A stretch of 64,000 bases of DNA. It comes from Candidatus Yanofskybacteria bacterium. GTDB lineage: Bacteria > Patescibacteriota > Minisyncoccia > JACQLN01. The DNA is taken from positions 1,290 to 65,289 of the forward strand of contig CALRHC010000002.1 in the NCBI GenBank assembly GCA_943359335.1, written 5' to 3'. Below, piece after piece: positions 1 to 64,000 of the stretch. The translations under genes were made by a program, and so were the position numbers. The notes below the pieces were generated by a model. The model was not told the DNA's origin. It did not search any database and saw only the letters and a list, made by a program, of their open reading frames with translations. How positions within the stretch are numbered: position 1 is the stretch's first letter; every line of letters begins with the position of its first letter.

Positions 1-111
1 CAAAGGCAGGTGAAGTGGCGGAAGTCGCCGAAAGCGACCAAGTTGGCAGATTTAGCCGCCTACAACATTTTTATAAAATATCTTTGGCGGCCGCACATGA
101 CTCAAAATAAA

Positions 112-348
112 ATGGTGTTTGTCTATGTAATAAAAAGCAAAAATAAAAATTTCAGATATGTTGGCATTACCAACAACATAAGCGAAAGACTAGATAGACA
201 TAATACTGGTAGAAATGTATCGACAAAAAACCATAAACCCTTTGTACTGATCCGCTCGGAACAATATAATGACTATAAGAAAGCAAGAATTAGAGAAAAA
301 TTTTTAAAAAGCGGAGTTGGAAGAAATTTTTTAGATAGTTTACAATAA
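112..348 (+). CDS. GIY-YIG nuclease family small protein (frame is open upstream to window edge; conserved domain starts at Met-112)
   Basis: MVFVYVIKS..FRYVGITNNISERLDRHN matches GIY-YIG motif; ORF track 10..348. Confidence 0.6.
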   Translation: MVFVYVIKSKNKNFRYVGITNNISERLDRHNTGRNVSTKNHKPFVLIRSEQYNDYKKARIREKFLKSGVGRNFLDSLQ

Positions 349-356
349 ACAACCAT

Positions 357-440
357 GCCCAGGTGGCGGAATTGGCAGACGCACAGGACTCAAAATCCTG
401 CGATAGCAATATCATGAGGGTTCGACCCCCTCCCTGGGCA
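357..440 (+). tRNA. tRNA-Leu(CAA), type II with long variable arm
   Basis: GCCCAGG acceptor / CCTGGGC, D-arm GCGGAATTGGCAGACGC, anticodon loop CTCAAAA, variable arm CGATAGCAATATCATG, T-arm AGGGTTCGACCCCCT; CCA not encoded. Confidence 0.88.
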
Positions 441-453
441 CAATACTAAAAAT

Positions 454-480
454 ACCCTATCAACCAAGAGGGTGTTTTTT
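454..480. terminator. hairpin ACCCT-N10-AGGGT followed by T-run; bidirectional (after tRNA on +, after 483..878 gene on -)
   Basis: stem-loop plus TGTTTTTT; opposite strand also T-rich. Confidence 0.5.
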
Positions 481-482
481 AT

Positions 483-878
483 TTAATTAAACTTTATAGA
501 AAACCCGTACATTCCCATGGCACATGTGCCGTTTATAACAGTGCCAATTTTTTGTGAAGGCACCTCAATTTCGGTAACACCGGATGGTGCTAAGTTTTTT
601 CGGTAATTTAAACTTGGAATAACTAATGCCGAAGAACAATCGAATGTGCCTTGTGTTTTTATTCTAATAACTGTAAGTATATCCGCTTTTGCCAAAATTT
701 CGCGAGGAGTATAGCCACCCTTGGCTTTAATTTCTATAACTTGTTTTCCATCTATAACTTGCGAAACCGCGACAGGTTCTTTATCTGGCAGACCCGAAGA
801 ATCTCTGTTGTTAGCAAAAAGTATTGCAGAAAAAACAACACCGGCAGAAATTATTATAGAAACAATTGTTAATTTCAT
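483..878 (-). CDS. hypothetical secreted/membrane-anchored protein, last gene of copper operon (possible periplasmic metal-binding protein)
   Basis: N-terminal TM/signal segment; Met/Cys-containing C-terminus; adjacent to HMA/CopA genes. Confidence 0.5.
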   Translation of the reverse strand: MKLTIVSIIISAGVVFSAILFANNRDSSGLPDKEPVAVSQVIDGKQVIEIKAKGGYTPREILAKADILTVIRIKTQGTFDCSSALVIPSLNYRKNLAPSGVTEIEVPSQKIGTVINGTCAMGMYGFSIKFN

Positions 879-881
879 TTT

Positions 882-1898
882 TTAAAAATTAAATACTGGA
901 CGCAATAACCCTGCAGCAACTAAGCTATTAATTAAATTTAAAATTCCAAAAAATATAACAATTAATCCAGCTGCTTTAAAGAAAACACCTGAATTACTCT
1001 TGTTAAAACTAAGAGAACTAAAACTTAAAAGTGAAAGCACGGGCAACGTCCCTAAAACAAAAGAAAACATTGTTAAACCACCCGTCCAAAAACTACCTGT
1101 TGTAAGTGTATATATTTGCATTGATTGTGTAAAACCACAAGGCAAAAAGAAAGTAGCTATACCAATTAAAAATGGCGTTAATGTATGGTTAATATTTTTT
1201 AAGCCGTGTATGCGCTTGCCCAAAAAAGCCGGTAGGGTTGGCTGAATTTTTTTAGCCCAAGGAAAAACATCAAGCAAATTTACACCCAAAACAAGAAGAA
1301 TTATTGCCACCAAAAAACTAAGTATAAAAATACCTGTGCCGCCTAATTGGAAAGAAGCACCAGCGATGCCAATAATTCCACCCAACAAAAAGAAAGAAAT
1401 TAAACGCCCAACGTGAAACAATATCTGAGGTTTAACCTTTTCACCTTCTTTGGCAAAATTTGCCGATATAGAAAGCACTAAACCACCCACTACCGCCATA
1501 CAAGTGGAAACAGAGGCTATAAGACCAATAACAAAAGCTGTGCCAAAACCAACATTAGAACTATTAACTAAATTTACTAACCCAATCTTTTGTAGAAAGA
1601 TAAAAAATAAAATAAAACCCAAAGCTACTGGACCGGCAATTAAAAAATCTCGCCACTTAACAGAGCGTTTTTCTTTTTCTAACAAAATTTCGTAACCGTG
1701 CAGTTTAACAACTTCGGTTAAATCTTTGACAATGTGTTCCGCAGTTTTATCGCCAAAATCTCCCGAAACTTCTACACTCAAATCTTTAAGCGAAGCCTGA
1801 GCAGAGTCCACTTCGGATAATTCTTTAAGCTCGGACTCTATTAAAACAACGCAGGCTTTGCAATGCATTCCTTTTACATGGAATTTATATTTTTTCAT
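882..1898 (-). CDS. heavy-metal-associated (HMA) domain fused to CcdA/DsbD_2-like polytopic membrane protein
   Basis: N-terminal GMHCKAC metal-binding motif; multiple TMs with conserved Cys (STCMAV, LPCGFTQ). Confidence 0.65.
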   Translation of the reverse strand: MKKYKFHVKGMHCKACVVLIESELKELSEVDSAQASLKDLSVEVSGDFGDKTAEHIVKDLTEVVKLHGYEILLEKEKRSVKWRDFLIAGPVALGFILFFIFLQKIGLVNLVNSSNVGFGTAFVIGLIASVSTCMAVVGGLVLSISANFAKEGEKVKPQILFHVGRLISFFLLGGIIGIAGASFQLGGTGIFILSFLVAIILLVLGVNLLDVFPWAKKIQPTLPAFLGKRIHGLKNINHTLTPFLIGIATFFLPCGFTQSMQIYTLTTGSFWTGGLTMFSFVLGTLPVLSLLSFSSLSFNKSNSGVFFKAAGLIVIFFGILNLINSLVAAGLLRPVFNF

Positions 1899-1900
1899 AT

Positions 1901-4198
1901 TTATAATTTTTTTGTTTTAATTCTAAGAGAATTAGTTACAACCGAAACACTGGAAGCCGCCATCGCAAAACCGGCAAAAACTGGGTTTAGCAACCAACCT
2001 AAAAATGGGTAAAAAGCACCGGCCGCTAAAGGTATGCCAACAATATTATAAATAAACGCCCAAAAAAGATTCTGCTTTATTCCACGCATTGTTATTTTAG
2101 AAAGTGTTATAGCTTTAACAAGTTTAGAGATATCTCCGTGCAATAAAGTTATACCAGCCGATTCTATAGCTACATCCGTACCTGTGGCCATAGCAATGCC
2201 AATATCGGCCTGTGCCAAAGCCGGAGCATCATTTACACCATCACCCGCCATAACAACAATCTTTCCTTGTTGTTGAAGTTCTTTAATTTTATTTAACTTA
2301 TCTTCTGGTAAAACTTCGGCTACAACTTCGTCTATACCAACTTCTTTAGCAATATAAGCAGCAGTTTGTTTATCGTCGCCAGTTAACATAACCACTTTTA
2401 GGCCTAAGCCGTGCAAACGTTTAACAGCTTCAGCTGATTCTGGTTTTACTGCATCCGCAATCATAACCACACCCAAAACTTTTTCTTTTTCTGCAACTAT
2501 TATAGGAGTTTTTCCTTCGGCAGTATCTTTTTCTATTAAACTAGAATCAAATTGAATATTTAAATCTTTAATAAGTTTAATGTTACCGGCATAATATTCT
2601 GTATTATTTACAATCCCTTTAACACCCTTGCCTTTTATAGCTTCGAAATTATTTATCTGGGTAAAAGAAATATTTTTATCTTTAGCATAATCAATAACCG
2701 AATGAGCTATAGGATGTTCAGAGTTTTTTTCAAGCGAACCTAAAATAGAAATTAATTCCTCATCTTTTTTTTCTGAAAAGTTTTTAATAGAAACAAGTTC
2801 CGGCCTACCTTTAGTTATGGTTCCAGTTTTATCTACCACAACCACATTAGCCTTATGAAGCTTTTCTAGTGTGGCAGCATCTTTAATTAAAATTCCTTCG
2901 CGAGCACCCTTACCTACTCCAACAATAATCGCGGTTGGCGTGGCTAAACCCAGTGCGCATGGACAAGCAATAACTAAAATTCCAACAAAAGAAACCAAGC
3001 CAAAAGAAAGGGCTTGCGAAAATTCCATATAGCGCGAACCAACCAAAAGCCACAAACCCAAAACCACAAAAGATAGTGCCAAAACTATCGGCACAAAAAC
3101 AGCAGAAATTTTATCGGCCAAAGCCTGTATAGGGGCTTTACTGCCCTGAGCATCTTCCACCATTCTAATTATGTGGGCCAACATAGTTTCGGAACCGACT
3201 TTAGTTGCCTTAAAAGTAAAAGCACCACTCGTATTTATTGTGCCTGCTACAACATTTTCTCCAATATCTTTTTTAACAGGGATAGGTTCGCCTGTAATCA
3301 TAGATTCATCTACATAAGAAGAACCTTCGGTTATTATGCCATCCACTGGAATTTTACCGGCGGGTTTAATTAAAATTAAATCTCCATGAATAACCTCGTC
3401 TACAGGAATTTCTTGTTCGCTACCATTACGAATTACCAAAGCGGTTTTTGCTTGCATGTTAATAAGCTTTTCTATGGCATCGCCTGTTTTTATTTTGGAA
3501 CGTGCTTCTAAATATTTCCCCAAAGTTATAAAAGTGATAACCACTATGGTTACATCAAAATAAACATTTTCAACATTTATAAATTTTTCTAAAACATCTT
3601 TAAAAATTGTAACTGCTAAACTATATGTAAAGGCTACCGATGTGCCAATACCAATAAGTGTATCCATATTAGCTTTGCCGTATTTAAGAAAACGATAAAA
3701 ACCCATTAAATATGGTTGGCCGACGTAAAACAAAACATAAGCCGCCATTAAAGGCATTATATTTTGAAAAACATTTCTTAATACAATTGGCATTTCCGAA
3801 ACAATGTCGAACATAGAAAAAATATCCCAAGCCATAAAAACAACGCTAATTATTGCAAGTGGGATAGCGGTTAATAATTTCTTCTTCATATTGGCTAGCT
3901 CCGCCAACTTTTCTTTTTTACTTTGATTTAAACCTAAATGTTCCGCATGCTCGCTTTCCGACATATTCATCTGTTCTGCTGTTAATTGATTTAACAACAA
4001 AGAATAGCCTAATGGTTCTATTTTTTTGGAAAGATTTTCCAAACTTACTTTAGATTCATCGAAAGAAATTTTGGCAGTTTCTGTTCCATAATTAACCTCG
4101 ACTGATTCCACACCATCGATTTTTTTAAATGTTTTTTCTATAATCGCCGCACAAGAAGCGCAGTGCATACCTTTAATTCTAGAGGTTTTTGTTTGCAT
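1901..4198 (-). CDS. copA: copper-translocating P1B-type ATPase
   Basis: N-terminal HMA GMHCASCA, CPC motif ACPCALG, DKTGT phosphorylation site, GDGVNDAP. Confidence 0.95.
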   Translation of the reverse strand: MQTKTSRIKGMHCASCAAIIEKTFKKIDGVESVEVNYGTETAKISFDESKVSLENLSKKIEPLGYSLLLNQLTAEQMNMSESEHAEHLGLNQSKKEKLAELANMKKKLLTAIPLAIISVVFMAWDIFSMFDIVSEMPIVLRNVFQNIMPLMAAYVLFYVGQPYLMGFYRFLKYGKANMDTLIGIGTSVAFTYSLAVTIFKDVLEKFINVENVYFDVTIVVITFITLGKYLEARSKIKTGDAIEKLINMQAKTALVIRNGSEQEIPVDEVIHGDLILIKPAGKIPVDGIITEGSSYVDESMITGEPIPVKKDIGENVVAGTINTSGAFTFKATKVGSETMLAHIIRMVEDAQGSKAPIQALADKISAVFVPIVLALSFVVLGLWLLVGSRYMEFSQALSFGLVSFVGILVIACPCALGLATPTAIIVGVGKGAREGILIKDAATLEKLHKANVVVVDKTGTITKGRPELVSIKNFSEKKDEELISILGSLEKNSEHPIAHSVIDYAKDKNISFTQINNFEAIKGKGVKGIVNNTEYYAGNIKLIKDLNIQFDSSLIEKDTAEGKTPIIVAEKEKVLGVVMIADAVKPESAEAVKRLHGLGLKVVMLTGDDKQTAAYIAKEVGIDEVVAEVLPEDKLNKIKELQQQGKIVVMAGDGVNDAPALAQADIGIAMATGTDVAIESAGITLLHGDISKLVKAITLSKITMRGIKQNLFWAFIYNIVGIPLAAGAFYPFLGWLLNPVFAGFAMAASSVSVVTNSLRIKTKKL

Positions 4199-4202
4199 TT
4201 TA

Positions 4203-4266
4203 TTTTCTTTTTAGCTTATAAACTTTTAATATTTCTTTTTAGCTTATAAACTTTTAATATTTCTTT
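4203..4266. repeat. 28-bp tandem direct repeat (ttagcttataaacttttaatatttcttt x2 plus partial) spanning csoR stop codon and copA RBS region
   Basis: identical 28-mers starting at 4211 and 4239. Confidence 0.7.
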
Positions 4267-4491
4267 TTTGGCTTTATCATTCTCACCAGAAGAAACCTGT
4301 TTTAAAACACAGCTATCCAAATGATTTTCTAACAAAAGATCCTCGGCATTGGAAAGCCCTTGCTTAACAGCAGAAGTTTGAGTAATTACATCTATACAGT
4401 AAACTCCTTTTTTAACCATTTCTTGTAAGCCCCTAACTTGCCCCTCTATTATTTTTAAGCGATGAATTATTTTATTTTTTGTGGGATTCAT
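4216..4491 (-). CDS. csoR: CsoR/RcnR family metal-sensing transcriptional repressor
   Basis: 91 aa, DUF156-like Cys..His..Cys pattern (CIDV...H...C), upstream of copA. Confidence 0.8.
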   Translation of the reverse strand: MNPTKNKIIHRLKIIEGQVRGLQEMVKKGVYCIDVITQTSAVKQGLSNAEDLLLENHLDSCVLKQVSSGENDKAKKEILKVYKLKRNIKSL

Positions 4492-4506
4492 AATGTTTAT
4501 AAGTAT

Positions 4507-4523
4507 ATACCCCTAGGGGGTAT
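4507..4523. promoter_or_regulatory. candidate CsoR operator: GC-rich imperfect palindrome ATACCCCTAGGGGGTAT 16 nt upstream of csoR start
   Basis: closely resembles known CsoR operators (e.g. B. subtilis copZA TACCCTACGGGGGTAT-type). Confidence 0.6.
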
Positions 4524-4542
4524 TATGCAAGTAATATAAAAC

Positions 4543-4557
4543 CCTCCCGAAGGAGGG
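4543..4557 (-). terminator. intrinsic terminator hairpin CCCTCC-CGAA-GGAGGG after CDP-alcohol phosphatidyltransferase gene
   Basis: stem-loop starts 5 nt after stop; minus-strand T-run TTTTATATT. Confidence 0.6.
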
Positions 4558-4561
4558 TGTT

Positions 4562-5131
4562 TTATTTTTGGGAGGGAAAAAACCTTTCTACATAGCCCCA
4601 CAAACTCAAGAAGGCGCAAACAGCAGAGCCAAACAAGTAAAAAAGGAATATGGAATCAAAGGTGGTTCTACCAATAACAGGCACAAAATAAATATCGGCA
4701 AAAAACAAACCAGCTACAAAAAAATATAACCACATTTTTACTTTACCCCAAAAATGGGCACTTACATCTAGATCTCTGAACGCACCGTAAACCCAAGTGC
4801 TAATCAAAAGAGCCTCGAAAATAAGGATAGCAATAAGAAATGCCACAGACAAAACTGCAACAAGACCAGATACATCTAATAATTTATTTAATTCAAAACC
4901 AAAAAGCGGGCAGACAAAGAGCTTGTCTCTAGCTCTATCTAAAGATTTTCCTAGAGTAGAAACGACCTTAAAAATTCTAGCCGCTTTGCCGTCAATCAAA
5001 TCGGTAAAACCGATAAAAATAATCAGAGATATCATGATTATCCCTGAATAGCCCTTGAACAAAAGCGTAATGAAAAGTATTACGGCAATCACACCCACTC
5101 CTGTTACTGCATTGGCCAAATGTTTCTTCAT
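4562..5131 (-). CDS. CDP-alcohol phosphatidyltransferase family protein (PgsA-like); likely start MKKHLAN rather than track start 5221
   Basis: DLIDGKAAR...GKSLDRARD motif (D-G-x-AR...G...D...D). Confidence 0.8.
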   Translation of the reverse strand: MKKHLANAVTGVGVIAVILFITLLFKGYSGIIMISLIIFIGFTDLIDGKAARIFKVVSTLGKSLDRARDKLFVCPLFGFELNKLLDVSGLVAVLSVAFLIAILIFEALLISTWVYGAFRDLDVSAHFWGKVKMWLYFFVAGLFFADIYFVPVIGRTTFDSIFLFYLFGSAVCAFLSLWGYVERFFPSQK

Positions 5132-5226
5132 TTTTCTCCCCCTTTTATGGTGAGTTAATAGAACCATTTTTAAAAGAACAAAAAGCCAGTGTATAGTATT
5201 ACACTGGCTTTTATTTGGCAACTATA

Positions 5227-5763
5227 TTATTTTTTAAATTTATTTTCGGTAAGTTTAAAAATTATATAACTTACTACAGCGCCTACTACCCAACCCGCAA
5301 TAATATCACTCGGCCAATGAACCCCTGCCGCAACTCTTGCTACACCTATTAGTATAGCTGAAGCAAAAAGAAAAACGCTTAACTTTGGTTGCTTGGCTAA
5401 ATAAAAATAAACAGCCAAGGCCATAAAAAAAGTAGCGTGCCCAGAAGGAAAAGATGCCTCTAACGGATTTTGATTTATAAGTGCGTCGAGCCCACCAAAA
5501 ACAAAGGGACGTTCGCGTGGATACAAATAACGAATTAAAGATGTTACACCAAACCTCGCTACTAAAGCCGAAAAAATTGCTAAACCAGTATGAACCGCTC
5601 TAGTTTTTAAATCGGACTTTCTAAATTTTGGTGTCCACAAATAAAAAAGCAAAACTACAACAACTACAAATTCCCAATATGCCGCAAAGAGAATTATTAG
5701 CGTGTCCGTAAAAACATTCTTAAAAGACAGATTATAAATTGATGCAAAAAAAATATTATCCAT
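5227..5763 (-). CDS. PAP2 family phosphatase (undecaprenyl-diphosphatase/PgpB-like)
   Basis: KxxxxxxRP (YPRERPF), PSGH, SRxxxxxHxxxD (ARVAAGVHWPSD) motifs. Confidence 0.8.
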   Translation of the reverse strand: MDNIFFASIYNLSFKNVFTDTLIILFAAYWEFVVVVVLLFYLWTPKFRKSDLKTRAVHTGLAIFSALVARFGVTSLIRYLYPRERPFVFGGLDALINQNPLEASFPSGHATFFMALAVYFYLAKQPKLSVFLFASAILIGVARVAAGVHWPSDIIAGWVVGAVVSYIIFKLTENKFKK

Positions 5764-6973
5764 TAAAAACAAAATTATTGGCCAAACTTTTAACCTCTTC
5801 TCTTATTTTACCTAAATCTTCCTTATTTTGTAAGGTTTTGTGTATAAGTTCAGCTATTTTTTTCATATCATCTTCTTTCATTCCCCTTGTTGTTACCGAA
5901 GGTGTACCAATTCTTATACCCGAAGGATCCCAAGGTTTGCGAAGATCGTACGGAATCATATTTTTATTAACAATAATTCCAACTTCTTCCAACTTTTTAC
6001 CAGCTTCCGAACCAGTTAATTTTAAAGGAGTAACATCTATTAGCATTAAGTGATTATCCGTTCCACCAGAAACCACAGAAAAACCAAAGTTAGATAATTC
6101 TTTAGATAAAGCTTTGGCATTATTAACTACTTGGTTTGCATATTCTTTAAAACTAGATCGGCTAGCTTCTTCTAAAGAAATTCCGATGGCTGCGATTGTA
6201 TGCAGTTGAGGCCCACCCTGTAATCCGGGGAAAATTGCCTTATCGATATTTTCCGATAATTCTTTTTTAGAAATAATTATTGCGCCCCTCGGCCCACGCA
6301 AAGTTTTATGTGTAGTTGTCGTAACGATATCGGCATAAGGAAATGGAGATAAATGAACACCTCCAGCAACCAAGCCTGCGATATGGGATAAATCTACCAT
6401 TAATTTTGCACCAACCGCATCGGCAATTTCTTTAAATTTTTTAAAGTCTATTATTCTAGGATATGCCGTAGCACCCGCAACTATTAATTTTGGGTTAAAC
6501 TTTTTAGCTTGTTCTAAAATATTTTCGTAATCCAATAAACCATCTTTGCCAACACCGTAGTGTTCAAATTTAAATAATTTTCCAGTAAAACTTACACCGT
6601 GTCCGTGTGTTAAATGGCCACCATGCTCTAGCGACATGGCTAAAACTTTATCGCCTAATTCTAACACCCCCAGATATGCAGCTAAATTAGCAATACTGCC
6701 AGAATAAGCCTGAACGTTCACACCCCATTCGGTATCTGAAATTTCAAAAACCTTATAAACCAAGCTCTTTGTTTCGTCTTCTATTTTATCTACAACTTCG
6801 TTACCAAAATAATAACGTTGATGTGATTTACCTTCAGCGTATTTATTGGTTAAAACCGATCCCAGTGTAGTTAAAACATTTTTTGAAACAAAATTTTCCG
6901 AAGGAATTAAATTTATAGTTTCATTTTGACGATCTTTTTCGAGTTGTAAAAGTTTAATTATGTTTGAATCCAT
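5756..6973 (-). CDS. glyA: serine hydroxymethyltransferase
   Basis: 405 aa, THKTLRGPRG PLP-lysine motif. Confidence 0.95.
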   Translation of the reverse strand: MDSNIIKLLQLEKDRQNETINLIPSENFVSKNVLTTLGSVLTNKYAEGKSHQRYYFGNEVVDKIEDETKSLVYKVFEISDTEWGVNVQAYSGSIANLAAYLGVLELGDKVLAMSLEHGGHLTHGHGVSFTGKLFKFEHYGVGKDGLLDYENILEQAKKFNPKLIVAGATAYPRIIDFKKFKEIADAVGAKLMVDLSHIAGLVAGGVHLSPFPYADIVTTTTHKTLRGPRGAIIISKKELSENIDKAIFPGLQGGPQLHTIAAIGISLEEASRSSFKEYANQVVNNAKALSKELSNFGFSVVSGGTDNHLMLIDVTPLKLTGSEAGKKLEEVGIIVNKNMIPYDLRKPWDPSGIRIGTPSVTTRGMKEDDMKKIAELIHKTLQNKEDLGKIREEVKSLANNFVFNG

Positions 6974-6974
6974 T

Positions 6975-7625
6975 TTATTTAATCTGTATAGTTTTTAGAA
7001 TGTTTAAAAAATTTTCTTTATTAGTTGGATTTATTCTAACAATTCTAGCATTGTCTGTTGTTAGATCAATTATGGTCGATGGATCTGATTCTGGCAAAAC
7101 TCCATTATCTATAAATAGATCAGGTTGAATATCTTCTCTACTAAATCTTTCGATAATTTCTCTAGAATCTAACGAGGAAATTTCACCCGAAATATTAGCC
7201 GAAGTTGCTATAACGGGTCCTTCAAAATCTTTTATTAAACTTTGGCAAAAATAATTATCTGGCATTCTTAGAGCAATTGAATTTCTACCAGCGGTAAGCA
7301 AAAAAGAAATGCTGGGCTTTTTCTTTAATATAAAAGTAAATGGACCCGGCCAAAAACTTTTTAATATTTTTTCTCTAGACTTATCTATAACCGCCATGGC
7401 TTTCGCCATACTTATAGAATTAACTATAACCGGCAGAGGTTTTTTCTCTGGGCGTTTTTTAATAGCGAAAATTTTTCTTATAGCATCGTTATCAAAGACA
7501 TTAGCTCCCATACCATAAAGAGTGTCTGTAGGATAAATTATTACCCGCCCTTTTAACAAAGCTAACGCGGCTTCTTTTGAGGCTAACTCCGGAGAGAAAT
7601 TATTACGAATATCTAGTATCTTCAT
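6975..7625 (-). CDS. tsaC: L-threonylcarbamoyladenylate synthase (YrdC/Sua5 family)
   Basis: YPTDTLYGMGANVFD motif, 216 aa. Confidence 0.85.
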   Translation of the reverse strand: MKILDIRNNFSPELASKEAALALLKGRVIIYPTDTLYGMGANVFDNDAIRKIFAIKKRPEKKPLPVIVNSISMAKAMAVIDKSREKILKSFWPGPFTFILKKKPSISFLLTAGRNSIALRMPDNYFCQSLIKDFEGPVIATSANISGEISSLDSREIIERFSREDIQPDLFIDNGVLPESDPSTIIDLTTDNARIVRINPTNKENFLNILKTIQIK

Positions 7626-7669
7626 TAGTTTTCGCTAATATACCAATTATTAAGAATATAGCCAATAAA

Positions 7670-7769
7670 AATTCGCATTGGTTTGAGCGATTTCAAGGAG
7701 GTTCAATTTAAATATAAAGAGGGAGAATGTAAGTACCCCTCCTTGCAGGAGCGAAAACTGATGCGAATT
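7670..7769. repeat. intergenic repeat family F1 copy 1: conserved approx 65-nt core (GAGCGATTTCAAGGAGG...CCTCCTTGCAGGAGCGAAAA) closed by site-specific stem AATTCGCAT/ATGCGAATT
   Basis: 3 near-identical cores in window (also 11132-11216, 31345-31432); internal CAAGGAGG/CCTCCTTG hairpin; lies immediately 3' of leuS. Confidence 0.65.
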
Positions 7770-7772
7770 AAT

Positions 7773-10097
7773 TTAAACAATAAAATTTATAAACTTATCC
7801 TTAACAAATATAACTTTCTTTACTGGCGAAGTAAGATATTTAGAAATATTTTCGTTATTTTTAGCAGCTTCTTCAACATCTTTTTGCAAAGAGTCCACTG
7901 GCATTTTAATAACCGCGCGCATCTTAGCGTTTACTTGCACCACTATATCTACTTCTTTATCTTTAACCAGTTTAGAATCAAACTTTGGCCAAGGCGTTAT
8001 ATGAATAGATTTTTTATTCTTTAAAATTTCTCTAAATATCTCCTCGCTCATATGAGGCGCAAAAGGAGCCATGAGTTTAGCCAAAACTTCTAGTTCGTTT
8101 TTACCAACAGATTCCATATTAGCTTCAAATTCATTTAACAAAACCATCAAAGCCGAAACCGAAGTGTTATAACTCAAATTTTCTAAATCCTCTGTTACTT
8201 TTTTAATAGTCTTATTTAGAACTATTTGTAACTTAGGATTATCGTTTTGAGATTTGAGATTTAAAGTTTGAGATAAATTCCACACTCTATCTAAAAATCT
8301 GGTTATTCCTTTTATTCCACCGTCTCTAAAATCACCACCTTGATCAAACGGACCCAGAAACATTAAATACATTCTTAAAACATCAGCGCCATAATTTTTA
8401 ATGTATTCGTCGGGGTTAATAACATTACCCTTGGATTTAGACATTTTTGCGCCATCTTTTATCAATAATCCATGGGCACGGAATTTTTTAAATGGCTCGT
8501 CAAAATTGGTTAAACGTAAATCTTTAAATACCATCGCTAAAAATCGAACGTATAAAAGATGCAAAACAGAATGTTCTGCTCCGCCAATATACATATCTAC
8601 CGGAAACCATTTCTTAGTTACAGCTTGATCCCAAGCATATTTTTTATCTTTAACCGAAGCATAGCGCAAGTAATACCAAGCCGAATCTAAAAATGTATCG
8701 GAAACATCGGTTTCTCTTCTAGCTACTCCTTCGCATTTAGGACATTTAACTTTAAAAAACTTTTCGTCGGCCGCTAAAGGTGATTCGCTTGTACCGGTTG
8801 GTCTAAAGTTTTTTATGTAAGGTAACCTAACTGGTAAATCTTTTTCTGGCACCGGCTGCCAACCACATTTCTCACAATGAATCATTGGAATAGGTGCACC
8901 CCAATAACGTTGGCGAGAAACTAACCAATCCCGCAATCTAAATTGTGTTGTTTTTTTGCCCACACTCTTTTTTATCCCCTCCTCAATTGAAACGAGCGGC
9001 GCACCGCTTATCGCTAATTTAAATTTATTAGCGAATTCTAAATCGCGTTCATCGTGCGCTGGCACTCCCATAACTGCGCCTGTGCCATAACCTGCTAAAA
9101 CATAATCCGAAATCCAAACTGGAACCTTTTCGTTATTAGCTGGATTAATTGCAGAAATACCAGAAAAAATTCCGGATTTATCCTTATCTTGATTTTGATC
9201 GCGAGTAACTCTATCGGAAAGAGCTTTAGTAATATATTCTTTTACTTCTTCCGAAACTTGCCAACCAATATCTAACCAAAACTTTGCTTTCTCGGGCGAA
9301 ATTGCAATAAAGGTTACACCGAAAATTGTATCTGGGCGCGTGGTAAAAACTTCTACAAAATGTTTACCATCTTTTTGCCCTGTAACATCTGTTAAACGAA
9401 ATTTAATAGAAGCACCTTCCGATTTACCTATCCAATTTTTTTGAGCAATTTTTACTTTTTCACTCCAATCGATTTTATCTAAACCCTTTAAAAGCTTATC
9501 GGCATATTTAGTTATTCTAAAAAACCACTGCTCTAGTTCTTTTTTAATAACTTTTGTACCACATCTTTCACATTCACCACTTATAACCTGTTCGTCGGCT
9601 AAAACAGTTAAACAAGAAGGACACCAATTAACCGCAGATTTTTTGCGGTAAGCCAAACCTTTTTTATAAAGCTGTATAAAAATCCATTGTGTCCATTTGT
9701 AATATTCTGGGTCGTAAGTTTCTAATTTCTCATTCCAAGCAAAACCATTACCTATCATTTGTAGTTGGCGGTAAAAATTTTTCTCGGAAACTCTAGCTTG
9801 ATCCATTGGATGCTCGCCAATTTTTAAAGCATAGTTTTCGGAATGTATCCCAAAACCATCAAGCCCAATGGGCTCAAAAACATTAAAACCTTGCATTCTC
9901 TTAAAGCGACCATGAATATCACTCCCCACAAAAGCGTACATATTACCCACGTGCAATCCTTCGGCCGAAGGATACGGAAACATCATTAGGTTATAGAACG
10001 GATTTTTGGCATTTTTTAGATCTGGTTCATAAACCTTCTCAGCCAGCCATTTCTTATGCCACTTAGATTCTACTTTTTTATGATTATATTTGGCCAT
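7773..10097 (-). CDS. leuS: leucyl-tRNA synthetase
   Basis: 774 aa, HVGN(HIGH-type) and KMSKS motifs, C-terminal ...KVIFV..INFIV. Confidence 0.95.
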   Translation of the reverse strand: MAKYNHKKVESKWHKKWLAEKVYEPDLKNAKNPFYNLMMFPYPSAEGLHVGNMYAFVGSDIHGRFKRMQGFNVFEPIGLDGFGIHSENYALKIGEHPMDQARVSEKNFYRQLQMIGNGFAWNEKLETYDPEYYKWTQWIFIQLYKKGLAYRKKSAVNWCPSCLTVLADEQVISGECERCGTKVIKKELEQWFFRITKYADKLLKGLDKIDWSEKVKIAQKNWIGKSEGASIKFRLTDVTGQKDGKHFVEVFTTRPDTIFGVTFIAISPEKAKFWLDIGWQVSEEVKEYITKALSDRVTRDQNQDKDKSGIFSGISAINPANNEKVPVWISDYVLAGYGTGAVMGVPAHDERDLEFANKFKLAISGAPLVSIEEGIKKSVGKKTTQFRLRDWLVSRQRYWGAPIPMIHCEKCGWQPVPEKDLPVRLPYIKNFRPTGTSESPLAADEKFFKVKCPKCEGVARRETDVSDTFLDSAWYYLRYASVKDKKYAWDQAVTKKWFPVDMYIGGAEHSVLHLLYVRFLAMVFKDLRLTNFDEPFKKFRAHGLLIKDGAKMSKSKGNVINPDEYIKNYGADVLRMYLMFLGPFDQGGDFRDGGIKGITRFLDRVWNLSQTLNLKSQNDNPKLQIVLNKTIKKVTEDLENLSYNTSVSALMVLLNEFEANMESVGKNELEVLAKLMAPFAPHMSEEIFREILKNKKSIHITPWPKFDSKLVKDKEVDIVVQVNAKMRAVIKMPVDSLQKDVEEAAKNNENISKYLTSPVKKVIFVKDKFINFIV

Positions 10098-10122
10098 TTG
10101 TATCTATCTAAAATAGCGAAAA

Positions 10123-10150
10123 AAGAGGTTTAAAGCAAGAAAAACCCCTT
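10123..10150 (-). terminator. hairpin AAGAGGTTT-N10-AAACCCCTT after tatD
   Basis: minus-strand T-run TTTTTTCGC follows stem. Confidence 0.5.
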
Positions 10151-10166
10151 AATCTTAAGTTAAATT

Positions 10167-10997
10167 TTAGATACCAAAAACCGAACGAGCGTTTTCTATG
10201 GTGTGATGAGAAACTTCTTCGAAATCAATATTTTTTATTTCACCAATTTTTTTAGCCACCTCCGCCACATACACAGGCTCGTTACGCTGACCGCGAAATG
10301 GCGCTGGAGTTACATAAGGAGCATCAGTTTCTAAAAGCAAACGGTTAATAGGAACAGTTTTTATAATTTCGTCGTAATCGCGAGTAAAAGTTACTACACC
10401 ACCAAATGTAAAATAAAAACCCATATCTAAAAGCATGGTCGCTTGTTTCAAGTCACCACTAAAAAAATGTATTATACCCGGAACAGTTTGTAATTTATGC
10501 CGATTATCCCTTAAAACATTTAACAAATCGTCGAAAGCTTTGCGACAGTGAATCATTAAAGGTTTTTTAACCTCATATGCTAATTCTATTTGTTCTATGA
10601 AAACTTTCTCCTGTTTTTTTCTATATTCTGCCGAATGATAATAATCTAAGCCGCACTCACCTATAGCCACAACTTTTGGATTAAGTGCCAATTTTTTATA
10701 TTCTTCGTAATCAAAAACCTCACCCTTACTGGTAAATTCCGTTCCTCCTTCACCAAGCTCAGCTTTGTCATGAAAAGATTTATCGGTATGGACCGGATGT
10801 AAACCAACAGTTGCATAAACACCTTGCGAATACTTTTCGGCAAGTTTAATTGCTTCAAGAGAAGTGTCTTTTTGTGTACCAACATTTACCATCCAGATTC
10901 CAGCATCTAAAGATCTTTTTATAACTTCATCTCTATCGTCTTTATAGGCTACAAATTGAACGTGGGTATGGGCGTCGATTAATTTTGGATTATTCAT
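10167..10997 (-). CDS. tatD: TatD family metal-dependent DNase/hydrolase
   Basis: IDAHTH..., GECGLDY, ETDAPY motifs. Confidence 0.9.
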   Translation of the reverse strand: MNNPKLIDAHTHVQFVAYKDDRDEVIKRSLDAGIWMVNVGTQKDTSLEAIKLAEKYSQGVYATVGLHPVHTDKSFHDKAELGEGGTEFTSKGEVFDYEEYKKLALNPKVVAIGECGLDYYHSAEYRKKQEKVFIEQIELAYEVKKPLMIHCRKAFDDLLNVLRDNRHKLQTVPGIIHFFSGDLKQATMLLDMGFYFTFGGVVTFTRDYDEIIKTVPINRLLLETDAPYVTPAPFRGQRNEPVYVAEVAKKIGEIKNIDFEEVSHHTIENARSVFGI

Positions 10998-11017
10998 TAA
11001 TTTAAACTTATTAAAAC

Positions 11018-11110
11018 ATCTCTCCTAACAGCGATATATGAAGTTTGCCTAAGCAAGGTTCATCGTCAACTGACTTAGGTTTTCTCCATAAATGCTGTTG
11101 GGAGAGATGT
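11018..11110. repeat. repeat family F2 copy: palindromic element (GCGATATATGAAGTTTGCCTAAGCAAGGTTCATCGTC) nested inside outer inverted repeat CATCTCTCCTAACA/TGTTGGGAGAGATG
   Basis: RC is approx 85% identical to the 38-nt perfect palindrome at 20014-20051. Confidence 0.5.
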
Positions 11111-11131
11111 TAGGAAAAAACTTACCCTAAT

Positions 11132-11216
11132 ATCATTTTGAGCGATTTCAAGGAGGTTCGATTTAATATAAAGAGGGAGGATGTAAGTGCTCCTCCTTGC
11201 AGGAGCGAAAAATGAT
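11132..11216. repeat. repeat family F1 copy 2 (core plus site-specific closing stem AATATCATTTT/AAAATGATATT), immediately 3' of metG
   Basis: core approx 95% identical to copy 1 with 1-nt indel (excludes coding). Confidence 0.65.
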
Positions 11217-11228
11217 ATTAAAAAACAA

Positions 11229-12692
11229 TTAACTCAACCTAGGAAACAAATTATCACCCTTCTTAAAATTAATAGATGACTCGGAAAACCAAATTTGTTT
11301 TCTAATCTTTTCGCCTGCTTCTGGTAAAAATGGTTCAACTAAGTTTAGAATAACACCAAGTAAATAACCAGAGTTAGTCATTATTTTTTTAAATTGTTCT
11401 TCGTCTTTAACTTCCCAAGGTTTTTTGTCATTAATATATTTATCGGCAAAAGAAATTAAACCCCAAACATTAATTAAGGCTTCGTGTAGTTTAATTTCGC
11501 TTAAAGAAGATTCGTATTCTTTATAAAAATCATTGCAAACTTTTTTAACCTCGGGTTCTATATCTATAGAAAAATCAAATTTTACTGGGCTAATTTTTTC
11601 GCCTAATGTAACTGTACGGGCTACTAAGTTACCCAAACCATTGGCTAAATCGGCGGAATATCTATCTTCAAACTTTCTCAAACTAAAATCTCCATCATCA
11701 TAAGAAGGGATTTCTCGTAAAAGATAATAACGCAACGCATCCGTTCCATATTTTTTAGCAAGCGACACAGGGTCTACAATATTACCCAAACTTTTAGACA
11801 TCTTTTGTCCTTCAACCGAAATAAAACCATGAACAAAAATAGATTTTGGTAATGGCAAACCAGCCGACAAAAGTATACCCGGCCAAATAGCGGCGTGAAA
11901 ACGTAGAATATCCTTGCCTATCACTTGGAGATCGGCTGGCCAAAGTTTTTTAAATTGTTCAGTTTCATTTCCGTAACCAACAGCTGTAATATAGTTAGCC
12001 AAAGCATCGCACCAAACATACATAACTTGTTGTGCATCATTTGGTACTGGAATACCCCAAGGCAAATCTTTTTTGGGTCTAGAGAAACTAATATCTTCCA
12101 AACCAGATTCTATAAAAGATAAAATTTCATTTTTGCGCGATTCTGGAATTATTCTTAATTCATCATTCCTAATTCTTAATTCTATTTCTTTTTGGTATTT
12201 TGAAAGTTTAAAAAACCAGTTTTCTTGCTCCACTGTTTCTGGTTCTTTTTGGTGATCTAGGCATTTACCATCTATTAAATCTTTTTCTGTTTTAAAAGAT
12301 TCACAACCAACACAATAAAGTCCATTATATTTTTTCTTATAAATATCGCCCGAATCCAAAAGTTTCTGCCACAGCTTTTGAACACCTGGCCAATGATTTT
12401 TTTGATCAGTTGTTCTAATAAAACCATCCCAAGAAAGATTTAAAACATCTTTTAACTGTTTAAAATATTCTGCGTTTTCATTTACAAAATCCTGCACATC
12501 TTTATTCTCTCTTTCGGCTGCACGAAAAATCTTAACACCGTGTTCGTCGGTACCTGTTAAAAAGAAAACATCGTCACCTTTTATTCTGTGATAACGTGCC
12601 AAAACATCCGCTTGAATCTTTTCTAAAGCGTGTCCAATATGTGGTTTACCATTAACATAATCAATGGCTGTTGTAATATAAAACTTGTTCAT
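11229..12692 (-). CDS. metG: methionyl-tRNA synthetase (short form)
   Basis: HIGH (PHIGH) and KMSKS motifs, 487 aa. Confidence 0.95.
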   Translation of the reverse strand: MNKFYITTAIDYVNGKPHIGHALEKIQADVLARYHRIKGDDVFFLTGTDEHGVKIFRAAERENKDVQDFVNENAEYFKQLKDVLNLSWDGFIRTTDQKNHWPGVQKLWQKLLDSGDIYKKKYNGLYCVGCESFKTEKDLIDGKCLDHQKEPETVEQENWFFKLSKYQKEIELRIRNDELRIIPESRKNEILSFIESGLEDISFSRPKKDLPWGIPVPNDAQQVMYVWCDALANYITAVGYGNETEQFKKLWPADLQVIGKDILRFHAAIWPGILLSAGLPLPKSIFVHGFISVEGQKMSKSLGNIVDPVSLAKKYGTDALRYYLLREIPSYDDGDFSLRKFEDRYSADLANGLGNLVARTVTLGEKISPVKFDFSIDIEPEVKKVCNDFYKEYESSLSEIKLHEALINVWGLISFADKYINDKKPWEVKDEEQFKKIMTNSGYLLGVILNLVEPFLPEAGEKIRKQIWFSESSINFKKGDNLFPRLS

Positions 12693-12717
12693 GATTTTAG
12701 AACTTAGGATTTAGAGT

Positions 12718-13767
12718 TTAGGAATTTTGGCTTTCTTCATGATGATGTCCAAAATCTTTTATAATTTCTACTAAAACTACAGCTACCGGCACCGAAAGAA
12801 TTATACCTGGTATACCAAATAACTCACCGCCAATAAGTAAAGCAATTATAACCACTACAGGATTGAGTCCAATAGCGCGGTTCATTATATTAGGCACAAA
12901 AACATGATTTTCTAATTGGTGGACAATAGTGTAAATAAGAATAACCCAAAGAGCAACAATTGGAGATTTCAAAAGACCCAAAATAATAGCTGGTACCGCA
13001 GCAAGCACTGGGCCAAATATTGGAATAATTTCCATCATGCCCGCAATTAAAGCCAAAAGAACACTGTGTTTTATACCAAAAATTAAAAGTCCGATATAAA
13101 TTAAAACGCCTACAATTATACTAAGTATAAGTTGAGCTTGCAGCCAACGGCCAAGTTTATATTGCGCACGCGACCAAAGATTTAAAACGTAGGGCTGTTT
13201 TTCTTTTGTTGTAACTGCTCGTAAAAAAATACTAATACCATGCTCTTGAGCAGCCAAGTAAAAAGAAATTACAATAACAAAAACCGCAGAAATAACTCCA
13301 CCAAAAATTCCTGTTGTTGCTCCAAAAATATTTCCAGAAATATTAGCAAGATCATTACTTACGGCAACAAGGTTATCTTGAATTTTGTTTAACAACTGTT
13401 CGTACTGCGGAGCAGAGTCTCTGATGACTTTAAAAAAACCATCTACTTTATCGAAGTACAAAGGAACAACCAAAGAAAGATTATCTAACTCTTCCGATAA
13501 CGGAGAAATTATAAAATATAATACTGTTCCTAAAAATAAAAACAATAAAAGATAGATAGCAAAAACACCGAGCGTTCTGGGTATACCTTTGCTTTGTAAA
13601 TAATTAGCTAGCGGAGTAATGGCAGCTGCTATTATAATGGAAAACAAAAGTACCGCTACTACATCGCGGATCAAATATATGAGTGCCAAACCCAGCACAA
13701 TAGCAAAAGCACGGAGTAAAGTTTCCGTGTTTATGCTGATGTGTGTATGAGATAACGGAGATTTCAA
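12718..13767 (-). CDS. AI-2E family transporter (UPF0118/PerM-like)
   Basis: 8-TM profile, 349 aa, typical PerM architecture. Confidence 0.75.
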   Translation of the reverse strand: MKSPLSHTHISINTETLLRAFAIVLGLALIYLIRDVVAVLLFSIIIAAAITPLANYLQSKGIPRTLGVFAIYLLLFLFLGTVLYFIISPLSEELDNLSLVVPLYFDKVDGFFKVIRDSAPQYEQLLNKIQDNLVAVSNDLANISGNIFGATTGIFGGVISAVFVIVISFYLAAQEHGISIFLRAVTTKEKQPYVLNLWSRAQYKLGRWLQAQLILSIIVGVLIYIGLLIFGIKHSVLLALIAGMMEIIPIFGPVLAAVPAIILGLLKSPIVALWVILIYTIVHQLENHVFVPNIMNRAIGLNPVVVIIALLIGGELFGIPGIILSVPVAVVLVEIIKDFGHHHEESQNS

Positions 13768-15035
13768 AATTTTAATATCCCTTCAAAGCCTGCCTTGTCC
13801 TTAAGCGGCCCAATTACGGCCAAGTTGAGATTCTTATCTTGGAAGATATCTTCGGCCACATTCTTTATGTCGGCCAAAGTAACTTTATCCATCATACTGA
13901 ACTTTTGTTCAACTGTCAATACATCATTGGTTAATACCTCCTGAAGGCCGAAAAATGAGGCTAAATCATCGGAAGCTTCTAATCCTAGTAGCGTTCCACC
14001 TCTTATAAAATCCTTAGCTTTTTGGAGCTCTTTTTCCTCTACTCCATTGGCTTTTATCTTTTTTAGTTCTGCCATTATGGCTTCCACTGCTTCAGCAACT
14101 CTAGCAGTATCAACACCGGAACTTACTTCAAAGTAACCGTGATCTAGTGAAAGTGTAGAAGACGCACGAATGTAATAGCCTAAACCAAGTTCATCGCGAA
14201 TTCTAATAAACAATCTAGAAGACATGCCTCCACCTAAAATTGTGGCAAGCAATCCCAAAGCCCAGCGCCGTGGGTCGAACATATTATAAGCCCGAGCACC
14301 TAAAATTATATGGCACTGATCGGTTTCTTTATAAAAAACTTTTATCTGTGGCGCACTCTGAGATTCCACGCATGGAAGTGGTTTTGGTACATCGCCTTCT
14401 TTTACAGTACTAAAATATTTGTGTACTTTTTCTTTTGCGTTTTCAGCAGTAATGTTTCCCGCAACTACCACGACTACACCCTTTGAACGATAATGCTTAT
14501 CCATATAATCTATAAAATGTTGTCGGTTTATAGAACGTATAACTTCTTTTCTGCCGGCAATATCCCAACCTGCGGGTTGATCGCCGTATAATAATTCTTC
14601 AAAAAGATCACCAATCTTTCGCATTGGTGTATCTTCATACATATCTATTTCGCCAATAATTACACCGCGTTCTTTTTCTATTTCTTCTTGTGGAATTGTA
14701 GAATTTAAAAATATATCACTTACAACATCAAAAGCTAAATCGGAATGTTTGCTGTCTACCTTAACCCAATAGCCTGTTAATTCTTTATCTGTAAAAGCGT
14801 TATACGCCGCACCCACTGCATCTAGTTCGTGGGCAATATCCGATTTCCCTGGGCGTTTGGTAGTGCCTTTAAAAAACATATGCTCCAAAAAATGCGAAAT
14901 ACCATTTATATCTTTTGTTTCGTAACGCGAACCGGTGCCTGCCAAAACAAGCAAGGTTAAAGTTTGAGTTCCTTGCATAGGAACATAAATTGCGCGTAGT
15001 CCATTTGGCCAAACATCTTTTGTAAAATTATGCAT
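13764..15035 (-). CDS. M16 family zinc peptidase (insulinase-like)
   Basis: HFLEHMFFKGT inverted zinc motif HxxEH. Confidence 0.85.
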   Translation of the reverse strand: MHNFTKDVWPNGLRAIYVPMQGTQTLTLLVLAGTGSRYETKDINGISHFLEHMFFKGTTKRPGKSDIAHELDAVGAAYNAFTDKELTGYWVKVDSKHSDLAFDVVSDIFLNSTIPQEEIEKERGVIIGEIDMYEDTPMRKIGDLFEELLYGDQPAGWDIAGRKEVIRSINRQHFIDYMDKHYRSKGVVVVVAGNITAENAKEKVHKYFSTVKEGDVPKPLPCVESQSAPQIKVFYKETDQCHIILGARAYNMFDPRRWALGLLATILGGGMSSRLFIRIRDELGLGYYIRASSTLSLDHGYFEVSSGVDTARVAEAVEAIMAELKKIKANGVEEKELQKAKDFIRGGTLLGLEASDDLASFFGLQEVLTNDVLTVEQKFSMMDKVTLADIKNVAEDIFQDKNLNLAVIGPLKDKAGFEGILKF

Positions 15036-15145
15036 AATTTGTTTTTAAAATTTAGATTAAAATATGTCTTAAAAACAGAATAACAGTTTTTGTTTTATAT
15101 TAAAACCCTCTAGTATAAAATCATTTTGTTTTTATAAATAAAAAA

Positions 15146-15176
15146 CCCTGCACTTAATATGTGTTAAATTGCAGGG
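15146..15176 (-). terminator. hairpin CCCTGCA-N17-TGCAGGG after 15232..15894 gene
   Basis: minus-strand T-run TTTTTTATTTAT. Confidence 0.6.
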
Positions 15177-15231
15177 CCTTTAAAAAATATAATAACTATC
15201 AAGAAACCATAAAAAGTGTCAACGAAAGGAA

Positions 15232-15894
15232 CTATGAAGTCTTTTTCTGACTCATTAACCATGAATAAACAACTACACAAAACAACATTACACCAAATAT
15301 CCAAAGCAATCCATGTTTTAAAAAGGAATGATCGCTATCCCAAAAAATTATGCAGTACAACCAAACTAACCAGTTAAAACCAGGGATCAATAAAACAACG
15401 GCTGGCTCACTTTTTCTACCAGTTGACCAAGCACTTAAATAAGGAAAAATATATATAACCAAGCCACAAAGAAAAAGAACAAAACTCCCAATTATACCGC
15501 TAGAATCCTCTAGGCTCTGTATTTTCTGTTTTATCCCTCTTTCTGACTTGGTTCTTTCGAATTCCTCTTTTTCTTTAGCCGCTATTTCAGCGCGACGTAT
15601 TGCCTCTTCTTTTTCTCTCTTCTGAACTTGCACCCAGTATTCGTCGTTAACTTCCCCATGACAAAGAGGACACCTTGACGCATTACGCTTAAGAGTTTGA
15701 AACAAGCAATGCGGACAACTATGTTGGCCGGGATTAAACTGTTTATACCGCACATCAGAGAGTACATTAAGAGATTCTTCGTGTTCTCTTTTTTGTTGCC
15801 TAAGAATTTCTTCATGCCTTTCTTCCGCCATACATCGAGGACATTCTGATCCTCTATAATCAATGCCATGCCAACCACAATATAAAGTTGCCAT
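15232..15894 (-). CDS. hypothetical membrane protein with N-terminal double zinc-ribbon
   Basis: CGWHG..CPRC, CPHC..CPLC pairs, charged linker, 3-4 C-terminal TMs. Confidence 0.5.
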   Translation of the reverse strand: MATLYCGWHGIDYRGSECPRCMAEERHEEILRQQKREHEESLNVLSDVRYKQFNPGQHSCPHCLFQTLKRNASRCPLCHGEVNDEYWVQVQKREKEEAIRRAEIAAKEKEEFERTKSERGIKQKIQSLEDSSGIIGSFVLFLCGLVIYIFPYLSAWSTGRKSEPAVVLLIPGFNWLVWLYCIIFWDSDHSFLKHGLLWIFGVMLFCVVVYSWLMSQKKTS

Positions 15895-16023
15895 TTATAA
15901 CCCCCCATAGCTACGTATTGTATAAAGATTGTAAAGAACTTTAGAATATATAATATCAGAAATTATACTGTACGTCAAACATAACCGTAAACCACAACAG
16001 TAAGTAATACTATATAATTACAG

Positions 16024-17328
16024 TTATGATCGAATTTTAGATCTCAAAAAATTATCTAATTCCGAAATTTTTATTCTTTCCTGCGTGGTAGTGTCTCTGT
16101 CCCGGATTGTTACTGTTTCGTCTTCCAAAGTTTGAAAATCTACCGTTATGCAATATGGTGTACCAATTTCATCTTGGCTATAATAACGTTTGCCAACATT
16201 ACCTCTATCATCCCACGCTACCACAAATTCTTTTTTTAAACTGGTATAAACTTTTTTGGCCGCTTCCACAAGTTCTGGTTTATTTTTCATTAAAGGAAAC
16301 ACTGCGGCTTTGTAAGGCGCTATCTTGGGGCTTAATTTTAAAACAGTTCGGCTAGAATCGGTATCATCGTAGGCGCTACATAAAATAGCAAGTAACGATC
16401 TATCTACGCCCCACGTAGGTTCAATAACATGCGGCCAATACTCTTCGCCGCTAGACGTATTATCTCCTTGTTCGCGATATTTTAAATTTTGGCCAGATGC
16501 ATTTTCGTGATTTTTTAAATCAAAATCGGTTCTGTAAGCCAAACCATAAAGTTCCTTTCTACCAAAAGGGAAATCAAATTCAAAATCTATTGTGCGCTTA
16601 GAATAATGCGCCCTGTCTTCGGCAGGAATTTCTATTTCGTGAACATGTTTTAAATCTATACCAACATCTTCCATCCAACCTAGCATTTCTTTTCGCCAAT
16701 GTTCAAAGTTTTCCTGCCAAGTATCTTTTTTAATAAAGTATTCAATTTCCATTTGTTCAAATTCACGTGTTCTAAAAATAAAGTTCCCTGGTGTAATTTC
16801 GTTTCTAAAAGCTTTACCAATTTGAGCAATACCAAATGGAATTGTTTTGCGACTAGTGTCTAAAACATTTTTAAAATCTACAAACATAGCCTGCGCAGTT
16901 TCTGGTCTAAAGTAAACCGTATTTTCGGATCCTTCAGCGGGACCCAAAAAAGTTTTTAACATTAAATTAAACTGCTTAGCTTCGGTAAAAACTTTACCAC
17001 CGCACTGTTCACATGCCCCATTAAGTTGATCTTCTCTAAAACGAGAATGGCACTTAACACATTCAACCAAAGGATCGCTGAAAGTTGCTACGTGGCCACT
17101 AGCCTCCCAAACTTTCGAATTCATTATTAAAGCCGCATCTATGCCAACCACATCATCACGGCCATGCACAAATTTTTTCCACCACAACTGTTTTATATTG
17201 TTTTTTAATTCCACGCCCAAAGGGCCATAATCCCAACTATTGGCGAGGCCACCATAAATTTCGCTACCTGGGTAAACAAACCCTCGGCGTTTACATAAAG
17301 ATACAATTTTATCTATAGAATCTGTCAT
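16024..17328 (-). CDS. glyQS: glycyl-tRNA synthetase, class II dimeric type (start likely MTDSIDK)
   Basis: MTDSIDKIVSLCKRRGFVYPGSEIYGG typical GlyRS N-terminus. Confidence 0.9.
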   Translation of the reverse strand: MTDSIDKIVSLCKRRGFVYPGSEIYGGLANSWDYGPLGVELKNNIKQLWWKKFVHGRDDVVGIDAALIMNSKVWEASGHVATFSDPLVECVKCHSRFREDQLNGACEQCGGKVFTEAKQFNLMLKTFLGPAEGSENTVYFRPETAQAMFVDFKNVLDTSRKTIPFGIAQIGKAFRNEITPGNFIFRTREFEQMEIEYFIKKDTWQENFEHWRKEMLGWMEDVGIDLKHVHEIEIPAEDRAHYSKRTIDFEFDFPFGRKELYGLAYRTDFDLKNHENASGQNLKYREQGDNTSSGEEYWPHVIEPTWGVDRSLLAILCSAYDDTDSSRTVLKLSPKIAPYKAAVFPLMKNKPELVEAAKKVYTSLKKEFVVAWDDRGNVGKRYYSQDEIGTPYCITVDFQTLEDETVTIRDRDTTTQERIKISELDNFLRSKIRS

Positions 17329-17395
17329 TAGAATACTATACCAATTTGATAGCTTGTGAGCAAAAAAAATCACCCAATATTCTTTCGGGTGATTG

Positions 17396-17860
17396 CTACA
17401 CCGCTAACACTTCGGTTATTTGGCTTTCTAAAACTATGTTTATATCCTTAAAAAGAACATAGCCTTTAAACTTTTTACCTTCAAGAAACATGGGAAGCCA
17501 TAATTTATCGGCGGGCCACATAGATTCAAATGGGATTTCATTTACGTTAAACCACTCTGGTTTCATTTCTTCACTTTCAACCATGTCCCCAGTAAAATTT
17601 TTTACATGAAAAATGTGAACCTCGAGAGTTTCTGGATTGCCTTCAAATTCAAAATCCATAATACCAACTTTTTCCAATACACCAACAACAATACCTGATT
17701 CTTCTTGCATCTCTCTTTGGGCCGCTTCTTCGATGGCTTCTCCATCTTTAACTTTTCCACCAAAACCATTCCATCTACCAACACCAAAACCACGTTTCTT
17801 CATACCTAAAAGAATTTGAGAACCTTTATAGGGAATACAAAGTGTATATATTTTCTTCAT
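17396..17860 (-). CDS. NUDIX hydrolase
   Basis: Nudix box GGKVKDGEAIEEAAQREMQEESGI. Confidence 0.85.
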   Translation of the reverse strand: MKKIYTLCIPYKGSQILLGMKKRGFGVGRWNGFGGKVKDGEAIEEAAQREMQEESGIVVGVLEKVGIMDFEFEGNPETLEVHIFHVKNFTGDMVESEEMKPEWFNVNEIPFESMWPADKLWLPMFLEGKKFKGYVLFKDINIVLESQITEVLAV

Positions 17861-17913
17861 AACTCTAAGCTCCTTTTAGATTTTAGAAAGGACTAGATTT
17901 GAATAATATACCT

Positions 17914-19284
17914 CTACTTGATTTCTAAGGTCAAACTTTGACTAGAGAAAATTTTAGAAATAGATAACCCCTCTGGCTTAGTGGTGGATTCTATTGTGGC
18001 TGTTATAGGCAACTTTAACCCACCGGAAGCATTATCTTTTACTTTAATTTTTAAAGTTATTTCTTTTTCTTCTTGCGGTTCTATACCAAACAAATCTGTA
18101 TTATTATTTTGATTTAAAATTATTGTTTTAGAAGCAGAGTCTAAACCAGTACTTGGTTGCGCTGAAGTTAAATCAAAGTTATCACTATCTAATTTAATTT
18201 TTAAAGTTAAGTTCGATAGTGGAATATCTAAATTATTTTGATAAACAATTTTATACGTAATAGTTTCTCCAGCACGTGTCGATGTTACGCCGTCCGGGCT
18301 AGTGTTAATAGATAAAGCTAAAGGCGCCACAATAAGTTTTACTGTTCCACTAGCTTCTTTATATGTTTTCCAACTTGTACCTTCCGAACCTTCCACAAAA
18401 GCCCTAAATACTTTTCCTTCGCCTTCTATACCAGTAACTAACCCCTTAATAACCAATGTTTTTTCTTCTTGAGGTAAAATAGAATCTAACTTCCAGACAT
18501 TATTAAATTCCGAAAGTTTCTCGGAAGTTTCTGTTACCCTAAAACCCGCTGGAGATTCTAAACGCAACCTAATATTATTAAAAGCAACCTCACCTTCGTT
18601 TTTTAATTTAAACCTTACCTCTACATTTTCGCCAGAAATAGTTTCGTTGGACGATTCCACATTTAAACTTATTGGGAATGAAGCAATTTTGGTAGCCGCA
18701 GTAGCAACGGATTGAAAAACTATTGTACCGGCCGAAGGCTTAAAGTTAAAAATTGCTTGAGCCTTTCTTTCAAAGTTATCGCCACCGTAAACAACTGCCT
18801 TAAATTCCCTTTCGTATAAACCACTTGGGTTAAGCACTGGAATATTAATCGTTTGTTTTAAAACACTTTGTTTAAACTGATCAGCTTCGGAAGTAGAAAT
18901 TACTGGTTGGGAAAAATCTGGAAACTGAAAGGTTAAAACACCATCCTTAAGTTCTGTTTCATTTTTATTAACCAGTCTTAATTTCCAAGTAACAGTTTCA
19001 CCCGCATCTACCTCGCTTGGAGCACTTAACTTAATTTCTACACGGTCTTTTCTAAAAGCGTAAAAACCCCGAAAGAAAACGTAAACTGCTACAGTTACTG
19101 CCAGCAAAAAGAAAATACCGGCACCAAAAAATATTTTTTTCCAGATAGCTGGCGAAGGCGCTACATCTTCTGTTAATGGCGGCGGGGCAACAACTTCTTC
19201 TTTTACAGCTTCAACTTCGACCGGAGGTAAAACTGGTTTTTGTTCGGTATAAAGCTTTTTTTGTAGTTCTTCTAAATTATCCAT
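17914..19284 (-). CDS. hypothetical membrane-anchored extracellular beta-rich protein
   Basis: Pro-rich N-terminus, single TM, repeated beta-strand domains. Confidence 0.5.
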   Translation of the reverse strand: MDNLEELQKKLYTEQKPVLPPVEVEAVKEEVVAPPPLTEDVAPSPAIWKKIFFGAGIFFLLAVTVAVYVFFRGFYAFRKDRVEIKLSAPSEVDAGETVTWKLRLVNKNETELKDGVLTFQFPDFSQPVISTSEADQFKQSVLKQTINIPVLNPSGLYEREFKAVVYGGDNFERKAQAIFNFKPSAGTIVFQSVATAATKIASFPISLNVESSNETISGENVEVRFKLKNEGEVAFNNIRLRLESPAGFRVTETSEKLSEFNNVWKLDSILPQEEKTLVIKGLVTGIEGEGKVFRAFVEGSEGTSWKTYKEASGTVKLIVAPLALSINTSPDGVTSTRAGETITYKIVYQNNLDIPLSNLTLKIKLDSDNFDLTSAQPSTGLDSASKTIILNQNNNTDLFGIEPQEEKEITLKIKVKDNASGGLKLPITATIESTTKPEGLSISKIFSSQSLTLEIK

Positions 19285-19377
19285 GGAGTATTCGCTAACA
19301 TACTAATTGATACTAATATTGCTAATAAAATTCATTCGCTATATTGGCACTAATTAGCCATATTCACGATAACTTAA

Positions 19378-19929
19378 TTATATCAGCTTGTCTAAATTAA
19401 CCCCAAAATTATTTAAAAACATATCTTTTATCCTTGTTCTAAGTATAGCGGAATCTGCTAGTTTAAAATCTGGTGCTCTAGGGTTTAAACCGTTGGAATC
19501 TAAGATATGGTAACACCACAAATAAGCCGACTCTTTTAAACCTTCTCGGGTGGCATATTTATTATTTAAAATAGAAAAAAAATCTGCAGTTTGTTGCCAA
19601 ATTTTTTCTTCACCCATGCCTGGTTCAAAAATCCTAAATATAATTTGTGTGGCAAAATGTGCCAACTTTAAACGATATAAATCACTTTTTAAAACCAAAT
19701 GAGAATCTTTAATTTTAAAATCTGTAATTATTGGTATATGTTTTGACGGCACAAAAAAAACTTCGGTATGATTAAACATATCTAAACCATGCCGAAGTTT
19801 GCCACTATGTTTGCGTACACTTTTTGCCTGCAATTCCATTAAGCCAAATTCTTTGGTATAAAGCGTAAAAACAGCGTCCGCTTCGCGACGTGGCGAATTT
19901 TTTAAAATAATACCTTCTATAGATTTCAT
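19378..19929 (-). CDS. recO: DNA repair protein RecO (short)
   Basis: N-terminal OB-fold pattern GIILK..GE.D.....T...G......AK..RK. Confidence 0.7.
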   Translation of the reverse strand: MKSIEGIILKNSPRREADAVFTLYTKEFGLMELQAKSVRKHSGKLRHGLDMFNHTEVFFVPSKHIPIITDFKIKDSHLVLKSDLYRLKLAHFATQIIFRIFEPGMGEEKIWQQTADFFSILNNKYATREGLKESAYLWCYHILDSNGLNPRAPDFKLADSAILRTRIKDMFLNNFGVNLDKLI

Positions 19930-20013
19930 AAACGCTAAAAGTATAACAAATTAGCGCGTAAGACACAGCATCATTCCGAGTAGCATTATGGAGAAGACTA
20001 TCTAAAATCAATT

Positions 20014-20051
20014 GACGATAAACCTTGCTTAAGCAAGGTTTATATATCGTC
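20014..20051. promoter_or_regulatory. 38-nt near-perfect palindrome GACGATAAACCTTGC-TTAA-GCAAGGTTTATATATCGTC in divergent recO/glycosyltransferase promoter region (repeat family F2)
   Basis: perfect dyad; second diverged copy at 11031-11067. Confidence 0.5.
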
Positions 20052-20104
20052 TACGAGGAATAACGTTGTCTATAAAAACATATTTTGCGCTACACTATAT
20101 AAAA

Positions 20105-21700
20105 ATGAGCAGAAACAAAAAAATTCTAATAGCAATTATGGCCCTAGCTGGCATTTTGCGCTTGTGGGGTTTAGGCTCGACCGAACTCGTTTTTGACGAA
20201 TCTTTTTATTCTTTTCGTTCTATTGGCTGGCTAGATTACCTAGAAAGCTCCTACCAAACCACACCTGTGCAGTGGTTAAATGGTGTAAATATGCCATGGT
20301 GGCTTAATCTTTCTTTTCACGACCACCCACCCTTATTCTTTCTGGTTCAAAAAATATTCTTTAATTTATTTGGCGATTCACTTTTTGTTTCACGCTTGCC
20401 TTCGGCAATTTTTGGAATTTTATTTGTTTATTTAATTTACTTAACTAGCAAAAAACTTTTTAAAAAAGAAGAGGTTGGTTTAGTTTCGGCCTTTATTGTG
20501 GCTATTAGTTTTGCCCATGTTTCGCTTTCGCGTATGGCCATGATGGAATCGGTTTTGTTCTTTTTTATACTGCTTAATATTTATTATTTTCTACAACTAC
20601 TCGAAAATAAAAAATACTGGTGGCGTTTCGGCTTAACATTTGGCCTCGCCATGTTAACCAAATACATTGCCGTATTTTTAATACCAACCTATCTTGTATA
20701 CCTTTTAATTTTTAGACGCGACTTATTTAAAAATTCTAAGCTTTATTTAGCTTTAATTTTAGCCGTAATAATTTTCTCGCCAGTTATTGTTTATAATATT
20801 TATTCTTACAAAAGCTTTGGCCATTTCGATTTACAGCTAGCTTACGTATTGAAACAAAACACGCCTTGGCCAACCGAAGCTTTTGGCGGCAAAACCCAAG
20901 ATCCTTTCTCTAAAATCGGCGAGAACTTGCCAGTGGTTTTTTCTGTGCCGTTTTTAGCGACAGCTTTGATTGGAATAATTTTATCGTCGATTAAATTTAG
21001 AAAAGAACTTGCCTTAATATTAATTTATTTTATTTTTATAATCTTACTTCTAGTGCAAACAGGTTCGGCTATTAGATTTATTTCTTTACTTGTAATTCCT
21101 GCTACTTTTTTTATAACAGCACTTATTTTATTTTTATGGCAAAAACCTTACAAATTTTTAAGCGTTGGGATTATTTTATTATCGATACTAGTTGGCGAAT
21201 TATATAACTATGCTTTTTTGCGCCCAGATTATGGCGTAGTAAAATTAGATAAATATTTTGATTCTGTGTTCGAAAATAATCGACCAGAAATTTTACCTAC
21301 GCACCCCAACCCATATTTAAATACTGTTATTAAAAAATATGCAGAAAAATACCCTGCCACACTTGCACCAACCGGCATAATTTACGACGACAATATTGCT
21401 TTGCAATCATCCTTATGGCTTTTTGCTCGCCGCCAGTACTACCACGGCGCCCCTGTTATGACAGCAAGTAACTTTGAAAATATTATACAGAAAAACGGCG
21501 TCTCGGCTTTTAAAGATTTTACACTCTACTTTATTAAGGCCGAGGAAGCGGCACCCTTAAAGCCAACTGCTCCAACCGAATATGCTAAAAATGTAGAATT
21601 ACTTTTACAAAAAAATAACCAAAAACCGGTAATTGTAATTACCGGTTTTGGAGCAAACAATATTCCTGCTTTTAAAGTCTATAAATTTTCTCTTAAGTAG
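20105..21700 (+). CDS. GT39/GT83-like (ArnT/PMT family) membrane glycosyltransferase
   Basis: N-terminal polytopic region with DE..Y..RS motif typical of ArnT/PMT; ATG at 20105 preferred over TTG 20066. Confidence 0.75.
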   Translation: MSRNKKILIAIMALAGILRLWGLGSTELVFDESFYSFRSIGWLDYLESSYQTTPVQWLNGVNMPWWLNLSFHDHPPLFFLVQKIFFNLFGDSLFVSRLPSAIFGILFVYLIYLTSKKLFKKEEVGLVSAFIVAISFAHVSLSRMAMMESVLFFFILLNIYYFLQLLENKKYWWRFGLTFGLAMLTKYIAVFLIPTYLVYLLIFRRDLFKNSKLYLALILAVIIFSPVIVYNIYSYKSFGHFDLQLAYVLKQNTPWPTEAFGGKTQDPFSKIGENLPVVFSVPFLATALIGIILSSIKFRKELALILIYFIFIILLLVQTGSAIRFISLLVIPATFFITALILFLWQKPYKFLSVGIILLSILVGELYNYAFLRPDYGVVKLDKYFDSVFENNRPEILPTHPNPYLNTVIKKYAEKYPATLAPTGIIYDDNIALQSSLWLFARRQYYHGAPVMTASNFENIIQKNGVSAFKDFTLYFIKAEEAAPLKPTAPTEYAKNVELLLQKNNQKPVIVITGFGANNIPAFKVYKFSLK

Positions 21701-21701
21701 A

Positions 21702-22073
21702 CTATTCTTTTTCTAAATCCAAACACACAGAATTTATACAATAACGCTTACCGCCTTTCTCGGCTGGGCCATCGTCGAACACATGGCCCAAATGTGCACC
21801 ACATTTTTTACAAACAACTTCGGTACGAGCCATACCCAAACTATTATCTTCTTTTAATTCTACGTTTTCTAAATTGGCAGGTTGGGTAAAACTTGGCCAA
21901 CCAGTACCGGAATCAAATTTAGTATCCGAAGAAAAAAGTTCTGTACCACAAACCGCGCACTTATACATTCCCTTTTCTTTTGTATCTACGTATTTACCAC
22001 TAAAAGGCACCTCGGTGCCTTTTTCGCGAGCTACATGATAAAGCTCTGGATCTAATTCTTTATCGTCTTTCAT
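21702..22073 (-). CDS. msrB: peptide-methionine (R)-S-oxide reductase
   Basis: GWPSF, two CxxC pairs, RYCINS. Confidence 0.95.
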
Positions 22074-22076
22074 ATT

Positions 22077-22601
22077 TTATTTCTTTAATAGTTCGTAAAA
22101 CTTCTCCTTCAACTTTTCTAACTTGGGGCTAATTATTAACTGACAATATGGTTTATCTTTATTTCTAGCATAAAAATCTTTGTGATAACTTTCAGCTTCG
22201 TAAAATTTTTCTAGCGATTTAACTTGTGTAACAACTTTCTCGCCCGATTGATTCAACTCTGTAATAAATTCTTTGACCTCTTTTTCTTGCTCGAGCGAAG
22301 TATACAAAATTATAGAACGATACTGCGTACCCACATCATTACCTTGGCGGTTTAGCGTTGTCGGATCGTGTGTAGCAAAAAACACCGTAAGTAAATCTTT
22401 AAAAGAAGTTTCGGCCGAATCAAACTCTATTTTAATAACTTCGGCGTGGCCAGTATTACCACTACTAACTTCCTCATATGTAGGGTTTTCTTTTGCTCCA
22501 CCCGCATAACCCGAAGTTACGCTTTTAACCCCTTTTAATTGTTTGAATACGGCTTCGGTACACCAAAAACAACCGCCACCAAATACTATAGTTTGAATCA
22601 T
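22077..22601 (-). CDS. msrA: peptide-methionine (S)-S-oxide reductase
   Basis: GGGCFWC active site. Confidence 0.95.
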   Translation of the reverse strand: MIQTIVFGGGCFWCTEAVFKQLKGVKSVTSGYAGGAKENPTYEEVSSGNTGHAEVIKIEFDSAETSFKDLLTVFFATHDPTTLNRQGNDVGTQYRSIILYTSLEQEKEVKEFITELNQSGEKVVTQVKSLEKFYEAESYHKDFYARNKDKPYCQLIISPKLEKLKEKFYELLKK

Positions 22602-22611
22602 AAAAAATTAA

Positions 22612-22884
22612 CTAATCTCGGCCGTGTCCTCTGTTCCAAACAAAAGCGAAAACAAAGCCAACTACATAACCCATCAAAGCTGTAAACACTATAAGTTTAA
22701 CAGCTCGTGTGGCTATAAACGGAGAAACAACAAAAGGATTATTTAAAAAATGAATTCTGTAAATCATATCAAGCATTTTTTGCCCCAAACCCATAAAAAC
22801 CATAAGCGACCACATTGCATGCATCAAACCCACAAATAAACTTACAGTTAGAGCTGTTCTATTTTTATTTAATTTAACTGCCAT
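22612..22884 (-). CDS. small hypothetical membrane protein
   Basis: 90 aa, 3 TM. Confidence 0.4.
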   Translation of the reverse strand: MAVKLNKNRTALTVSLFVGLMHAMWSLMVFMGLGQKMLDMIYRIHFLNNPFVVSPFIATRAVKLIVFTALMGYVVGFVFAFVWNRGHGRD

Positions 22885-23015
22885 ATTTTTCTATGAATGA
22901 AATGAATAGTTAAAAATATGTGTCCGCCGTAGCTTTGCTTGATTCTTTATCAGTACCTGATAAATACGGGCGAAGGCGGGCCATACTCCTAAATATCTAT
23001 TTATTTAACGACCTT

Positions 23016-23270
23016 TTATTTTTTACTTCCCAATAACTTAGATAAAACAAAAGTGAAAAGTCCAATCATAACTGTCATAATGCCAGCATAAACAAATTTA
23101 GCTTGTACGGTATCTTTAGTTAAAGGAAAAGCATATTCAATAGAAGTCTTAACTGCATCGTTCCAAGCTAGACCCGCCACCAAACCCAATGCTGTTACAA
23201 TATAACCCAAAGTTTTTTCTCTAAGTTCTTGCCTAATCTCCGATTGAGTTTTTTTGATCCGATCCATCAT
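23016..23270 (-). CDS. small hypothetical membrane protein
   Basis: 84 aa, 2 TM. Confidence 0.4.
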   Translation of the reverse strand: MMDRIKKTQSEIRQELREKTLGYIVTALGLVAGLAWNDAVKTSIEYAFPLTKDTVQAKFVYAGIMTVMIGLFTFVLSKLLGSKK

Positions 23271-23289
23271 AAATTTATTTTACCATAAT

Positions 23290-23823
23290 TTAAGTTGCCA
23301 TTCCTTTTTTTAGACTTTTTCTTATAGCCAAATAATTAGGAACTGTTTTAGCTACCAAATTCCAAAAATTACGCGAGTGGTTAAATTCGCCCAAGTGGCA
23401 AAGTTCGTGAACAATAATATAATCTGCTTGTTCTGGCGATAACAAAGCAATTTTGTAATTAAAATTTAAGTTCCCCTTTTTAGAACAACTGCCCCAACGA
23501 GTTTTTTGGTTTCTTATATTTATTTTATTAAATTTAAAACCATAAAATTGGTTAAAATAACTAACTCGGTTTTGAGCCAGCGCCAAAGCTTCGGCTTTAT
23601 ATTTTTTAAAATCTTTTCTGCCTAGTAAAATTCTTGGAGTAAAAGGCTTAAAGCCTTCCAGCTTTTTTAAAATCCATTCTGTATTTTTAGTAACAAATTG
23701 GTTTATAAAATTCTGGCTCGCCGAATGCGGCGCGGTTAACACCACCGCGCCATCGCAATAAATAGCGAGCCGTAATCTTCTAGATTTTTTACTTAATTTT
23801 AGAGTGTATTTAATATCGCTCAT
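23290..23823 (-). CDS. YgjP-like (DUF45/M48-type) zinc metallopeptidase
   Basis: RWGSCS...ADYIIVHELCHLGEFNHSRNFW HExxH motif. Confidence 0.8.
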   Translation of the reverse strand: MSDIKYTLKLSKKSRRLRLAIYCDGAVVLTAPHSASQNFINQFVTKNTEWILKKLEGFKPFTPRILLGRKDFKKYKAEALALAQNRVSYFNQFYGFKFNKINIRNQKTRWGSCSKKGNLNFNYKIALLSPEQADYIIVHELCHLGEFNHSRNFWNLVAKTVPNYLAIRKSLKKGMAT

Positions 23824-23862
23824 TTAATCTTGATCTAATTTTACTTTCAAAACATTAAAAAA

Positions 23863-23884
23863 CCCAGCAGTACCACCTGCTGGG
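23863..23884 (-). terminator. hairpin CCCAGCAG-TACCAC-CTGCTGGG after 23895..24380 gene
   Basis: minus-strand T-run TTTTTTAATG. Confidence 0.6.
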
Positions 23885-23894
23885 TTAAATCTAC

Positions 23895-24380
23895 CTATGG
23901 AAGAACTTCTCTTTTGCTGAACAAAAGAGGGATTTCACATACAAGAAACACTATAGTAAAAATCATTAGATCGTTTATATCTCCACCATAATTTGATGCT
24001 TTACCCTTTGCGTTTGCCATATCACCCAAAGAAAGCTGAAACATCTCCACCATGATAGCGGCAACCCAAGAAAGAAAAATGGACTTAAGTAATATTTTTC
24101 TTAATGGGTTCTTGATAAAAAACGGTCCATCAAACATGGTTGCTATACCAAAAGCAAAGCCCGGAACAAAGAATACATCAGCCATGTACCAACGAATATA
24201 CCATGGACCGATAATCCAAGAGGAAAGGGCTTTTCCTACTGCCCAAAACAACAAGCAGTTCGCGCACATCCATGCCGTGTAGCTAGTTCTTTTAAACGCA
24301 ATAATCTGAAGAGGAAACAAGCCTATTGAGACTACAGTAAAGATAACCCTACCAACCATTAAAGGTGTGTAAAATTCCAT
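23895..24380 (-). CDS. hypothetical 4-TM membrane protein
   Basis: 161 aa, hydrophobic. Confidence 0.5.
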   Translation of the reverse strand: MEFYTPLMVGRVIFTVVSIGLFPLQIIAFKRTSYTAWMCANCLLFWAVGKALSSWIIGPWYIRWYMADVFFVPGFAFGIATMFDGPFFIKNPLRKILLKSIFLSWVAAIMVEMFQLSLGDMANAKGKASNYGGDINDLMIFTIVFLVCEIPLLFSKREVLP

Positions 24381-24464
24381 ACTAACCCTCCTTTGTTTTT
24401 ACTCATTTTATTTTAGAGAACTTGTAAAGATACTAAAACAAAGTATAAATAAAGTCAAGTTAAA

Positions 24465-24728
24465 TCAACCAATCCTTACGGGTTGAATTTGACCTTGGTT
24501 TAATTTTACTGCGGGTGCGCCGTGAATTAATTGTATGGTGCCTATCCTCTCGCCACACTTAGAACACAAAACACTTGCTCCAGTGGGCAAGTGTTTTGGC
24601 AAAGAAATATAGTCTTCTAAAATTCTGCCAAGAAAACATTTAATCAATCGGCCAGTGCCGGCTTTTTGATATTTAAAAATATCCTTTCCGCACTTACACT
24701 CCACAACAACAGTCGAAAGACGAGACAT
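24465..24728 (-). CDS. hypothetical zinc-ribbon protein
   Basis: CKC...C and CSKCGE pairs. Confidence 0.4.
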   Translation of the reverse strand: MSRLSTVVVECKCGKDIFKYQKAGTGRLIKCFLGRILEDYISLPKHLPTGASVLCSKCGERIGTIQLIHGAPAVKLNQGQIQPVRIG

Positions 24729-24730
24729 TT

Positions 24731-24931
24731 TTATTTTCTGCGTTTTTTAAAATCATGCGTATATATAAAAACAATCAATACGAACAATAAAACAATGACG
24801 CCGATCAGACCTCTTAATAAATCTTTTCCATATATAAACGCAACAGTGGCAAAACTCAATCCGATTATCGAAACGGTCATTCTAACTCTTTGCGCATATT
24901 CACTAAGCTTCGAAAAAAAATCAGTGATCAT
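24731..24931 (-). CDS. small hypothetical membrane protein
   Basis: 66 aa, 2 TM. Confidence 0.35.
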   Translation of the reverse strand: MITDFFSKLSEYAQRVRMTVSIIGLSFATVAFIYGKDLLRGLIGVIVLLFVLIVFIYTHDFKKRRK

Positions 24932-24939
24932 TTACATTT

Positions 24940-27900
24940 TTAAACCCTTTTGATTCCTACTCCAATCTCAAAACCTTCGTAATTCCAAACTTTGTGAACC
25001 AAGAAACTTTCGGTTTCGGTTATGCCAAAGTGAATTTGGGTAGAACGAGTTTCTTGTTTAATTACATCCTCCCAACGGGCTAATAATTCTTTAAAACCAG
25101 TGTTTTGGTTTAGTTCGTAATACAAAATTATTTTATCTTCGGGTGTTAACTTCGCTTCTTTTCTCATTTCGTTAATATTCCTAATCATCTCGCGCACCAT
25201 ACCTTCTTCTTTAAGTTCCGCCGTAAGCACAGTATCCAAACTAACACTATTTTTTTCTATTTTTCTATCGCTTAAAACTTTTTTAACATTAAGTTCTTCG
25301 GCCACAATGTATAAAACATCACCAATTAAATTGTAATCGGCTGGCGAAACATACAACGCATTAAGTGGCTGGCGTACGCGCAAACCTGCTTGAGCGCGTT
25401 CAGCAAGGCCCAATGCCACAATTTCGCGAGCTCTTTCCATAGCTTTCATAACATCGGAAGCTTTAACTGCTTTTGTATTTGGCCAAGGCTCTAAGTGAAC
25501 AGATTCTCTGTATCCAGCAACTTGAGTTAGATCTTTTAAGCTTTGGTGTAACCATTCCGATATAAACGGTGCGAATGGCGCCATTATAATTGCGGTGCGT
25601 TTTAAAACTTCGGTTAAAGTATTTTGAGCCGATAATTTTTCGGCATCTATATTTTGTTTTTGAAATTTGCGGCGGCTACGGCGAATATACCAATTAGAAA
25701 GTTCGTCTATAAATTCTTCTATGGCACGCGAAGCGGAAGTTATATCGTACGAATCTAAAAATTTATTTACATCAAATTCCAATTTTTCTAAACGCATTAA
25801 AACCCATTTATCTAGAATATCTGTTTTAGCCGCCAAAGATTTTGGAGGCACAACAAAATATGTTTCTAAAAACAAAAACGAATTAATTAGAGTATCGGCA
25901 AACCTGCGCTTTTTACTTTCTATATCGCGCATACTAAAAAGTTTATTATCGCCCGGCGCGTTTACAGTGTAAAAGTACCAACGCATCATGTCGAAACCAA
26001 CTTTCTCGCCTACCATCCATGGGTCTACAATATTCCCCTTCGATTTAGACATCTTTTCGCCTTTTTCATCTAATACATGGTTTAAACTAATTACATTTTT
26101 GTATGGCGCGCCTTCGCCCAAGGCTGTGCTAACCGCCATTAAGGTGTAGAACCAACCACGGGTTTGGTCGATAGCTTCGCAAATGTAATCTGCTGGAAAT
26201 TTGTCCTTACCCAAGTTTTGAGATTTAAGTTTTGAGATTTGAGATCCATGTTGGGCCCACGGCATCGCGCCCGAATCAAACCAAACATCGGCTAAGTCTT
26301 TTATACGTTCCATCTTTGAGGAACACATAGAACACTTGAGGAACACATTGTCTGCGTACGGGCGATGCAGGTTTAAATTCCCTTCTTCGTCGCGTGGCCA
26401 GTTATTTGTTTCTACAAAAGCAAATTCGGCAGGATCCAATGCTAACTTAGTGTTCTTAATTACGTTTCTATATAAAAGCGCTTCGTCTTCACCATAAATT
26501 CCGTTAGATAACAAAAGCAAAAATAGGGGATCCATATGGCTTACCACTGCAATTTTTTTACCCGCATGTTTTTTGGAAACTTCCACCATAAATTCACGAA
26601 CTCTTTTAGATACATCTAGCCACGATTCGCCTTCTGGTGGGCGGCGCATAAACCTTTCTTTATAGGAATTAAAATAGTTTTTATATTCAATCGCCGGCCC
26701 GCCGTTAAATTCGCCAGTATTAAGTTCGCGTAAACGTTCGTCGAAAATAACTTCTTTTATTTTTAATTCGTCGGCTAAAATTTGCGCAGTTTCGCGAGTG
26801 CGTAATAAATCGGAAGCATAAATTGCTACCACCTTTTCTTTATCTAATTGTTTTTTAATTTTCTTAGCGGATTCTTCTGCCTGCTTCCTACCTTTTTCGG
26901 TTAAAGGGTTTAAAAACTTTTCTGGGTAACAACTACACAAATTTTTTACATTAGATTCTGCCTCGCCGTGACGCATTAAAACCAAAGTAGCTGGGGTATC
27001 TGGGCGGTGTTGGTTAAGTTCTTCTAAAGAACCGATTACGGTTTTGTGTTCGCATTTGGTGCATTCCCAAATTGGCAGTGGCGTACCCCAATACCTTTCA
27101 CGGCTTATGGCCCAGTCCTTAACTTCGCGTAACCATTCGCCAAACCTACCTTCTTTAATGTGTTCGGGTACCCAATTAACTTTTTCGTTATTTTTAATTA
27201 AATCGCCACGTAACGCCGACATTTTTATAAACCAACTTTCTTGTGCGTAATATAGTAACGGCGATTTACAACGCCAACAGAATGGATATTCGTGTTTGTA
27301 GCTAGCTTCGCTAAATAACAAATTTTTTGTTTTTAAATAAAACAAAATTGTTTTTTCGGTTATAGGGTCTTTTTTGTTTTCGCTAACAATAGCAAGACCG
27401 CCTACCACTGGAACAGATTTTATAAAAACTCCTTCGCGATTAACCGTGTGGAATTTTGGCAAATTTAATTTGGTACCAAGTTCAAAATCGTCGGCGCCAT
27501 ACATTACTGCGGTATGCACAATCCCCGTGCCGTCTTCTGTGGTTACAAAATCGGCTTCGTAAACTTTGTAAGAATTTTCACTTTCTAATTCTTTAACTGC
27601 AAATAAAGCCTCGTAAGAAAGTTTGGTAAGATCACCCGCTTTTAATTCTTTATTTATTTTATATTCGTGTCCTGCTAAAACTTTCTCGGCCAAGTCTTTG
27701 GCTAAAATATATTTCTCACCGTTAACTTCGGCCTCTACATAAACAACTTTTGGCCCTACTGCCAAAGCAACATTACCTGGTAAAGTCCATGGCGTGGTAG
27801 TCCACGCTAATAAGTATGTATTTTCTAGTTCTTTAACTTTAAATTTTATAGTTACCGATCTATCTGTAACTGTTTCGTAACCTTGCGCCACTTCGTGGCT

Positions 27901-28455
27901 AGAAATCGGCGTACCGCAACGCACACAAAACGGAACGATTTTATAATCTTTAACTAAAAGTTTTTTATCGTAAATTCTTTTTAAAATATTCCAAACATTT
28001 TCTATGTATTGAGGTTCGTAGGTTATGTATGGATTTTTTAAGTCTAACCAGTAACCCATGCGGCGTGTCATTTTTTCCCATTCGTCTTTATATTGCCAAA
28101 CAGATTCTTGGCAATCTTTGTTGAATTTAGCAATGCCGTATTTTTCTACATCGCGTTTGTTTTTTAACCCAAGTTTTTTCTCTACTTCTATTTCTACCGG
28201 TAAACCATGAGTATCCCAACCTGCGCGACGTTGAACAAACCGTCCTTTCATGGTTTGAAAACGGCAAATAATATCTTTAAACGAACGCGCCACGATATGA
28301 TGAATACCTGGCTTGCCGTTAGCCGTAGGCGGGCCTTCGTAAAATACAAAAGGCTTACCATCTTTAGTGGCTTCTAATGTTTTTTCAAAAATCTGGTTAT
28401 CGTGCCAATGTTTTAAAACTTTTTCTTCTTCTTGAGGTAGATTTACTTGTCTCAT
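24940..28455 (-). CDS. ileS: isoleucyl-tRNA synthetase (type 2) carrying an inserted histidine phosphatase (PGAM-like) domain (approx residues 488-690)
   Basis: PPTANGKPGIHH, WTTTPWTLP editing motif, KMSKS; insert has LMRHGEAESN, DLLRTRETA, AVVSHMD. Confidence 0.93.
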   Translation of the reverse strand: MRQVNLPQEEEKVLKHWHDNQIFEKTLEATKDGKPFVFYEGPPTANGKPGIHHIVARSFKDIICRFQTMKGRFVQRRAGWDTHGLPVEIEVEKKLGLKNKRDVEKYGIAKFNKDCQESVWQYKDEWEKMTRRMGYWLDLKNPYITYEPQYIENVWNILKRIYDKKLLVKDYKIVPFCVRCGTPISSHEVAQGYETVTDRSVTIKFKVKELENTYLLAWTTTPWTLPGNVALAVGPKVVYVEAEVNGEKYILAKDLAEKVLAGHEYKINKELKAGDLTKLSYEALFAVKELESENSYKVYEADFVTTEDGTGIVHTAVMYGADDFELGTKLNLPKFHTVNREGVFIKSVPVVGGLAIVSENKKDPITEKTILFYLKTKNLLFSEASYKHEYPFCWRCKSPLLYYAQESWFIKMSALRGDLIKNNEKVNWVPEHIKEGRFGEWLREVKDWAISRERYWGTPLPIWECTKCEHKTVIGSLEELNQHRPDTPATLVLMRHGEAESNVKNLCSCYPEKFLNPLTEKGRKQAEESAKKIKKQLDKEKVVAIYASDLLRTRETAQILADELKIKEVIFDERLRELNTGEFNGGPAIEYKNYFNSYKERFMRRPPEGESWLDVSKRVREFMVEVSKKHAGKKIAVVSHMDPLFLLLLSNGIYGEDEALLYRNVIKNTKLALDPAEFAFVETNNWPRDEEGNLNLHRPYADNVFLKCSMCSSKMERIKDLADVWFDSGAMPWAQHGSQISKLKSQNLGKDKFPADYICEAIDQTRGWFYTLMAVSTALGEGAPYKNVISLNHVLDEKGEKMSKSKGNIVDPWMVGEKVGFDMMRWYFYTVNAPGDNKLFSMRDIESKKRRFADTLINSFLFLETYFVVPPKSLAAKTDILDKWVLMRLEKLEFDVNKFLDSYDITSASRAIEEFIDELSNWYIRRSRRKFQKQNIDAEKLSAQNTLTEVLKRTAIIMAPFAPFISEWLHQSLKDLTQVAGYRESVHLEPWPNTKAVKASDVMKAMERAREIVALGLAERAQAGLRVRQPLNALYVSPADYNLIGDVLYIVAEELNVKKVLSDRKIEKNSVSLDTVLTAELKEEGMVREMIRNINEMRKEAKLTPEDKIILYYELNQNTGFKELLARWEDVIKQETRSTQIHFGITETESFLVHKVWNYEGFEIGVGIKRV

Positions 28456-28500
28456 GATGTTCTAAAATTAGCGTAAATTTTAATTATAGTAAAGAAAAAA

Positions 28501-28517
28501 CCCAGCTTAGCGCTGGG
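28501..28517. terminator. hairpin CCCAGC-TTAGC-GCTGGG with T-runs on both strands (terminates 28542..29015 gene)
   Basis: flanked by AAAGAAAAAA and CTTTGTTTG. Confidence 0.6.
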
Positions 28518-28541
28518 CTTTGTTTGTACAAAATTAACCTG

Positions 28542-29015
28542 TTATTCGAAGACGAGGAAACCCTTGAGTTTCTCGATGGTACTCTTGCTCTCAAGAACTT
28601 CTCCCCCAATCTCCAAAGAAAACGTTACGGGCTCATTGGGGAATGTCCCGCCAAATACTGCAGTAGGACTTTCGAAGAAGATCTTCAGCTTTTTTGTGAT
28701 CTTGGTTACAAGGTGCTGCAAGCTTACATCTACAGCTTCCCAGATACCACAACCAACCACAGCAAGAGCTGAAAAATCAGGGCCTCCGCTGGGAATATCC
28801 CTTAAAGGGAAGGTTACCAAGAAATCAACTTCGCATTCTCTGAGGTTTCCACTTTTCGTTTCTCTATGCAACAAAATACCTAACACTAAATAGTTATTTT
28901 TGACATTCCACTTAACCTGAACAAGAACTTCTGTACCTTTCGGCAAAGTAATATGCTTGTAACACTTTACTTTGTTTCTGGGCAAGTCCAAGTATTCATG
29001 ACTTTTTATAAGCAT
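28542..29015 (-). CDS. hypothetical protein in GC-rich island
   Basis: AAGGAG SD 9 nt upstream of ATG; composition distinct from flanks; overlapping + ORFs are probably GC artefacts. Confidence 0.5.
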   Translation of the reverse strand: MLIKSHEYLDLPRNKVKCYKHITLPKGTEVLVQVKWNVKNNYLVLGILLHRETKSGNLRECEVDFLVTFPLRDIPSGGPDFSALAVVGCGIWEAVDVSLQHLVTKITKKLKIFFESPTAVFGGTFPNEPVTFSLEIGGEVLESKSTIEKLKGFLVFE

Positions 29016-29120
29016 GACCGAATCTCCTTCTCTATGAGTTTAAAATGAACAATCTACGTATTAATTATTATATAATACTACAATAACTCTTGTCAATAAT
29101 AGATATTTGTATTAAACTTA

Positions 29121-29567
29121 TTGTTAATGGAAGCAAAAACAAACAAAAAAGCATTTTTTAATTATGAAATCCTCGAGACATTCGAGGCGGGTTTGGTTTT
29201 GCTTGGCGGTGAAGTTAAGTCTATAAGGAATAGCCACTATAGTTTACAGGGCGCATACATAGTTGTAGAAGATGAAGAAGCTTGGTTAGTGAAAGCTATG
29301 ATCGCCCCCTACCAACCTAAAAACATGCAAAAGGGTTATGACCCCGAACGCAGGCGAAAACTTTTACTTAATAAAAAAGAACTTCAATATTTACAAGGAA
29401 AAACCAAAGAAAAAGGATTGACTATTGTGCCATTAAAAGTCTATAATAAGCACGGTCAAATCAAACTAGAAATTGGTTTAGCTAAAGGTAAAAGCAAGGG
29501 CGATAAACGAGAAGTTTTAAAAAAACGCATCGCCGAAAGAGATATCGCCAGAGAACTAAAGTATTAG
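29121..29567 (+). CDS. smpB: SsrA-binding protein
   Basis: 148 aa SmpB fold, TTG start. Confidence 0.9.
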   Translation: MLMEAKTNKKAFFNYEILETFEAGLVLLGGEVKSIRNSHYSLQGAYIVVEDEEAWLVKAMIAPYQPKNMQKGYDPERRRKLLLNKKELQYLQGKTKEKGLTIVPLKVYNKHGQIKLEIGLAKGKSKGDKREVLKKRIAERDIARELKY

Positions 29568-29605
29568 ATCTTTAATATTTTTATAGTTTAGAATTTTACT
29601 TTTAA

Positions 29606-29964
29606 GGGGATGACTTGAATCGTCAAGGAACGTATCGATAAGAATTCGAAGCTGAGGTATACCACAAACTCATAAAACTGGTTACAAATAGTAAGTGCAA
29701 ACTTATTTAACGCTAAACCAGCGTTTGCCGTAGCTTAAAATCTATCGGCCATCGCCCTGTTTTTGCCCAAGAAGACAGTGTGCGGTGTTAACCTTTTGGG
29801 CTGCTGTCTAATGAAGGCGAACTTTAGACTTAAGACAATCGCCGAAAGTTTAACTTTTTTCACCATTCTTTAAGGGTTAAACTTAAACCAAGAATGGTTA
29901 GGCTTCGTAGCAGTTCAATCGAGAAATTTTTTGCACGCGGGTTCAATTCCCGCCATCTCCACCA
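29606..29964 (+). ncRNA. ssrA: tmRNA (transfer-messenger RNA)
   Basis: 5' GGGGATG pairs with CATCTCC-A-CCA 3'; T-arm GGTTCAATTCC; tag ORF GCA AAC TTA TTT AAC GCT AAA CCA GCG TTT GCC GTA GCT TAA (ANLFNAKPAFAVA) at 29697-29738. Confidence 0.9.
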
Positions 29965-29999
29965 CTTCGCTCCTCAAATAAAATAGATAAAACAAAAGT

Positions 30000-30491
30000 T
30001 TGAAAATAAATAACCAAATACGTTCCGAAAAATTAGTAGTTATAGATGAAACCGGCAAAAGCTTGGGTGTTTTAAGCTTGCAAGAAGCCTTAAAAATAGC
30101 CAAAGAAAAAGGTATGGATTTGGCGGAGGTTAACCCTACCGCTACCCCACCAGTTGCCAAAATCATAGATTATGGTAAATTTGAGTACCGCCAAAGGAAA
30201 GCAGAACAGAAGATGAAAGCTGCAAACAAACGGCAGGAGCTTAAAACGGTACGTATAGGGCTTAAAACATCTGTTCACGATACCGAGGTAAAAGCCGGTT
30301 TGGCCGATAAATTCTTAAAAAAGGGCGACCAAGTTAAGTTAGAAATATTCTTAAAAGGCAGAGAAAAGGCCTTTAGAGATCTCGCCAGAACAAAATTAGT
30401 AGCCTTCGAAAAAATGGTTACCGAACAGCATAAAACAGATGGCACGCCAGCAAGCTCACCTTCTGGATGGTCTATAACAATACATAAATAA
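30000..30491 (+). CDS. infC: translation initiation factor IF-3 (non-ATG start)
   Basis: IRSEKLVVIDETGKSLGVLS..., 163 aa. Confidence 0.9.
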   Translation: MKINNQIRSEKLVVIDETGKSLGVLSLQEALKIAKEKGMDLAEVNPTATPPVAKIIDYGKFEYRQRKAEQKMKAANKRQELKTVRIGLKTSVHDTEVKAGLADKFLKKGDQVKLEIFLKGREKAFRDLARTKLVAFEKMVTEQHKTDGTPASSPSGWSITIHK

Positions 30492-30492
30492 T

Positions 30493-30696
30493 ATGGGTGC
30501 AAAAACAAACAAATCGATGGCAAAAAGATTCCGTAGAACTAAAAACGGAAAGCTTATGCATAGAACTCCAAACCAAAATCATTTTAGAGCTAAGAAATCT
30601 AGCAATAGAAAAAGGAGTATAAGCAAAGGTTCAGCAATGGCAAAACCAGAAGTTAAAAACATTATGGAAAAAATGCCTTTTGCAAGATTAAGTTAA
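30493..30696 (+). CDS. rpmI: 50S ribosomal protein L35
   Basis: 67 aa basic protein, infC-rpmI-rplT order. Confidence 0.9.
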   Translation: MGAKTNKSMAKRFRRTKNGKLMHRTPNQNHFRAKKSSNRKRSISKGSAMAKPEVKNIMEKMPFARLS

Positions 30697-30702
30697 AAAA
30701 AT

Positions 30703-31047
30703 ATGGCACGTGTAAAAAGAGGAACAATTGCGTCTAAACGCAGAAAGAATTTATTAAAATATACCAAAGGCTTTAAGTGGTCTCGTAATACACATTACCG
30801 AGCTGCTAAAGAAGCTTTGTTGCACGCTTGGTCTAAAGCCTATCATGATCGCAAAAAGAAAAAAGGTGACTTTAGAACTTTATGGCAAGTTAAAGTTGGC
30901 GCTGCCGCTAAACAAAATGGTATTTCTTACAGCCGTTTTATAAACGCTTTAAAGAAAGCCAATGTTGAGCTAGATAGAAAAATATTAGCCGACCTCGCCG
31001 AAAACAATCCAGAAGTATTTGCTAAGATTGTAGAAAAAGTTAAATAA
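30703..31047 (+). CDS. rplT: 50S ribosomal protein L20
   Basis: MARVKRGTIASKRRK... Confidence 0.95.
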   Translation: MARVKRGTIASKRRKNLLKYTKGFKWSRNTHYRAAKEALLHAWSKAYHDRKKKKGDFRTLWQVKVGAAAKQNGISYSRFINALKKANVELDRKILADLAENNPEVFAKIVEKVK

Positions 31048-31327
31048 AGCTTTTAGGAATAACTTTTAAACCATCCATCAAAACTCCTTCTCTCTGAAGG
31101 AGTTTTGCTTTTATAGCAATACCTCCACGGTTATAGCCGCCTAAATTGCCGTCTGATCTGACTACACGATGGCATGGAATTTTAGGATCAAAGTTTTTAG
31201 ATAACACCATAGCCACTCCTCTCGCTGCTTTGGGCGAGCCAATAGCTATAGCAACTTTTTTATATGTTGCTACTTTTCCTTTTGGAATTTTTTTAGTAAA
31301 TTCGTAAACTTTTTCTCTAAATATCAT
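31040..31327 (-). CDS. ogt: methylated-DNA-protein-cysteine methyltransferase DNA-binding/active-site domain protein
   Basis: PCHRVV active-site motif, 95 aa. Confidence 0.85.
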   Translation of the reverse strand: MIFREKVYEFTKKIPKGKVATYKKVAIAIGSPKAARGVAMVLSKNFDPKIPCHRVVRSDGNLGGYNRGGIAIKAKLLQREGVLMDGLKVIPKSFI

Positions 31328-31344
31328 TTCTTATTTTACCCTTG

Positions 31345-31432
31345 TTTGCTGCTGAACGATTTCAAGGAGGTTCGTTTTATTTATAAAGAGGGAGGATGTA
31401 AGTGCCCCTCCTTGCAGGAGTGAAGTAGCAAA
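31345..31432. repeat. repeat family F1 copy 3 (core plus site-specific closing stem TTTGCT.../...AGCAAA), between polX stop and ogt start
   Basis: core approx 90% identical to copies 1 and 2. Confidence 0.65.
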
Positions 31433-31445
31433 CAAAAAACATTAA

Positions 31446-33176
31446 CTATTTATTTTTTAAAAAACCTAACATTTTTTCTACCGACCAAGCGTTTATAATA
31501 TCCGCCTTAGTCGCCCATGCTCTGCGTGCCTGCGCAATACCAAGTTCTAAATATTTAAAGTGGTCGGTATGATGTGCATCAGAATCTATAGATAATTTTA
31601 CTCCTGCCTCTAGAGCCATTCTTACATGTTCATCTTTTAAATCTAACCTATCGGCAAAAGCATCTATTTCTAAAACTGTGCCAGTTCTTTTGGCGGCTTT
31701 TATAATTTCTTCAATATCTATTTCGTAAGCTGGTCGTTTATTAATAATCCTGCCAGTGGGGTGAAAAAGAATATCTACATTAGGGTTTTCCATCGCCTTA
31801 ATTATTCTTTTTGTTTGTTCGGCTTTAGTTAAATTAAATAAAGAATGCACCGCCACACCCACTACATCCAATTTAGCTAAAGTTTTATCGTCTATATCTA
31901 ACGAACCATCTTTTAAAATATTTACTTCTGCACCCTTTAAAACACGAAACTTGTAACCTGAAGCTTGAAACTTTTTATTTATTTTTTCTATCTCCGCCAT
32001 CTGCTTTTCTAGTTTCTTTTCATCCGATCCACCCGTCATCGCCAAAGATTTTGTATGGTCGGTAATTAAAATATATTCCAAACCCATTTTCATAGCAGCT
32101 TCAGCCATTTCTTCTATAGAGTTTTCGCCATCTGTCCAAGTTGTTTGAATCTGTAAATCGCCTTTTAAATCAGCGTAATTAATTAGCTTAGGAAGTTTAT
32201 TTTTACCAGCGGCCTCAACCTCCCTGTTTAAGTTCCTAAGTTCGGGTTCAATGTATTCTAAACCTAATTTGTTATATATTTCTTCTTCTGTTTTTCCTGC
32301 TATTAATTTCTCACCCTTATACAAGCCGTATTCGTTTAACTTATAGCCTTTTTCTATCGCGATTTTTCTTAATTCTACGTTGTGGTTTTTATCTCCCGTA
32401 AAATATTGCGCCGCCGCACCAAAACTTTCCGGTGCCACCACACGTAAATCTATTTCCAAACCATTATTTAGTTTAATAACACTTTTAGTTTCACCTTTAG
32501 CTACTACCCTTCCAACTTCGGGCATTTTTATAAACATATCCATAACTTCTCTGGGGTTTTTAGAAGTTATTAAAATATCTACATCGCCTATAGTTTCTTG
32601 CATTCGACGCGTCGAACCACATAATAAAACTTTATCGGCATATTTGCTTTTTTCTAAACGAGAAACAATTTCTCTAATTTCGGGTAAAACAAAACCCAAA
32701 ACATAGCGCCCACTATGTTTTTTAACAAACTCTAAACCTTTTAAAATTTTCTCTTCCGATTTTTCACCAAAACCTTCTAAATTTTTAATTAAACCCGCCT
32801 TAGCCGCCTTTTCTAACTGAGCTAAATTTTTAATGCCTAATTTTTTATATAGTTTATAAACACCTTTAGGGCCAACTCCTTCCACACTGGTTAAACCCTC
32901 TACATCTACCGGAATTTTTTTCTTTAAAGCTAAGTGCTCTTTAATTTTTTTTGTTTTAATATATTCTTCTATCATTTCCGACATGCTTTTACCCACACCC
33001 TGAATTTCTTCTAGAGCTTTGGTACCACCTCTTTTGTATATGTCTTTTAAATCTTCGCCTAAGTTTTCTATATTTACCGCCGCGCGTTCAAAAGCCTGTG
33101 GTTTAAAAGCCACCTCTTGCATAGCAAACAATATGGAAATTTCCTTGAATATTTTGGTTATCTCTTGGTTTATCAT
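31446..33176 (-). CDS. polX: DNA polymerase X family with C-terminal PHP domain
   Basis: HhH motifs, GSTRRMQETIGDVDIL Pol-beta NT motif, PHP histidines. Confidence 0.9.
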   Translation of the reverse strand: MINQEITKIFKEISILFAMQEVAFKPQAFERAAVNIENLGEDLKDIYKRGGTKALEEIQGVGKSMSEMIEEYIKTKKIKEHLALKKKIPVDVEGLTSVEGVGPKGVYKLYKKLGIKNLAQLEKAAKAGLIKNLEGFGEKSEEKILKGLEFVKKHSGRYVLGFVLPEIREIVSRLEKSKYADKVLLCGSTRRMQETIGDVDILITSKNPREVMDMFIKMPEVGRVVAKGETKSVIKLNNGLEIDLRVVAPESFGAAAQYFTGDKNHNVELRKIAIEKGYKLNEYGLYKGEKLIAGKTEEEIYNKLGLEYIEPELRNLNREVEAAGKNKLPKLINYADLKGDLQIQTTWTDGENSIEEMAEAAMKMGLEYILITDHTKSLAMTGGSDEKKLEKQMAEIEKINKKFQASGYKFRVLKGAEVNILKDGSLDIDDKTLAKLDVVGVAVHSLFNLTKAEQTKRIIKAMENPNVDILFHPTGRIINKRPAYEIDIEEIIKAAKRTGTVLEIDAFADRLDLKDEHVRMALEAGVKLSIDSDAHHTDHFKYLELGIAQARRAWATKADIINAWSVEKMLGFLKNK

Positions 33177-33214
33177 TGTTTATATACTAGCAACTTTCAG
33201 TGCAAATAAAAAAG

Positions 33215-33235
33215 CCCGACGGATTTTACGTCGGG
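33215..33235 (-). terminator. hairpin CCCGACG-GATTTTA-CGTCGGG after small-protein operon
   Basis: T-runs both sides (AAATAAAAAAG / TTTTTT). Confidence 0.6.
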
Positions 33236-33244
33236 ACCAGTTTT

Positions 33245-33439
33245 TTAGGAAGCATGGTTTGCCACACTACACGGAAAAGGCGGGATCAAGAAAAAAGATA
33301 ATACAAAACATATTTTCCAGCCAACTGCCGCCAACATAATACATGTACATCCAGCAACAAACATAGATGGATATAACCAAATTCTGTTCTTCCGCAATAA
33401 TGTTTTCCCCTTATCCTTGATCTTTAAAAGGTCTTTCAT
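33245..33439 (-). CDS. small Cys-containing membrane protein P1 (64 aa; start MKDLLKIKD)
   Basis: GGAGGT SD 7 nt upstream; ATGA overlap with upstream ORF; terminator downstream. Confidence 0.5.
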   Translation of the reverse strand: MKDLLKIKDKGKTLLRKNRIWLYPSMFVAGCTCIMLAAVGWKICFVLSFFLIPPFPCSVANHAS

Positions 33440-33615
33440 GTAAAACCTCCGTTTTTTATGAGAGGACGAATCCAACTTAGAGCATACCTATCCACCAACC
33501 CGCAACCAATACAAATACACAAAAGAGTAAAAAGAAAGACTAAACTCAGACCCAAACAAAGGACCAGGGCAAGCGACACAAGTACCACAACCCCGATACT
33601 TTTTATAAATCCCAT
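33436..33615 (-). CDS. small hydrophobic Cys-rich peptide P2 (59 aa MGFIKSIGVVVLVSL...), not in ORF track
   Basis: ATG 3 nt after P3 stop; stop TGA overlaps ATG of P1 (ACATGA). Confidence 0.4.
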   Translation of the reverse strand: MGFIKSIGVVVLVSLALVLCLGLSLVFLFTLLCICIGCGLVDRYALSWIRPLIKNGGFT

Positions 33616-33618
33616 ATC

Positions 33619-33834
33619 TTACCCTTTCTCCTTTTTTTGTTTTCTAATCGCATTAACAATTCTGACTATTTTTTCTTTACCCTGCCAAAAACTTCCGGAC
33701 GGAGAAATAAGTCTTGGCGCCTCGCATTCAGAAGAAACTTCCCGTTGAACAAACCTATCGTAATTCAATACTTCCGGCACCCAACCATCTCTGGTTACTA
33801 ACTTCCAAGTACCAGGAAATTTTAACTTGTGCAT
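33619..33834 (-). CDS. small hydrophilic protein P3 (71 aa)
   Basis: GGGAG SD; 13-nt overlap with P4. Confidence 0.45.
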   Translation of the reverse strand: MHKLKFPGTWKLVTRDGWVPEVLNYDRFVQREVSSECEAPRLISPSGSFWQGKEKIVRIVNAIRKQKKEKG

Positions 33835-34013
33835 TTAGGCCTACTCCCTATTAAAATATAATTTCTTTTTTGGGCATACTCCTCCCACAAAAGAAGGTTA
33901 TGAAAATAATCCAAGACTTCAGGATCCAATTCTATTTTAGAGCCAAGAACTTCCTTTGAGTCTCCTGCTGTAGGAATATCTTTAGACTTATCCTTTTCTG
34001 AACACATAAACAC
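33822..34013 (-). CDS. small acidic protein P4 (63 aa)
   Basis: AAGGAGGG SD 7 nt upstream of ATG. Confidence 0.5.
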   Translation of the reverse strand: MFMCSEKDKSKDIPTAGDSKEVLGSKIELDPEVLDYFHNLLLWEEYAQKRNYILIGSRPKCTS

Positions 34014-34077
34014 CCTCCTTTTTTAAAGAACGTTTAAATAGTCTTATCAAGAAACTACCAAATATATAAAAGTAAGT

Positions 34078-34716
34078 CTACTGTACTATCTTTCTGTGAC
34101 GTTCGGGTATGGTTCTATCTTGGTATCGTTTTTTAGGATCAAGATGGCTAAGTAAACCCAGTAATAAAAATGCCGACAAAAGAGATATTGCGCTTGCCGA
34201 AAGAAACAGTGTAACAAAACCATATTTATCGGCAACGTAACCACCAACCGCCGTTGCTACAGAAGCGGCGAGGCCGACCGAAAAAACACTATCCAAACTC
34301 CATTCAAAACTTATTCTCCATTTATCTACGTGGCGTGTAAAAATGGAATACCAAGCTGGTACCGCCCACGCCATTATAAAACCATAAAAACCCTGCACAA
34401 TGTATAAATGTACTGGCTTTGTAACAAAAATATAAGCAATAGGAATAAGTGAGCTTAAAAAATAACCCAAAAATAGTGCCCAAAAATCATCGCGTTCGCC
34501 GTCGGTTTTATCTAAAAAGCGTGCAATTGGCAATTGAAAAATAGATTTAACTATCCAGTAAATTGAGGCGGCAAAACCAGCAACTTTAGCTGAACCACCT
34601 TGTATTTGATTTGTTAAAAAAATTGCAAACACCGGACCAAAAGAAGCAAAAGCAGAATTATAAAAAAAATCTGCTGCAACAATAACTTTTATAATACGAT
34701 TTACACCTGTAAACAT
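34078..34716 (-). CDS. 6-TM MFS-half-like membrane protein
   Basis: GGYVADKYG MFS loop motif, 212 aa. Confidence 0.55.
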   Translation of the reverse strand: MFTGVNRIIKVIVAADFFYNSAFASFGPVFAIFLTNQIQGGSAKVAGFAASIYWIVKSIFQLPIARFLDKTDGERDDFWALFLGYFLSSLIPIAYIFVTKPVHLYIVQGFYGFIMAWAVPAWYSIFTRHVDKWRISFEWSLDSVFSVGLAASVATAVGGYVADKYGFVTLFLSASAISLLSAFLLLGLLSHLDPKKRYQDRTIPERHRKIVQ

Positions 34717-34763
34717 GCCAATTTTATTTATGAACGAAGTGAGTAATTATAAATATTGAGCAC
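34717..34763 (-). promoter_or_regulatory. conserved 47-nt 5' leader/promoter motif (family F3 copy A) immediately upstream of start codon; contains TATAAT
   Basis: approx 87% identical to 52916-52962 upstream of MazG-like gene. Confidence 0.5.
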
Positions 34764-34852
34764 CCCAACGTAAGGTCGGGGTAAGATTTGATATATAAGA
34801 AATAATCACTTCATTTTAGTTCTTATACTATGTCCTTACAGTATAACAAAAA

Positions 34853-34873
34853 ATCCCGCTTAATAGTCGGGAT
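34853..34873 (-). terminator. hairpin ATCCCG-N9-CGGGAT after S8 peptidase gene
   Basis: minus-strand T-run TTTTTTGTT. Confidence 0.6.
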
Positions 34874-34901
34874 AAGTTATGCGTCTAATTTATTTAATTT
34901 A

Positions 34902-36209
34902 TTAAGGCAATAACGAAGACGTAGAAACTTCTACTTTGGCTTTCGGTAATACTATAATTCCAAATCCTGTAGCATTGTCATCGCCTACTAAACCAACATC
35001 CTGGCTTAATTTTTCTAAATTAACCAATGTGCTTGTAGCCGAACCATTCCAGGTTTTAGCAGCAACACCAGAAACAAAAGCTGCAGACATAGAAGTTCCG
35101 GAAAGGAACCTATAACCACCATCAGCCCAAGTTGATTCTACGTTTACACCTGGAGCAATAAAAATAATTTCTCTTTCTTCTTTAATAAAGTCGCCATCAT
35201 TTACCCCTCTACTAGACCACGTAGCTACGGTTTTATCTTCGGCTAGTGCTCCCACAGAAACAGTATTTTTATATGCAGATGGCCAATCTATAGAAGCCTT
35301 ATCCGGGCCATCATTGCCAGCGCCAGTAATAATTAAAACATTTTTAGCAAAAGCAGAATCAATCGAATTTTTTAAAATAGAAGCTTCGTTATTTCCTCCT
35401 AAACCAATAAAGGCTATATCGGCTTTGCCTGCACCAGCGGCATAATCTAAAGCAGTGGCCACATCGTCAGCCCAACATGTTCCATCATTCCTACAAACTT
35501 TGTAAACCAATAAGTTAGCTTCACTGGCCACACCCCAAATACCCTTCGCATCAAAACCTCCGTTACCTGAAATTATTCCGGCAACATGAGTGCCGTGACC
35601 ATTTTTATCTTCACAAGTAGAGCGGGCTATAGGACCACGTGTAAAATCTTTACAGTCTTTTATATTATCTACTAAATCTGAATGAGCAGCATTAACACCA
35701 GTGTCTAAAACAGCCACGTTAACATTCTTACCTCCAGATGTAGAGATTATAGAATCATCGCCATATACAGAAACAACCCCCCAAGAAATTGGGTTTGCAG
35801 GTAAAATATTTCTATCTTTTATCTTTTGAGTATCTTTTTGCAAAGAAGCAACTGTTTCAGAAACAACTCCAACAACATTAGCCGAAACAGTTTCAACAAC
35901 ACCTACTCCATTAATCTTATACAAAGGCACAGGAGAAACATTAACTTTAAATATTTTCTCTAGTGTCCAAACCTCACCAGTAGTTAAATCGGCGGTAAAG
36001 CCATAATCAAATTCATGCTGAACACCAAATAGAGACTTTATAAAGTAACTTTTGGTTGAAATTAAATATCGGCCACTCTCTAAATTAGCATTTTTAGAAG
36101 CAGCCAAGACCATATTCGAGGAAACCAGAAAAACAGCTAGAAAAGCTGTTAAAACAAGAAAAAACCTAAGTTGTGGTTTTTTATACATTAAAAGCAGATT
36201 GTTCGTCAA
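34902..36209 (-). CDS. secreted subtilisin-like serine peptidase (S8 family)
   Basis: signal peptide; VLDTGV (Asp), HGTHVAGII (His), GTSMSAAFVSG (Ser). Confidence 0.9.
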   Translation of the reverse strand: MTNNLLLMYKKPQLRFFLVLTAFLAVFLVSSNMVLAASKNANLESGRYLISTKSYFIKSLFGVQHEFDYGFTADLTTGEVWTLEKIFKVNVSPVPLYKINGVGVVETVSANVVGVVSETVASLQKDTQKIKDRNILPANPISWGVVSVYGDDSIISTSGGKNVNVAVLDTGVNAAHSDLVDNIKDCKDFTRGPIARSTCEDKNGHGTHVAGIISGNGGFDAKGIWGVASEANLLVYKVCRNDGTCWADDVATALDYAAGAGKADIAFIGLGGNNEASILKNSIDSAFAKNVLIITGAGNDGPDKASIDWPSAYKNTVSVGALAEDKTVATWSSRGVNDGDFIKEEREIIFIAPGVNVESTWADGGYRFLSGTSMSAAFVSGVAAKTWNGSATSTLVNLEKLSQDVGLVGDDNATGFGIIVLPKAKVEVSTSSLLP

Positions 36210-36320
36210 TTATACGCTTTTTGGGTTCGTAAAGTCAAGCTTGAAACCAACCCCAGAAATAGGCTTAAAAGGGGGTATATTTTGATACAAAAACACTATT
36301 TTTCCACAGACCTTTTTAAA

Positions 36321-36878
36321 TTAGCTTTCGCACTTCTTAAGGGCTCTTGGTATCTTCTTAAAAGCTACCTTTAACGCCTCCATATTCCTAGTCGATCTTA
36401 AGGCTGCCGCAGGGTGAAAAACAGGAACAATGAACCTATTACCAAACTTAGAAGTCTTGCCTTGGTCTCGACTAATTTTAGCTGTGGGTAAAAAATAATT
36501 CATAGAAAACCTACCCAATGTAACTATAAGTACGGGGTTAATTATTTCTATTTGTTTAGCTAAATATGGTCGGTACGAATCTATTTCATTAGGCAATGGA
36601 TCGCGGTTTTCTGGTGGGCGCCTTTTAACAATATTTGTTATATAAACATCTTCCCTCTTCCAGCCAATACCGTTTATTAAATTATTTAAAAGTTCACCCG
36701 ATCTACCTACAAAAGGTCGCTTGAGTTCGTCTTCTTTAGCGCCCGGCGCTTCACCAATAAACATGACTTTGCAATTTATATCACCTTCACCAAAAACCAA
36801 GTTTGATTTACGCAAAGGTAAGGCTTTGTTATTTTCTAGTTCTTTTTTAAGCTCTTCTAATTTGGCCAGTTTCGACAT
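36321..36878 (-). CDS. uracil-DNA glycosylase family 4
   Basis: GEAPGAKEDELKRPFVGRSG motif; start MSKLAKLE. Confidence 0.85.
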   Translation of the reverse strand: MSKLAKLEELKKELENNKALPLRKSNLVFGEGDINCKVMFIGEAPGAKEDELKRPFVGRSGELLNNLINGIGWKREDVYITNIVKRRPPENRDPLPNEIDSYRPYLAKQIEIINPVLIVTLGRFSMNYFLPTAKISRDQGKTSKFGNRFIVPVFHPAAALRSTRNMEALKVAFKKIPRALKKCES

Positions 36879-36879
36879 C

Positions 36880-38025
36880 TTAAATAGTATAAATAACTTC
36901 GTATACAATTCCCAGTAAAAACATTATCGCCAAAAGAAAAACTAAGCCTGTTTTTAAAGATAAAGAATATTCTGGAATTTGCGTGCCTTTTTTTCTGGCC
37001 TTTAGCCAAAGAAAAATAATAAGTAACGCCTCTAACCCACCCATAACACCGCCTGCCAAAGAGATCAGCTTAATAAAATCGGAAAAACCAGAGAAAAATA
37101 AATACATAGGAACACCCACCGTTAAAACAAAGCTCACTAAAACAGAAAGTTTAAAATCTAATTGAAATGAATTTTTTAAATTTAAACCTATAATAAAAAA
37201 AGAAGTTATTACGGCCAGAAAACCAACAACGGCTCCGTATTTTATAAAACCACTACCCAAAAAATCACTCAATCCAGCTATTGCCTCTCTTGAGGTAGAA
37301 ACACCACTAATACTCACAACGGCCAAAGTAAAAACAATATAAACAAAAACTGGAATAATTGTTCCCAAAATTATGGCTTTGTAATAATTTTTTGTACTTG
37401 TTTTAAAAAAAGAACGTATTTCTGGTATGGCCGACCCACCGGCTAAAGCAAAAAGGATTATGCCGTATGGAAAAAAGATTGAATCCACCGAAGAAAATTT
37501 AATTAAATTATCTGTATCGGCTAAATCAAAAGCATAAAAAACAAAGCTAAAAATTAATAACACTATGGCTGCCACCATAAAAAAATCGACCCAGCCGGCT
37601 AATTTTATACCTTTAAAAACAACTGAAAAACCAATAATAGCTAAAATAATAGAACCCACTTGCGAAGAAAAATTTAAAAAACCAGAAAAAATAATTCTTA
37701 AAAATTCACCGCCAACAACAAGGTAAACCAAAAGAGCTAAGTATAAATTTACAAAGAAAATAAAACTGCCAATTATTTTACCCCATGATCCAAAATAAAC
37801 TTCGGCATAGCCCGCCAATCTGTGCTTAGTAGAAGTTCTAAGCACAATTTCCCCATACATTAAATGGAGTAATGTTACTAAAATACCTAAAACAACCAAA
37901 TAAAAAATAACTGGAATAATTCCAGAAATTGCAGCGGCGTAAGGCAAACTAAACATTCCCACTCCTATTATTGTCCCAACAAGAGTAGAAACAGCTAGGG
38001 TAAAATTACTTAAACTTTTTAGCAC
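36880..38025 (-). CDS. amino acid permease, HAAAP/aromatic amino acid transporter-like
   Basis: 11 TM, N-terminal LVGTIIGVGMFSLPYAAAISG. Confidence 0.6.
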   Translation of the reverse strand: MLKSLSNFTLAVSTLVGTIIGVGMFSLPYAAAISGIIPVIFYLVVLGILVTLLHLMYGEIVLRTSTKHRLAGYAEVYFGSWGKIIGSFIFFVNLYLALLVYLVVGGEFLRIIFSGFLNFSSQVGSIILAIIGFSVVFKGIKLAGWVDFFMVAAIVLLIFSFVFYAFDLADTDNLIKFSSVDSIFFPYGIILFALAGGSAIPEIRSFFKTSTKNYYKAIILGTIIPVFVYIVFTLAVVSISGVSTSREAIAGLSDFLGSGFIKYGAVVGFLAVITSFFIIGLNLKNSFQLDFKLSVLVSFVLTVGVPMYLFFSGFSDFIKLISLAGGVMGGLEALLIIFLWLKARKKGTQIPEYSLSLKTGLVFLLAIMFLLGIVYEVIYTI

Positions 38026-38031
38026 AGTATT

Positions 38032-38241
38032 TTATATAACGCTTACTGGCAAATATTTAGTAGACAACCAAAAAGCCAACGCACCCCAAACAACAGCTAT
38101 TGGTAAAATAATACGTCCGTACTTCTTTAAACCCGGTTCGGTTAAATACATTGCACCCAAAATTAAACCCGAAAAAATTGGGTTAAGAATTGCAATAATC
38201 AAACCAGTATAAAACCATTTTTTTGAAAATATTTGTTCCAT
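38032..38241 (-). CDS. small 2-TM membrane protein
   Basis: 69 aa. Confidence 0.35.
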   Translation of the reverse strand: MEQIFSKKWFYTGLIIAILNPIFSGLILGAMYLTEPGLKKYGRIILPIAVVWGALAFWLSTKYLPVSVI

Positions 38242-38268
38242 ATATTTAATTTACATAATTTAGAGTTT

Positions 38269-39627
38269 TTATAATTCAACTATTTGATCTGCCTGCGGGA
38301 CCACCGCTTCTATACCTAGATCATTTTTAATTTTACCTGCTAGTGTCGTCGCTGGCCCTACTTCGCCTTGAACCACAAAAACTTTTTTAGCACCTTTAAT
38401 TTGCCCTACCCATTTTAAAAGGCCGGTTTGATCGGCGTGAGCCGAATAACCACCAATAGCTTTAACCTCGGCTCGAACCGGAACAACCTCGCCAAACATT
38501 TTTATTTCTTGCGCACCATCCAAAAGCCTGCGTCCTAATGTACCCGCAGTTTGGTAACCGATCATTAAAAGAATAGATTTTGGATCAGATAAATAACGGC
38601 GCTCATGATGAAGTATTCGCCCGCCTTCCGACATGCCCGAACCCGCAATTATAATTTTAGGCGGCAGAACTTCGTTTATGGCCTTAGAAGATTCGGTGGT
38701 TAAAGAAAATTGTAAGCCTGGAAAATTAAAAAGATCATCTCCAGATTTTATTAAAAAATTTGCATCCTTATTAAAGTAATCCAAATATTTTTGATAAACT
38801 GCTGTGGCTTTTATAGCAAGCGGGCTATCTAGAAAAACCGGAATTCTTTTTAACCTACCAGATTCCACAAGATTATTTAGTTCGAAAAGTAATTCTTGAG
38901 TTCTTTCTAAAGCAAAAGCTGGAATCATTAGAGTTCCACCATTTTTAACAACAGATTCAATGACTAGTTTTAATTTTTCTTTTCTTTGTGAACGATCTTC
39001 GTGAATTCTATCGCCATAAGCCGACTCCACTAAAACATAATCGGCTTCTGTTATAACTTCTGTATTTTTTAAAAGCGGTGTTGGGGAATTTCCTAAATCG
39101 CCCGAGAAAACAATTTTAATTTTTTTATCGCCCTCCGAAAGATAAAATTCTATAATGGATGAACCTAAAATATGCCCGGCGTCTCTAAAAAAAACCCTAA
39201 CATTGTTATTTATCTTAACTTCCTCTCCATATGGTTTGCCGTGCGTTAGCTTCCAGGACTCAATTAAATCATTTTCGTTAAATAAAGGCTCTAAACCAGT
39301 TTCTTCGGCTTCTCTTTCTAGTAAATGTAAAGAATCATCTAAATTAACACGAGCTAAATCCAACGTTGCGTGCGTAGCAAAAATTTTTCCCCTAAAACCC
39401 TCTTTATAAAGTTTAGGAACACGTCCCACATGATCCAAATGTGCGTGCGTTATAAAAACAACATCTATGGTTGAAGGATCATAGGCAAATTTTTCGTAGT
39501 TTTCTTTTTCGGCCATCCGCCCACCCTGTTGCAAACCACAATCAATTAAAATTCTGGTACCATCACATTCTAATAAGTAATTTGCACCAGTAACTACGCC
39601 TGCGCCACCGTAAAAATATAATTTCAT
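38269..39627 (-). CDS. MBL-fold beta-CASP family ribonuclease (RNase J/CPSF-like)
   Basis: HAHLDH motif, beta-CASP motifs incl. GYSAHAD. Confidence 0.85.
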   Translation of the reverse strand: MKLYFYGGAGVVTGANYLLECDGTRILIDCGLQQGGRMAEKENYEKFAYDPSTIDVVFITHAHLDHVGRVPKLYKEGFRGKIFATHATLDLARVNLDDSLHLLEREAEETGLEPLFNENDLIESWKLTHGKPYGEEVKINNNVRVFFRDAGHILGSSIIEFYLSEGDKKIKIVFSGDLGNSPTPLLKNTEVITEADYVLVESAYGDRIHEDRSQRKEKLKLVIESVVKNGGTLMIPAFALERTQELLFELNNLVESGRLKRIPVFLDSPLAIKATAVYQKYLDYFNKDANFLIKSGDDLFNFPGLQFSLTTESSKAINEVLPPKIIIAGSGMSEGGRILHHERRYLSDPKSILLMIGYQTAGTLGRRLLDGAQEIKMFGEVVPVRAEVKAIGGYSAHADQTGLLKWVGQIKGAKKVFVVQGEVGPATTLAGKIKNDLGIEAVVPQADQIVEL

Positions 39628-39628
39628 T

Positions 39629-40249
39629 TTAAATATTATTTAGAGTCTGCCATTTTTTACGAACAATTATAGGCCATTCGCCTTTTTTAGCCTTCCACCA
39701 TTTTAGCCAATTTATTGTTGATTCGTCTGATGGATAACCAGAACCAAAATCTCCGTATGTCTTTTTTAAAATTTTAACATGTTTTTCACGTTCCGACTTA
39801 GCTAAAATAGATGCCGCAGCTACTGCAACGTTATGACTATCCATTTTATTAGCGCCTATAATTTTGTGATCTTTGTTTAAACAAAACGAGCCAATAGAAG
39901 CACAATATTTTTTAATACCACCCCCAGAAACTGGTGCGTCCAAATATGTTCGGTGAGGTAAAAAATGATTAATTAAATTAGCTGAATGTTTAATTTCTAA
40001 ATTGTTTATAGAATATTTATCTATATCGGTTGGGCTAATTTTTATAACTTTATAACCATGCGCTATTTTTTTAATTTCCCCAACAATACTTTCGCGTTTT
40101 TTAGCTACAAGCAGTTTTGAATCTGTAACTCCAAGATCGTTAAGCTTATCTATTAAATAGTCTTCTTCGGAAATTAAAAACCCACCCAAAAATAAAGGGC
40201 CGATTACACAACCTCTACCAGCTTCGTCTATACCCAATATTTTATCCAT
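39629..40249 (-). CDS. rnhB: ribonuclease HII
   Basis: LGIDEAGRGCVIGPL; TATAAT 6 nt upstream of ATG (leaderless-like). Confidence 0.9.
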   Translation of the reverse strand: MDKILGIDEAGRGCVIGPLFLGGFLISEEDYLIDKLNDLGVTDSKLLVAKKRESIVGEIKKIAHGYKVIKISPTDIDKYSINNLEIKHSANLINHFLPHRTYLDAPVSGGGIKKYCASIGSFCLNKDHKIIGANKMDSHNVAVAAASILAKSEREKHVKILKKTYGDFGSGYPSDESTINWLKWWKAKKGEWPIIVRKKWQTLNNI

Positions 40250-40280
40250 TGAGTAATTATAGCTTAAACAACAACAGCTA

Positions 40281-40350
40281 AGCCTCGCTAGTGAATTTCC
40301 GACTTATCTTTTTGATGCTAAAAGCATCTTTCGGAAATTCTACTACGGGG
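40281..40350. repeat. repeat family F4 copy 1: approx 70-nt imperfect long hairpin (GAATTTCCGA...GATGCT-AAA-AGCATC...TCGGAAATTC) upstream of rnhB promoter
   Basis: RC aligns approx 85% with 50447-50518; compensatory change in inner stem. Confidence 0.6.
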
Positions 40351-40359
40351 AATAAAAAA

Positions 40360-40377
40360 CCCTCCGCTTTGGGAGGG
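40360..40377 (-). terminator. hairpin CCCTCC-GCTTT-GGGAGGG after 40390..40656 gene
   Basis: minus-strand T-run TTTTTTATT. Confidence 0.6.
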
Positions 40378-40389
40378 CTAAGAAGAAAA

Positions 40390-40656
40390 TTATTTTTTTA
40401 ATATCAATATTCCAAAAATAGAGACAAGAAAAGGTATTACTGCCATACATATAAGAACATTTCTTTTTAATATCTTGTCTCGGTATAAATTAAATATGTA
40501 ACCTTTGCCAGTATTGAGATCGACGAATCCTCCATATTCTTTTTGTATTCTTTCTTCTAGACTAAGAATACTAAACTGAAAAAAAAGGAATATTAACGAA
40601 TTAGTCGCAGACATAAGAAAACATGAAAGCGACAATGTTTCTATGTAGTAGTTCAT
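40390..40656 (-). CDS. small hypothetical membrane protein
   Basis: 88 aa, 2-3 TM. Confidence 0.4.
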   Translation of the reverse strand: MNYYIETLSLSCFLMSATNSLIFLFFQFSILSLEERIQKEYGGFVDLNTGKGYIFNLYRDKILKRNVLICMAVIPFLVSIFGILILKK

Positions 40657-40737
40657 TTATAACCTCCTTTAAAGAACTTTTTTGCATGTTAGCAACACAC
40701 ACTAAATAAATCAAAGAATCTGGGGAAAATAAAAAGG

Positions 40738-40757
40738 CCGGAGTGTTTCCACTCCGG
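40738..40757 (-). terminator. hairpin CCGGAGTG-TTTC-CACTCCGG at 3' end of GC-rich island
   Basis: minus-strand T-run TTTTTATTTTCCCC. Confidence 0.6.
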
Positions 40758-40781
40758 ACCAAGGTACTGCAGATAGCTGTT

Positions 40782-40985
40782 TCACCGAGCTCTGGGGGAG
40801 AGCATTAAGGACTCTCCCTGAACTAGGGCGAAGGGACTATCGTCCCTTACTTCGGTTGTTCCGAGAATCACCATTGCGGCCTGGATGTCCAACTCGCGAA
40901 AGAAACCAGGTTGGGTCAGATCCACTACTTCCTTTTCCATACAACGACTCCCCGCGTGTATGAGAAAATTAGGAATCCATTCCAT
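40782..40985 (-). CDS. 67-aa ORF in GC-rich, hairpin-dense segment; alternatively a structured ncRNA bounded by two terminators
   Basis: no SD; starts right after a terminator; multiple GC stems (GGGAGAG/CTCTCCC, GGGAC/GTCCC). Confidence 0.3.
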   Translation of the reverse strand: MEWIPNFLIHAGSRCMEKEVVDLTQPGFFRELDIQAAMVILGTTEVRDDSPFALVQGESLMLSPRAR

Positions 40986-40993
40986 AAAATTTA

Positions 40994-41012
40994 TAAGAGC
41001 GTCATGCTCTTA
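40994..41012 (-). terminator. hairpin TAAGAGC-GTCAT-GCTCTTA after 41023..41346 gene
   Basis: minus-strand TAAATTTTATGG tail. Confidence 0.5.
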
Positions 41013-41022
41013 TGATTTTAAT

Positions 41023-41346
41023 CTAGAACAGCTGGTAGTATCCTACTACGAATACCACCACCAACGAGACGATGGACCCGATCCCGATTCCCCTAAAGAT
41101 GGGACCAGGTTTTTCTGGGTACTCGGCACTTCCGCCGTCGTATCCCATAAAAAGGCCCATCTTTGTGAACAGCGGAGACAGATACGGCCGCCCCGACTCT
41201 TCTCGCACATAAAACGCGATAACCAGGATAGAAACCAGCATTATCGTGCCGCCAACTAGAAGCGGCGTAATTAGGGGTATTATGGAACCAGCAGCCGCAG
41301 CTGTTAGCAGTACAATCCAGAACTTCGAGCTTTTTAATGTATCCAT
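41023..41346 (-). CDS. hypothetical membrane protein (GC-rich island)
   Basis: 107 aa, 2 TM at both ends. Confidence 0.5.
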   Translation of the reverse strand: MDTLKSSKFWIVLLTAAAAGSIIPLITPLLVGGTIMLVSILVIAFYVREESGRPYLSPLFTKMGLFMGYDGGSAEYPEKPGPIFRGIGIGSIVSLVVVFVVGYYQLF

Positions 41347-41380
41347 TTTCTCCCTCCCTAAGAGGTTAAGTTGAGATTAG

Positions 41381-41632
41381 TTATCTACCGGTTTCGTAAA
41401 ATGAAACCATCCTCTGAACCGGGTCTATGTGACTCCTATCATCTATCTCTTGCACGATAGACTCCGCAAACTCCTTGGCTTCCTCAAGAGAAATGCCTAT
41501 GTATTCGGCTTCCTTTTCAATCTTACGCTTGAAGCCAGATGCAAGTCGGATTCCCTTTCGGCGTAATTGCTGTTTCAGAAACAAAAATGCGATCTGACCC
41601 TTGCGAACATCGTCCACAATGAACCTCCTCAT
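41381..41632 (-). CDS. hypothetical 83-aa protein (GC-rich island)
   Basis: downstream of consensus promoter. Confidence 0.5.
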   Translation of the reverse strand: MRRFIVDDVRKGQIAFLFLKQQLRRKGIRLASGFKRKIEKEAEYIGISLEEAKEFAESIVQEIDDRSHIDPVQRMVSFYETGR

Positions 41633-41665
41633 AAGTTAAAGATCAAGCATTAACTGTATGCCTTA

Positions 41666-41693
41666 ATTATACACTATTTACAGTTCTTGTCAA
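41666..41693 (-). promoter_or_regulatory. consensus sigma70-like promoter TTGACA-16nt-TATAAT driving 41632 gene
   Basis: exact hexamers on minus strand. Confidence 0.55.
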
Positions 41694-41715
41694 GAGACAA
41701 CCTAGCCAACCAAAA

Positions 41716-41735
41716 AACAGCCTTTTCAGGCTGTT
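41716..41735. terminator. bidirectional hairpin AACAGCC-TTTTCA-GGCTGTT
   Basis: A-run left, T-run right. Confidence 0.6.
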
Positions 41736-41738
41736 TTT

Positions 41739-42089
41739 CTATATTCTTTGACTATTTATAAGTCCCAAAAGCATTTTTGAAACCTCTGTATAATCTTTAT
41801 AAAAACTACTAAAAACTTCCTCATTTATATGACCATCGTCTTTTATTAGTTCAAGAAGTGATACGCATTCATAAACAGAACCACGAGCTATGGTATAAAA
41901 ATTTCTTTTATCTGCTTTAGAAAATTTACCACTACCTTCGGCAATATTTATTACCGAGCTAATTGAAGCCCTTCTTAATTGATCTCTAATATAAGAATCA
42001 ATCAACTTGTTGTTTCTCAATAAGTTAAGGATATTCTTATTCAATAATTTTGACTTGGAGTAAACGGAAAGTTTTTCAAAATCAAACAT
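41739..42089 (-). CDS. four-helix-bundle protein (23S rRNA intervening-sequence protein / Avd-like family)
   Basis: MFDFEKL...QLRRASISSVINIAEGSGKFSKADKRNFYTIARGSVYE matches TIGR02436-type pattern. Confidence 0.8.
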   Translation of the reverse strand: MFDFEKLSVYSKSKLLNKNILNLLRNNKLIDSYIRDQLRRASISSVINIAEGSGKFSKADKRNFYTIARGSVYECVSLLELIKDDGHINEEVFSSFYKDYTEVSKMLLGLINSQRI

Positions 42090-42218
42090 AACAAGAAGTA
42101 ATTAGTGTGAGTATTTAGTATTTAGGTAAATTTTTTCTATTTTTTATTATCTTTTATTGTCCTAATTACTAATTACAAATTACTAACTACTTTAAATTTT
42201 TGAACGAAGCGAAAAAAT

Positions 42219-42713
42219 TTATGTATGCCTATCCGCAACCACAAAAGCCCCGAAAGACATTGGCTTTGTTTTTACTTCGTAGCCATTTCCCCTAACCATA
42301 CCTACTACCTCTTTTATCATTTCGCGTGTAGCACCATTTTCGCCTACATCTACATGGATTTCGAAATTAAAATTATCTAACAAATTTTCTTTCTTTAAAG
42401 ATTCAAAAAGTTCTTTGTAAACAACTTCGGCCACACTTAAAGATTTTAAAGTTTCGGTATAAATTCTTTCTCGTAATGTTTTAAAATTTTTATGTTCTTG
42501 CCGAGCCCAAAAATACCGGCCACCTGCACCCACGCGACGAACAACAATAGCCGTCACAAAATCTGTGCGGTCTATATAAACTTGAGAATCTGTACCCACT
42601 ATAACTTGGTATTTATGCTTAGCGCTTTCGTGCAAATAATCGTAAACATCGCGAATAACATCGGCAACCGGCATAACACCCTTAGATGGGCTATTAAATT
42701 TGCTGTCTATCAT
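42219..42713 (-). CDS. DUF458/YkuK-like protein (predicted RNase H-like fold)
   Basis: 164 aa, VIVGTDSQ...FVTAIVV pattern. Confidence 0.5.
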   Translation of the reverse strand: MIDSKFNSPSKGVMPVADVIRDVYDYLHESAKHKYQVIVGTDSQVYIDRTDFVTAIVVRRVGAGGRYFWARQEHKNFKTLRERIYTETLKSLSVAEVVYKELFESLKKENLLDNFNFEIHVDVGENGATREMIKEVVGMVRGNGYEVKTKPMSFGAFVVADRHT

Positions 42714-42740
42714 ATTTAGGAATATAGCAAAACAAACTAA

Positions 42741-43547
42741 CTAAAACAAACTTGGGATTTTATGTTCTTCATCTATAACTCTAGCATCTAAAATTCTATG
42801 AACCTTAAAATATCTTTTGTCTTTGCGAGTGTGGCAATAAGCTTCTACAGTATCTTTGTTTATAGAATAAATTTCTATGTTTCTTTTCTTGCGAGCTTCT
42901 TCGCCATCTTCCGATTTCATAGAAACATAATCTATTTCTACTAATTTTTTATTCTTATATGCATCGGCCAAAATTGCCTGTATATCTTTTTTTTCTTTAT
43001 CGTTAAACCAACTAGCAACCACTGTTTGCAAACCGCTTACGCGCGATTCAAACAAAACCGAACCATGATTTAAACCATATTCGTAAACTTCTTTGGTTAA
43101 CTTAACATCTTGCAAACAATATTTTTTAATCTGGTCGATCTTGCCTTCCTTATACCATTGCAAAGCTTCTAAGCCATGCCCAGATTTTTGCTCGCCTAGT
43201 GTTGCACTGGCCAAAGCACCAAGCCCTGGCCGGTAACCTAAAACCGCTTCTAACTTCTCCATTAAATCTAGTGTAGGCGCTTCGGCTATAGTAAAGTTTT
43301 TAAAATAAGGTTGTATAACTTGATTATCGAAATGCTTGGTATTAAAACCAATTATCAAACTGGCATCCGCCATTACTTTTTCTAGTTCGGGTAAATCTTT
43401 TTCTTCGTAGGCTTTATAGGTGTTGTCGGCATAAGTGTATACACCAACAACAGAAATACCCAACATATGAACATTTCTAAAACCACCGACTTCGGCGAGT
43501 TCCTTTTGAGTTTCTACATCAAAAACAAGTCTTTTATCTTGTTGCAT
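42741..43547 (-). CDS. DEDD-type 3'-5' exonuclease (DnaQ-like) fused to C-terminal WYL-like domain
   Basis: FDVETQ, GFNTKHFD, YCLQDV exo motifs; C-terminal KRYFKVHRILDARVID. Confidence 0.6.
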   Translation of the reverse strand: MQQDKRLVFDVETQKELAEVGGFRNVHMLGISVVGVYTYADNTYKAYEEKDLPELEKVMADASLIIGFNTKHFDNQVIQPYFKNFTIAEAPTLDLMEKLEAVLGYRPGLGALASATLGEQKSGHGLEALQWYKEGKIDQIKKYCLQDVKLTKEVYEYGLNHGSVLFESRVSGLQTVVASWFNDKEKKDIQAILADAYKNKKLVEIDYVSMKSEDGEEARKKRNIEIYSINKDTVEAYCHTRKDKRYFKVHRILDARVIDEEHKIPSLF

Positions 43548-43572
43548 TAGACGATATTACCATAAAATCAAA

Positions 43573-43590
43573 CCCCGCCAAAAGACGGGG
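43573..43590 (-). terminator. hairpin CCCCG-CCAAAAGA-CGGGG after 43618..44163 gene
   Basis: minus-strand TTTGATTTTATGG. Confidence 0.55.
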
Positions 43591-43617
43591 TTTGTAATTA
43601 CGTAATTACTTAGTTGC

Positions 43618-44163
43618 CTAATTACTTCTAATTTTCTTATATCCCAACCAAATAAGAATTGCGAGCGCAACACCCAAAACAATAAAACGTAAGTAATCGT
43701 TCATATCGGACCAATAACGAATAGTGCCAACAATAAGCGACAGAAGTCCTCCACCCAAAAAGCCATTGGCTACTGGCGCAGCGCTGATAACTAAAAAACC
43801 AAGGCCAAGCGAAATAAGGCCTAAAATAACAAGGGCTATAAATACATTGCGGTTATAAACATCGCGTGCGGATTCATAACTTTCGCGGCACTTAGCCGTA
43901 GAATCGCACCAACTCGTCTCGCCTGTTTGAGGTTGAGGCTTCATGGGTACTATCTGCCCATCGTAATTAACTTGATTACTTTCGTACCACTTTCCACCCA
44001 CCGCTTCGCACGAAGCTTTTTCGGTATAAACTTTTTGAGTTAACTCGACCGAACAAAAGTTTTCAAACTTAGGTTCCGGATAAAAAGTAAAAACCCCGTA
44101 ATTAAAAAACAAATTGAGCACTATTACTATGGCCAAAGCCAAAATTATTTCTTTTATTTTCAT
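43618..44163 (-). CDS. hypothetical membrane protein with Cys-rich extracytoplasmic segment
   Basis: 181 aa. Confidence 0.5.
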   Translation of the reverse strand: MKIKEIILALAIVIVLNLFFNYGVFTFYPEPKFENFCSVELTQKVYTEKASCEAVGGKWYESNQVNYDGQIVPMKPQPQTGETSWCDSTAKCRESYESARDVYNRNVFIALVILGLISLGLGFLVISAAPVANGFLGGGLLSLIVGTIRYWSDMNDYLRFIVLGVALAILIWLGYKKIRSN

Positions 44164-44165
44164 AT

Positions 44166-44753
44166 TTATTTAAACAACCTAAAAGAGTTATAAATTTTAT
44201 TTAAAATATCATTATCATCTTCACTATAGAAAATAAGGATTTTACCATCGCCGAGCCAAACATACATTTCATAAACATTACCTATCATTCCTTCGAAATT
44301 TCTGCGATGCAAAATAACCATGGCCTCGCCTAGTTTTTTTACCACAAAGGTGGAATAAAATTTTTCACCAATTACATTGTTTCCACCAAGATTAAAATAT
44401 AAACTCCTTAAGTTATTTTCATATTCGGCTAAGGATTTAAATTTAACATCTTGATAATATGCCTTGATTCCAGAAGCTTCATAATATCCATCCTTTTTAA
44501 AAAAACCAACAATCGCCACACCATCAGGATTTTCTTCTGCGCTATAATATTCCGGATATTTTATCTCAAACCCATACTTTTCATTTCTATAAGTTTTCCA
44601 ATTCGCGGTTTCGTCTGCGACTTTTTGATTTGCATTTGAATTTTCCGCTGGAGCATAAGCTGGTTTTTTAGAGAGATAAAAATACCCGCCACCGAGTAGT
44701 AAAATTCCTAGTGCGATGATAACAACATCTTTTATAAATCCTTTTTGGTTCAT
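44166..44753 (-). CDS. secreted/anchored protein, paralog A (shares N-terminal approx 70 aa with 45310..45819)
   Basis: MNQKGFIKDVVIIALGILLLGGGYFY... approx 80% nt identity over first 200 nt with paralog B. Confidence 0.55.
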   Translation of the reverse strand: MNQKGFIKDVVIIALGILLLGGGYFYLSKKPAYAPAENSNANQKVADETANWKTYRNEKYGFEIKYPEYYSAEENPDGVAIVGFFKKDGYYEASGIKAYYQDVKFKSLAEYENNLRSLYFNLGGNNVIGEKFYSTFVVKKLGEAMVILHRRNFEGMIGNVYEMYVWLGDGKILIFYSEDDNDILNKIYNSFRLFK

Positions 44754-44754
44754 G

Positions 44755-44976
44755 TTATTTTAATAACTTCTCAAATTCAGACGGGGATAATTCGGCGTCT
44801 CGTAAAATTTTTCTTAACAGACCATGACCAATAATTTTATGATCTGGTATGGTTACTGATTTTCTACCTGGGCAAAACAATCGCATATGACTACCGCGCT
44901 GACGAACTTGCCTGTAACCAATTCTGCTAAGAGTTTTTGTTAATTCCTTACCTGAAAATAAAGGCAGGCGAGTCAT
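44755..44976 (-). CDS. hicA: HicA family toxin (mRNA interferase)
   Basis: YcfA/HicA signature ...RQRGSHMRL...VTIPDHK. Confidence 0.8.
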   Translation of the reverse strand: MTRLPLFSGKELTKTLSRIGYRQVRQRGSHMRLFCPGRKSVTIPDHKIIGHGLLRKILRDAELSPSEFEKLLK

Positions 44977-44981
44977 ATATA

Positions 44982-45233
44982 CTAGAAAGACATTGTATAT
45001 AAACTTAATTCTTTAGAACGATAGGCTTTAAGCAAATCTTTATTTCCTTTGTCTTCTATAATTAGCTCAATAACTTCGCGTATGTTTTTTAAAGCCTCGT
45101 TTTTTGTTTTACCTTGACTGTAACATCCTTCAAAAACAGGACATTCCACCACATAAAAACCGTCCTCGTCTTTTTCTACAAGCAAGGGCAGTTTAGAGCC
45201 TAATCGTTTGGTTTTAGTACTAACCTTTGACAT
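44982..45233 (-). CDS. hicB: HicB-like antitoxin (UPF0150)
   Basis: DGFYVVECPVFEGCYSQGKTKNEALKNIREVIELII. Confidence 0.75.
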   Translation of the reverse strand: MSKVSTKTKRLGSKLPLLVEKDEDGFYVVECPVFEGCYSQGKTKNEALKNIREVIELIIEDKGNKDLLKAYRSKELSLYTMSF

Positions 45234-45309
45234 ATTGATTTTACCTTAGCTTATTTTGAGACCTTTGCCAATTATTCTTTAATCACCGCTAAAGCCAAAA
45301 TTATTTATT

Positions 45310-45819
45310 TTATTTTGTGAATTTGAAGGTTGATAAAACCTTGTTACAAAAATCCAAAATATCTAATCCACCATAATCTACACAATTGGCATAAACTTTC
45401 CGATTATCTTTATAAAAATAAATTGGATTCTCGCCGTCTATATTATTATTTTTAGTAAATAAAACAGTTTTCACTGATACGATTTGATATCTACTATCCG
45501 CCACATTACTTATCGTTAATCTTGCTGGCTCGTAACCTCCCGCCAATAAATCATAACTCACATCTACCTGAAAATCGGCGGCATTTTGAAAAAAAGACTG
45601 ATCAATAACGTCTGAACTTTTTGGGTATCTGAATTCAATTTCATATTTTTCATTTCTATAAGTCTTCCAATCTTTAGTTTCATCGGCAATTTGATTTTGA
45701 TTCGTATTTTCCGCTGGAGCATAGGCTGGGTTTTTGGAAAAATAAAAATACCCACCGCCTAGCAGTAGAATCGCTAGTACAATAATGACAATGTCTTTAA
45801 TAAAACCTTTTTGGTTCAT
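45310..45819 (-). CDS. secreted/anchored protein, paralog B
   Basis: MNQKGFIKDIVIIVLAILLLGGGYFY... Confidence 0.55.
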   Translation of the reverse strand: MNQKGFIKDIVIIVLAILLLGGGYFYFSKNPAYAPAENTNQNQIADETKDWKTYRNEKYEIEFRYPKSSDVIDQSFFQNAADFQVDVSYDLLAGGYEPARLTISNVADSRYQIVSVKTVLFTKNNNIDGENPIYFYKDNRKVYANCVDYGGLDILDFCNKVLSTFKFTK

Positions 45820-45831
45820 AGTTTAAATGTA

Positions 45832-47160
45832 TCACTTTTTACTTAACTTCTCTATCTCCTCTAAAACAATAGCTTTTTCATCCCAATCCATGGAACCAAA
45901 CTTGGTCATCATGGTTTTTTCGGCGCCTTTGCCCGTTATTAAAACCACATCACCGTGCCTGGCGGATTCTAACGCTTCGCGTATAGCCAAACGCCTGTCC
46001 ATAATTTTTCTGTATTTTTTATGCTTAATGCCTTTAGCCACCTCGTTAACAATTTTTTCTGGGTCTTCGGTATAAGGGTCTTCGTCGGTCAAAAATATTT
46101 CGTCGCAATAATTTTCGGAAATTGTACCCATTTCTTTTCTCTTCCATTTATCGCGCCCTCCACCAGCTGCCCCCAAGACACCAATTAATTTATGGCTATT
46201 TTTTGTCCAGAACGATTTTGCCACACGATAAACCGCTTCTAGAGCATCTGGTGTATGTGCGTAATCTATAACCACCAAAAATGGTTTTTCCTGTAAAATT
46301 TCTAACCTACCTGGTGCACCCTTAAAACTTTCTATGGCTTTCTTAATATGTTTATGTGGGATTTCGTAAGCACGAGCCACCGCCACAGCCGCCAAAGTGT
46401 TATATAAATTAAAATCCCCTAACAATGGGCTTTGGTATTTTTCTTCTTCTAAAACAAACTCTACGCCATTTGCCGAAAACTTTATATTTTCTGGAATAAA
46501 ATTATTTTTAACACCTGCGCGAATATTTTCTTTTAATAAACCATAGCCTATTTTTTCGTCTGCGTTAAAGTTGGCGTAATAGTAAGCCGAGGGGTCATCT
46601 AGATTTATTACACTTATCTTTTTATTCTTTTTAGGCACAAAAAATTTATCTACGGTTTTTTTCTTTAAGGAGTCAAAAAGTATACCTTTAGCTTTTTTAT
46701 ATTTTTCGAACGAGCCATGGCTTTCTATGTGTTCCGGCCGAACATTGGTTAAAACTGCGGTATCAAAATTTATAAAAGCAGCACGATTTTGCTTTAAGCC
46801 TTCCGAAGTAACTTCTACAATTGCATACTGGCAACCAGCATTGGCAGCTTTACGCAAAAAATCTTGCAAGGCAAAACGCCCCGGCATAGTCATTTTAAGT
46901 TTGTTGTCTTCGTATTTATCTTTAATACGAAAGCGTATTGTAGAGGTAGAAGCTATATTTAAACCAAAATCTGTAAAAATTTCGTGAAGTAGTTGAACAA
47001 CTGTAGATTTTCCATTTGTACCCGTTACACCTATTACAATAAGTTCACGCGAAGGAAACTTGTTTTTAATGGCCCCAATAAAAGAAGCAAGCCAATGAAA
47101 ATATTCGTAAAAACTTTTTGGTAAAACTTTTCTTACTATTTTTTTAATTTCTGAAATCAT
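45832..47160 (-). CDS. Mur ligase family protein (MurE-like, short)
   Basis: GVTGTNGKST P-loop, DYAHTPDALEAV motif. Confidence 0.8.
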   Translation of the reverse strand: MISEIKKIVRKVLPKSFYEYFHWLASFIGAIKNKFPSRELIVIGVTGTNGKSTVVQLLHEIFTDFGLNIASTSTIRFRIKDKYEDNKLKMTMPGRFALQDFLRKAANAGCQYAIVEVTSEGLKQNRAAFINFDTAVLTNVRPEHIESHGSFEKYKKAKGILFDSLKKKTVDKFFVPKKNKKISVINLDDPSAYYYANFNADEKIGYGLLKENIRAGVKNNFIPENIKFSANGVEFVLEEEKYQSPLLGDFNLYNTLAAVAVARAYEIPHKHIKKAIESFKGAPGRLEILQEKPFLVVIDYAHTPDALEAVYRVAKSFWTKNSHKLIGVLGAAGGGRDKWKRKEMGTISENYCDEIFLTDEDPYTEDPEKIVNEVAKGIKHKKYRKIMDRRLAIREALESARHGDVVLITGKGAEKTMMTKFGSMDWDEKAIVLEEIEKLSKK

Positions 47161-47741
47161 TTAGATAATAATTTTAAAGCTTCTTCTATTCTACGCTCAA
47201 CACCTTTGGTTTCTGCTGGTATTTTTTTAAGAACATCGCGCGCCTGATAACTTGTATAGCCCAAGCTTTGTAAAGCTTCTAGAATATCGGAATCTTCGGA
47301 AATAGTTTGAGAAGCCATACTTGTAGCCAATGATGCTAAGGTTAACGCTTTCGATTTTAAATCTATTATTATTTTCTGCGCTGTTTTTGCGCCAATACCC
47401 GAAACTCTTTTTAAAACCCCTTCCTCGCCTTTTGTTATAGCGGCAATAATCATTTCGAACGGAACTTCGTCTACCATAGCCATAGCACTACGTGGCCCAA
47501 CACCAGAAACTGTTATTAACATTTCAAAAATATCTAGTTCTTCTGTATTTAAAAAACCGTATAATTCTTGCGTGTCTTCACGCTGATATGGATGCGTAAA
47601 AACCTTTACAAGTTCGCCATTTTCTTGTATTTTTCCAAGTGCACTGTTAGTCATAAAAATGCGGTAACCCAAAGACCCGCATTTAAGTATGCACCTGCGA
47701 TCATATTTTTTTATTAATTCACCTTCTAGGTAGCCGATCAT
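47157..47741 (-). CDS. ruvA: Holliday junction DNA helicase RuvA
   Basis: LITVSGVGPRSAMAM HhH; start MIGYLEGELI. Confidence 0.85.
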   Translation of the reverse strand: MIGYLEGELIKKYDRRCILKCGSLGYRIFMTNSALGKIQENGELVKVFTHPYQREDTQELYGFLNTEELDIFEMLITVSGVGPRSAMAMVDEVPFEMIIAAITKGEEGVLKRVSGIGAKTAQKIIIDLKSKALTLASLATSMASQTISEDSDILEALQSLGYTSYQARDVLKKIPAETKGVERRIEEALKLLSK

Positions 47742-47764
47742 GATAAAAATATCATAACCCGAAT

Positions 47765-49705
47765 ATGTCACGATTCAAACTCGTATCAAAATTTAAACCA
47801 ACAGGAGATCAGCCAGAAGCAATCAAAAAATTGACCGAGGGAGTTTTAGCTGGCGCAAAAGCTCAAACTTTACTGGGTGTAACTGGTTCTGGTAAAACAT
47901 TCACAATAGCTAATGTTATAGAAAACGTTCAAAAGCCAACCTTAGTAGTTTCTCACAATAAAACTCTGGCTTGGCAATTATACCAAGAGTTTAAAGATTT
48001 CTTTCCCGAAAACGAAGTTCATTATTTTGTTTCTTACTACGACTACTACCAACCCGAAGCCTATATGCCCCAAACCGATACCTATATAGAAAAAGACGCA
48101 AAGATAAACCAAGAAATAGACAAACTTCGCCATGCCGCCACCCAAGCCGTACTTTCAAACCCCGACACCATAATAGTGGCTTCAGTTTCTTGTATATACA
48201 ATATTGGCGATCCTAACGAATACCAAAATGCGGCTATGTTTTTAAAAACCGGTATTAATATTTCTAGAAAAGATTTTTTAAAAAGATTAGTGCTGATGCA
48301 GTTTTCTCGTAACAATATTGCACCGCTCCCTGGAACATTTAGAACTAAAGGCGAAACTATAGAAGTTAACCTACCAACCGGCGAAGAAATTATACGTGTA
48401 AATTTTTTTGGTAGTGAAATAGAAAAAATATGGAGCTCGAAGCAAGGAATTTTAAACGAATATACTCTATTCCCTGCCAAACACTTTATTACTTCGGAGC
48501 GGAAGCTAAAAATTGCGCTTGCCAACATTCAAACAGAACTAGATGAATGTTTAAAAGAATTAAGAAAAGAAAATAAAGTTTTAGAAGCCGCCCGCTTAGA
48601 ACAGCGCACTCATTACGATATGGAAATGTTAGCTGAAGCCGGTTATTGCTCGGGTATAGAAAACTATTCTCGCCATTTAGCTTTTAAAAAACCTGGGGAA
48701 TCGCCTTATACACTTTTAGATTTTTTTCCTAAAGATTCCTTGCTTATAGTAGACGAATCTCATATGACTATCCCCCAAATACGGGGAATGTACAACGGCG
48801 ACCGAGCCAGAAAAACCACTTTGGTTGAACATGGCTTTAGAATGCCTTCGGCTTTAGATAATCGCCCTATGATGTTTAAAGAATGGGAGGATAAAAATAA
48901 ACAAACAATTTTCTCTTCGGCTACACCCAACGATTATGAATTAGAAAAATCACACAACCCTTCGGCAGGCTCAGGGCAAGCTAAGCAAAATTTGTATTTA
49001 GCCGAACAATTAATAAGACCAACTCATATTTTAGATCCTATAGTTGAAGTACGGCCAACCGAAGGTCAAATTGATAACGCCCTAAAAGAAATAAAAGACC
49101 GAGCTAAGCTTGGTGAGAGGGTTTTAATTACCGTGGTTACGAAACGTTTAGCCGAAGACCTAGCCGAACATTTAGCTAAAGCTGGTATTAAAGCGGCTTA
49201 TTTACATTCGGAAATTAAAACCATGAACCGCCCCGAAATTTTAAACGATCTGCGAAGCGGAAAAATAGATGCGCTGGTGGGTGTAAATTTACTTCGTGAG
49301 GGTTTAGATTTACCCGAAGTTTCTTTAATTTTAATTTTTGACGCCGATAAAGAAGGTTTTTTAAGAAATGAAACTACTATGGTACAAACCATCGGCCGCG
49401 CCGCGCGCCACATAGACGGCAAAGTTATTATGTATGCCGATAAAATAACAGGCTCTATGAAATCGGCAATTAGAGAAACTGAACGCCGCCGCACTGCTCA
49501 AGAAAAATATAATAAAGAAAACGGCTTTGAACCTGTAGCTATTAAAAAAGATATTAAACTTACACCAGTTATACCCGAACCAGAAAGGATCTGGTTGGAA
49601 TCTAAAACCAAAAAAGAACTGGAGCGCGAACTTAAAGCCGCCATTGCGGAATGGGATTTTGAAAAATCTATTTTAATTAGAGATTATTTAAAAACATTAG
49701 AATAA
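47765..49705 (+). CDS. uvrB: excinuclease ABC subunit B
   Basis: 646 aa, GVTGSGKT, helicase motifs, beta-hairpin region. Confidence 0.95.
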   Translation: MSRFKLVSKFKPTGDQPEAIKKLTEGVLAGAKAQTLLGVTGSGKTFTIANVIENVQKPTLVVSHNKTLAWQLYQEFKDFFPENEVHYFVSYYDYYQPEAYMPQTDTYIEKDAKINQEIDKLRHAATQAVLSNPDTIIVASVSCIYNIGDPNEYQNAAMFLKTGINISRKDFLKRLVLMQFSRNNIAPLPGTFRTKGETIEVNLPTGEEIIRVNFFGSEIEKIWSSKQGILNEYTLFPAKHFITSERKLKIALANIQTELDECLKELRKENKVLEAARLEQRTHYDMEMLAEAGYCSGIENYSRHLAFKKPGESPYTLLDFFPKDSLLIVDESHMTIPQIRGMYNGDRARKTTLVEHGFRMPSALDNRPMMFKEWEDKNKQTIFSSATPNDYELEKSHNPSAGSGQAKQNLYLAEQLIRPTHILDPIVEVRPTEGQIDNALKEIKDRAKLGERVLITVVTKRLAEDLAEHLAKAGIKAAYLHSEIKTMNRPEILNDLRSGKIDALVGVNLLREGLDLPEVSLILIFDADKEGFLRNETTMVQTIGRAARHIDGKVIMYADKITGSMKSAIRETERRRTAQEKYNKENGFEPVAIKKDIKLTPVIPEPERIWLESKTKKELERELKAAIAEWDFEKSILIRDYLKTLE

Positions 49706-49717
49706 CATCCTTACATT

Positions 49718-49737
49718 CCTGCCTGCCGGCAGGCAGG
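49718..49737. terminator. perfect 20-nt GC palindrome CCTGCCTGCCGGCAGGCAGG (inside CTTACA...TGTAAG) 13 nt after uvrB stop
   Basis: no T-run; possible terminator or protein site. Confidence 0.4.
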
Positions 49738-49809
49738 CTCAAGTTTGTAAGTATGATATAAATGTTATGTAATAAAATAAGCAGGCCGTTTTGACCTGCT
49801 TCGCAGAAG

Positions 49810-50199
49810 CTACACCATACCAAGTTCACTTTTTAATTTATCGAGTTCCTCCATAGAACTTATAGGAAATTGTCTTTCGCCTACTGATACTACTATAGGC
49901 ATTTTCTGCACAGAAACAGAGTTGTTTATAACTCTCACAAAAGCCGGATCACTTACAGCGCCTCTCAGTATATCTCGAATATCAGCATCAAGTTTTTGAC
50001 ATGCAAATTCATAAGCCATTCGTCTAAACCTTAAGGCAAGTAATGACCATAAAAAGGTCATGGTGAGCCAAATAGCACCTGTAATAATAAAGGCAATATC
50101 TGTATCTAAGTAAAAAAGAATGAATGTGTTAGCTATGCCAACAACCAAAGTAAAAACCCACAATATTCCAAACCACTTATCCAACCCCTTGATATTCAT
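49810..50199 (-). CDS. hypothetical membrane protein
   Basis: AAGGAGGG SD; 2 N-terminal TMs. Confidence 0.5.
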   Translation of the reverse strand: MNIKGLDKWFGILWVFTLVVGIANTFILFYLDTDIAFIITGAIWLTMTFLWSLLALRFRRMAYEFACQKLDADIRDILRGAVSDPAFVRVINNSVSVQKMPIVVSVGERQFPISSMEELDKLKSELGMV

Positions 50200-50227
50200 A
50201 GAAAACCCTCCTTTTTATTTAAAGAAC

Positions 50228-50365
50228 TCACCAAAACCAGTCTATTATGTATCCGGCACAAGCCATCGGCAAAAGAAGAATGATTGCCTCTAATACGAAT
50301 AGCACTGCAAAGTTAGGTTCATATTCCATTCTCGCTACACTTAATAACTCCGACCTCTTTGCCAT
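50228..50365 (-). CDS. small 45-aa membrane peptide (MAKRSELLSVARMEYEPNFAVLFVLEAIILLLPMACAGYIIDWFW), not in ORF track
   Basis: AAGGAG SD 6 nt upstream; immediately precedes 49810..50199. Confidence 0.4.
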   Translation of the reverse strand: MAKRSELLSVARMEYEPNFAVLFVLEAIILLLPMACAGYIIDWFW

Positions 50366-50446
50366 ACTTTGCTCCTTTGTTTAAATTAACTTGCCTAAAA
50401 TCAATGATTCTGATATTATCAAACCTACTTATTAAACGCAATTATG

Positions 50447-50518
50447 CCCCGTAGTAGAATCTCCGAAAGATGCCTTTGGCATCAATTGGATACAGATCGG
50501 AAATTCACTAGCAGGGCT
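50447..50518. repeat. repeat family F4 copy 2, immediately upstream of TATAAT of rpsT
   Basis: GATGCC-TTT-GGCATC inner stem (compensatory vs copy 1 GATGCT/AGCATC). Confidence 0.6.
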
Positions 50519-50557
50519 ATAATTTTGTAGCTAAACGCTACGCTTATAGACAAAATT

Positions 50558-50821
50558 ATGCCTATCAAAAAATCGGCCAAAAAGGCCTTAAGACAAACAG
50601 AAAAAAGAACCAAAGTTAATAAAGACAGAAAGTCTAATATTAAAGATTTGGAAAAGAAGCTGGTTAAGGAAATTTCGGCTAAAAACAAAAAAGAGGCTGC
50701 TCAAGCTTTGAGTAATTTTTCACAAGCTTTAGATAAAGCTGTAAAAAATCACGTACTTCTTAAGAACACAGCTTCCCGCCAAAAATCACGCTTTCAAAAA
50801 GCTATAAACAAAATCAGTTAA
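50558..50821 (+). CDS. rpsT: 30S ribosomal protein S20
   Basis: MPIKKSAKKALRQTEKRTKVN. Confidence 0.9.
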   Translation: MPIKKSAKKALRQTEKRTKVNKDRKSNIKDLEKKLVKEISAKNKKEAAQALSNFSQALDKAVKNHVLLKNTASRQKSRFQKAINKIS

Positions 50822-51736
50822 CGCTTCTCTGCCATCTTTGCCGCCAGTTTTTATAGCTAAATCAACATCTACCAAACTTTGGTAGATGTTTTTTAATTCT
50901 ACTTGAGAAAAGTTTTTTAAAGCACTTAAAGTTTTTTGTGCCACCCAAGGGTTTAGTTTAAATTTTTGAACAGCTTCGGCTTGTGTAATTTTGACATCGG
51001 CTAGTTTTAACATATTTCTAAACTGCCAAACTAAAGCTCCTAAAACCAAAACAGGGTCTTCGTTTTTTTGCCACAACTCTTCCAACCCTTCTAAAGCTAA
51101 GCTAACTTTTTTCTGAACCAAAGCGTCAGTAACTTTAAAACTACTCGCCACCACATTAAATACAACTAAATTCTCTATATCTTTTTTTGTTATAGTACTA
51201 TTGCTATGAGCCGATAGTTTAGCTACTTCGTTCCAAACTCTATTAGCATCACAGCCCACACCATCTATCAAAAACGCTAAATCTGTACGAGAAATTTTAA
51301 TATTTTCTTCTTCGGTCTTTTTTAAACACCAATCTATTAATTTGGGTTTATCTAAATTTTTAAATTCTTTAACTTCGCCTAATGTTTTTAAAAACTCAAC
51401 TCTTTTTTTAATACCTTCTTTTAAATCGCCTAAAATATCGTATAGAACTAAAATGACGTCGTCGGATTCTTTTAAAAATTTGTTTTTATTTATAATATCT
51501 TCAACTTCTTTATACTTAGGCTCTACAGTAGATAAAACTCCTCTTAAAAAAACTAACTTCTTTTCGCTAAACATAGACTGGCTTTCCAAAGAAGATTTTA
51601 ATTCGTCGCAGTTTTCTTCTAAATCGAACTTAAACAAATTTAAACCACTCTTAAACTTAGCCCTATAAGATTCGCTAATCTTGGCCAATTTTTCTTGTAT
51701 TAAAAAAGAATTTTCTCCGTAATATGTATAGATCAT
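50786..51736 (-). CDS. holA: DNA polymerase III delta subunit
   Basis: MIYTYYGENSFLIQEKL N-terminus typical of HolA. Confidence 0.78.
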   Translation of the reverse strand: MIYTYYGENSFLIQEKLAKISESYRAKFKSGLNLFKFDLEENCDELKSSLESQSMFSEKKLVFLRGVLSTVEPKYKEVEDIINKNKFLKESDDVILVLYDILGDLKEGIKKRVEFLKTLGEVKEFKNLDKPKLIDWCLKKTEEENIKISRTDLAFLIDGVGCDANRVWNEVAKLSAHSNSTITKKDIENLVVFNVVASSFKVTDALVQKKVSLALEGLEELWQKNEDPVLVLGALVWQFRNMLKLADVKITQAEAVQKFKLNPWVAQKTLSALKNFSQVELKNIYQSLVDVDLAIKTGGKDGREALTDFVYSFLKA

Positions 51737-52584
51737 TTATATAATCTTTGGCATTTTGGGCAAAAATGCGCCGTACGCGAGCCCACTGTTACTGTTTTGA
51801 TTCTGCTGCCGCAGGCTCGCCCGCCGCTTTGGAGGGCACATTTTTCGCCTTTACGGGCATAAACTAAACGCTGATTAAAATAATCCCCCTTCTTACCAGA
51901 TGTGTCCCGATAGTCTTGGCGGGTTGTACCACGCAATTTAATTGATCGCTCTAAAACAGAAATTAATTTTATAAATAATATTTTTAAGTTACCTTGTGGT
52001 ATTTTTTCAACCAAACTTAGTGGATGAATTTTGGCCATATACAAAGCTTCGTCGGAATATATATTACCCACACCGGCCAAAAATTCTTGGTTTAATAAAA
52101 CTGTTTTAACTTTTCCTTTACGCTTGGAAATTAGTTGTAAAAAATCTCTGGTAGTAATTTCTAAAGGATCGGGGCCAAGTTTTTTAATTTCTGGCCGAGC
52201 TAAAACCTTGTCTTTTTCGCCAAAAATAATCCGGCCGAATTTTCTAACATCGGAAAAATAAAGCTTTGAATGCTTTTTGCCTTTTTTAATATTAAAAATT
52301 AAATGAACAAAGCTTTTTCTTTCTGGTTCGTTAAACAAAAAATGCCCAGTCATTTTTAAATGAACCGCCAACATATACCCACTCGAAAGATGAAAAAGAA
52401 TATTCTTACCCCTGCGTTCTATTTTATTTATTTTTTTATTCTTTACGAGGCGTTGAACACTAGAAAGTCCACCGCTTAAAGAAAAATATTTAGGCCAATC
52501 ACTCCAAATACTAACAAAAACATAACCTGAAAGTCTTTTTTTAAGGTCTTGAGTTATAGTTTCAACTTCTGGTAATTCTGGCAT
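51733..52584 (-). CDS. mutM: formamidopyrimidine-DNA glycosylase
   Basis: MPELPEVE N-terminus, C-terminal CxxC-x-CxxC zinc finger. Confidence 0.9.
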   Translation of the reverse strand: MPELPEVETITQDLKKRLSGYVFVSIWSDWPKYFSLSGGLSSVQRLVKNKKINKIERRGKNILFHLSSGYMLAVHLKMTGHFLFNEPERKSFVHLIFNIKKGKKHSKLYFSDVRKFGRIIFGEKDKVLARPEIKKLGPDPLEITTRDFLQLISKRKGKVKTVLLNQEFLAGVGNIYSDEALYMAKIHPLSLVEKIPQGNLKILFIKLISVLERSIKLRGTTRQDYRDTSGKKGDYFNQRLVYARKGEKCALQSGGRACGSRIKTVTVGSRTAHFCPKCQRLYK

Positions 52585-52585
52585 G

Positions 52586-52915
52586 TTATCTATTGTCTCC
52601 GCTACCGTGAATTTTATCTTTTTTAAACCTAGACGATAATTTTTCTATGTTTGCTTTTGCAATATCTTCTAGAGAAAATTTTAGCTCACCTGCCATTTGC
52701 GATATGTACCACAAAACATCGCCTAGTTCTTTTTTTATATCCTCCCTCTTTTCTTTGGTAATAATACCTTTATCATCTCTTAAAATTTTCTTTACCTTGT
52801 TAGCAACTTCTCCGGCTTCACCCACCAAACCCAGCGTTGGGTAAATAATATTTTTTCCAATATTAGGATAAGCTGCAGTTTTCTTAGCTTTATTTTGATA
52901 TTCTTTAAAATCCAT
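52586..52915 (-). CDS. MazG-like nucleotide pyrophosphohydrolase (ATG at 52915; track uses upstream TTG 52945)
   Basis: GEAGEVANKVKK...LGDVLWYISQMA MazG EExxE/D motifs. Confidence 0.75.
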   Translation of the reverse strand: MDFKEYQNKAKKTAAYPNIGKNIIYPTLGLVGEAGEVANKVKKILRDDKGIITKEKREDIKKELGDVLWYISQMAGELKFSLEDIAKANIEKLSSRFKKDKIHGSGDNR

Positions 52916-52962
52916 GCCAATTTTATTTGCGAACAAAGTGAGCAATTATTAAAATTGAGCAC
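52916..52962 (-). promoter_or_regulatory. conserved 47-nt 5' leader/promoter motif (family F3 copy B)
   Basis: approx 87% identical to 34717-34763. Confidence 0.5.
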
Positions 52963-52987
52963 TCTGAGTGTAATCGAAGAGTAACGA

Positions 52988-53551
52988 CTACCCATTCTTA
53001 CTCTTTCTTTTTACTATGTAAATAGACGTAACTAAAAGTATTGCCGAAAAATTTAAAATCATAAACCAAGGCGTACTCCAAGGAATACCATCAAATTTCC
53101 AATTGGCTAATGGCCAAAGTATTGGTGTTGGATAAAATTTATAAGAATGAGTTGGTAAATCTATTAATATGTGAAGTAACCAACCCAGCATCTCCCATCT
53201 TATTTTTTTAGTTAAGAAATAAACTAAACCAAAAATAAAAGTAAAAACTACCGCGCTGTGGCTAATGTTATAAAGTGAGTGAGTTAATCTAAATATAAAA
53301 AGTGTATCGCGATTTACAGGTTCAAGCTCGAAGGGATGTGGGATAGTAAATATATTTTGATCTCCCATGCCCAATAAAAAAACTAATGCCGCTGAAATAA
53401 AAATAGGAGCAAAAGCAAAAATATCGGGTAAGATTCCCCATGTTGCTGCCCAAACAGTATTTATTCCCTTTTTATCTTTAAAATATTTAAGTTTAGAACT
53501 AGCAGTTTTAGCAGCTACAGCTGTCCAAAAAGCATGAGAAAATATATCCAT
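52988..53551 (-). CDS. membrane-bound metal-dependent hydrolase (YdjM/DUF457-like)
   Basis: MDIFSHAFW..., HILIDLPTHS His motifs, 4-5 TM. Confidence 0.5.
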   Translation of the reverse strand: MDIFSHAFWTAVAAKTASSKLKYFKDKKGINTVWAATWGILPDIFAFAPIFISAALVFLLGMGDQNIFTIPHPFELEPVNRDTLFIFRLTHSLYNISHSAVVFTFIFGLVYFLTKKIRWEMLGWLLHILIDLPTHSYKFYPTPILWPLANWKFDGIPWSTPWFMILNFSAILLVTSIYIVKRKSKNG

Positions 53552-53560
53552 TTTTTAATT

Positions 53561-55762
53561 TTATTTTAGATCACCCCAATTTTTACCAACCTCTACTTCA
53601 GCTACTATTGGCACACCGATATCGGCAACGTTTTCCATAATATTTTTTACAATCTTTGAATATTTTTCTGCAACTTCTTCCTTAACTTCAAAAACCAATT
53701 CATCGTGAACTTGTAAAATCATTTTTATATCTTTTTTGGAACCTAATTCTTTTTCTATTTCTACCATCGCTGCTTTAACAATATCTCCTGTAGCCGTTCC
53801 TTGTATGGGCATATTTACAGCTTCTCTTTCGGCTGCCGCTCGCATCATTGGGTTAGGTGAATTTAAATCTACAAAACGTTTTCTACCCCATAAAGTTTCA
53901 ACATAACCCTGCGAACGAGCCTTGTTTTTTATATCGCGAATAAATTTAGCCAAACCCGAAAAACCAGCTTCGTAACCACGAATAAATTCTTGGGCCTCAC
54001 TTAATGTTACACCGGCTGATTGACTAAAAGCTCTTGGGCCCATGCCATAAAGCACGCCGAAGTTTAATGTTTTAGCTTCACGGCGCATGTCTTTTGTAAC
54101 TTTATCTAGCGGAACATTAAAAACTTCAGCTGCGGTTCTAGTATGAATATCTTCGCCTTTTTTAAAAGTGTCTATCATTTTTTCGTCGCCCGACATCGCC
54201 GCCGCTACACGAAGCTCTATTTGAGAATAGTCTGCCGCCAAAATCAGCCAACCATCTGGAGCAGTAAATGCTCGCCTAATTTCTAAACCATATTCACCTT
54301 TGGTTGGAATATTTTGTAAGTTTGGATTTTCCGAAGATAATCTACCTGTAACTGCGCCCAACTGTTTAAATGTTGTATGCAATCTACCGTCTGTACCAAC
54401 TAATCTTGGTAAGGCATCAACATATGTAGATTTTAATTTTGAAAGTTCGCGCCAACGCAAAATCAAAGGGAAAATTGGATGAGAATCTTTTAATTTATCT
54501 AGCTGATCAAATGCAGTAGAATATGCCCCGCTCTTTTTTGTTTTTTTAATTTTAGCTCCACCTAAATTTAGCTTTTCAAAAAGTATTCGGCCAAGTTCTT
54601 GAGTGGAATTTATATTAAATTCTTCTCCGGCAAATTCTATTATTTTATTTTTAATTTCAGCTAGTTCTTTTTCGAACTTTTCGCTTAAATTTTTTAACAG
54701 CTTAACGTCTAATAAAATACCTGTTTTTTCCATCTTTCTTAACACCGGCCGTACATCTTTTTCTAGTTTGTATATTTTTTCCGAAAAAATTCCTTTTTTA
54801 TAATATTCGTCTAGTTCGTCACCAATTAATTGAGCCTGCTCTGGAATTGATTCCTGTTCAGCCTCTATGCCCTTAAGATCATTAAGACGATTAATCAAAC
54901 TTTTAAAACCAAATCTAAAAAAAAGTTTTTTAATTTCTTCGTTTTCTACCAAATTAAAAGCGGTTTTTATAAAATCTAAATCAACCGGAACATCTCTTTT
55001 TATGGTTGCCAATCTTTTACTTAAAAATGCATCATCTTTGTTTACCGAAAGTTTTTCGAATAACTTAACACTTTTAACTTTAATCTTTTCTAAATTTTTA
55101 TATATATTTTCTAAACTGCCATATTCATTTAATAAATTAATAGCTGTTTTTTCGCCAATACCAAGCACGCCCGGGATATTGTCGGAAGCATCGCCTTTTA
55201 AGCCTTTAAGATCTGTTATTTGGCTTGGCCCCAAACCTTCGTATCTTTCACGAACAAGGACTTCGTTATATATAACGGTATCGTTTACGCCTTTTTTAAG
55301 CGTATAAACCAAAATATTTTCGTCGTCTATTAATTGTAAACAATCTAAATCACCCGTAACTATTATTTTTGTAAGTTCTTTTTTATTTTTTAATTTTTCT
55401 ACAACCGTGCCGATAATATCGTCAGCCTCAAAACTTTGAAGTTGTAAGACCGGAATTTTAAAAGCTTCTACAAGTTCCTTAACCAAAGAAAATTGATTAA
55501 TTAACGCATCATCTGTTGCAGGCCTATGGGCCTTATATTCTTTGTATTCTTTTTCCCGAAAAGTTGGGCCGGCCATATCAAACGCCGCCACAATATATTG
55601 TGGTTTTAATTCTTTAATAACGCGCATCAACACGCTGGCGAAACCATAAACAGCCTGCACTTGCCTACCATCTGGCGCAGTTAAAATTGGCAAAGCGTGA
55701 TAAGCGCGGTGGATTAAAGCATGACTGTCGATAATTACTAATTTTTCTTTTTCGTTTTTCAT
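53561..55762 (-). CDS. polA: DNA polymerase I (5'-3' exonuclease plus polymerase; short)
   Basis: 733 aa, 5' nuclease N-terminus, polymerase motifs A/B/C incl. QVHDELVFEV. Confidence 0.9.
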   Translation of the reverse strand: MKNEKEKLVIIDSHALIHRAYHALPILTAPDGRQVQAVYGFASVLMRVIKELKPQYIVAAFDMAGPTFREKEYKEYKAHRPATDDALINQFSLVKELVEAFKIPVLQLQSFEADDIIGTVVEKLKNKKELTKIIVTGDLDCLQLIDDENILVYTLKKGVNDTVIYNEVLVRERYEGLGPSQITDLKGLKGDASDNIPGVLGIGEKTAINLLNEYGSLENIYKNLEKIKVKSVKLFEKLSVNKDDAFLSKRLATIKRDVPVDLDFIKTAFNLVENEEIKKLFFRFGFKSLINRLNDLKGIEAEQESIPEQAQLIGDELDEYYKKGIFSEKIYKLEKDVRPVLRKMEKTGILLDVKLLKNLSEKFEKELAEIKNKIIEFAGEEFNINSTQELGRILFEKLNLGGAKIKKTKKSGAYSTAFDQLDKLKDSHPIFPLILRWRELSKLKSTYVDALPRLVGTDGRLHTTFKQLGAVTGRLSSENPNLQNIPTKGEYGLEIRRAFTAPDGWLILAADYSQIELRVAAAMSGDEKMIDTFKKGEDIHTRTAAEVFNVPLDKVTKDMRREAKTLNFGVLYGMGPRAFSQSAGVTLSEAQEFIRGYEAGFSGLAKFIRDIKNKARSQGYVETLWGRKRFVDLNSPNPMMRAAAEREAVNMPIQGTATGDIVKAAMVEIEKELGSKKDIKMILQVHDELVFEVKEEVAEKYSKIVKNIMENVADIGVPIVAEVEVGKNWGDLK

Positions 55763-56193
55763 TTAATAACAACTTTTCTTTCTTTTTCATTTAGAACACT
55801 AAAGTAAATTCTAACAGTATTTTTGGGTAAAAGCTTTTCTATTTTTTCTGGCCACTCTATTACCAAAATATTTTCTTTATCTTTTAATAAATCTTTTAAA
55901 CCTAAACTTGTTAAATCTTTTGCCGAATTTAAACGATAAGTATCTATATGAGTTAAAAATTTAAAACTACCAACTGGTTTTGATAAAGAAAAAGTTTTCA
56001 TAATAACAAAAGTTGGGCTTAGTATTTTTTCTTTTACACCCAAAGCCTTAGCCAAAAATTGGGTAAACGTAGTTTTACCCGAACCTAAGTTTCCGTACAA
56101 CGCCAAAACAGAACCGCTGTTTTTTGCTAAATCTTTGGTTATTTTTTTAGCCAGTTTTTCGGTGTCTTTTAAACTCTTTAATACAATCTCCAT
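55759..56193 (-). CDS. tsaE: tRNA threonylcarbamoyladenosine biosynthesis ATPase TsaE
   Basis: GNLGSGKTTF Walker A, 144 aa. Confidence 0.85.
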   Translation of the reverse strand: MEIVLKSLKDTEKLAKKITKDLAKNSGSVLALYGNLGSGKTTFTQFLAKALGVKEKILSPTFVIMKTFSLSKPVGSFKFLTHIDTYRLNSAKDLTSLGLKDLLKDKENILVIEWPEKIEKLLPKNTVRIYFSVLNEKERKVVIK

Positions 56194-56229
56194 CAGCCCA
56201 ATGTTAGCAAACGCGCGAGTATAAAAAAA

Positions 56230-56251
56230 GGAGCGTTCGTTTGAACACTCC
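56230..56251 (-). terminator. hairpin GGAGCGTTCG-TT-TGAACACTCC after lipoprotein gene
   Basis: minus-strand T-run TTTTTTTAT. Confidence 0.55.
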
Positions 56252-56260
56252 TTTAAAAGG

Positions 56261-56896
56261 TTATGGGTTTCTGACTTTGTGAATTCCGCGCTGAAGTAAC
56301 ATGTTCACATCAATCGTCATGTTCAGTGTATTCGAACCACGATATTCCCGCGGATTTCTGTCGGGTAGGTAAACCACGTCGTTTACCACTTCTCTGACGT
56401 GTTCACCAGCATTTGTACCCAAGTACGGGATATAGGTATAAACGTCACTGGCGGGCTCTGTAGCCACCCTGCCAGTACATATCTGCGGAGGGCCAACCAT
56501 ACAATCAGTCATATCTTTAGATATCACCAAAAGAGTGTACTCCTGCCCCGGATAAAACCCACCCATTAGCTTGGTTATGTATTGGGGATAAGGATCCCTA
56601 GGGCTGTCGGCCGGCCCCAAACCGAAAGATCCGATTGGAACCACACAGAGAGCCGGATAACCCTTATCATCGTACACAATAAGATCGTCTCTATAGTAGT
56701 GCCCGTTAAAAACCAAGACATCCCGCCATACAGACGACCTATTAACAAATAGCAGATTACCCTGACGCAAGCGCTCTCTACCAAGATCCTTTACTGGCAT
56801 CACCTGCGGGTTTTGAACCACGGGCAGTTGATATGTATGGATCGCACAGCTATTTAGCACGATTATTGCTAAAAAAACTAGACTTTTAAGGAACAT
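56261..56896 (-). CDS. hypothetical lipoprotein in GC-rich single-gene island
   Basis: signal peptide plus lipobox LNSC; composition unlike flanks. Confidence 0.6.
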   Translation of the reverse strand: MFLKSLVFLAIIVLNSCAIHTYQLPVVQNPQVMPVKDLGRERLRQGNLLFVNRSSVWRDVLVFNGHYYRDDLIVYDDKGYPALCVVPIGSFGLGPADSPRDPYPQYITKLMGGFYPGQEYTLLVISKDMTDCMVGPPQICTGRVATEPASDVYTYIPYLGTNAGEHVREVVNDVVYLPDRNPREYRGSNTLNMTIDVNMLLQRGIHKVRNP

Positions 56897-57025
56897 AACG
56901 CACCTCCATCGTATATGTTTTAGCGTTTTTTAACTTTTTATATACTACATAAAAGTAATATCTTTGTCAAATAGATAGTTTACTTGATAAAATGTTTGTA
57001 TATGCCCAGTAACACTACTTCAAAC

Positions 57026-57286
57026 ATGTTCTTCTACACGTATGTGTTGCTGAGTTTAAAAGACGGTAGGTTCTATATGGGTTATACTAATGATTTAAAG
57101 CGTAGAGTAGAAGAACATAATTCTGGCAAAAGTTTTGCTACCGAACCCAGAAGACCATTTAAACTGGTTTACTACGAAGCATGTCTGAACAAGAATGATG
57201 CCGAGAACAGAGAAGATTATTTAAAAAGTACTATTGGTCGAAGATTTTTATCAAAAAGATTAAGAAACTTTAAAAGGGAAATATAA
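57026..57286 (+). CDS. GIY-YIG nuclease family small protein
   Basis: MFFYTYVLLSLKDGRFYMGYTNDLKRRVEEHN. Confidence 0.65.
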   Translation: MFFYTYVLLSLKDGRFYMGYTNDLKRRVEEHNSGKSFATEPRRPFKLVYYEACLNKNDAENREDYLKSTIGRRFLSKRLRNFKREI

Positions 57287-57319
57287 AACTTTTGCCTTTT
57301 GAAGTAGAGTTAACTGGGT

Positions 57320-58966
57320 ATGGATGAACTAACTCAACAACGCGATGATAAATTAACCGATATTCATCGTGGGCAAGAAGAATCTGCTTGCGAATTAAAA
57401 GCCCAAAAACTTGGTTTAAATTATATCAACCTCGCGCATGTTCCAGTTGAACGCGATAGTTTACACTTTATTCCCAAAGAAGAGGCCGAGAGAATAAGGG
57501 CTATCGTTATTCTTAAAAAAGGCCAAACTCTTAAACTGGGTGCAGTTGAACCAGCAAACGAAGAAACTAAACAGGTTGCAGAAAGATTAAAATCTCAAGG
57601 TTTTAATATAGAAATTTTTATGATTTCTATATCATCTTTCAAAAAAGCCTTAGATGAATTTAAGTTTCTACCCTCACAAATTAAAGGTGCCTCTACTTCT
57701 GGCGAAATATCTTTAGAAAAAATAGAAATATTAAAAAAAGAATTAGCAACCTTTGCCAATCTTAAAACTAAATTATCGCAAGTGAACCAAACCGATACTA
57801 GCGCTCTTTTAGAAATATTTTTAAGCGCAGCTTTAACGCTAGAAGTTTCCGATATTCATGTGGAGCCTCAAGAAAATCAAACACAGATACGTTTTAGGTT
57901 AGATGGTGTTTTACAAGATGCCGGAACAGTTATAAAGACTGTTTACGAATCGGTTCTTTCCAGAATCAAATTGCTTTCCGGTTTAAGGTTAAATGTTAAA
58001 GATGTTCCGCAAGATGGTCGTTTTACCATTAAAGAAGATGGTGCGGAAGTTGAAGTTAGGGTTTCTATACTCCCTGGTGCTTATGGCGAATATATAGTTT
58101 TAAGAATTTTAAACCCTAACGCAATTAAATTAAATATTAAAGATTTAGGTTTTAGAGATTATCTTTGGCAAAAATTAGAACCAGAAATTAAAAAACCTAG
58201 TGGCATAATTTTAGTAACAGGCCCAACAGGATCTGGTAAAACAACAACACTTTACGCTTTTTTAAAACACTTAAACCAACCAGGAATTAAAATTATTACA
58301 TTAGAAGATCCTATTGAATACCATCTGCAAGGTATAGATCAATCACAAGTTGAACCAGAAAAAGGCTACACTTTTGCCCAAGGACTGCGCTCTATTTTGC
58401 GCCAAGACCCAAATATTATATTGGTTGGAGAAATTCGCGACGAAGAAACTGCCGATGTTGCGCTTCACGCCGCCTTAACCGGACATTTAGTTTTTTCTAC
58501 ACTTCATACCAACGATGCCATTGGTGCCATCCCCCGCTTTCTAGATTTAAATGCTAAGTCTCAAATTTTAGCTTCTGCATTAAATGCAGCTATCGGGCAA
58601 AGATTGGTTAGAAAATTATGTTCTAGCTGCAAAGCTCCAGCCGATGGAGATGACGTAGAAAAAATTAAAAAGAATTTATCGGATATTCCTGAAAACATAA
58701 TTCCTAAAGAAATCACTGTTTACAAAAAAGTTGGTTGTGAAAAATGTGGCGGCACAGGGTACAAGGGTAGAATCGGTATTTACGAAGTAGTTTTTGTTAG
58801 CGACTCTTTAGAAAAATTAATAGCAACAAACCCTTCCCATCAAGATATTTTAACGGAAGCCAAAAAAAATGGTTTTATAACAATGTTCCAAGATGGTTTA
58901 CTTAGAGTACTCGAAGGAGAAACAACACTAGAAGAAATATCTAGAGTTACGTCTTCTAATGTATAA
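57320..58966 (+). CDS. pilB: type II/IV secretion system ATPase (PilB/GspE family)
   Basis: GSPII_E N-domain, Walker A GPTGSGKTTT, tetracysteine CxxC...CxxC. Confidence 0.9.
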   Translation: MDELTQQRDDKLTDIHRGQEESACELKAQKLGLNYINLAHVPVERDSLHFIPKEEAERIRAIVILKKGQTLKLGAVEPANEETKQVAERLKSQGFNIEIFMISISSFKKALDEFKFLPSQIKGASTSGEISLEKIEILKKELATFANLKTKLSQVNQTDTSALLEIFLSAALTLEVSDIHVEPQENQTQIRFRLDGVLQDAGTVIKTVYESVLSRIKLLSGLRLNVKDVPQDGRFTIKEDGAEVEVRVSILPGAYGEYIVLRILNPNAIKLNIKDLGFRDYLWQKLEPEIKKPSGIILVTGPTGSGKTTTLYAFLKHLNQPGIKIITLEDPIEYHLQGIDQSQVEPEKGYTFAQGLRSILRQDPNIILVGEIRDEETADVALHAALTGHLVFSTLHTNDAIGAIPRFLDLNAKSQILASALNAAIGQRLVRKLCSSCKAPADGDDVEKIKKNLSDIPENIIPKEITVYKKVGCEKCGGTGYKGRIGIYEVVFVSDSLEKLIATNPSHQDILTEAKKNGFITMFQDGLLRVLEGETTLEEISRVTSSNV

Positions 58967-58972
58967 AAATAT

Positions 58973-59002
58973 CCCCCGACGTAAAGTCGAGGGACATTTT
59001 TT
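58973..59002 (+). terminator. intrinsic terminator CCCCCGAC-GTAAA-GTCGAGGG plus TTTTTT after pilB
   Basis: GC stem plus T-run. Confidence 0.6.
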
Positions 59003-59019
59003 GTGTTTCTGTTAAAAAA

Positions 59020-59183
59020 GTCTGCAGGCAAACCCCTTGGGCGTAAACGCCTTCGGGGTAACCCCCGAATCTTGGGAAACACAGGGAGAGAATCTCGCTG
59101 AGGATAGGCTCAGCCTCCTGATACAAGACCAGAAAACCAATCCGTCCTAAACTAAGCCAAGTTCCCTTTGCCTACAGGCTTTT
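59020..59183 (+). ncRNA. candidate structured RNA (class unknown): ends pair (TCTGCAGGCAAA/TTTGCCTACAGG), internal GC hairpins, 3' T-run
   Basis: GC-rich relative to flanks; hairpins CCCCTTGGGCG-TAAA-CGCCTTCGGGG, GAGA-GAA-TCTC, GCTGAG-GATAGG-CTCAGC. Confidence 0.4.
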
Positions 59184-59323
59184 AAAACGAAACAACAATA
59201 CTCTTATTTTAATTCTTAAAATGCATTATGTCAAGCCTATGTGGAAAACGTGTGGAAACAGCCTAAAGCAGGCATTTTTACCACTGTTTAAGGCCTTTTG
59301 CCTGTGTTAATCTTATAGTTAAT

Positions 59324-60331
59324 ATGCTAACAACTCCCAAAAACCAGCCAGAGGATAATAGTCTAGACCAAACTCTTCGCCCATCTACTCTTTCCGAATA
59401 TGTTGGGCAAGAGCAAATAAAAGAAAACCTTGGTATTTTCTTAACTGCTGCTAAAAAAAGAGGTGAGGTTTTAGAGCATATTTTGCTTTACGGCCCCGCA
59501 GGACTAGGAAAAACCACATTAGCTTATATAATTGCTGGGGAATTAAGTAAAAATATTAAAATGACTTCGGGACCAGCACTCGAAAAGTCTGGCGATTTAG
59601 GCGCTATTTTAACCAACCTTAAAGAAGGCGACGTTTTGTTTATAGACGAAATCCACAGGTTAAACAAAGTTGTGGAAGAAATGCTTTACCCCGCTATGGA
59701 AGATTTTGTTTTCGATATTATTATTGGCAAAGGTCCATCGGCAAAAACAATACAATTAAAACTTCCTCACTTTACTATGATTGGCGCTACCACAAGCATT
59801 GGGAATCTAACATCTGCTTTTAGAAGCAGATTTGGTGCCACTTATAAGCTAGAATTTTATGAAAATTCGGATATAGAAAAAATATTAAAACGTTCGTCTA
59901 GAATATTAAATGTTAAATCTGACGCCGAAGGAATTAATTTAATAGCTTCGCGTAGTCGCCAGACCCCACGCGTAGCAAACAGATTATTAAAAAGAGTGCG
60001 AGATTATGTAGAGGTAAAAGCCGATGGTGTTATTAAGAAAGACATTGCGGAGAAAGCATTGGCAATGTTAGCAGTAGATGAACTAGGTTTAGAAAACGCC
60101 GATAGAAAAATTTTAGAAACTATAATAAAAAAGTTTAACGGTGGACCAGTTGGTATTCAGGCGCTCGCTGCTTCCGCAGGCGAAGAGGAAAATACTATTT
60201 TGGAAGTTTACGAACCTTATTTGTTACAGCTTGGTTTTATAAACCGCACTCCACGTGGACGCGAAGCTACATTATCGGCTTATAATCATTTAAAAATAAA
60301 AGCACCTCCGCAAACTAAAAATCTTATATAA
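59324..60331 (+). CDS. ruvB: Holliday junction DNA helicase RuvB
   Basis: [11 protein letters not shown] Walker A, 335 aa. Confidence 0.95.
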
Positions 60332-60336
60332 AAAAA

Positions 60337-60359
60337 CCCGCCACGTTGGACGTGGCGGG
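60337..60359. terminator. GC hairpin CCCGCCACG-TTGGA-CGTGGCGGG between convergent ruvB and adhesin gene
   Basis: T-run on minus strand side (AAAAAAA on +). Confidence 0.6.
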
Positions 60360-60366
60360 GGTAGAG

Positions 60367-62997
60367 TTAAGGAACTGTTTCGCCGAAATGATCAGCGAAA
60401 ATGAAAAAGTCATTGTTGTTGATAAAGTTGTCTCCGTCGAGGTCAAACCTCGCCAACTCCTGCGGAGTATGTTCAACCTTGTCGGTCTGCTCCACAAACA
60501 GAAAGAAGTCTGCGAAATCGATCCTCTTGTCGCCGGTGAAATCCGGCGACGGCGGCAACCTAACGATTTGGATATATTCCTCTTTGGTTTTCGGCGAAAC
60601 TTTCTCACCGTTAACCAAAGTTACCACCAAACTCGGGGAATACTTCCCCCGAGTCCGGTATACATGGGTCGGATTATTCACAATACTCGAATCTCCATCA
60701 CCAAAATACATGACGTGAGAAGAGTATCGCAACCCCTCCAACTTGTAAGTGAACTGAACTTCCAAACTATCAACTCCCTGCCGAGCATTGACAGAGAAAT
60801 CGACAACGGAAGCTGGTCCCCATGGAGGATCAGTTGCTGTTGAAGACAACTTCACCCTGATCGGACTCCCCAGACCAACGAAGTACAGATAGACGTACGT
60901 CTGCTTGTCTCCGATGGTTCTTGTAGGAGTGAACTCGACCCAAATATCCTTGGTTGAGTTCGGTGAAATGGTGAAGTTGGGTTCCGTAAGAACACGGAAA
61001 TCCAACGAATCCAATCCGCCCACCCTATATCGAAAAACCTCGGTTCCAACATCTCCAGTATTGGAAATACTGAACTTGGCAGTGCTACTACCCTTGCCAA
61101 GCTCAACAGGAGGAAGACCAACAATTTCCTGCGAAGCTACGATATTGGCATCGCGTGTAGCGATCCAAATTGTATCCGACATTGGTTGATGATCTGCACC
61201 TCCTGGTCCTTCAAATTCCGCCTCTACCACATACGCGCCAACTTCAGTGAACACATATGTGAGAGTGTCTCTGTAACCAGATTGTCTGAAACTCTTGAAC
61301 TCTCTTGAGTTCGTGAGACTAGAAAGACGGGTTATCTGCCAATCCGAAAGAGTGACAGATCCTCCAAGATTCTCGTTCCTGAAAAAGATTGAGTATGGAG
61401 GAGAACCTGCGAGAGAGGACGGAATAATGTTAATAGTCGGCCTCGCTTGCGGAGGAGGGTCTTTCCCTACTCCACTTAAAAACACAGAACTGCTTCCACC
61501 TTGACCGTTATGATTAATGTTCAGGGTGGCCGTACGAGAACCTACAACCTGCGGCGAGAAAATCACCGACGCGTTGTAGGTTTCTCCTGGAGCGATAGTG
61601 ATGGCAGACGGACCACTTAATGTAAAAGCGGTACTGCTCCCACCGATGTACATACTAGTGATAAATAAATTACTACCACCAGTATTTTGAAGCGGGATAG
61701 TAAAACTAGAACCACTGCTTCGCACGATAGTGCTATCGGCCGAGTAGTTAGTACTCGAAACCGTAAGCACGGGCACGGGAGTAGTTGTTCCAGTTCCAGT
61801 TCCAGTAAACACAGCAGACGCCGTACTACCAGAACCGTAACTTGCAACCAGCGTTGCGGATTTACTTCCCGCAGACGCCGGTGTAAAGCTGACAGTTACC
61901 AACAGACTATCGTTCGCTGGAACTGAAGCGCTCACAGGACTTACCCCGAACTCGCTATTTGTGGTAGCAAGCCCAATCGCAATCACACCAGAAGTAGGAT
62001 TGCGTAGGTAAACCGTTCTGCTGGCACTCCCACCGGTATTGGTAGAACCAATATCGACAGAAGTTACTGAGAAAGCTACAGGACCAGTGACCACAGAGCC
62101 ACCACTCGAACTTCCTCCTCCACCAGTTGCAACGCCATTTCCAGTCATCGCAATCACCGCAGGACTATTAACCCCATTGTGATTCATCGTGATATTTCCA
62201 GAAGCACTTCCGGCCGACGTCGGCGTAAAGCCAACAGTGACCGTAGTGCTATCACCCACATTCACGTTTACGCTCGGAGGAATCGCCGGTGAAACAGTGA
62301 ACAGTGGATTACTGGAAACAACACCGCTGATCGACATTACTGCCGTACCAGTATTCTTGATCTTGAGAGTGAGCTGGGAGGTTAATCCCGTGTTCACATC
62401 TCCAAAACCAAGACTATTTGGTACTGGAGTGGCTTGAGCTAGTGGAGTTGTATAACCCGAAAGGGCCATAGCAAATCCAATACCAGCAGAAGGACTGACC
62501 CATCCTCCATTTCTGAAGAAGGACATCCCTCCGTGTTCAACACCACCAAAGCTCGTAGTTCCAGCGCCACGCCGAACCTTGTAATAGTTGGCGTTGCTAC
62601 CGGAACCAGAACGAGTCAGTACGATAGATATATTCGGTGAAGTAGTAATCGCGGGAGACGAAAGCGTATAGGTTCTCTCTGAAAAAGAATTATCCAGAGA
62701 CGCCCCAGATGCTGAAGCGCTCGAAAGAAGAACGCCTCCTTGTCTTACCTCGATCACCACATTGTCGTTAGGGCTTCCGCCTTTAGACAATGCCGTAGTG
62801 ACACTGGTAATTACGTATCCCGGAGGAACGGTCACGTTTTCCATAACCTGTTCGTCGGTTCCTACTTCGCCACCGAACCCAGAACTGCAGCACATGTCCG
62901 TATTTACACCACCCAACACAACCACCGTTTGAGCCGACGAAATCGTCGCCCAAACCAACATCAAAATGGCCAAAATACGGCCGATTGCATTGTTCAT
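60367..62997 (-). CDS. large secreted protein with tandem Ig-like (ASH/choice-of-anchor-D-like) repeats, PKD-like domain and C-terminal dockerin-like Ca-binding module; GC-rich island
   Basis: signal peptide; repeats ...FTPTSAGSASGNITMNHNG / FTPASAGSKSATL / FSPQVVGSRTATLNINHNG; C-terminal DFTGDKRIDFADFF...DLDGDNFINNNDFFIF; GAGGAGG SD. Confidence 0.8.
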   Translation of the reverse strand: MNNAIGRILAILMLVWATISSAQTVVVLGGVNTDMCCSSGFGGEVGTDEQVMENVTVPPGYVITSVTTALSKGGSPNDNVVIEVRQGGVLLSSASASGASLDNSFSERTYTLSSPAITTSPNISIVLTRSGSGSNANYYKVRRGAGTTSFGGVEHGGMSFFRNGGWVSPSAGIGFAMALSGYTTPLAQATPVPNSLGFGDVNTGLTSQLTLKIKNTGTAVMSISGVVSSNPLFTVSPAIPPSVNVNVGDSTTVTVGFTPTSAGSASGNITMNHNGVNSPAVIAMTGNGVATGGGGSSSGGSVVTGPVAFSVTSVDIGSTNTGGSASRTVYLRNPTSGVIAIGLATTNSEFGVSPVSASVPANDSLLVTVSFTPASAGSKSATLVASYGSGSTASAVFTGTGTGTTTPVPVLTVSSTNYSADSTIVRSSGSSFTIPLQNTGGSNLFITSMYIGGSSTAFTLSGPSAITIAPGETYNASVIFSPQVVGSRTATLNINHNGQGGSSSVFLSGVGKDPPPQARPTINIIPSSLAGSPPYSIFFRNENLGGSVTLSDWQITRLSSLTNSREFKSFRQSGYRDTLTYVFTEVGAYVVEAEFEGPGGADHQPMSDTIWIATRDANIVASQEIVGLPPVELGKGSSTAKFSISNTGDVGTEVFRYRVGGLDSLDFRVLTEPNFTISPNSTKDIWVEFTPTRTIGDKQTYVYLYFVGLGSPIRVKLSSTATDPPWGPASVVDFSVNARQGVDSLEVQFTYKLEGLRYSSHVMYFGDGDSSIVNNPTHVYRTRGKYSPSLVVTLVNGEKVSPKTKEEYIQIVRLPPSPDFTGDKRIDFADFFLFVEQTDKVEHTPQELARFDLDGDNFINNNDFFIFADHFGETVP

Positions 62998-63145
62998 AAC
63001 TACCTCCTCTTATCCACATGGGATAGGTATAGGGGTTGGTTAATAAAATTAATGACACCTTTTGACTTTTTTGTAAAGGTACTATTAAACAAACTATACC
63101 ACTCTGAAAGTTGTTTGTAAAGGGCTGAGCAATTACCAAAAAAGT

Positions 63146-64000
63146 TTACGGTTGAGGGATGTTTTGTGTCTGCAGAGGTGCTGTTTCTGTACTAATTACA
63201 GGTATTGGTCCAAACCAACTTCTTATTGCAGTCTCCCAATTATTAAACATTGGATCCGCAGACGGATTAGAAGGATTTGAGCCAGTAGGGTCATCTTTTT
63301 TTATATAATATAAAACAGAATGTATTTCTCCGTTTATTAAATATTGTCCATTTAAAATCGGCTTAGAAACTTCTGGAAAATGTGGTGGCGTAAAACTTTC
63401 TGGGGCTAAATTTAATTTATCGAAAGCGCGCGCCATAAAGTCGTGCCAAATTGGAGCAGCAACATAAGACCCTGGTTCTTGTTTAATGGGCGTATTGTCA
63501 TTATTACCAACCCAAACACCGGCAACTAAAGAAGGTGTATAACCCATTGTCCAACCATCTCTAAATTCATTTGTGGTACCGGTTTTTGCAGCAATAGGTC
63601 TATCTGTAAAAAATAACGGACTACGCGCGCCAAAAGTTGGAGTTCGTGCAGCATTATCGGAAAGAATATTTGTTACCATTCTAGAAACCTCTGTATCTAA
63701 AACCTGAACTGGTTCGTCTTTATATTCTTCTAAAACATTTCCCCTATTATCTTCTATACGCAAAATAGATGAAACTGGATGTTTAACACCTTCCGTAGCA
63801 AAGGCCCCATAAGCCGAGGCCATTTCTAAAAGCTTAACTTCACCTCCCCCTAAAACCAAAGATAAACCAAATCTAGATCTATCTTTTAATGTAGTAATTC
63901 CCATATCTTCAGCTGTGTTTATAGAATCATCTACTCCAGCTAAATAAAGAAGTTGAACCGCGGGAATGTTTAAAGAGTTAGCCAGAGCCTGCCTCACTGT
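63146..64000 (-). CDS. penicillin-binding protein, class A transpeptidase C-terminal region (partial; N-terminus beyond window)
   Basis: KTGT motif (AAKTGTTNEF), 283 aa in-frame to window edge. Confidence 0.85.
   Translation of the reverse strand, partial: TVRQALANSLNIPAVQLLYLAGVDDSINTAEDMGITTLKDRSRFGLSLVLGGGEVKLLEMASAYGAFATEGVKHPVSSILRIEDNRGNVLEEYKDEPVQVLDTEVSRMVTNILSDNAARTPTFGARSPLFFTDRPIAAKTGTTNEFRDGWTMGYTPSLVAGVWVGNNDNTPIKQEPGSYVAAPIWHDFMARAFDKLNLAPESFTPPHFPEVSKPILNGQYLINGEIHSVLYYIKKDDPTGSNPSNPSADPMFNNWETAIRSWFGPIPVISTETAPLQTQNIPQP

What the first reader, a model, noticed from the sequence alone, without database searches (positions are those of the whole stretch)
33245..36209. Translationally coupled four-gene operon of 59-71 aa proteins next to S8 protease and 6-TM MFS-like protein
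On the minus strand: S8 subtilisin-like secreted protease, then a terminator. Next is the 6-TM MFS-half-like protein, which carries the unusual conserved F3 leader. Then come four tightly packed small genes: P4 (63 aa, acidic), P3 (71 aa), P2 (59 aa, not in ORF track, LCLGLSLVFLFTLLCICIGCGLV) and P1 (64 aa, AGCTCIMLAAVGWKICF). Strong SDs precede P4 and P1, there is a 13-nt overlap P4/P3, a 3-nt gap P3/P2 and an ATGA overlap P2/P1, and a terminator follows. Two hydrophilic plus two Cys-rich hydrophobic peptides beside a protease and a transporter resemble bacteriocin/immunity or membrane toxin-antitoxin arrangements, but match none I can name.
Basis: partly seen in the sequence, partly recalled or inferred. 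Interest (0 to 1): 0.55.

Follow-up and report, generated by a model that had tools for sequence, protein, structure and literature searches.

The report
Orphan four-gene small-protein cassette operon
Four tiny, tightly overlapping genes (two soluble, two membrane proteins) are real and conserved, but they are lineage-specific cargo in a fast-changing gene-cassette spot wedged between a half-size transporter gene and a DNA repair polymerase gene in a few groundwater ultra-small bacteria, and their function is unknown.

Summary
On the minus strand P4 (34007-33822), P3 (33834-33619), P2 (33615-33436) and P1 (33439-33245) have the stated 13-nt overlap, 3-nt gap and ATGA overlap, and a terminator follows. 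All four are real genes: pN/pS is 0.39-0.48 in the annotated frame and 0.8-1.5 in the other frames.

P4-P3 recurs with the same 13-nt overlap in four other Patescibacteria contigs, two of them carrying all four genes. The families are tiny. A search of 5.8 billion proteins returned 5 P3, about 8 P1 and 4 P2 relatives. None matches Pfam, PHROGs, PADLOC or a known fold.

The context changes the interpretation. In 22 of 26 relatives that lack S8, the half-MFS gene abuts PolX (gap 2-72 bp). Only the window's S8-bearing clade has a 0.6-3.8 kb variable insert there. The insert is a mosaic of shuffled small-gene cassettes, with HicAB toxin-antitoxin pairs in three genomes. Many cassettes start with a shared 18-nt element, GTTCTTT(T)AAAAAAGGAG.

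S8 is a separate transcription unit, and nothing supports a bacteriocin system. My best guess, and it is weak, is a toxin-antitoxin-like accessory module that acts on the membrane.

The parts
34014..34031 (-). Cassette 5' element GTTCTTTAAAAAAGGAGG (an SD with an A-rich tract) directly before P4
   Evidence: Near-identical elements precede 13 distinct cassette starts in the variable regions of relatives. These are P4 (five times), P3-like, P2, H72, a Zn-ribbon gene, A75-like, and 91-aa, 62-aa and acidic 77-aa genes. There is no other strong match in the window or in the fetched loci; the window has one 2-mismatch match at 54154 and L021 has one shortened match.
33822..34007 (-). P4: 61 aa, acidic (pI 5.2), soluble. 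It has a variable charged N-terminus and a conserved core, SKIELDxEVLDYFHNLLLWEE. The last codons overlap the start of P3.
   Evidence: Orthologues in L008, L051, L053 and L054 all overlap P3 by 13 nt. pN/pS is 0.44 in frame and 0.90/1.05 out of frame. The single-sequence AF2 model shows one helix at 29-49 with pLDDT 63. No family hit.
33619..33834 (-). P3: 71 aa, basic (pI 10.0), soluble. The invariant motif is PRLISPSGSFW. The predicted fold is four beta-strands plus a C-terminal helix.
   Evidence: Only 5 relatives in 5.8e9 proteins, plus one remote relative, P0139, found in 1.84e9 representatives. AF2 pLDDT 79. No Foldseek match better than E = 0.24. pN/pS 0.39.
33436..33615 (-). P2: 59 aa membrane peptide. 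It has an N-terminal TM segment followed by the near-invariant juxtamembrane motif (C)xGWGLIRGYALNWIRP-like. The window allele carries a 15-aa insertion that partly duplicates the TM segment; L052 has the same insertion.
   Evidence: The HMM matches twice within the window protein. Relatives are found in L008, L051, L052, L053, L055, L001-4, L009 and L056-58. pN/pS 0.48.
33245..33439 (-). P1: 64 aa, with a Lys/Arg-rich N-terminus followed by a two-TM hairpin. The ATGA overlap couples it to P2.
   Evidence: Relatives are found in L008 (in frame with P2 as one 96-aa ORF), L051, L052, L001, L006 and P0129-P0132/P0137. Hydropathy. pN/pS 0.48.
33215..33235 (-). Intrinsic terminator that closes the small-gene operon
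   Evidence: 7-bp stem with 6 GC pairs, followed by a T-run. The equivalent position is conserved in L052, L008 and L051.
34078..34716 (-). Upstream flank (context, not cargo): 212-aa six-TM half-MFS protein. No terminator separates it from P4.
   Evidence: Pfam MFS_1 profile positions 6-192 of 347. 321 hits, and the 120 listed are 167-225 aa long, most about 210. dN/dS 0.03.
34717..34834 (-). About 115-nt 'F3 leader' insertion between the ancestral leaderless promoter and the half-MFS ATG
   Evidence: It is absent from L008, L001, L055, L005, L006 and L010, where the ATG directly follows GTTATACTATAAGA. Its 3' 50 nt is repeated at 52913-52962 and 22877-22926.
31446..33176 (-). Downstream flank (context): PolX-family DNA polymerase, the ancestral immediate neighbour of the half-MFS gene
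   Evidence: The gap between the half-MFS stop and the PolX start is 2-72 bp in 22 of 26 S8-less loci. It is 901 bp in the window.
34902..36188 (-). Secreted S8 subtilase, a separate transcription unit (context only)
   Evidence: Pfam PF00082 at 2.5e-41. Promoter-like site at 36238-36209. Hairpin plus T-run at about 34872-34848.

Best explanation
**Shown.**
- P4, P3, P2 and P1 are four real, translationally coupled genes.
- They form a lineage-restricted accessory module. It is carried in a hypervariable islet of small-gene cassettes.
- In one narrow clade of groundwater Patescibacteria, that islet has been wedged into the otherwise contiguous half-MFS -> PolX gene pair.
- Units in the islet are gained, lost, swapped and re-ordered between close relatives. 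A unit is an ORF or ORF pair, usually with its own terminator.
- Many units begin with the same 18-nt element, GTTCTTT(T)AAAAAAGGAG.

**Inferred.**
- P2 (N-out, single TM) and P1 (N-in, two-TM hairpin) work together as a small three-helix membrane complex. They are adjacent and coupled in the window, L051 and L052. In L008 they read as one in-frame ORF.
- P4 (acidic, mostly disordered plus one helix) and P3 (basic, small beta-sheet plus helix) form a cytoplasmic pair. A fixed 13-nt overlap couples their synthesis.

**Most likely function (about 0.3 on its own).** A self-contained addiction or defence-type module. The membrane pair would be the effector that perturbs the membrane. The soluble pair would be its regulator or neutraliser. 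The module may be co-transcribed with the half-MFS gene.

It is not a bacteriocin system. It is not functionally tied to the S8 protease.
For: **Coding and conservation.**
- pN/pS is 0.39-0.48 in frame and 0.8-1.5 out of frame.
- Pairwise dN/dS is mostly 0.1-0.5.
- Gene order and the 13-nt P4/P3 overlap are the same in L008, L051, L053 and L054.

**Hotspot.**
- All 16 S8+ loci have 596-3843 bp between the half-MFS and PolX genes.
- 22 of 26 S8- loci have only 2-72 bp there.

**Mosaic content**.
- Window, L008 and L051: P4-P3-P2-P1.
- L053: P4-P3-P2-H87.
- L001: P2-H87-P1 / CC60-H72.
- L003, L057 and L058: the same as L001 but with A75 in place of P1.
- L055: P3like-P2-H72 / CC70-acidic77.
- L006: CC87-P1.

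**Cassette behaviour.**
- The P1-to-A75 swap between near-identical strains is precise. It runs from the ATG to just before the next unit.
- The shared 5' element occurs at 13 cassette starts, with no other strong match in the sequence searched.

**Toxin-antitoxin context.**
- The same hotspot holds bona fide TA cargo. HicB (2e-10) and HicA (2e-16) were scored for L010. The same pairs were read in L017 and L021.

**Protein properties.**
- P2 and P1 form a single ORF in L008.
- Charge and hydropathy fit the topology proposed above.
- The small genes evolve much faster than their flanks. Window versus L008: P4 56%, P3 69%, P2 44% and P1 62% amino-acid identity. The flanks are MFS 96%, PolX 88% and S8 89%. 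dS is similar for both sets.
Against: **Against a strict toxin/antitoxin dependence.**
- No homology or fold link to any toxin, antitoxin, holin or defence family.
- The parts occur in incomplete sets. P3-like occurs without P4 (L055). P2+P1 occur without P4/P3 (L001). P2 occurs without P1 (L003, L055). P1 occurs alone (L006).

**Weak points in the supporting evidence.**
- The P2-P1 fusion rests on one MAG and lies next to a 7-T homopolymer.
- The structure models are shallow: a 5-sequence alignment for P3 and a single sequence for P4.
- No expression data are available.

**Confound.** The link between the islet and S8 presence cannot be separated from shared ancestry, because all S8+ loci belong to one clade.
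Confidence: 0.45

Rival explanations
1. P2, perhaps with P1, is a small-protein accessory subunit or regulator of the half-MFS transporter, in the way AcrZ, KdpF or MgtS act on their transporters. P4/P3 would be unrelated soluble cargo.
For: - P2 is the most widely retained cassette, and it sits just downstream of the half-MFS gene on the same strand. It is the first gene after it in L001 and comes after P4-P3 or P3-like elsewhere.
- No terminator lies between the MFS stop and the first small gene.
- P2's cytoplasmic juxtamembrane motif GWGLIRGYAxNW is invariant in 5 sequences although the rest of the protein drifts. That points to a conserved partner.
- The half-MFS is 95-96% identical in the genomes that have P2 and a full-length MFS hit.
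Against: - Dozens of genomes keep the half-MFS, at 51-83% identity, with no P2 or P1 and with PolX 2-72 bp downstream.
- The nearest sister genomes (80-85% MFS identity) lack P2.
- P2 evolves far faster than the MFS protein (dN about 0.3 against 0.02).
Confidence: 0.2
2. The genes are fast-evolving factors for the cell envelope or host interaction of an episymbiotic ultra-small bacterium. The islet would be a contingency locus that diversifies small membrane and soluble proteins, with no toxin-like activity.
For: - Amino-acid divergence is high next to slow flanks.
- Strains in one aquifer carry different cassettes. L001 and L003 differ this way, and window versus L052 shows 82-99% mosaic identity.
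- A secreted S8 protease is always the next transcription unit but one upstream in the clade that has the islet.
Against: - pN/pS stays below 0.5, so selection is purifying rather than diversifying.
- P3 and P4 have no signal peptide or TM segment.
- P1 and P2 expose only a few residues outside the membrane.
Confidence: 0.15
3. One reading: a bacteriocin or RiPP-like peptide system. P1/P2 would be precursor or immunity peptides, S8 the processing protease and the half-MFS the exporter.
For: - The hydrophobic peptides contain Cys residues.
- An S8 protease and a transporter-like protein lie next to them.
- S8 presence and the islet co-occur.
Against: - There is no double-glycine or Sec leader.
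- No ABC/C39 exporter and no LanB/C/M-type or other modification enzyme lies within about 6 kb.
- S8 has its own promoter and terminator.
- The half-MFS is a housekeeping-like gene paired with PolX across the phylum.
- The Cys positions are mostly not conserved. The window P2 Cys-rich stretch is an allele-specific insertion, and it has already changed in L052 (ICIGCG to ILVGYG).
Confidence: 0.05
4. It is a remnant of a phage lysis or holin-like cassette, or other prophage debris.
For: - The fused P2-P1 would have a 3-TM, N-out/C-in topology like class I holins. This is an inference.
- The genes are small and overlapping.
Against: - No relatives of P3 or of P2/P1 were found in 2.9 million viral contigs.
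- No significant PHROG hit.
- No endolysin, integrase or other phage gene was seen in the neighbourhood.
- The 18-nt element gives only 9 exact viral hits, which I judge close to chance.
Confidence: 0.05

Closest known systems
Type II toxin-antitoxin modules (e.g. HicAB) as cargo of variable chromosomal islets
   Same: - Two small co-directional genes with overlapping stop and start: an acidic upstream product and a basic downstream product (P4/P3).
- Patchy distribution and residence in a hotspot.
- The same hotspot carries real HicB-HicA pairs in L010, L017 and L021.
   Different: - No sequence or fold relationship to any known toxin or antitoxin.
- P3-like exists without P4 in L055.
- The unit has four genes, including two membrane proteins.
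Small hydrophobic membrane toxins (type I TA toxins such as TisB, Hok, Fst) and holins
   Same: - Membrane peptides of 45-64 aa with one or two TM segments and charged termini.
- In the window they are possibly co-expressed with stress and DNA-repair genes.
   Different: - They have strong SDs and are translationally coupled inside a protein-coding operon.
- No antisense RNA is evident.
- No homology to these families.
- Toxicity is untested.
Chromosomal integron cassette arrays
   Same: - An array of same-strand small orphan ORFs with TA cassettes interspersed.
- A short conserved sequence recurs at cassette boundaries.
- Cassettes are replaced precisely between strains.
   Different: - No integrase within about 6 kb.
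- The shared element is an 18-nt ribosome-binding region at the 5' end of the ORFs. It is not an attC inverted repeat.
- The swap is compatible with plain homologous recombination through the flanking genes.
Small-protein regulators of transporters (AcrZ, KdpF, MgtS)
   Same: A single-TM peptide of under 60 aa encoded next to, and probably co-transcribed with, a transporter gene.
   Different: The transporter family is far more widespread than the peptide. No interaction has been shown.
Class II bacteriocin / immunity operons
   Same: Several small peptides, some hydrophobic, lie near a protease and a transporter-like gene.
   Different: - No leader peptide, no dedicated ABC exporter and no family match.
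- The protease and the 'transporter' are conserved neighbours that exist independently of the peptides.

Membership tests
Class II bacteriocin/immunity operon | Precursor peptide with a double-glycine or Sec-type leader | tested here: not met
   Read from the sequences. P1 starts with a Lys-rich cytoplasmic-type segment. P2 starts MGFIKSIG and runs straight into a TM segment. Neither has an LSxxELxxIxGG-type leader. P3 and P4 are hydrophilic with no signal peptide.
Class II bacteriocin/immunity operon | Dedicated ABC exporter with a C39 peptidase (or accessory protein) in the cluster | tested here: not met
   The neighbours within about 6 kb are RNase J-like, an amino-acid permease, UDG, S8, the half-MFS, PolX and an MGMT-like protein.
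Lanthipeptide/RiPP cluster with an S8 (LanP-like) protease | Modification enzymes adjacent, and protease in the same unit as the precursors | tested here: not met
   No such Pfam families appear in the called genes of L001-L007. S8 has its own promoter-like site and a hairpin plus T-run before the half-MFS gene.
Type II toxin-antitoxin module (P4/P3) | Adjacent, co-directional, translationally coupled small gene pair | tested here: met
   13-nt overlap in the window, L008, L051, L053 and L054. pI 5.2 against 10.0.
Type II toxin-antitoxin module (P4/P3) | The partners always occur together | tested here: not met
   L055 has a P3-like gene 73 nt after the half-MFS gene with no P4.
Type II toxin-antitoxin module (P4/P3) | Toxin or antitoxin belongs to a known superfamily by sequence or fold | tested here: not met
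   No hits in Pfam, PHROGs or PADLOC. PDB sequence search best E = 0.6. Foldseek against PDB and BFVD best E = 0.24 and 0.55.
Type II toxin-antitoxin module (P4/P3) | Toxin arrests growth and the antitoxin neutralises it | not testable with these tools
   This needs expression experiments.
Type I small membrane toxins (Hok/TisB/Fst-like) | Short single-TM toxin controlled by an overlapping antisense or cis-encoded RNA | tested here: inconclusive
   P2 homologues are 43-59 aa with one TM segment. They have an SD and are coupled to the neighbouring ORFs. The scan found no promoter-like site on the opposite strand within 33245-34013. No RNA search beyond Rfam was made.
Integron cassette array | IntI tyrosine recombinase with attI next to the array | tested here: not met
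   No recombinase among the called genes within about 6 kb in L001-L007 and L055. The rest of the window was not scanned for one.
Integron cassette array | attC imperfect inverted repeats at cassette 3' ends | tested here: not met
   The recurring boundary sequence is the 18-nt GTTCTTT(T)AAAAAAGGAG directly before start codons. Its upstream flanks are not conserved. Cassette 3' ends are ordinary terminator hairpins.
Integron cassette array | Same-strand array of small orphan ORFs with TA cassettes and strain-to-strain cassette replacement | tested here: met
Major facilitator superfamily (the flanking 212-aa protein) | Significant match to the MFS_1 profile | tested here: met
   59.6 bits against a cut-off of 33.4, E = 3.3e-16.
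Major facilitator superfamily (the flanking 212-aa protein) | Two six-helix domains in one 12-TM polypeptide | tested here: not met
   Only profile positions 6-192 of 347 are covered. The 120 listed homologues are 167-225 aa, most about 210. There is no second MFS-like ORF in the window. Function as a homodimer is an inference.
Small-protein transporter regulators (AcrZ/KdpF-like) | The peptide consistently co-occurs with, and binds, its transporter | tested here: inconclusive
   Where both genes lie on the same contig, P2 is next to the half-MFS gene. Most half-MFS genes have no P2 nearby. Binding is not testable here.

The most novel reading that the evidence does not exclude
The half-MFS/PolX junction in this Patescibacteria clade is an integrase-independent gene-cassette array. 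Small ORF units carrying a common 18-nt 5' 'adaptor' (GTTCTTTTAAAAAAGGAG) would be captured and shuffled there. P4-P3-P2-P1 would be a previously unknown four-component toxin-antitoxin or abortive-infection-type system that targets the membrane and is specific to ultra-small bacteria.
Probability: 0.15. Interest if true: 0.7.

Novelty: new variant of a known kind. Interest (0 to 1): 0.4.

Why it matters
Patescibacteria genomes are tiny and streamlined, and they are often said to lack classical accessory and defence cargo.

**What this locus shows.**
- A precisely bounded hotspot lies inside a phylum-wide conserved gene pair, the half-MFS and PolX genes.
- There, a narrow clade accumulates and exchanges orphan small-protein genes and HicAB modules, even between strains of one aquifer.
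- The four-gene unit adds four protein families with almost no relatives in billions of sequences. All four are under clear purifying selection.

**What would follow if the hypotheses hold.**
- If the membrane pair is a toxin or effector, this would be a compact new system from organisms that cannot be cultured.
- If the shared 18-nt element mediates cassette capture, it would be a new way of building cassette arrays.

**If neither holds.** The result is still useful negative knowledge. The S8 protease and the 'transporter' are bystanders, and this is not a bacteriocin cluster.

Tried and rejected
**1. The small ORFs as frameshifted remains of the missing C-terminal half of an MFS gene. Rejected.**
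- The listed homologues of the 212-aa protein are 167-225 aa long, most about 210.
- The small ORFs have their own orthologues and frame-specific purifying selection.

**2. Family searches for P1-P4. Nothing found.**
- Pfam, PHROGs and PADLOC gave nothing better than E = 0.03.

**3. Exhaustive HMMER search with a P3 profile.**
- It found only P3's own cluster and one real remote relative, P0139.
- Two long proteins (P0138, P0140) matched through low-complexity repeats. I rejected them as spurious.

**4. Fold searches with the P3 model.**
- Only non-significant thioredoxin/GST-N-like topology matches appeared (E >= 0.24).
- P3 has a single conserved Cys and no CxxC motif, so I do not call it a thioredoxin-fold protein.

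**5. Searches of other collections.**
- Viral contigs: no P3 or P2/P1 relatives.
- The 18-nt element gives 9 exact viral hits, which I judge close to chance.
- JGI metagenome scan with P3: nothing.
- Metagenome scan with P2: only more copies of the L001-type allele, plus one doubtful high-GC hit, L059.

**6. Exact look-ups.** Look-ups of the window's own P3 (by sequence and as P0121) failed, so the source contig was not identified.

**7. Literature.** No paper describes this locus. PMC12455944 gives only general context on genomic islands in groundwater Patescibacteria.

**8. P4 relatives.** One search returned none, although P4 orthologues are called genes in L051, L053 and L054. P4 conservation therefore rests on my own alignments.

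Full report
**1. The observation**

All features lie on the minus strand.

| Feature | Coordinates | Notes |
|---|---|---|
| S8 subtilase | 36188/36209-34902 | Pfam PF00082, 2.5e-41 |
| Hairpin plus T-run | about 34872-34848 | Read from the sequence |
| Half-MFS, 212 aa | 34716-34078 | Matches only MFS_1 profile positions 6-192 of 347 |
| P4, 61 aa | 34007-33822 | Preceded by AAGGAGG |
| P3, 71 aa | 33834-33619 | Overlaps P4 by 13 nt |
| P2, 59 aa | 33615-33436 | 3-nt gap after P3 |
| P1, 64 aa | 33439-33245 | ATGA overlap with P2 |
| Terminator | 33235-33215 | |
| PolX | 33176-31446 | |

**2. Are the small ORFs genes?**

Yes. Orthologues were recovered from other Patescibacteria assemblies.
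- L008 is JAUYOU010000022 and L051 is a Logan contig.
- L053 and L054 are short contigs that end inside the unit.
- L052 is a strain-level relative from the Hainich aquifer.

Selection is frame-specific. Summed over pairs, pN/pS in the annotated frame is 0.44 (P4), 0.39 (P3), 0.48 (P2) and 0.48 (P1). In the two other frames it is 0.80-1.52. Fisher tests for excess synonymous change give p between 1e-2 and 4e-9.

Gene order and the 13-nt P4/P3 overlap are the same in all four other contigs that carry P4-P3.

**3. What the proteins look like**

- **P4** is acidic (pI 5.2). Its N-terminus is variable and charged, and its core, SKIELDxEVLDYFHNLLLWEE, is conserved. The single-sequence AF2 model has one helix at 29-49, pLDDT 63.
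- **P3** is basic (pI 10.0) and has the invariant motif PRLISPSGSFW. AF2 with a 5-sequence alignment gives four strands plus a C-terminal helix, pLDDT 79.
- **P2** has one TM segment followed by a nearly invariant amphipathic motif, GWGLIRGYALNWIRP. The window allele, like L052, carries a 15-aa insertion that partly duplicates the TM segment. It has already changed in L052 (ICIGCG to ILVGYG).
- **P1** has a Lys/Arg-rich N-terminus and a two-TM hairpin.
- In L008, P2 and P1 form a single in-frame 96-aa ORF that keeps the internal SD and a GTG. The topologies are compatible: the P2 C-terminus and the P1 N-terminus are both cytoplasmic by the positive-inside rule. I infer that they act together. 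The fusion rests on one MAG and lies next to a T7 run.

**4. How rare they are**

- Against 5.8 billion clustered proteins, the P3 family has 5 members, P1 about 8 and P2 4. No P4 relative was returned.
- An exhaustive HMMER search of 1.84 billion representatives with the P3 profile added one true remote relative (P0139, E = 5e-11). It also gave two spurious hits to low-complexity repeat proteins.
- No hits in Pfam, PHROGs or PADLOC.
- No PDB sequence match below E = 0.6.
- No Foldseek match below E = 0.24 in PDB or BFVD. Only non-significant thioredoxin/GST-N-like topology appeared.
- No relatives in 2.9 million viral contigs.

**5. The context changes the reading**

The half-MFS is a real, strongly conserved family. 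It gave 321 hits, and the 120 listed are 167-225 aa long, most about 210. Its dN/dS is 0.03.

I measured the distance from the half-MFS stop to the PolX start across 42 loci.

| Loci | Number | Gap |
|---|---|---|
| Without S8 upstream | 22 of 26 | 2-72 bp |
| Without S8 upstream | 2 of 26 | 127 and 160 bp |
| Without S8 upstream | 2 of 26 | 1155 and 2140 bp |
| With S8 upstream | 16 of 16 (the window's clade) | 596-3843 bp |
| Window | 1 | 901 bp |

The small genes therefore occupy an insertion between two ancestrally adjacent genes.

**6. The insert is a mosaic**

Contents of the insert:
- **Window, L008 and L051:** P4-P3-P2-P1. L008 and L051 then carry further units: a Zn-ribbon gene, a 174-aa Cys-rich gene, and an 80-aa or 62-aa gene.
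- **L053:** P4-P3-P2-H87, then the contig ends.
- **L001, L002, L004, L009 and L056:** P2-H87-P1, terminator, CC60-H72.
- **L003, L057 and L058:** the same as L001, with an acidic 75-aa protein (A75) in place of P1.
- **L055:** P3-like (no P4)-P2-H72, terminator, CC70-acidic77.
- **L006:** CC87-P1.
- **L010, L017 and L021:** they carry HicB-HicA pairs. The L010 pair scored HicB PF15919 2e-10 and HicA PF07927 2e-16.

The L001/L003 difference is a clean replacement. It runs from the start codon to just before the next unit's promoter, between otherwise near-identical flanks.

Window versus L052 shows patchy identity of 82-99%.

**7. A shared cassette start**

The sequence (A/T)GTTCTTT(T)AAAAA(A)GGAG directly precedes 13 distinct cassette starts. 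These are P4 in five genomes, P3-like, P2, H72, the Zn-ribbon gene, A75-like, and the 91-aa, 62-aa and acidic 77-aa genes.

In the 64-kb window it matches only at P4, plus one 2-mismatch match at 54154. It has no other strong match in the fetched loci. The sequence upstream of the element is not conserved between different cassettes.

I read it as a common translation-initiation 'adaptor'. Whether it also serves as a recombination patch is speculation.

**8. Relation to S8 and the half-MFS**

- S8 has a near-consensus promoter-like site (11 of 12 positions) and its own hairpin plus T-run.
- In relatives, the half-MFS ATG follows GTTATACTATAAGA directly after that hairpin. That suggests a leaderless transcript, which is my inference.
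- No terminator lies between the half-MFS gene and P4, so co-transcription is plausible but not shown.
- S8 presence and the islet coincide perfectly. All S8+ loci form one clade, so this cannot be separated from shared descent.

**9. Mechanism**

*Shown:*
- The module is a real, coupled, conserved operon and it is lineage-restricted.
- It sits in a cassette hotspot that also carries TA modules.

*Inferred:*
- P2+P1 form a small membrane complex, and P4+P3 form a soluble acid/base pair.

*Most likely function (about 0.3):* an addiction or defence-type module in which the membrane proteins are the effector and the soluble pair regulates them.

*Main counter-evidence:* the parts occur in incomplete sets, and there is no homology to any known system.

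*Best rival (0.2):* P2 is an accessory peptide of the half-MFS.

The bacteriocin/RiPP reading is essentially excluded. There is no leader, exporter or modification enzyme, and the protease is a separate unit.

**10. Verdict**

The finding is real and correctly described. The interpretation needs re-centring. The feature of interest is an orphan four-gene module inside a variable small-gene islet at the half-MFS/PolX junction. It is not a protease-transporter-peptide system.

The novelty lies in the families and in the integron-like but integrase-less organisation of the islet. Function remains untested.

Noticed in passing
window 34717-34834 (-); copies at 52913-52962 (-) and 22877-22926 (-): The 'F3 leader' is a conserved sequence of about 50 nt that runs straight into the ATG with no SD: GTGCTCAATATTTATAATTACTCACTTCGTTCATAAATAAAATTGGC. 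It heads three units: the half-MFS gene (ancestrally paired with PolX), a MazG-like gene followed by Fpg/MutM, and, more weakly, a 90-aa membrane protein followed by MsrA/MsrB. All three concern DNA repair or oxidative damage, so it may be a shared stress-regulon promoter or operator. At the half-MFS gene it is part of an insertion of about 115 nt that is absent from six relatives.
   Followed up: partly
window 7684-7755, 11138-11209, 31353-31424; also L010 in the S8/half-MFS spacer: A dispersed 72-nt intergenic repeat (71-89% identity). It contains a long hairpin, CAAGGAGG...CCTCCTTG, that would sequester an SD-like sequence. It is conserved across genomes and has no Rfam match. It could be a MITE-like element or a structured RNA.
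   Followed up: no
window 34078-34716 (-) and L001-L050: The 212-aa protein is a naturally half-size (six-TM) MFS protein under very strong constraint (dN/dS 0.03; many invariant residues, including TRHVDxWRxSFEWS). It is widespread in Patescibacteria and almost always lies immediately upstream of PolX, often followed by an MGMT-like gene. An obligate half-MFS linked to a DNA-repair operon is unusual and unexplained.
   Followed up: partly
window 44761-45215 (-), within repeats at 44132-45819: A HicA-like (37% identity) and HicB-like (39%) pair lies elsewhere in the window. It sits inside a roughly 1.07-kb tandem duplication (repeat families D2, D5 and D20), which may be a second variable TA locus.
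   Followed up: no
L001 7109-7330 versus L003 7109-7390; also L056 versus L057/L058: Strains from the same aquifer differ by a clean swap: a two-TM membrane protein gene (P1-like) is replaced by an unrelated acidic 75-aa protein gene. Each version brings its own terminator, and the flanks are near-identical.
   Followed up: yes
window 33177-33214 (-); L005 and L006 upstream of PolX: In genomes with the insert, PolX has acquired a conserved TTGCTA...TATA(T/G)A promoter-like sequence that ends 4-6 nt before the start codon, which suggests a leaderless transcript. In genomes without the insert, PolX follows the half-MFS stop within 2-72 bp, and no SD was evident in the spacers I read.
   Followed up: no
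L059 (Ga0070741_10159833) 108-185: A high-GC metagenome contig encodes VVWGLIGVAFNWMRPLVAGGG. This resembles the P2 juxtamembrane motif (59% identity over 27 aa). It could be chance or a distant relative outside Patescibacteria.
   Followed up: no
window 29606-29964 (+): A tmRNA gene (Rfam RF00023, 106.8 bits). SmpB lies near the same region in relatives.
   Followed up: no

Follow-up and report, generated by a model that had tools for sequence, protein, structure and literature searches.

Hairpins before rnhB and rpsT in a Patescibacteria contig: probable members of a family of small, non-autonomous insertion elements

In the window (the whole 64-kb stretch of DNA analysed here), a long hairpin stands before rnhB and again before rpsT, and both copies adjoin a TATAAT. 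A preliminary description had regarded it as a promoter-associated structured element or a regulator binding site. The question is whether the hairpin serves the promoters of these two genes or came to them as part of something else. Our results suggest that both copies are probably members of one family of small insertion elements in Patescibacteria, non-autonomous and with hairpin ends, which resemble REPs and the ends of IS200/IS605.

The two copies and their homologues

The reverse complement of 40281-40350 aligned with 50447-50518, as had been described, and with the flanks included the alignment reached a mean column identity of 83% over 118 columns. The 27-nt 5' arm CCCCGTAGTAGAATYTCCGAAAGATGC occurred exactly twice at up to three mismatches, against 0.00 occurrences expected from 100 shuffles. 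A covariance-model search, run on the window only with filters off, also returned two copies in 64 kb, and the next-best match was unrelated and scored 14.5 bits. The hairpins and their apical parts are as follows.

40282 to 40350, minus strand: copy 1, the hairpin-only form, with no B, small hairpin or C module (fold; covariance model, 72.2 bits)
40314 to 40328, minus strand: variable apical stem-loop of copy 1, GATGCT-TTT-AGCATC (sequence, fold, pair statistics)
50447 to 50517, plus strand: copy 2, the long left-end hairpin CCCC-GTAGTA-GAATCTCCGA ... TCGGAAATTC-ACTAGC-AGGGC (fold; covariance model, 77.5 bits; pair statistics)
50469 to 50483, plus strand: variable apical stem-loop of copy 2, GATGCC-TTT-GGCATC (both-sided changes in 7/8 helix pairs, 20 homologues)

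Both copies folded on the strand of the downstream gene, with -25.0 and -28.1 kcal/mol and z-scores of -4.7 and -4.2, and none of 200 shuffles was equally stable. The compensatory change reported earlier for the inner stem was found again (GAUGCU/AGCAUC in copy 1 and GAUGCC/GGCAUC in copy 2, a U-A to C-G swap). For the outer stem a small correction is needed, as the T-to-C change in copy 2 (50461) is uncompensated and gives a C.A mismatch. The hairpin of copy 2 ends at 50517 and TATAAT follows at 50518-50523; that of copy 1 ends at 40282 and the TATAAT of rnhB lies at 40261-40256 on the minus strand, in agreement with the spacings given before. UNCG tetraloops were considered as a mark of RNA and rejected, as the recounted loops were triloops or pentaloops.

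About 25 homologues were found in Patescibacteria MAGs and in metagenomes, the element being carried by 7 genome hits and 10 metagenome hits; the collection scans demanded the exact arm sequence, and arm conservation among those hits is partly built in. Exact-pattern matches numbered at most two per genome among 185,579 species genomes, and known copies at most three per genome. A viral origin was rejected, as scans of IMG/VR gave chance matches only and the model found no match. Across 20 sequences, 95.1% of the cells were paired and 11 pairs carried changes on both sides, which none of 500 shuffles reached. The earlier suggestion that the pairing itself is under selection is borne out by this covariation in about 20 homologues, in which 7 of the 8 inner-stem pairs covary. 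Even the "invariant" 10-bp helix was compensated in diverged members recovered at protein-anchored loci (CCAA/UUGG, UUUUCAA/UUGAAAA and GAACUUUUAA/UUAAAAGUUC). The element was oriented as the downstream gene in 25 of 26 copies, and the spacing from arm to arm ranged from 24 to ~100 nt. The arms were 0.88-1.00 identical between genomes in which the rpsT third codon positions (0.39-0.48) and the upstream DNA (0.51-0.59) are randomised. The variable middle was 0.97 identical between L028 (at rpsT) and L029 (at an FNR-like gene), which come from one metagenome, and 0.93 identical between L035 and L036, but only 0.42-0.62 among orthologous rpsT copies. Copies at different genes in the same sample are thus closer to each other than copies at the same gene across genomes.

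The full-length unit and its empty sites

Copy 2 is the left part of a unit of about 114 nt, in which the long hairpin, GGGCTATAATTTTGT, a small GTAGC..GCTAC hairpin and ACAAAATTATG follow each other in conserved order. At rpsT the parts are:

50447 to 50560, plus strand: full-length element, ~114 nt (block conserved before many genes; homologous block missing from three frr loci)
50440 to 50446, plus strand: segment A, AATTATG, the probable native rpsT start region with the original ATG at 50444-50446, now the left flank (target)
50514 to 50528, plus strand: segment B, GGGCTATAATTTTGT, which contains TATAAT and whose complement is found in the left junction (A + CCCC) as well as in the right end (C)
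50527 to 50541, plus strand: small right-end hairpin GTAGC-TAAAC-GCTAC (consensus fold; one compensatory pair)
50550 to 50560, plus strand: segment C, ACAAAATTATG, the right end, whose ATG at 50558-50560 is the present rpsT start codon

The core hairpin of about 70 nt is irregular. Its base is CCCC-GTAGTAG...CACTA(A)C-(A)GGGC, above which come a 10-bp helix, an A-rich asymmetric loop and a freely covarying apical stem. GTAG stands 2 nt (TA) before the 10-bp stem GAATTTCCGA/TCGGAAATTC, and the stem base of the small hairpin, GTAG..CTAC, reads the same as that of the long one. The ORF at 50558-50821 codes for S20 (rpsT).

In each of the 16 full units examined, CCCC comes immediately after an ATG, and ACAAAAT(T) is immediately followed by the ATG of the gene; each unit lies between an ATG and codon 2 of a gene in the same orientation. 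These genes are unrelated and include rpsT (S20), ftsZ, frr (RRF), comM, FNR-like, RHH and BNR-repeat genes and genes of membrane proteins. Random placement, which the preliminary description had named as evidence against its reading, was not observed, since the examined full-length copies all adjoin a start codon. The flanking direct repeat is 3 to 11 nt long and always has the ATG inside; hairpin-only copies have none. At rpsT, AATTATGCC is present at both junctions, which allows the boundaries of the element to move by up to 9 nt. An upstream ORF running from the left ATG was rejected as a conserved peptide: the spacers of 24-30 nt are not multiples of three, and stops occur without pattern at 15-46 codons.

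Segment B is complementary both to the target at the left junction (AATTATG+CCCC) and to the right end (AATTATG+CC). All 14 units gave a predicted B:C duplex of -11 to -19 kcal/mol; 96.8% of its cells were paired, with one double substitution and concordant indels in 4 of 4 cases. Two G-U (G-T) pairs occur in it, through TGTAAT in L012 and L040. In the ftsZ lineage of L007 all three segments have changed together (A = GATATG, B = TATATT, C = AATATG). The ends of IS200/IS605-type elements have sites that pair with a hairpin-adjacent internal guide, and at the level of sequence the same arrangement is found here.

Comparison of filled and empty sites defined the boundaries. The frr locus of L021 is filled and reads ...ttattcatATG, then a 110-nt unit ending in ...ACAAATTATG, then GAAACACAAG. 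The locus is empty in its closest relative L057 (RRF 94% identical), in L055 (88%) and in L056 (86%), which read ...ttatt(gtt/cat)(at)ATGGAGAC...; filled and empty loci are colinear in their flanks and differ by one clean gap. Furthermore, the BNR-repeat gene after holB is filled in L020 and empty in L055 and L056, and a membrane-protein gene is filled in L020b, with ATG at both bounds, and empty in L055, where the upstream flank is homologous. At all three genes the left ATG of the filled site aligns with the start codon of the element-free orthologues. The unit is therefore an insertion placed exactly after the native ATG, clearly so for frr and also seen at the BNR-repeat and membrane-protein genes. 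Strictly speaking, precise deletion in three lineages instead of one insertion could have given the same pattern, and a mobile element would be implied either way. The 3-nt ATG repeat fits insertion 3' of the target without duplication and a 3-bp target-site duplication alike, because the element itself ends in ATG. No close empty site was recovered for rpsT, and the more distant rpsT loci (RpsT at most 59% identical) are without the unit; because of this we can only infer that the native rpsT start was the ATG at 50444-50446. The presence of rpsT and ftsZ copies in several diverged genomes could reflect long-term retention under host selection.

TATAAT hexamers, promoters and rival readings

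The features that bear on transcription are:

50391 to 50419, plus strand: native sigma-70-like rpsT promoter TTGCCT-17-TGaTATTAT, upstream of the whole unit (promoter scan)
40250 to 40263, minus strand: leaderless-type rnhB promoter GCTATAAT-TACTCA, followed by the ATG at 40249
40358 to 40379, minus strand: intrinsic terminator of the upstream ORF, its T-run ending 3 nt before copy 1 (terminator scan)

The preliminary description had assigned the TATAAT beside copy 2 to rpsT. This assignment is not supported, as the hexamer sits within the ~114-nt unit, which is conserved before many unrelated genes and missing as one block at orthologous sites. Judging from this placement, it is a part of the element and probably not the -10 box of rpsT itself. 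The native rpsT promoter motif is kept at the same distance in L040 and L041, and most full-length units have a comparable promoter 13-45 nt ahead of them, for example TTGCGC-16-TGcTACAAT before three ftsZ copies.

GCTATAAT-N6-ATG (CGTTATAAT in L041) stands before rnhB in five genomes, three of which have no hairpin there. Because the motif is conserved without the hairpin, the TATAAT of rnhB is independent of the element. L043 has a diverged counterpart of copy 1 in the same place before rnhB, with its helix changes compensated, and the counterpart is absent in L040, L041 and L042. A clean empty site for copy 1 was not found at rnhB, where the flanks of the hairpin-free relatives are too diverged for boundaries to be drawn. 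Hairpin-only copies, copy 1 included, are not at ATGs. Like copy 1, those of L043a, L024, L026 and L039 begin 0-3 nt past the T-run of a terminator, and one hairpin-only copy is antisense at a tmRNA gene. Within the family, copy 1 represents the hairpin-only kind (a solo left end or REP-like), located behind a terminator and upstream of the leaderless promoter that rnhB owns.

Could the hairpin nevertheless be a promoter-associated DNA element, as was first proposed, for instance an activator or operator site or a substitute for the -35 region that serves the adjacent GCTATAAT -10 box? TAnnnT occurs 5-8 nt ahead of the ATG in 20 of 61 ORFs of the window, and GCTATAAT, which the element carries exactly, is the typical -10 context of leaderless genes there. 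In L032 a well-formed leader, with GGAGGG and a start at GTG, comes after the hairpin and TATATT, and copy 1, L043a and L026 lie shortly upstream of -10-like hexamers. However, the distance from hairpin to TATAAT is 0, 4, 9 or 21 nt depending on the copy, and TGTAAT in L012 and L040 breaks the invariant A at position 2. The promoter and terminator scans gave no -35 match for the TATAAT of the element. The truncated rpsT copy of L041 has lost the arms and kept only the hairpin base and the B/C platform, and the rnhB -10 box persists without the hairpin as described above. The variable arm spacing, together with arms that covary, is unexpected for a dimeric DNA-binding site, and an operator of a dimeric transcription factor was rejected on this account. 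A regulator-binding or -35-replacing role is therefore very improbable.

A transcript of about 100 nt, running from the upstream promoter to a U-rich tail (UAUAAUUUU) as an independent small RNA gene or as a terminator or attenuator, would agree with the promoter just upstream and with the U-rich tract that follows the hairpin in 6 of 8 sequence contexts, as read from the sequence. However, the terminator scan called an intrinsic terminator at neither copy; the tails are interrupted by A or, as in L020b and L043b, missing. The hairpin-only copies are promoterless and directly behind another terminator. This reading would also leave the B:C and A:B complementarity and the exact abutment to the ATG unexplained, and we give it hardly any credit.

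An RNA that acts in cis has more in its favour. The unit might be a 5'-leader serving as a translational switch, transcribed from the upstream promoter, with mobility being only how the module was acquired. B (UAUAAU) would pair with C and hide the AUG, and A, which mimics C, would close the foot of the long hairpin and in this way compete for B; the balance could be tipped by a protein or ligand bound at the conserved GUAGUAG/CACUAAC base. With sigma-70-like promoters in front of most full units, the unit is very probably transcribed, and the B:C helix includes the AUG in all 14 units. TGTAAT still pairs as G-U but would cripple a -10 box. The predicted ensembles with free and sequestered AUG are mostly 1-3 kcal/mol apart, with P(AUG free) of 0.00-0.59 (median ~0.08). 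The arms are far better conserved than the neighbouring rpsT codons, and the truncated L041 copy retained just the hairpin base and the B/C platform. In these respects the unit is similar to leaders that occlude the start codon or the SD sequence (ribosomal-protein leaders and RNA thermometers), in which an AU-rich helix buries the initiation codon and an upstream strand competes. IS200 itself has a terminator-like hairpin at its left end plus a stem-loop that occludes the tnpA start. However, the genes downstream share no common pathway and form no coherent regulon, the presence of the element differs among very close relatives, and copies at different genes in one sample are closer than orthologous copies. 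Hairpin-only copies also occur outside mRNA leaders: they lie after terminators or ahead of a leaderless promoter, and one of them is antisense at the tmRNA gene. Counts of G-U versus A-C (14 versus 10) were indecisive for the sense strand. At the gathering threshold Rfam gave only tmRNA and tRNA-Leu in the whole window, and at E<=10 it gave only noise in 50380-50620. A metabolite riboswitch was rejected, as the downstream genes are functionally unrelated and no Rfam family matched. On balance we consider it unlikely that a switch is the selected function of the unit.

Relation to known mobile elements

The insertion family that we prefer would work as follows. The full form would insert immediately 3' of (T)ATG, in practice a start codon, in the orientation of the gene. 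The native ATG would be left as the left flank and the terminal ATG of the element would become the new start codon; since it replaces the old one, the protein would be unchanged. B may let the element recognise its own cleavage and target sites through pairing on single-stranded DNA, and a Y1 (HUH) transposase may be supplied in trans, as for IS200/IS605 ends and REPs. The single-stranded mechanism and the enzyme are both suggested by analogy with those systems. In addition, B may provide a -10 promoter that points outward, or, in the RNA, a strand that covers the new start codon.

More tentatively, the element, about 114 nt long and without cargo, may be a mobile leader that homes to start codons, a possibility that we find doubtful. 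Its guide of 11-14 nt (GGGCTATAATT..) would pair with AATTATG(CC), integration would take place between codons 1 and 2, and its own ATG, perhaps with its own -10 box, would repair the gene. Essential genes (rpsT, ftsZ, frr) would in this way have their 5' UTRs rewired, and joint changes in guide and ends would make the targets reprogrammable, which would be a new insertion strategy. The circle junction of the excised element, if formed, would read ...ACAAAATTATG joined to CCCCGTAG.... If the insertion reading as such is correct, the tiny CPR genomes, usually called repeat-poor, would host an active miniature element harmlessly at the first-codon boundary of essential genes. Where intergenic DNA is nearly absent, safe places to insert are hard to find, and this would be an unusual way of dealing with it. 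The base-pairing recognition of IS200/IS605 would be extended by a long internal guide, changing together with target and right end and reprogrammable in principle. For annotation, the element would mean upstream ATGs that act as decoys, gene calls extended at the N-terminus and seeming "promoters" that are its own. The 5' UTRs of rpsT and ftsZ would be longer by ~114 nt of strong structure, and their expression may change.

MITE-type elements are small and non-coding, have long hairpins, are co-transcribed with their neighbours and surpass the flanking DNA in conservation; in some of them a promoter or translation signal makes insertion harmless. They have terminal inverted repeats and fixed target duplications (e.g. 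TA) and are found in either orientation at intergenic sites. The present element is similar in being small, without coding capacity and with a long hairpin, in its very probable transcription with the neighbouring gene and in being better conserved than its surroundings. However, it has no fixed-length duplication and a single orientation, and its full form separates codon 1 from codon 2 and provides the start codon itself. A classical MITE derived from a DDE transposase was rejected, as the length of the direct repeat is not fixed (3 to 11 nt) and 25 of the 26 copies run in the direction of the downstream gene.

IS200/IS605 elements have subterminal hairpins at both ends and insert in fixed orientation 3' of a short specific sequence, which is kept as the left flank (PMC6006769). 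Their right end closes with an equivalent short sequence, and the cleavage sites are recognised through base pairing with an internal guide next to the hairpin (PMC6006769). Likewise, our full units have a hairpin at each end (the long one left, GTAGC..GCTAC right; hairpin-only copies have the left one only), a left flank (T)ATG and a right end ..TTATG, and B pairs with both. However, the left hairpin is ~70 nt long rather than 20-25 nt, and the guide-like complementarity, which spans 11-14 nt rather than 4, lies on the 3' side of that hairpin. Furthermore, start codons serve as the target, the ATG is restored by the element, and no transposase is linked to it. Solo IS605 stem-loops linked to genes were reported in Borrelia (PMC2775950).

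REPs are palindromic extragenic hairpins with GT[AG]G 0-2 nt 5' of a fully paired basal stem and an optional second stem above a bulge, and they are thought to be non-autonomous and moved by a Y1 enzyme (PMC3733652, PMC6006769). The GTAG of our element has the position expected from this definition (basal stem of 7-20 nt), but it is itself engaged in pairing, with CTA(A)C on the 3' side, and the stem has an AT-rich base. REPs measure 21-65 nt and have a GC-rich base and high copy number; they often form pairs (BIMEs), are mostly found behind genes and occur at the flanks of their RAYT. The present element differs from classical REPs and from MITE bursts in its low copy number (2 in 64 kb). It is also unclustered and located at gene starts, and among the sequences examined no RAYT with this hairpin at its flanks was found. 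Our literature search found no relevant CPR RNA motif, S20 leader or Parcubacteria palindromic repeat.

No transposase was found in the 64-kb window. Among relatives, Y1_Tnp (PF01797) occurs twice in L055, once beside the empty frr site, and once in L029, 4.5 kb from a unit. These Y1 genes are flanked by other palindromes, so an autonomous partner was not identified; at the Y1 gene of L029 the flanking hairpins are followed by GGTAGAAT and AGTAGGG.

The F4 hairpins and their relatives

The two copies of repeat family F4 lie where the preliminary description placed them:

40281-40350, minus strand: copy 1, long hairpin before rnhB
50447-50518, plus strand: copy 2, long hairpin before rpsT

The 27-nt 5' arm occurred twice in the window (0.00 expected), and an unfiltered covariance model returned these copies alone, with 77.5 bits for copy 2 and 72.2 bits for copy 1, the best unrelated match in the window reaching 14.5 bits. 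Each copy was predicted to fold, in the orientation of the gene downstream, into a long irregular hairpin (z-scores of -4.7 and -4.2). The compensatory inner-stem change that had been claimed (U-A to C-G) was confirmed between the copies; the other difference, T to C at 50461, gives a C.A mismatch in the outer stem without compensation. The window derives from Patescibacteria (CPR): it matched a 242-kb metagenome contig, and close homologues of its proteins carry the label Patescibacteria group bacterium.

Exact-pattern searching across 185,579 species genomes produced 21 matches. Seven proved to be true copies; every one came from a CPR MAG, with labels of Parcubacteria, Minisyncoccia, Saccharibacteria or just "bacterium". 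One metagenome scan added 10 further copies. The patterns demanded exact arms, so that arm conservation among scan matches is partly by construction; because of this bias, loci (L-numbers, from CPR relatives and metagenomes; a and b mark separate copies) were also retrieved via protein homologues. These yielded diverged members, in which the seemingly invariant 10-bp helix GAAUUUCCGA/UCGGAAAUUC was compensated:

L040 and L020b: CCAA/UUGG
L043a: GAAUUUUCAA/UUGAAAAUUC
L043b: GAACUUUUAA/UUAAAAGUUC

Among 20 sequences, pairing was kept in 95.1% of cells, 11 pairs were altered on both sides and 7 of the 8 apical-stem pairs covaried. None of 500 shuffles equalled the observed pairing and covariation, and slid controls dropped to 24-50% pairing, in agreement with the earlier proposal that hairpin pairing is under selection. 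The hairpin base is constant (CCCC-GTAGTAG ... CACTA(A)C-(A)GGGC, in which two A residues are bulged), and the apical part is variable, with stems of 6-8 bp, a ~90-nt insertion in one copy and, in L041, a short GC hairpin in place of the entire upper half. No matching family was found in Rfam and no copy in IMG/VR. In L039 (630-711 plus about 40 nt upstream), the mini-hairpin CCCCGAAGTAGATGCTTTGCATCACTACGGGG breaks the 5' arm of an F4 hairpin after CCCGTAGTA, which resembles one element nested in another or else a short form in tandem.

The full unit at filled and empty sites

Copy 2 makes up just the left-hand portion of a ~114-nt unit. About 45 nt 3' of the hairpin were common to 16 copies, in this order:

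segment B: GGGCTATAATTTTGT, directly 3' of the long hairpin
small hairpin: GTAGC-N5-GCTAC, between B and GCTCATAG
segment C: ACAAAATT-ATG, right end of the unit, after GCTCATAG

In all 16 copies a co-oriented gene starts at the terminal ATG. In segment A, the left flank, an ATG stood immediately 5' of the element's CCCC (16/16 units), frequently within a longer direct repeat of C (in the window, AATTATGCC at both sides). The downstream genes differ and are functionally unrelated:

rpsT: window, L040, L041, L025, L028
ftsZ, after ftsA: L007/L038, L031, L036, L037
frr: L021
comM: L012
FNR-like oxidoreductase gene: L029
RHH protein gene: L035
BNR-repeat protein gene: L020
membrane/unknown protein genes: L017, L034

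The decisive result was that the unit reads, in alignments of filled and empty sites, as an insertion exactly behind the native start codon. The filled frr site of L021 (...gctagttttattcatATG[CTCCGTAGTAG ... ATAGACAAATTATG]GAAACACAAGAATTC) aligned with the empty sites of three relatives (...ttatt(gtt/cat)(at)ATGGAGAC...) across a single clean gap of ~110 nt with colinear flanks, those of L057 being nearly identical to those of L021:

L057: empty, RRF 94% identical to L021
L055: empty, 88%
L056: empty, 86%

At the BNR-repeat gene after holB, the unit of L020 stands immediately 3' of ...aaaatcATG, and the site is empty in L055 and L056, with the ATG 0-3 nt past the holB stop. Before a membrane-protein gene, L020b holds a hairpin-plus-TATG version with ATG at both edges; the L055 orthologue is empty, its upstream flank recognisably homologous, and the L021 orthologue (about 1212-1400, minus strand) has a degenerate unit, the short hairpin CCCCGACCTCATGTCGGGG followed by TTTTATAGCTATTCGC...GCTCATAGATAAAACAGGCATG, which suggests repeated insertion, or decay, at one gene start. 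By these three comparisons, segment A marks the gene's original start region, and its present start codon is the terminal ATG. The protein N-terminus is unaltered: S20 starts MPIK whether the unit is present or absent. The unit was lacking at rpsT loci of greater divergence (RpsT <=59% identical). Several RnhB and RRF homologues were 10-30 residues longer than others (e.g., RnhB 218-236 aa, RRF 203-208 aa); the excess may come from gene calling at a decoy ATG further upstream that element insertion had left behind.

Similarity among the copies follows the pattern of an element that spreads. In the variable middle, identity was 0.97 for L028 (rpsT) versus L029 (FNR-like gene), two loci of one metagenome; the pairs L035 (RHH gene)/L036 (ftsZ) and L017/L034 gave 0.93 and 0.90. 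The closest match of copy 2 was copy 1 of its own window, in a comparison set that left out L040. Orthologous rpsT copies of different genomes were just 0.42-0.62 identical in the middle and 0.84-1.00 in arms and platform. Between these genomes, third codon positions of rpsT were randomised (0.39-0.48), as was the 60-nt upstream stretch (0.51-0.59).

Segment pairing, promoters and start codons

B and C were complementary across 11-14 bp (-11 to -19 kcal/mol) in 14/14 units, and co-varied through one double substitution (L020, TTCGT/ACGAA) and one-base indels concordant in 4/4 cases (L020, L021, L007, L037). The ftsZ lineage showed a three-way change (A = GATATG, B = TATATT, C = AATATG). TATAAT became TGTAAT twice independently (L012, L040) with G-T/G-U pairing kept, and a -10 hexamer needs the A lost in these variants. 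The hexamer had been read as the TATAAT of rpsT; its place in the unit, the B:C pairing and co-variation and a separate upstream promoter speak against this. That sigma-70-like promoter (TTGCCT-17-TGaTATTAT, 50391-50419) precedes the entire rpsT unit, with conserved counterparts in L040 and L041, and most other full units have a comparable one 13-45 nt upstream (e.g., TTGCGC-16-TGcTACAAT in three ftsZ copies). It is very improbable that the hairpins are promoter elements or regulator sites, as first described, since spacing varies and the arms covary. We give hardly any credence to a small RNA or terminator, which leaves the complementarities and the ATG abutment unexplained.

The native promoter would now transcribe ~114 additional structured nt, and in the window a uORF of 28 codons starts at the old ATG. 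In RNA models the new AUG can be hidden by pairing with B, and ensembles predicted with AUG free and sequestered usually lie just 1-3 kcal/mol apart. A translational switch selected by the host, perhaps an exaptation, would account for arms being conserved and energies balanced, and for B pairing with both C and A; we consider it unlikely, since it leaves unexplained the unrelated genes, the presence or absence in close relatives and the greater similarity of paralogous than orthologous copies. Within the inserted element, GCTATAAT may instead act as an outward promoter, so that the leader would have ~30 nt, a 5' hairpin and a free AUG; the same segment before a GGAGGG-GTG start in L032 fits this option. 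The two TGTAAT variants argue that such activity is not obligatory.

For rnhB, the proposed TATAAT is a plausible -10 but independent of the hairpin: TATAAT-N6-ATG occurred in five genomes, L040, L041 and L042 among them without a hairpin, and a leaderless-type arrangement (TAnnnT 5-8 nt before ATG, typically GCTATAAT-N6-ATG) was found at 20/61 large window ORFs. An SD-like motif preceded just 10/61, and by both counts many mRNAs of this organism are probably leaderless.

Likeness to known mobile elements and hairpin-only copies

In IS200/IS605 elements and REPs, a Y1 (HUH) transposase binds subterminal hairpins in single-stranded DNA, a guide beside the hairpin selects cleavage and target sites by pairing, and in REPs GT[AG]G is placed 0-2 nt 5' of the stem (PMC6006769; PMC3733652). 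The unit has the hallmarks of IS200/IS605 ends and REPs: end hairpins (with a common GTAG..CTAC stem base), a single orientation, insertion immediately after (T)ATG, a right end that closes with this sequence too, and a guide-like internal segment that is complementary to both junctions and co-varies with them. By analogy, it would work like an IS200/IS605-derived or REP-like non-autonomous element, moved by a Y1 (HUH)-type transposase supplied in trans. Five of 10 distinct target genes start ATGCC, a preference that would fit target pairing with GGGC of B. The element differs from REPs in copy number, clustering and, in the sequences retrieved, RAYT association, and from classical MITEs in target duplication and orientation. 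The searchable literature yielded no account of it; its long co-varying guide-like segment and insertion between codons 1 and 2, with the ATG replaced, appear to be new features.

No Y1_Tnp gene was found within the 64-kb window. Related CPR genomes carry three (IS200/RAYT-like):

L055, 9217-9937 and 17879-18650: two genes, one adjoining the empty frr site
L029, 5210-5915: one gene, 4.5 kb from a unit

Each has its own perfect palindrome at the flanks and again inside the ORF (e.g., TGTTCAACATTGAATGTTGAACA at 9217, 9708 and 9915), different from the F4 hairpin. In L029, GGTAGAAT and AGTAGGG come after the flanking hairpins, reminiscent of GTAGTAGAAT of the F4 hairpin. As evidence for mobilisation in trans, these genes are circumstantial.

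Copy 1 has neither B, the small hairpin nor C. The upstream ORF has a terminator, and copy 1 begins 3 nt past its T-run; 20 nt separate the end of copy 1 from GCTATAAT-TACTCA-ATG. At the same position before rnhB, L043, whose RnhB is 75% identical, carries a diverged hairpin with compensated pairing. Four further hairpin-only copies lie 0-3 nt past a terminator T-run. Either solo left ends or a minimal REP-like form whose target is T-rich (TTAT|) may explain the hairpin-only copies. Between smpB and ssrA, the diverged hairpin L043b (19949-20025, plus strand) is antisense to the tmRNA gene and overlaps its 5' GGGG, the sole copy not co-oriented with its downstream gene. The window tmRNA gene, unlike that of L043, has no adjoining F4 hairpin:

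29606-29964, plus strand: tmRNA gene, 106.8 bits, directly after smpB
357-441, plus strand: tRNA-Leu(CAA)

In L040 and L041, the 100-120 nt between terminator and rnhB TATAAT, the place of copy 1 in the window, are unrelated GC-rich hairpin-forming inserts, mutually different, and the position after this terminator looks like a small-insertion hotspot. The close relative L040 also carries, at 13326-14838, a DGR-like cassette of bAvd and reverse-transcriptase (RVT_1) genes between genes that are adjacent in the window synteny.

Follow-up and report, generated by a model that had tools for sequence, protein, structure and literature searches.

Within the YprA family, helicases with the DEAD+Helicase_C+WHD_HRQ1+MZB architecture make up the branch that acts in DNA repair (bioRxiv 10.1101/2025.09.15.676423). 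Exonucleases fused to such YprA/MrfA helicases have a PF13482-type fold and carry the Exo I-III motifs, and B. subtilis MrfB is a DEDDh exonuclease with a TPR domain. In mycobacteria, DnaQ, a DEDDh enzyme of family PF00929 with a BRCT domain and no DUF458 partner, has been proposed as an auxiliary proofreader; its C-terminal motif Q[Y/L]ALF binds DnaN and is dispensable for its antimutator function (PMC11348249). E. coli Pol III epsilon also uses a clamp-binding motif (PMC3664792). WYL barrels are found in the transcription factors CapW, BrxR, PafBC and DriD, where they are accompanied by an HTH and a WCX dimerisation domain and have ssDNA as ligand; binding of ssDNA by the WYL domains of CapW, DriD and PafBC is described in PMC11662680, and the CapW domain bound ssDNA and not poly-U RNA (PMC11662680). 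YkuK/DUF458 proteins (PF04308) belong to an RNase H1-like clade (Majorek et al. 2014, PMC3985635).

We analysed a 64,000-nucleotide stretch of Candidatus Yanofskybacteria DNA (the window), in which a gene for an exonuclease joined to a WYL barrel (exo-WYL) is followed, exactly 27 nt downstream and on the same (-) strand, by a DUF458 gene (Table 1). The protein follows the same logic as mycobacterial DnaQ, namely a 3'-5' exonuclease, an accessory domain and a short C-terminal motif, and both are proposed auxiliary proofreaders. In contrast to DnaQ, exo-WYL is a DEDDy enzyme of PF13482 with a WYL barrel, and clamp binding, which was shown for DnaQ (PMC11348249), is predicted for exo-WYL from its sequence. 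In the literature searched we found no description of the exonuclease-WYL family or of a conserved operon joining DUF458 to a clamp-motif exonuclease, and NCBIfam holds no model for either protein.

The pair is real, widely conserved and uncharacterised, and it looks like housekeeping machinery, not like an anti-phage module. With moderate confidence, we read it as an operon of two nuclease genes, chromosomal and passed on vertically in Patescibacteria, with a role in DNA repair or replication. We infer that the tail binds the clamp, that the barrel binds ssDNA, that the substrate is DNA and not RNA, and that the two proteins cooperate.

Table 1. Features of the exonuclease-DUF458 locus and its flanks (positions in the window).
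Feature	Coordinates	Strand	Basis or detail
Gene for exo-WYL (268 aa), a DEDDy 3'-5' exonuclease with WYL barrel and C-terminal tail	42741..43547	(-)	ORF, Pfam, AF2
Exonuclease domain, aa 1-161	43065..43547	(-)	Exo I D10-x-E12; Exo II D74; Exo III Y143-x3-D147
Helix and WYL beta-barrel, aa 183-257	42777..43001	(-)	PF13280, Foldseek, PDB profile matches
Disordered C-terminal tail, aa 258-268, ends KIPSLF	42744..42776	(-)	pLDDT 57, last block
DUF458/YkuK RNase H-like gene, 164 aa	42219..42713	(-)	PF04308
Downstream TAATTAC cluster, the IVP-gene leader: inverted heptamer array preceded by small AT hairpin	42098..42218	(-)	
23S_rRNA_IVP / TIGR02436 four-helix-bundle gene	41739..42089	(-)	PF05635 7.4e-26, TIGR02436
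Intrinsic terminator of upstream membrane-protein gene	43569..43594	(-)	11-bp stem, 7 GC pairs, then T-run
Upstream GTAATTA(C/G) word array	43594..43626	(-)	Overlaps last codons and stop of gene 43618-44163

An exonuclease domain joined to a WYL barrel

The exo-WYL protein matches RNase_H_2 (PF13482) above the cut-off (32.3 bits, residues 31-157), and its AF2 model has a pLDDT of 91.9. Comparison of 75 exonuclease homologues shows that D10, D74, Y143 and D147 are invariant and that E12 is at least 90% conserved, and we therefore class the protein as a DEDDy enzyme. The Exo I-III motifs, the PF13482 match and the fold match place it in the DEDDy subgroup of the DnaQ-like DEDD superfamily, and the earlier note's reading of a DnaQ-like 3'-5' exonuclease agrees with the profile, the AF2 model and Foldseek. 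It shares its DnaQ-like fold and two-metal 3'-5' chemistry with E. coli Pol III epsilon and with the proofreading domains of Pol I, T7 and RB69. It does not belong to the DnaQ/Pol III epsilon family proper: exo-WYL has no PF00929 match, its Exo III motif carries Tyr and not the His of H-x4-D, its C-terminal part is a WYL barrel in place of an alpha(PHP)-binding segment, and it is a separate polypeptide.

Foldseek matched the exonuclease domain to the exonuclease domains of the T7 and RB69 DNA polymerases (E about 4e-5), and the best PHROG was phrog_403, 'DNA polymerase exonuclease subunit' (6.7e-14). Across residues 7-180, sequence identity to the C-terminal domain of DEAD+Helicase_C+WHD_HRQ1+MZB helicases is 36-42%, the value of 42% being that for the YprA/MrfA-type helicase P0424. 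The helicase-fused relatives end at a P-V-x-W that they have in common with exo-WYL and lack the tail motif, whereas exo-WYL stands alone and carries both a WYL barrel and a Q-x-S-L-F tail, neither of which is present in the fused forms. On sequence and model grounds, the protein is predicted to be an active DEDDy 3'-5' exonuclease of the polymerase-proofreading or YprA-helicase-associated type. The homology to the helicase-fused exonuclease domains, like the family tail motif, had been missed by the earlier note.

We rejected an identification with MrfB (YprB), the mitomycin-repair exonuclease that partners the MrfA helicase, in the narrow sense. MrfB is DEDDh with a TPR domain, exo-WYL is DEDDy with a WYL barrel, and no YprA/MrfA helicase was seen next to the exonuclease gene in the 80 loci examined or in the window. 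A profile search of the PDB with exo-WYL did not detect B. subtilis MrfB.

An alternative, RNA processing having been named in the earlier note as well, is that the two genes form an RNA processing or repair pair, in which an RNase D/NrnC-like DEDDy exonuclease acts on RNA 3' ends (tRNA or rRNA maturation, nanoRNA removal), the WYL barrel is an Sm-like RNA-binding module, DUF458 is an endoribonuclease and the tail has a different binding partner. The layout of RNase D, which combines an exonuclease with a nucleic-acid-binding domain, is analogous. Exo-WYL also gave sub-threshold matches to PF01612, the family that includes RNase D, and a weak profile match to NrnC (9qth). We consider this alternative unlikely, as the exonuclease domain has its nearest relatives in fusions with DNA-repair helicases of the YprA/MrfA type, and both the structure search and PHROG match it best to proofreading domains of DNA polymerases; the barrel, the tail and the neighbourhood bear on it below.

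The WYL assignment, also made in the earlier note, proved sound: residues 191-257 match PF13280 with 27.3 bits against a gathering cut-off of 21.8, and Foldseek aligned the barrel with CapW (7tb5), PafBC (6sj9) and BrxR (7qfz/7t8k) at probability 1.0. Likewise, a profile search of the PDB matched it to the WYL chains of CapW, PafBC and BrxR at about 1e-5. In contrast to these regulators, in which the barrel is fused to a transcription factor, exo-WYL has its barrel fused to an enzyme. It is not a wHTH-WYL-WCX regulator, with no HTH match, an exonuclease at its N-terminus and an end only 11 residues past the barrel, so that both the HTH and the WCX domain are missing. Exo-WYL thus shows WYL as the accessory of an enzyme, not of a transcription factor. 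The ssDNA-contacting Arg residues on either side of the WYL motif in CapW (RWHVR) are not obviously kept, the corresponding residues being E-A-Y-C-H, and natural forms of the exonuclease family of ~195 aa exist without WYL. The preference of the CapW domain for ssDNA over poly-U RNA (PMC11662680) speaks against an Sm-like role of the barrel on RNA.

The barrel is also the starting point of the defence reading put forward in the earlier note, a WYL ligand sensor coupled to an anti-phage nuclease and bounded by GTAATTAC operator or cassette-end dyads. WYL domains are frequent in regulators of defence systems, and the WYL models of PADLOC match residues 171-265. Nevertheless, without an HTH domain exo-WYL is no WYL regulator. 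PADLOC returned only generic WYL models, with no system-specific model matched by exo-WYL and no defence partners nearby, and the DUF458 protein gave a weak partial match to Old (3e-4). Forms without WYL keep the same partner and the same tail. Viral contigs yielded no exo-WYL, only remote relatives of the exonuclease domain that lack WYL. This reading is largely refuted already, and we regard it as highly improbable.

The C-terminal tail

Comparison of the C-termini of 120 homologues gave the family consensus Q-x-[SAT]-L-F-COOH; nearly all members carry such a disordered tail, and many end in QGALF, QSALF or QTALF, which fits the C-terminal clamp-binding motif Q[Y/L]ALF of mycobacterial DnaQ (PMC11348249). 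In the window protein, whose AF2 model is of low confidence over the last 10 residues, the ending is KIPSLF, without the canonical Gln, and the hexapeptide of its clade is QRPSLF. A C-terminal Q..L[FL] is present in 43 of 77 exonuclease ORFs versus 1 of 772 other ORFs at the same loci. The tail motif is retained in the short forms without WYL, many of which have no adjacent DUF458. Measured against the clamp motif Q-L-[SD]-L-F / Q-x-x-[LM]-F, the family tail agrees at consensus positions 1, 4 and 5. It resembles a beta-clamp-binding motif and is predicted, as the most likely role, to dock onto DnaN, a fit that also weighs against the RNA-processing alternative.

A different possibility is that the Q-x-S-L-F tail is a docking peptide for DUF458 or for another partner, such as an SSB-like protein or the replicative polymerase, so that recruitment would be independent of the clamp. 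The missing Gln of the window protein is consistent with this, as are the dispensability of the clamp motif of mycobacterial DnaQ for antimutator function (PMC11348249) and the occurrence of both the tail and DUF458 adjacency in long as well as short forms. It is quite improbable in our view, given that the tail persists in many short forms that have no DUF458 next to them, that the three positions agree with the published clamp-binding consensus, and that the sole other ORF with such an ending is a DNA-repair enzyme, uracil-DNA glycosylase. We did not adopt the tail as a general feature of uracil-DNA glycosylases: the enzyme ends in QESLF at locus L005, in CESLV at L002 and in CES in the window, and only the L005 copy carries the motif.

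The DUF458 partner, its neighbourhood and a working model

The DUF458 protein matches PF04308 over nearly the entire model (163.6 bits, 3.7e-48, positions 1-144 of 145) and is a full-length member of the YkuK clade, as the earlier note had proposed together with the 27-nt spacing. Residues D42, E87, H120, D122 and D161 are invariant, and a predicted D-E-D-D catalytic set is intact. Its AF2 model (pLDDT 86.8) gave only weak Foldseek matches to RNase HI, EndoV and NurA, none at E <= 1e-3, and a PDB sequence search returned no match.

We found 593 homologues of exo-WYL, all from Patescibacteria wherever the source was named. The expectation that the two genes would be neighbours elsewhere was borne out: in 39 of 78 species-level loci DUF458 lies directly downstream of the exonuclease gene in the same orientation, often with a gap below 30 nt or with overlapping genes, and the other half of the exonuclease loci have no adjacent DUF458. 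The flanks of the pair vary: its immediate neighbours come from no fewer than 20 families on the upstream side and no fewer than 26 on the downstream side. The pair lies inside a syntenic chromosomal block (MurE...exo-DUF458...RNase HII-betaCASP), and the genes of the window include UvrB, RuvA, MurE-like, RNase HII and PolX. Among the neighbours of exonuclease loci are holA, uvrB and ruvA (RuvA in 11 loci), and in some relatives uvrA-xseA-xseB stands immediately upstream of the exonuclease gene. This conserved housekeeping synteny, with no defence genes among the neighbours of 80 loci, further argues against a defence module. A HicAB toxin-antitoxin pair, 1.2 kb away in the window, speaks in its favour.

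Several neighbours bring the RNA alternative back into consideration. In other lineages of Patescibacteria, DUF458 follows RtcB and archease and precedes a beta-CASP RNase and YbeY, a setting that points to RNA metabolism; these loci have no exonuclease nearby. Downstream of the pair, at a distance of 1-4 kb, 12 loci and the window carry a beta-CASP gene. An SpoU rRNA methylase neighbours the exonuclease in 13 loci, and tRNA synthetases are frequent neighbours too. Against these stand xseAB, uvrA, uvrB, ruvA and holA, which as DNA-repair genes are in keeping with the repair or replication operon that we favour.

We propose that such an operon would work at 3' ends. The flexible tail of the exonuclease would dock onto the beta sliding clamp, and a clamp that stays behind at a primer-template junction, a gap or a nick would position the enzyme at the 3' end. 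The WYL barrel would bind the adjacent single-stranded DNA and thereby hold or activate the enzyme, which would trim 3' ends that are mispaired, damaged or terminated by a ribonucleotide. DUF458, as an RNase H1-like nuclease, would cut the RNA or hybrid strand of the same intermediates.

The Pol I of the window has no 3'-5' exonuclease domain, and neither have its best 120 homologues in Patescibacteria (120/120), which is compatible with a proofreader acting in trans. Since Pol I without exonuclease is common across bacteria generally (PMC12926913), the argument is weak. As a tentative possibility, the family may supply a missing trans proofreader or 3'-end editor, tethered to the clamp and gated by an ssDNA-sensing WYL barrel, with DUF458 as its dedicated partner in primer or ribonucleotide removal. 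If true, this would give DUF458/YkuK its first functional assignment. The proposal offers a concrete, testable function for the stand-alone PF13482 exonucleases of Patescibacteria and for DUF458/YkuK, and suggests how bacteria with minimal genomes may arrange the editing of 3' ends around the sliding clamp.

A sigma-70 promoter scan upstream of the exonuclease gene found none. By eye only, we read an extended -10-like TGGTAATAT 9 nt before its ATG.

TAATTAC arrays, the terminator and the IVP gene

Clusters of TAATTAC and GTAATTAC at both ends of the pair had been taken for paired binding sites or cassette ends. The quoted strings are indeed present at 42161-42190 and 43594-43635, and the enrichment held in part. 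Local clustering exceeds expectation (5 occurrences in 100 nt versus at most 4 in 300 Markov simulations), which would suit the defence reading, whereas the excess over the whole window is marginal: 31 occurrences against 21.3 +/- 5.0 expected, a count reached by 4 of 100 shuffles. Eleven of the 31 occurrences fall in the intergenic 9% of the window.

The idea of paired flanking sites did not survive comparison with relatives, and the two clusters belong to other elements. The upstream array is kept only in the 99%-identical L001 and is absent from the 97%-identical L002 and from all others examined; it is lineage-specific, lies beside the terminator and is separate from the nuclease pair. The cluster on the downstream side belongs to the IVP gene as its conserved leader and is likewise separate from the pair. 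At the nucleotide level it is 76% identical in L002 and in the distant L041, and it is present wherever the IVP gene is (L002, L041 and metagenome loci) and absent from L001, which has no IVP. A mobile cassette with terminal inverted repeats is not seen in these genomes, where the upstream array occurs alone in L001, the downstream one alone in L002, and neither of them in the other relatives. No long direct or inverted repeats bracket the pair, apart from a 12-nt inverted match, AGAAGTAATTAG (I4). Because the clusters are not conserved with the pair and the downstream one leads IVP and turns up in unrelated settings, we do not regard them as dedicated dyads. The TAATTAC arrays are thereby removed as a false lead, being neither operators nor cassette ends of the pair.

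The terminator, whose hairpin has a fold z-score of -4.6, separates the membrane-protein gene from the exo-WYL operon. All Rfam matches at this hairpin stayed below threshold (among them the rnk leader, whose 37 bits fall short of its gathering score of 55), and we took them as chance.

The IVP gene is a variable insertion beside the pair: L002 and L041 carry it, L001 does not. Its leader, a separate conserved element of the IVP four-helix-bundle genes uncovered in this way, is predicted to form a 22-pair consensus hairpin with a fold z-score of -3.4; almost all 22 predicted pairs are invariant, with one double change, a pattern that fits an RNA hairpin and a DNA site array alike. In 10 metagenome loci the leader stands before IVP ORFs, following either tRNA genes or DUF458.

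A conserved operon of two active-looking nucleases

The protein encoded by the exonuclease gene matches RNase_H_2 (PF13482, 32.3 bits) and WYL (PF13280, 27.3 bits, gathering score 21.8), while its Pfam matches to the exonuclease families of Pol A and Pol B stay below threshold. The protein encoded downstream is DUF458/YkuK (PF04308, 3.7e-48). Alignment of 75 homologues shows that the DEDDy exonuclease residues D10, D74, Y143 and D147 are invariant and that E12 is at least 90% conserved; likewise, D42, E87, H120, D122 and D161 are invariant among 65 DUF458 homologues. Because the catalytic residues are conserved in both alignments, both proteins are predicted to be active nucleases. The earlier note was right in calling a DnaQ-like 3'-5' exonuclease, a WYL domain and a DUF458 protein, and in its spacing of 27 nt.

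Homologues of the exonuclease (593 word-indexed) all belong to Patescibacteria where the source is named, and when 1.84 billion representatives were searched with a profile, 4915 matched at E <= 1e-3, of which 496 reached E <= 1e-30. Near-identical relatives suggest that the window comes from a Patescibacteria MAG, Parcubacteria/Minisyncoccia-like. The family occurs in two forms, of ~270 aa with WYL and of ~195 aa without it. We surveyed 80 species-level genomic loci, 78 of which have room for a downstream gene. In 39 of these 78, DUF458 is the next gene downstream and has the same orientation, frequently at less than 30 nt or overlapping; the share is 30 of 44 among long-form loci (for three of which tblastn coordinates were used to amend the count manually) and 9 of 34 among short-form loci. 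The flanks of these 39 loci comprise at least 20 immediate upstream and at least 26 downstream families, indicating that the adjacency itself is conserved, beyond general synteny, which answers whether the two genes are neighbours elsewhere, a check that the earlier note had proposed.

By eye, extended -10-like strings (TGnTAnAnT) precede the ATG of the exonuclease gene (TGGTAATAT) and of DUF458 (TGCTATATT) by 8-9 nt, and TGnTAnnnT strings likewise precede the exonuclease ATG in the related loci L001 and L003-L007. Both genes may have leaderless or very short-leader transcripts.

Features of the window and of related loci (window coordinates unless a locus is named)
Feature	Position	Strand	Description
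exo-WYL gene	42741..43547	-	ORF, 268 aa
DUF458 gene	42219..42713	-	ORF, 164 aa; 27 nt downstream of exo-WYL ORF
-10-like string, exonuclease gene	43556-43564	-	by eye
-10-like string, DUF458 gene	42722-42730	-	by eye
Upstream cluster	43594-43626		overlaps stop of preceding membrane-protein gene; abuts its terminator (43569-43594)
Downstream cluster	42098-42218	-	5' leader of IVP gene; comparison with relatives
IVP gene	41739-42089	-	23S_rRNA_IVP/TIGR02436, four-helix bundle
IVP leader in relatives	L002 7394-7490; L041 7185-7287; L153-L162		
Terminator	41713-41738		bidirectional-looking
Promoter of 83-aa ORF	41693-41666	-	perfect sigma-70, TTGACA-16-TATAAT
83-aa ORF	41381-41632		
Pol I	53561-55762	-	733 aa
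Uracil-DNA glycosylase	36321-36908; L005 11686-12318	-; +	
HicA toxin, HicB antitoxin	44755-44976; 44982-45233	-	within 44166-45819
HicAB-flanking paralogues	44166-44753; 45310-45819	-	
Isoleucyl/class-I tRNA synthetase	24940-28455	-	1171 aa
tmRNA	29606-29964	+	Rfam, 106.8 bits

A polymerase- or helicase-type exonuclease with a conserved C-terminal motif

The AlphaFold model of the exo-WYL protein (pLDDT 91.9) displays an exonuclease domain (residues 1-161), a beta-hairpin, a helix and a five-strand barrel (202-257), followed by a low-confidence tail of the last ~10 residues. In a Foldseek search of the PDB the barrel matched WYL domains from CapW (7tb5), PafBC (6sj9, 9fnd) and BrxR (7qfz, 7t8k), which upholds the WYL call at the level of structure. 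The exo-WYL protein shares this fold with those proteins but carries neither HTH nor WCX domain, and the idea that it is a WYL regulator was therefore rejected. The top PDB sequence-profile match of its WYL part (8bnv/8bns) is the WYL domain at the C-terminus of an 'AAA ATPase' of ~510 aa, a further example of WYL joined to an enzyme instead of an HTH. For DUF458 (pLDDT 86.8), Foldseek gave weak neighbours only (RNase HI, EndoV and NurA), all short of E <= 1e-3, in agreement with its published placement as an uncharacterised family in the RNase H1 clade (PMC3985635).

The exonuclease domain is structurally similar to its proofreading counterparts in T7 and RB69 DNA polymerases, and the top PHROG is 'DNA polymerase exonuclease subunit' (6.7e-14). 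Its nearest relatives beyond the stand-alone family are C-terminal domains of 920-1176-aa helicases of YprA/MrfA type (P0424, P0445, P0457, P0462 and others), which carry DEAD, Helicase_C, WHD_HRQ1 and MrfA Zn-binding (MZB) domains; identity to the window protein is 42% for P0424 (residues 7-180) and 36% for P0445 (residues 7-182). One cluster of these fused helicases is annotated Candidatus Aerophobetes.

Almost every member of the exonuclease family, including short forms without WYL, ends in Q-x-[S/A/T]-L-F (e.g. QKSLF, QSSLF, QGALF); the window's clade has QRPSLF and the window protein itself KIPSLF. A strict Q..L[FL] end is found in 43 of 77 family ORFs versus 1 of 772 other ORFs in the same loci, the latter being the uracil-DNA glycosylase of L005 (ending LQESLF), whose orthologues end ...KKCES in the window and ...CESLV in L002. 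The motif lies in the disordered C-terminal segment of the model and fits the consensus for clamp binding in bacteria. A further match is Q[Y/L]ALF at the C-terminus of mycobacterial DnaQ, an exonuclease with a BRCT domain in which this motif is required for DnaN binding (PMC11348249). The fused forms terminate at a conserved P-V-x-W without the Q-x-S-L-F tail, which would fit recruitment of the fused exonuclease by its helicase and of the free one by a clamp.

Repair surroundings and proposed function

The surroundings of the pair are housekeeping and DNA-repair genes. MurE-like, RuvA, SpoU methylase, alpha/beta hydrolase, PHP protein, ExoVII large subunit and beta-CASP RNase recur across the surveyed loci; in the window the neighbours are UvrB, RuvA, MurE-like, RNase HII, beta-CASP, PolX-PHP and Pol I. 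A Ryanbacteria locus has holA, uvrB and ruvA near the exonuclease gene, and one short-form gene is preceded by uvrA-xseA-xseB with 1-nt gaps. With such neighbours, and with PADLOC returning nothing beyond generic WYL-domain matches, the defence module suggested in the earlier note is unsupported. Viral contigs yielded only remote relatives of the exonuclease domain, at no more than 35% identity and none with WYL.

The main rival reading, a role in RNA processing or repair with an RNase D/NrnC-like exonuclease, we consider unlikely. The helicase fusions, polymerase-like structural neighbours, DNA-repair gene neighbours and clamp-type tail all speak against it, whereas a weak NrnC profile match and a beta-CASP gene also linked downstream of the pair speak for it. 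So does the placing of DUF458 in other Patescibacteria lineages, after RtcB (and archease) and before a beta-CASP RNase and YbeY: loci L081-L086 read HisRS - HIT - permease - (archease) - RtcB - DUF458 - beta-CASP RNase - ... - YbeY, and their vicinity lacks an exonuclease gene. In one variant of this array, DUF458 is directly followed by an insertion of an MjaI-type restriction enzyme together with an N6/N4 methylase.

The pair is best read as a conserved Patescibacteria operon in which a 3'-5' exonuclease of the YprA-associated type, tethered to a clamp and in this case carrying WYL, has an RNase H-like DUF458 protein as its partner. As such it would be a variation on two known themes, auxiliary exonucleases bound to a clamp and MrfAB-type repair. 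Docking of the tail on the beta clamp would set the exonuclease at 3' ends of primer-template junctions, gaps and nicks. The WYL barrel might bind neighbouring ssDNA as a substrate-holding or activating module, like the WYL domains of CapW, DriD and PafBC, which bind ssDNA (PMC11662680 and other published work), and DUF458 may cut the RNA or hybrid strand of the same intermediates. The window's Pol I has 5'-3' exonuclease and polymerase domains and no match to the 3'-5' exonuclease domain, ~185 positions of the NCBIfam Pol I model being skipped; PF01612 likewise has no match in the best 120 Pol I homologues, all Patescibacteria where named. Judged from sequence, this offers a weak hint compatible with a trans-acting 3'-end editor, and Pol I with a dead exonuclease is common across bacteria generally (PMC12926913).

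TAATTAC clusters and the IVP leader element

The earlier note had taken TAATTAC clusters at both ends of the pair for dedicated dyads. TAATTAC is barely enriched in the whole window (31 versus 21.3 +/- 5.0 expected), so that its excess over background is slight; it does cluster locally, largely between genes. L001 (99% identical) keeps the upstream array and lacks both the downstream array and the IVP gene, L002 (97% identical) has no upstream array and carries the downstream one along with the IVP gene, and neither array occurs in more distant relatives that carry the pair, indicating that the clusters are separable from the gene pair. The downstream cluster is the leader of the IVP gene; the upstream one sits beside a terminator and looks like a single, unpaired arm made of related words. 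As the clusters belong to two adjoining elements, their pairing is a coincidence, and of the earlier picture the domain calls and the gene pair stand and the dyads fall.

The IVP leader consists of a small AT hairpin and two inverted GTAWTTA heptamer arrays with a 35-45-nt loop between (5' arm ...TAGTAATTAGG; 3' arm CCCTAAMTAC...CACACTAATTAC), and ends 5-30 nt upstream of the ATG. The arrays can form an imperfect 22-pair hairpin in which nearly all pairs are invariant, so that RNA structure and DNA site array are not distinguishable. The window's leader is 76% identical in nucleotides to those of L002 and the distant L041, the latter having an exonuclease only 49% and an IVP protein 71% identical to the window's. 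Scanning metagenomes with TAGTAATTAGG-N40-70-CACACTAATTAC turned up 10 loci in unrelated genomes, in which the element follows tRNA-Ser, tRNA-Gly or a DUF458 stop and precedes IVP ORFs; L158 has an expanded array. Comparison of window 41381-42218 with L001 7449-7557 reveals the IVP gene and the 83-aa ORF in the window only, DUF458 of L001 being followed directly by the orf107 homologue. The element has the appearance of a cassette that is mobile or variable. A sigma-70 promoter precedes the 83-aa ORF, and a terminator lies next to the IVP gene.

Elsewhere in the window, HicAB lies between two paralogous genes with a common N-terminus (MNQKGFIKD..ILLLGGGYFY) and a weak PsbP_2 match. ARAGORN gave no report at the tmRNA. 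A histidine-phosphatase insert (His_Phos_1, PF00300, 1.4e-32) at residues 491-649 of the tRNA synthetase splits its catalytic domain into two halves.
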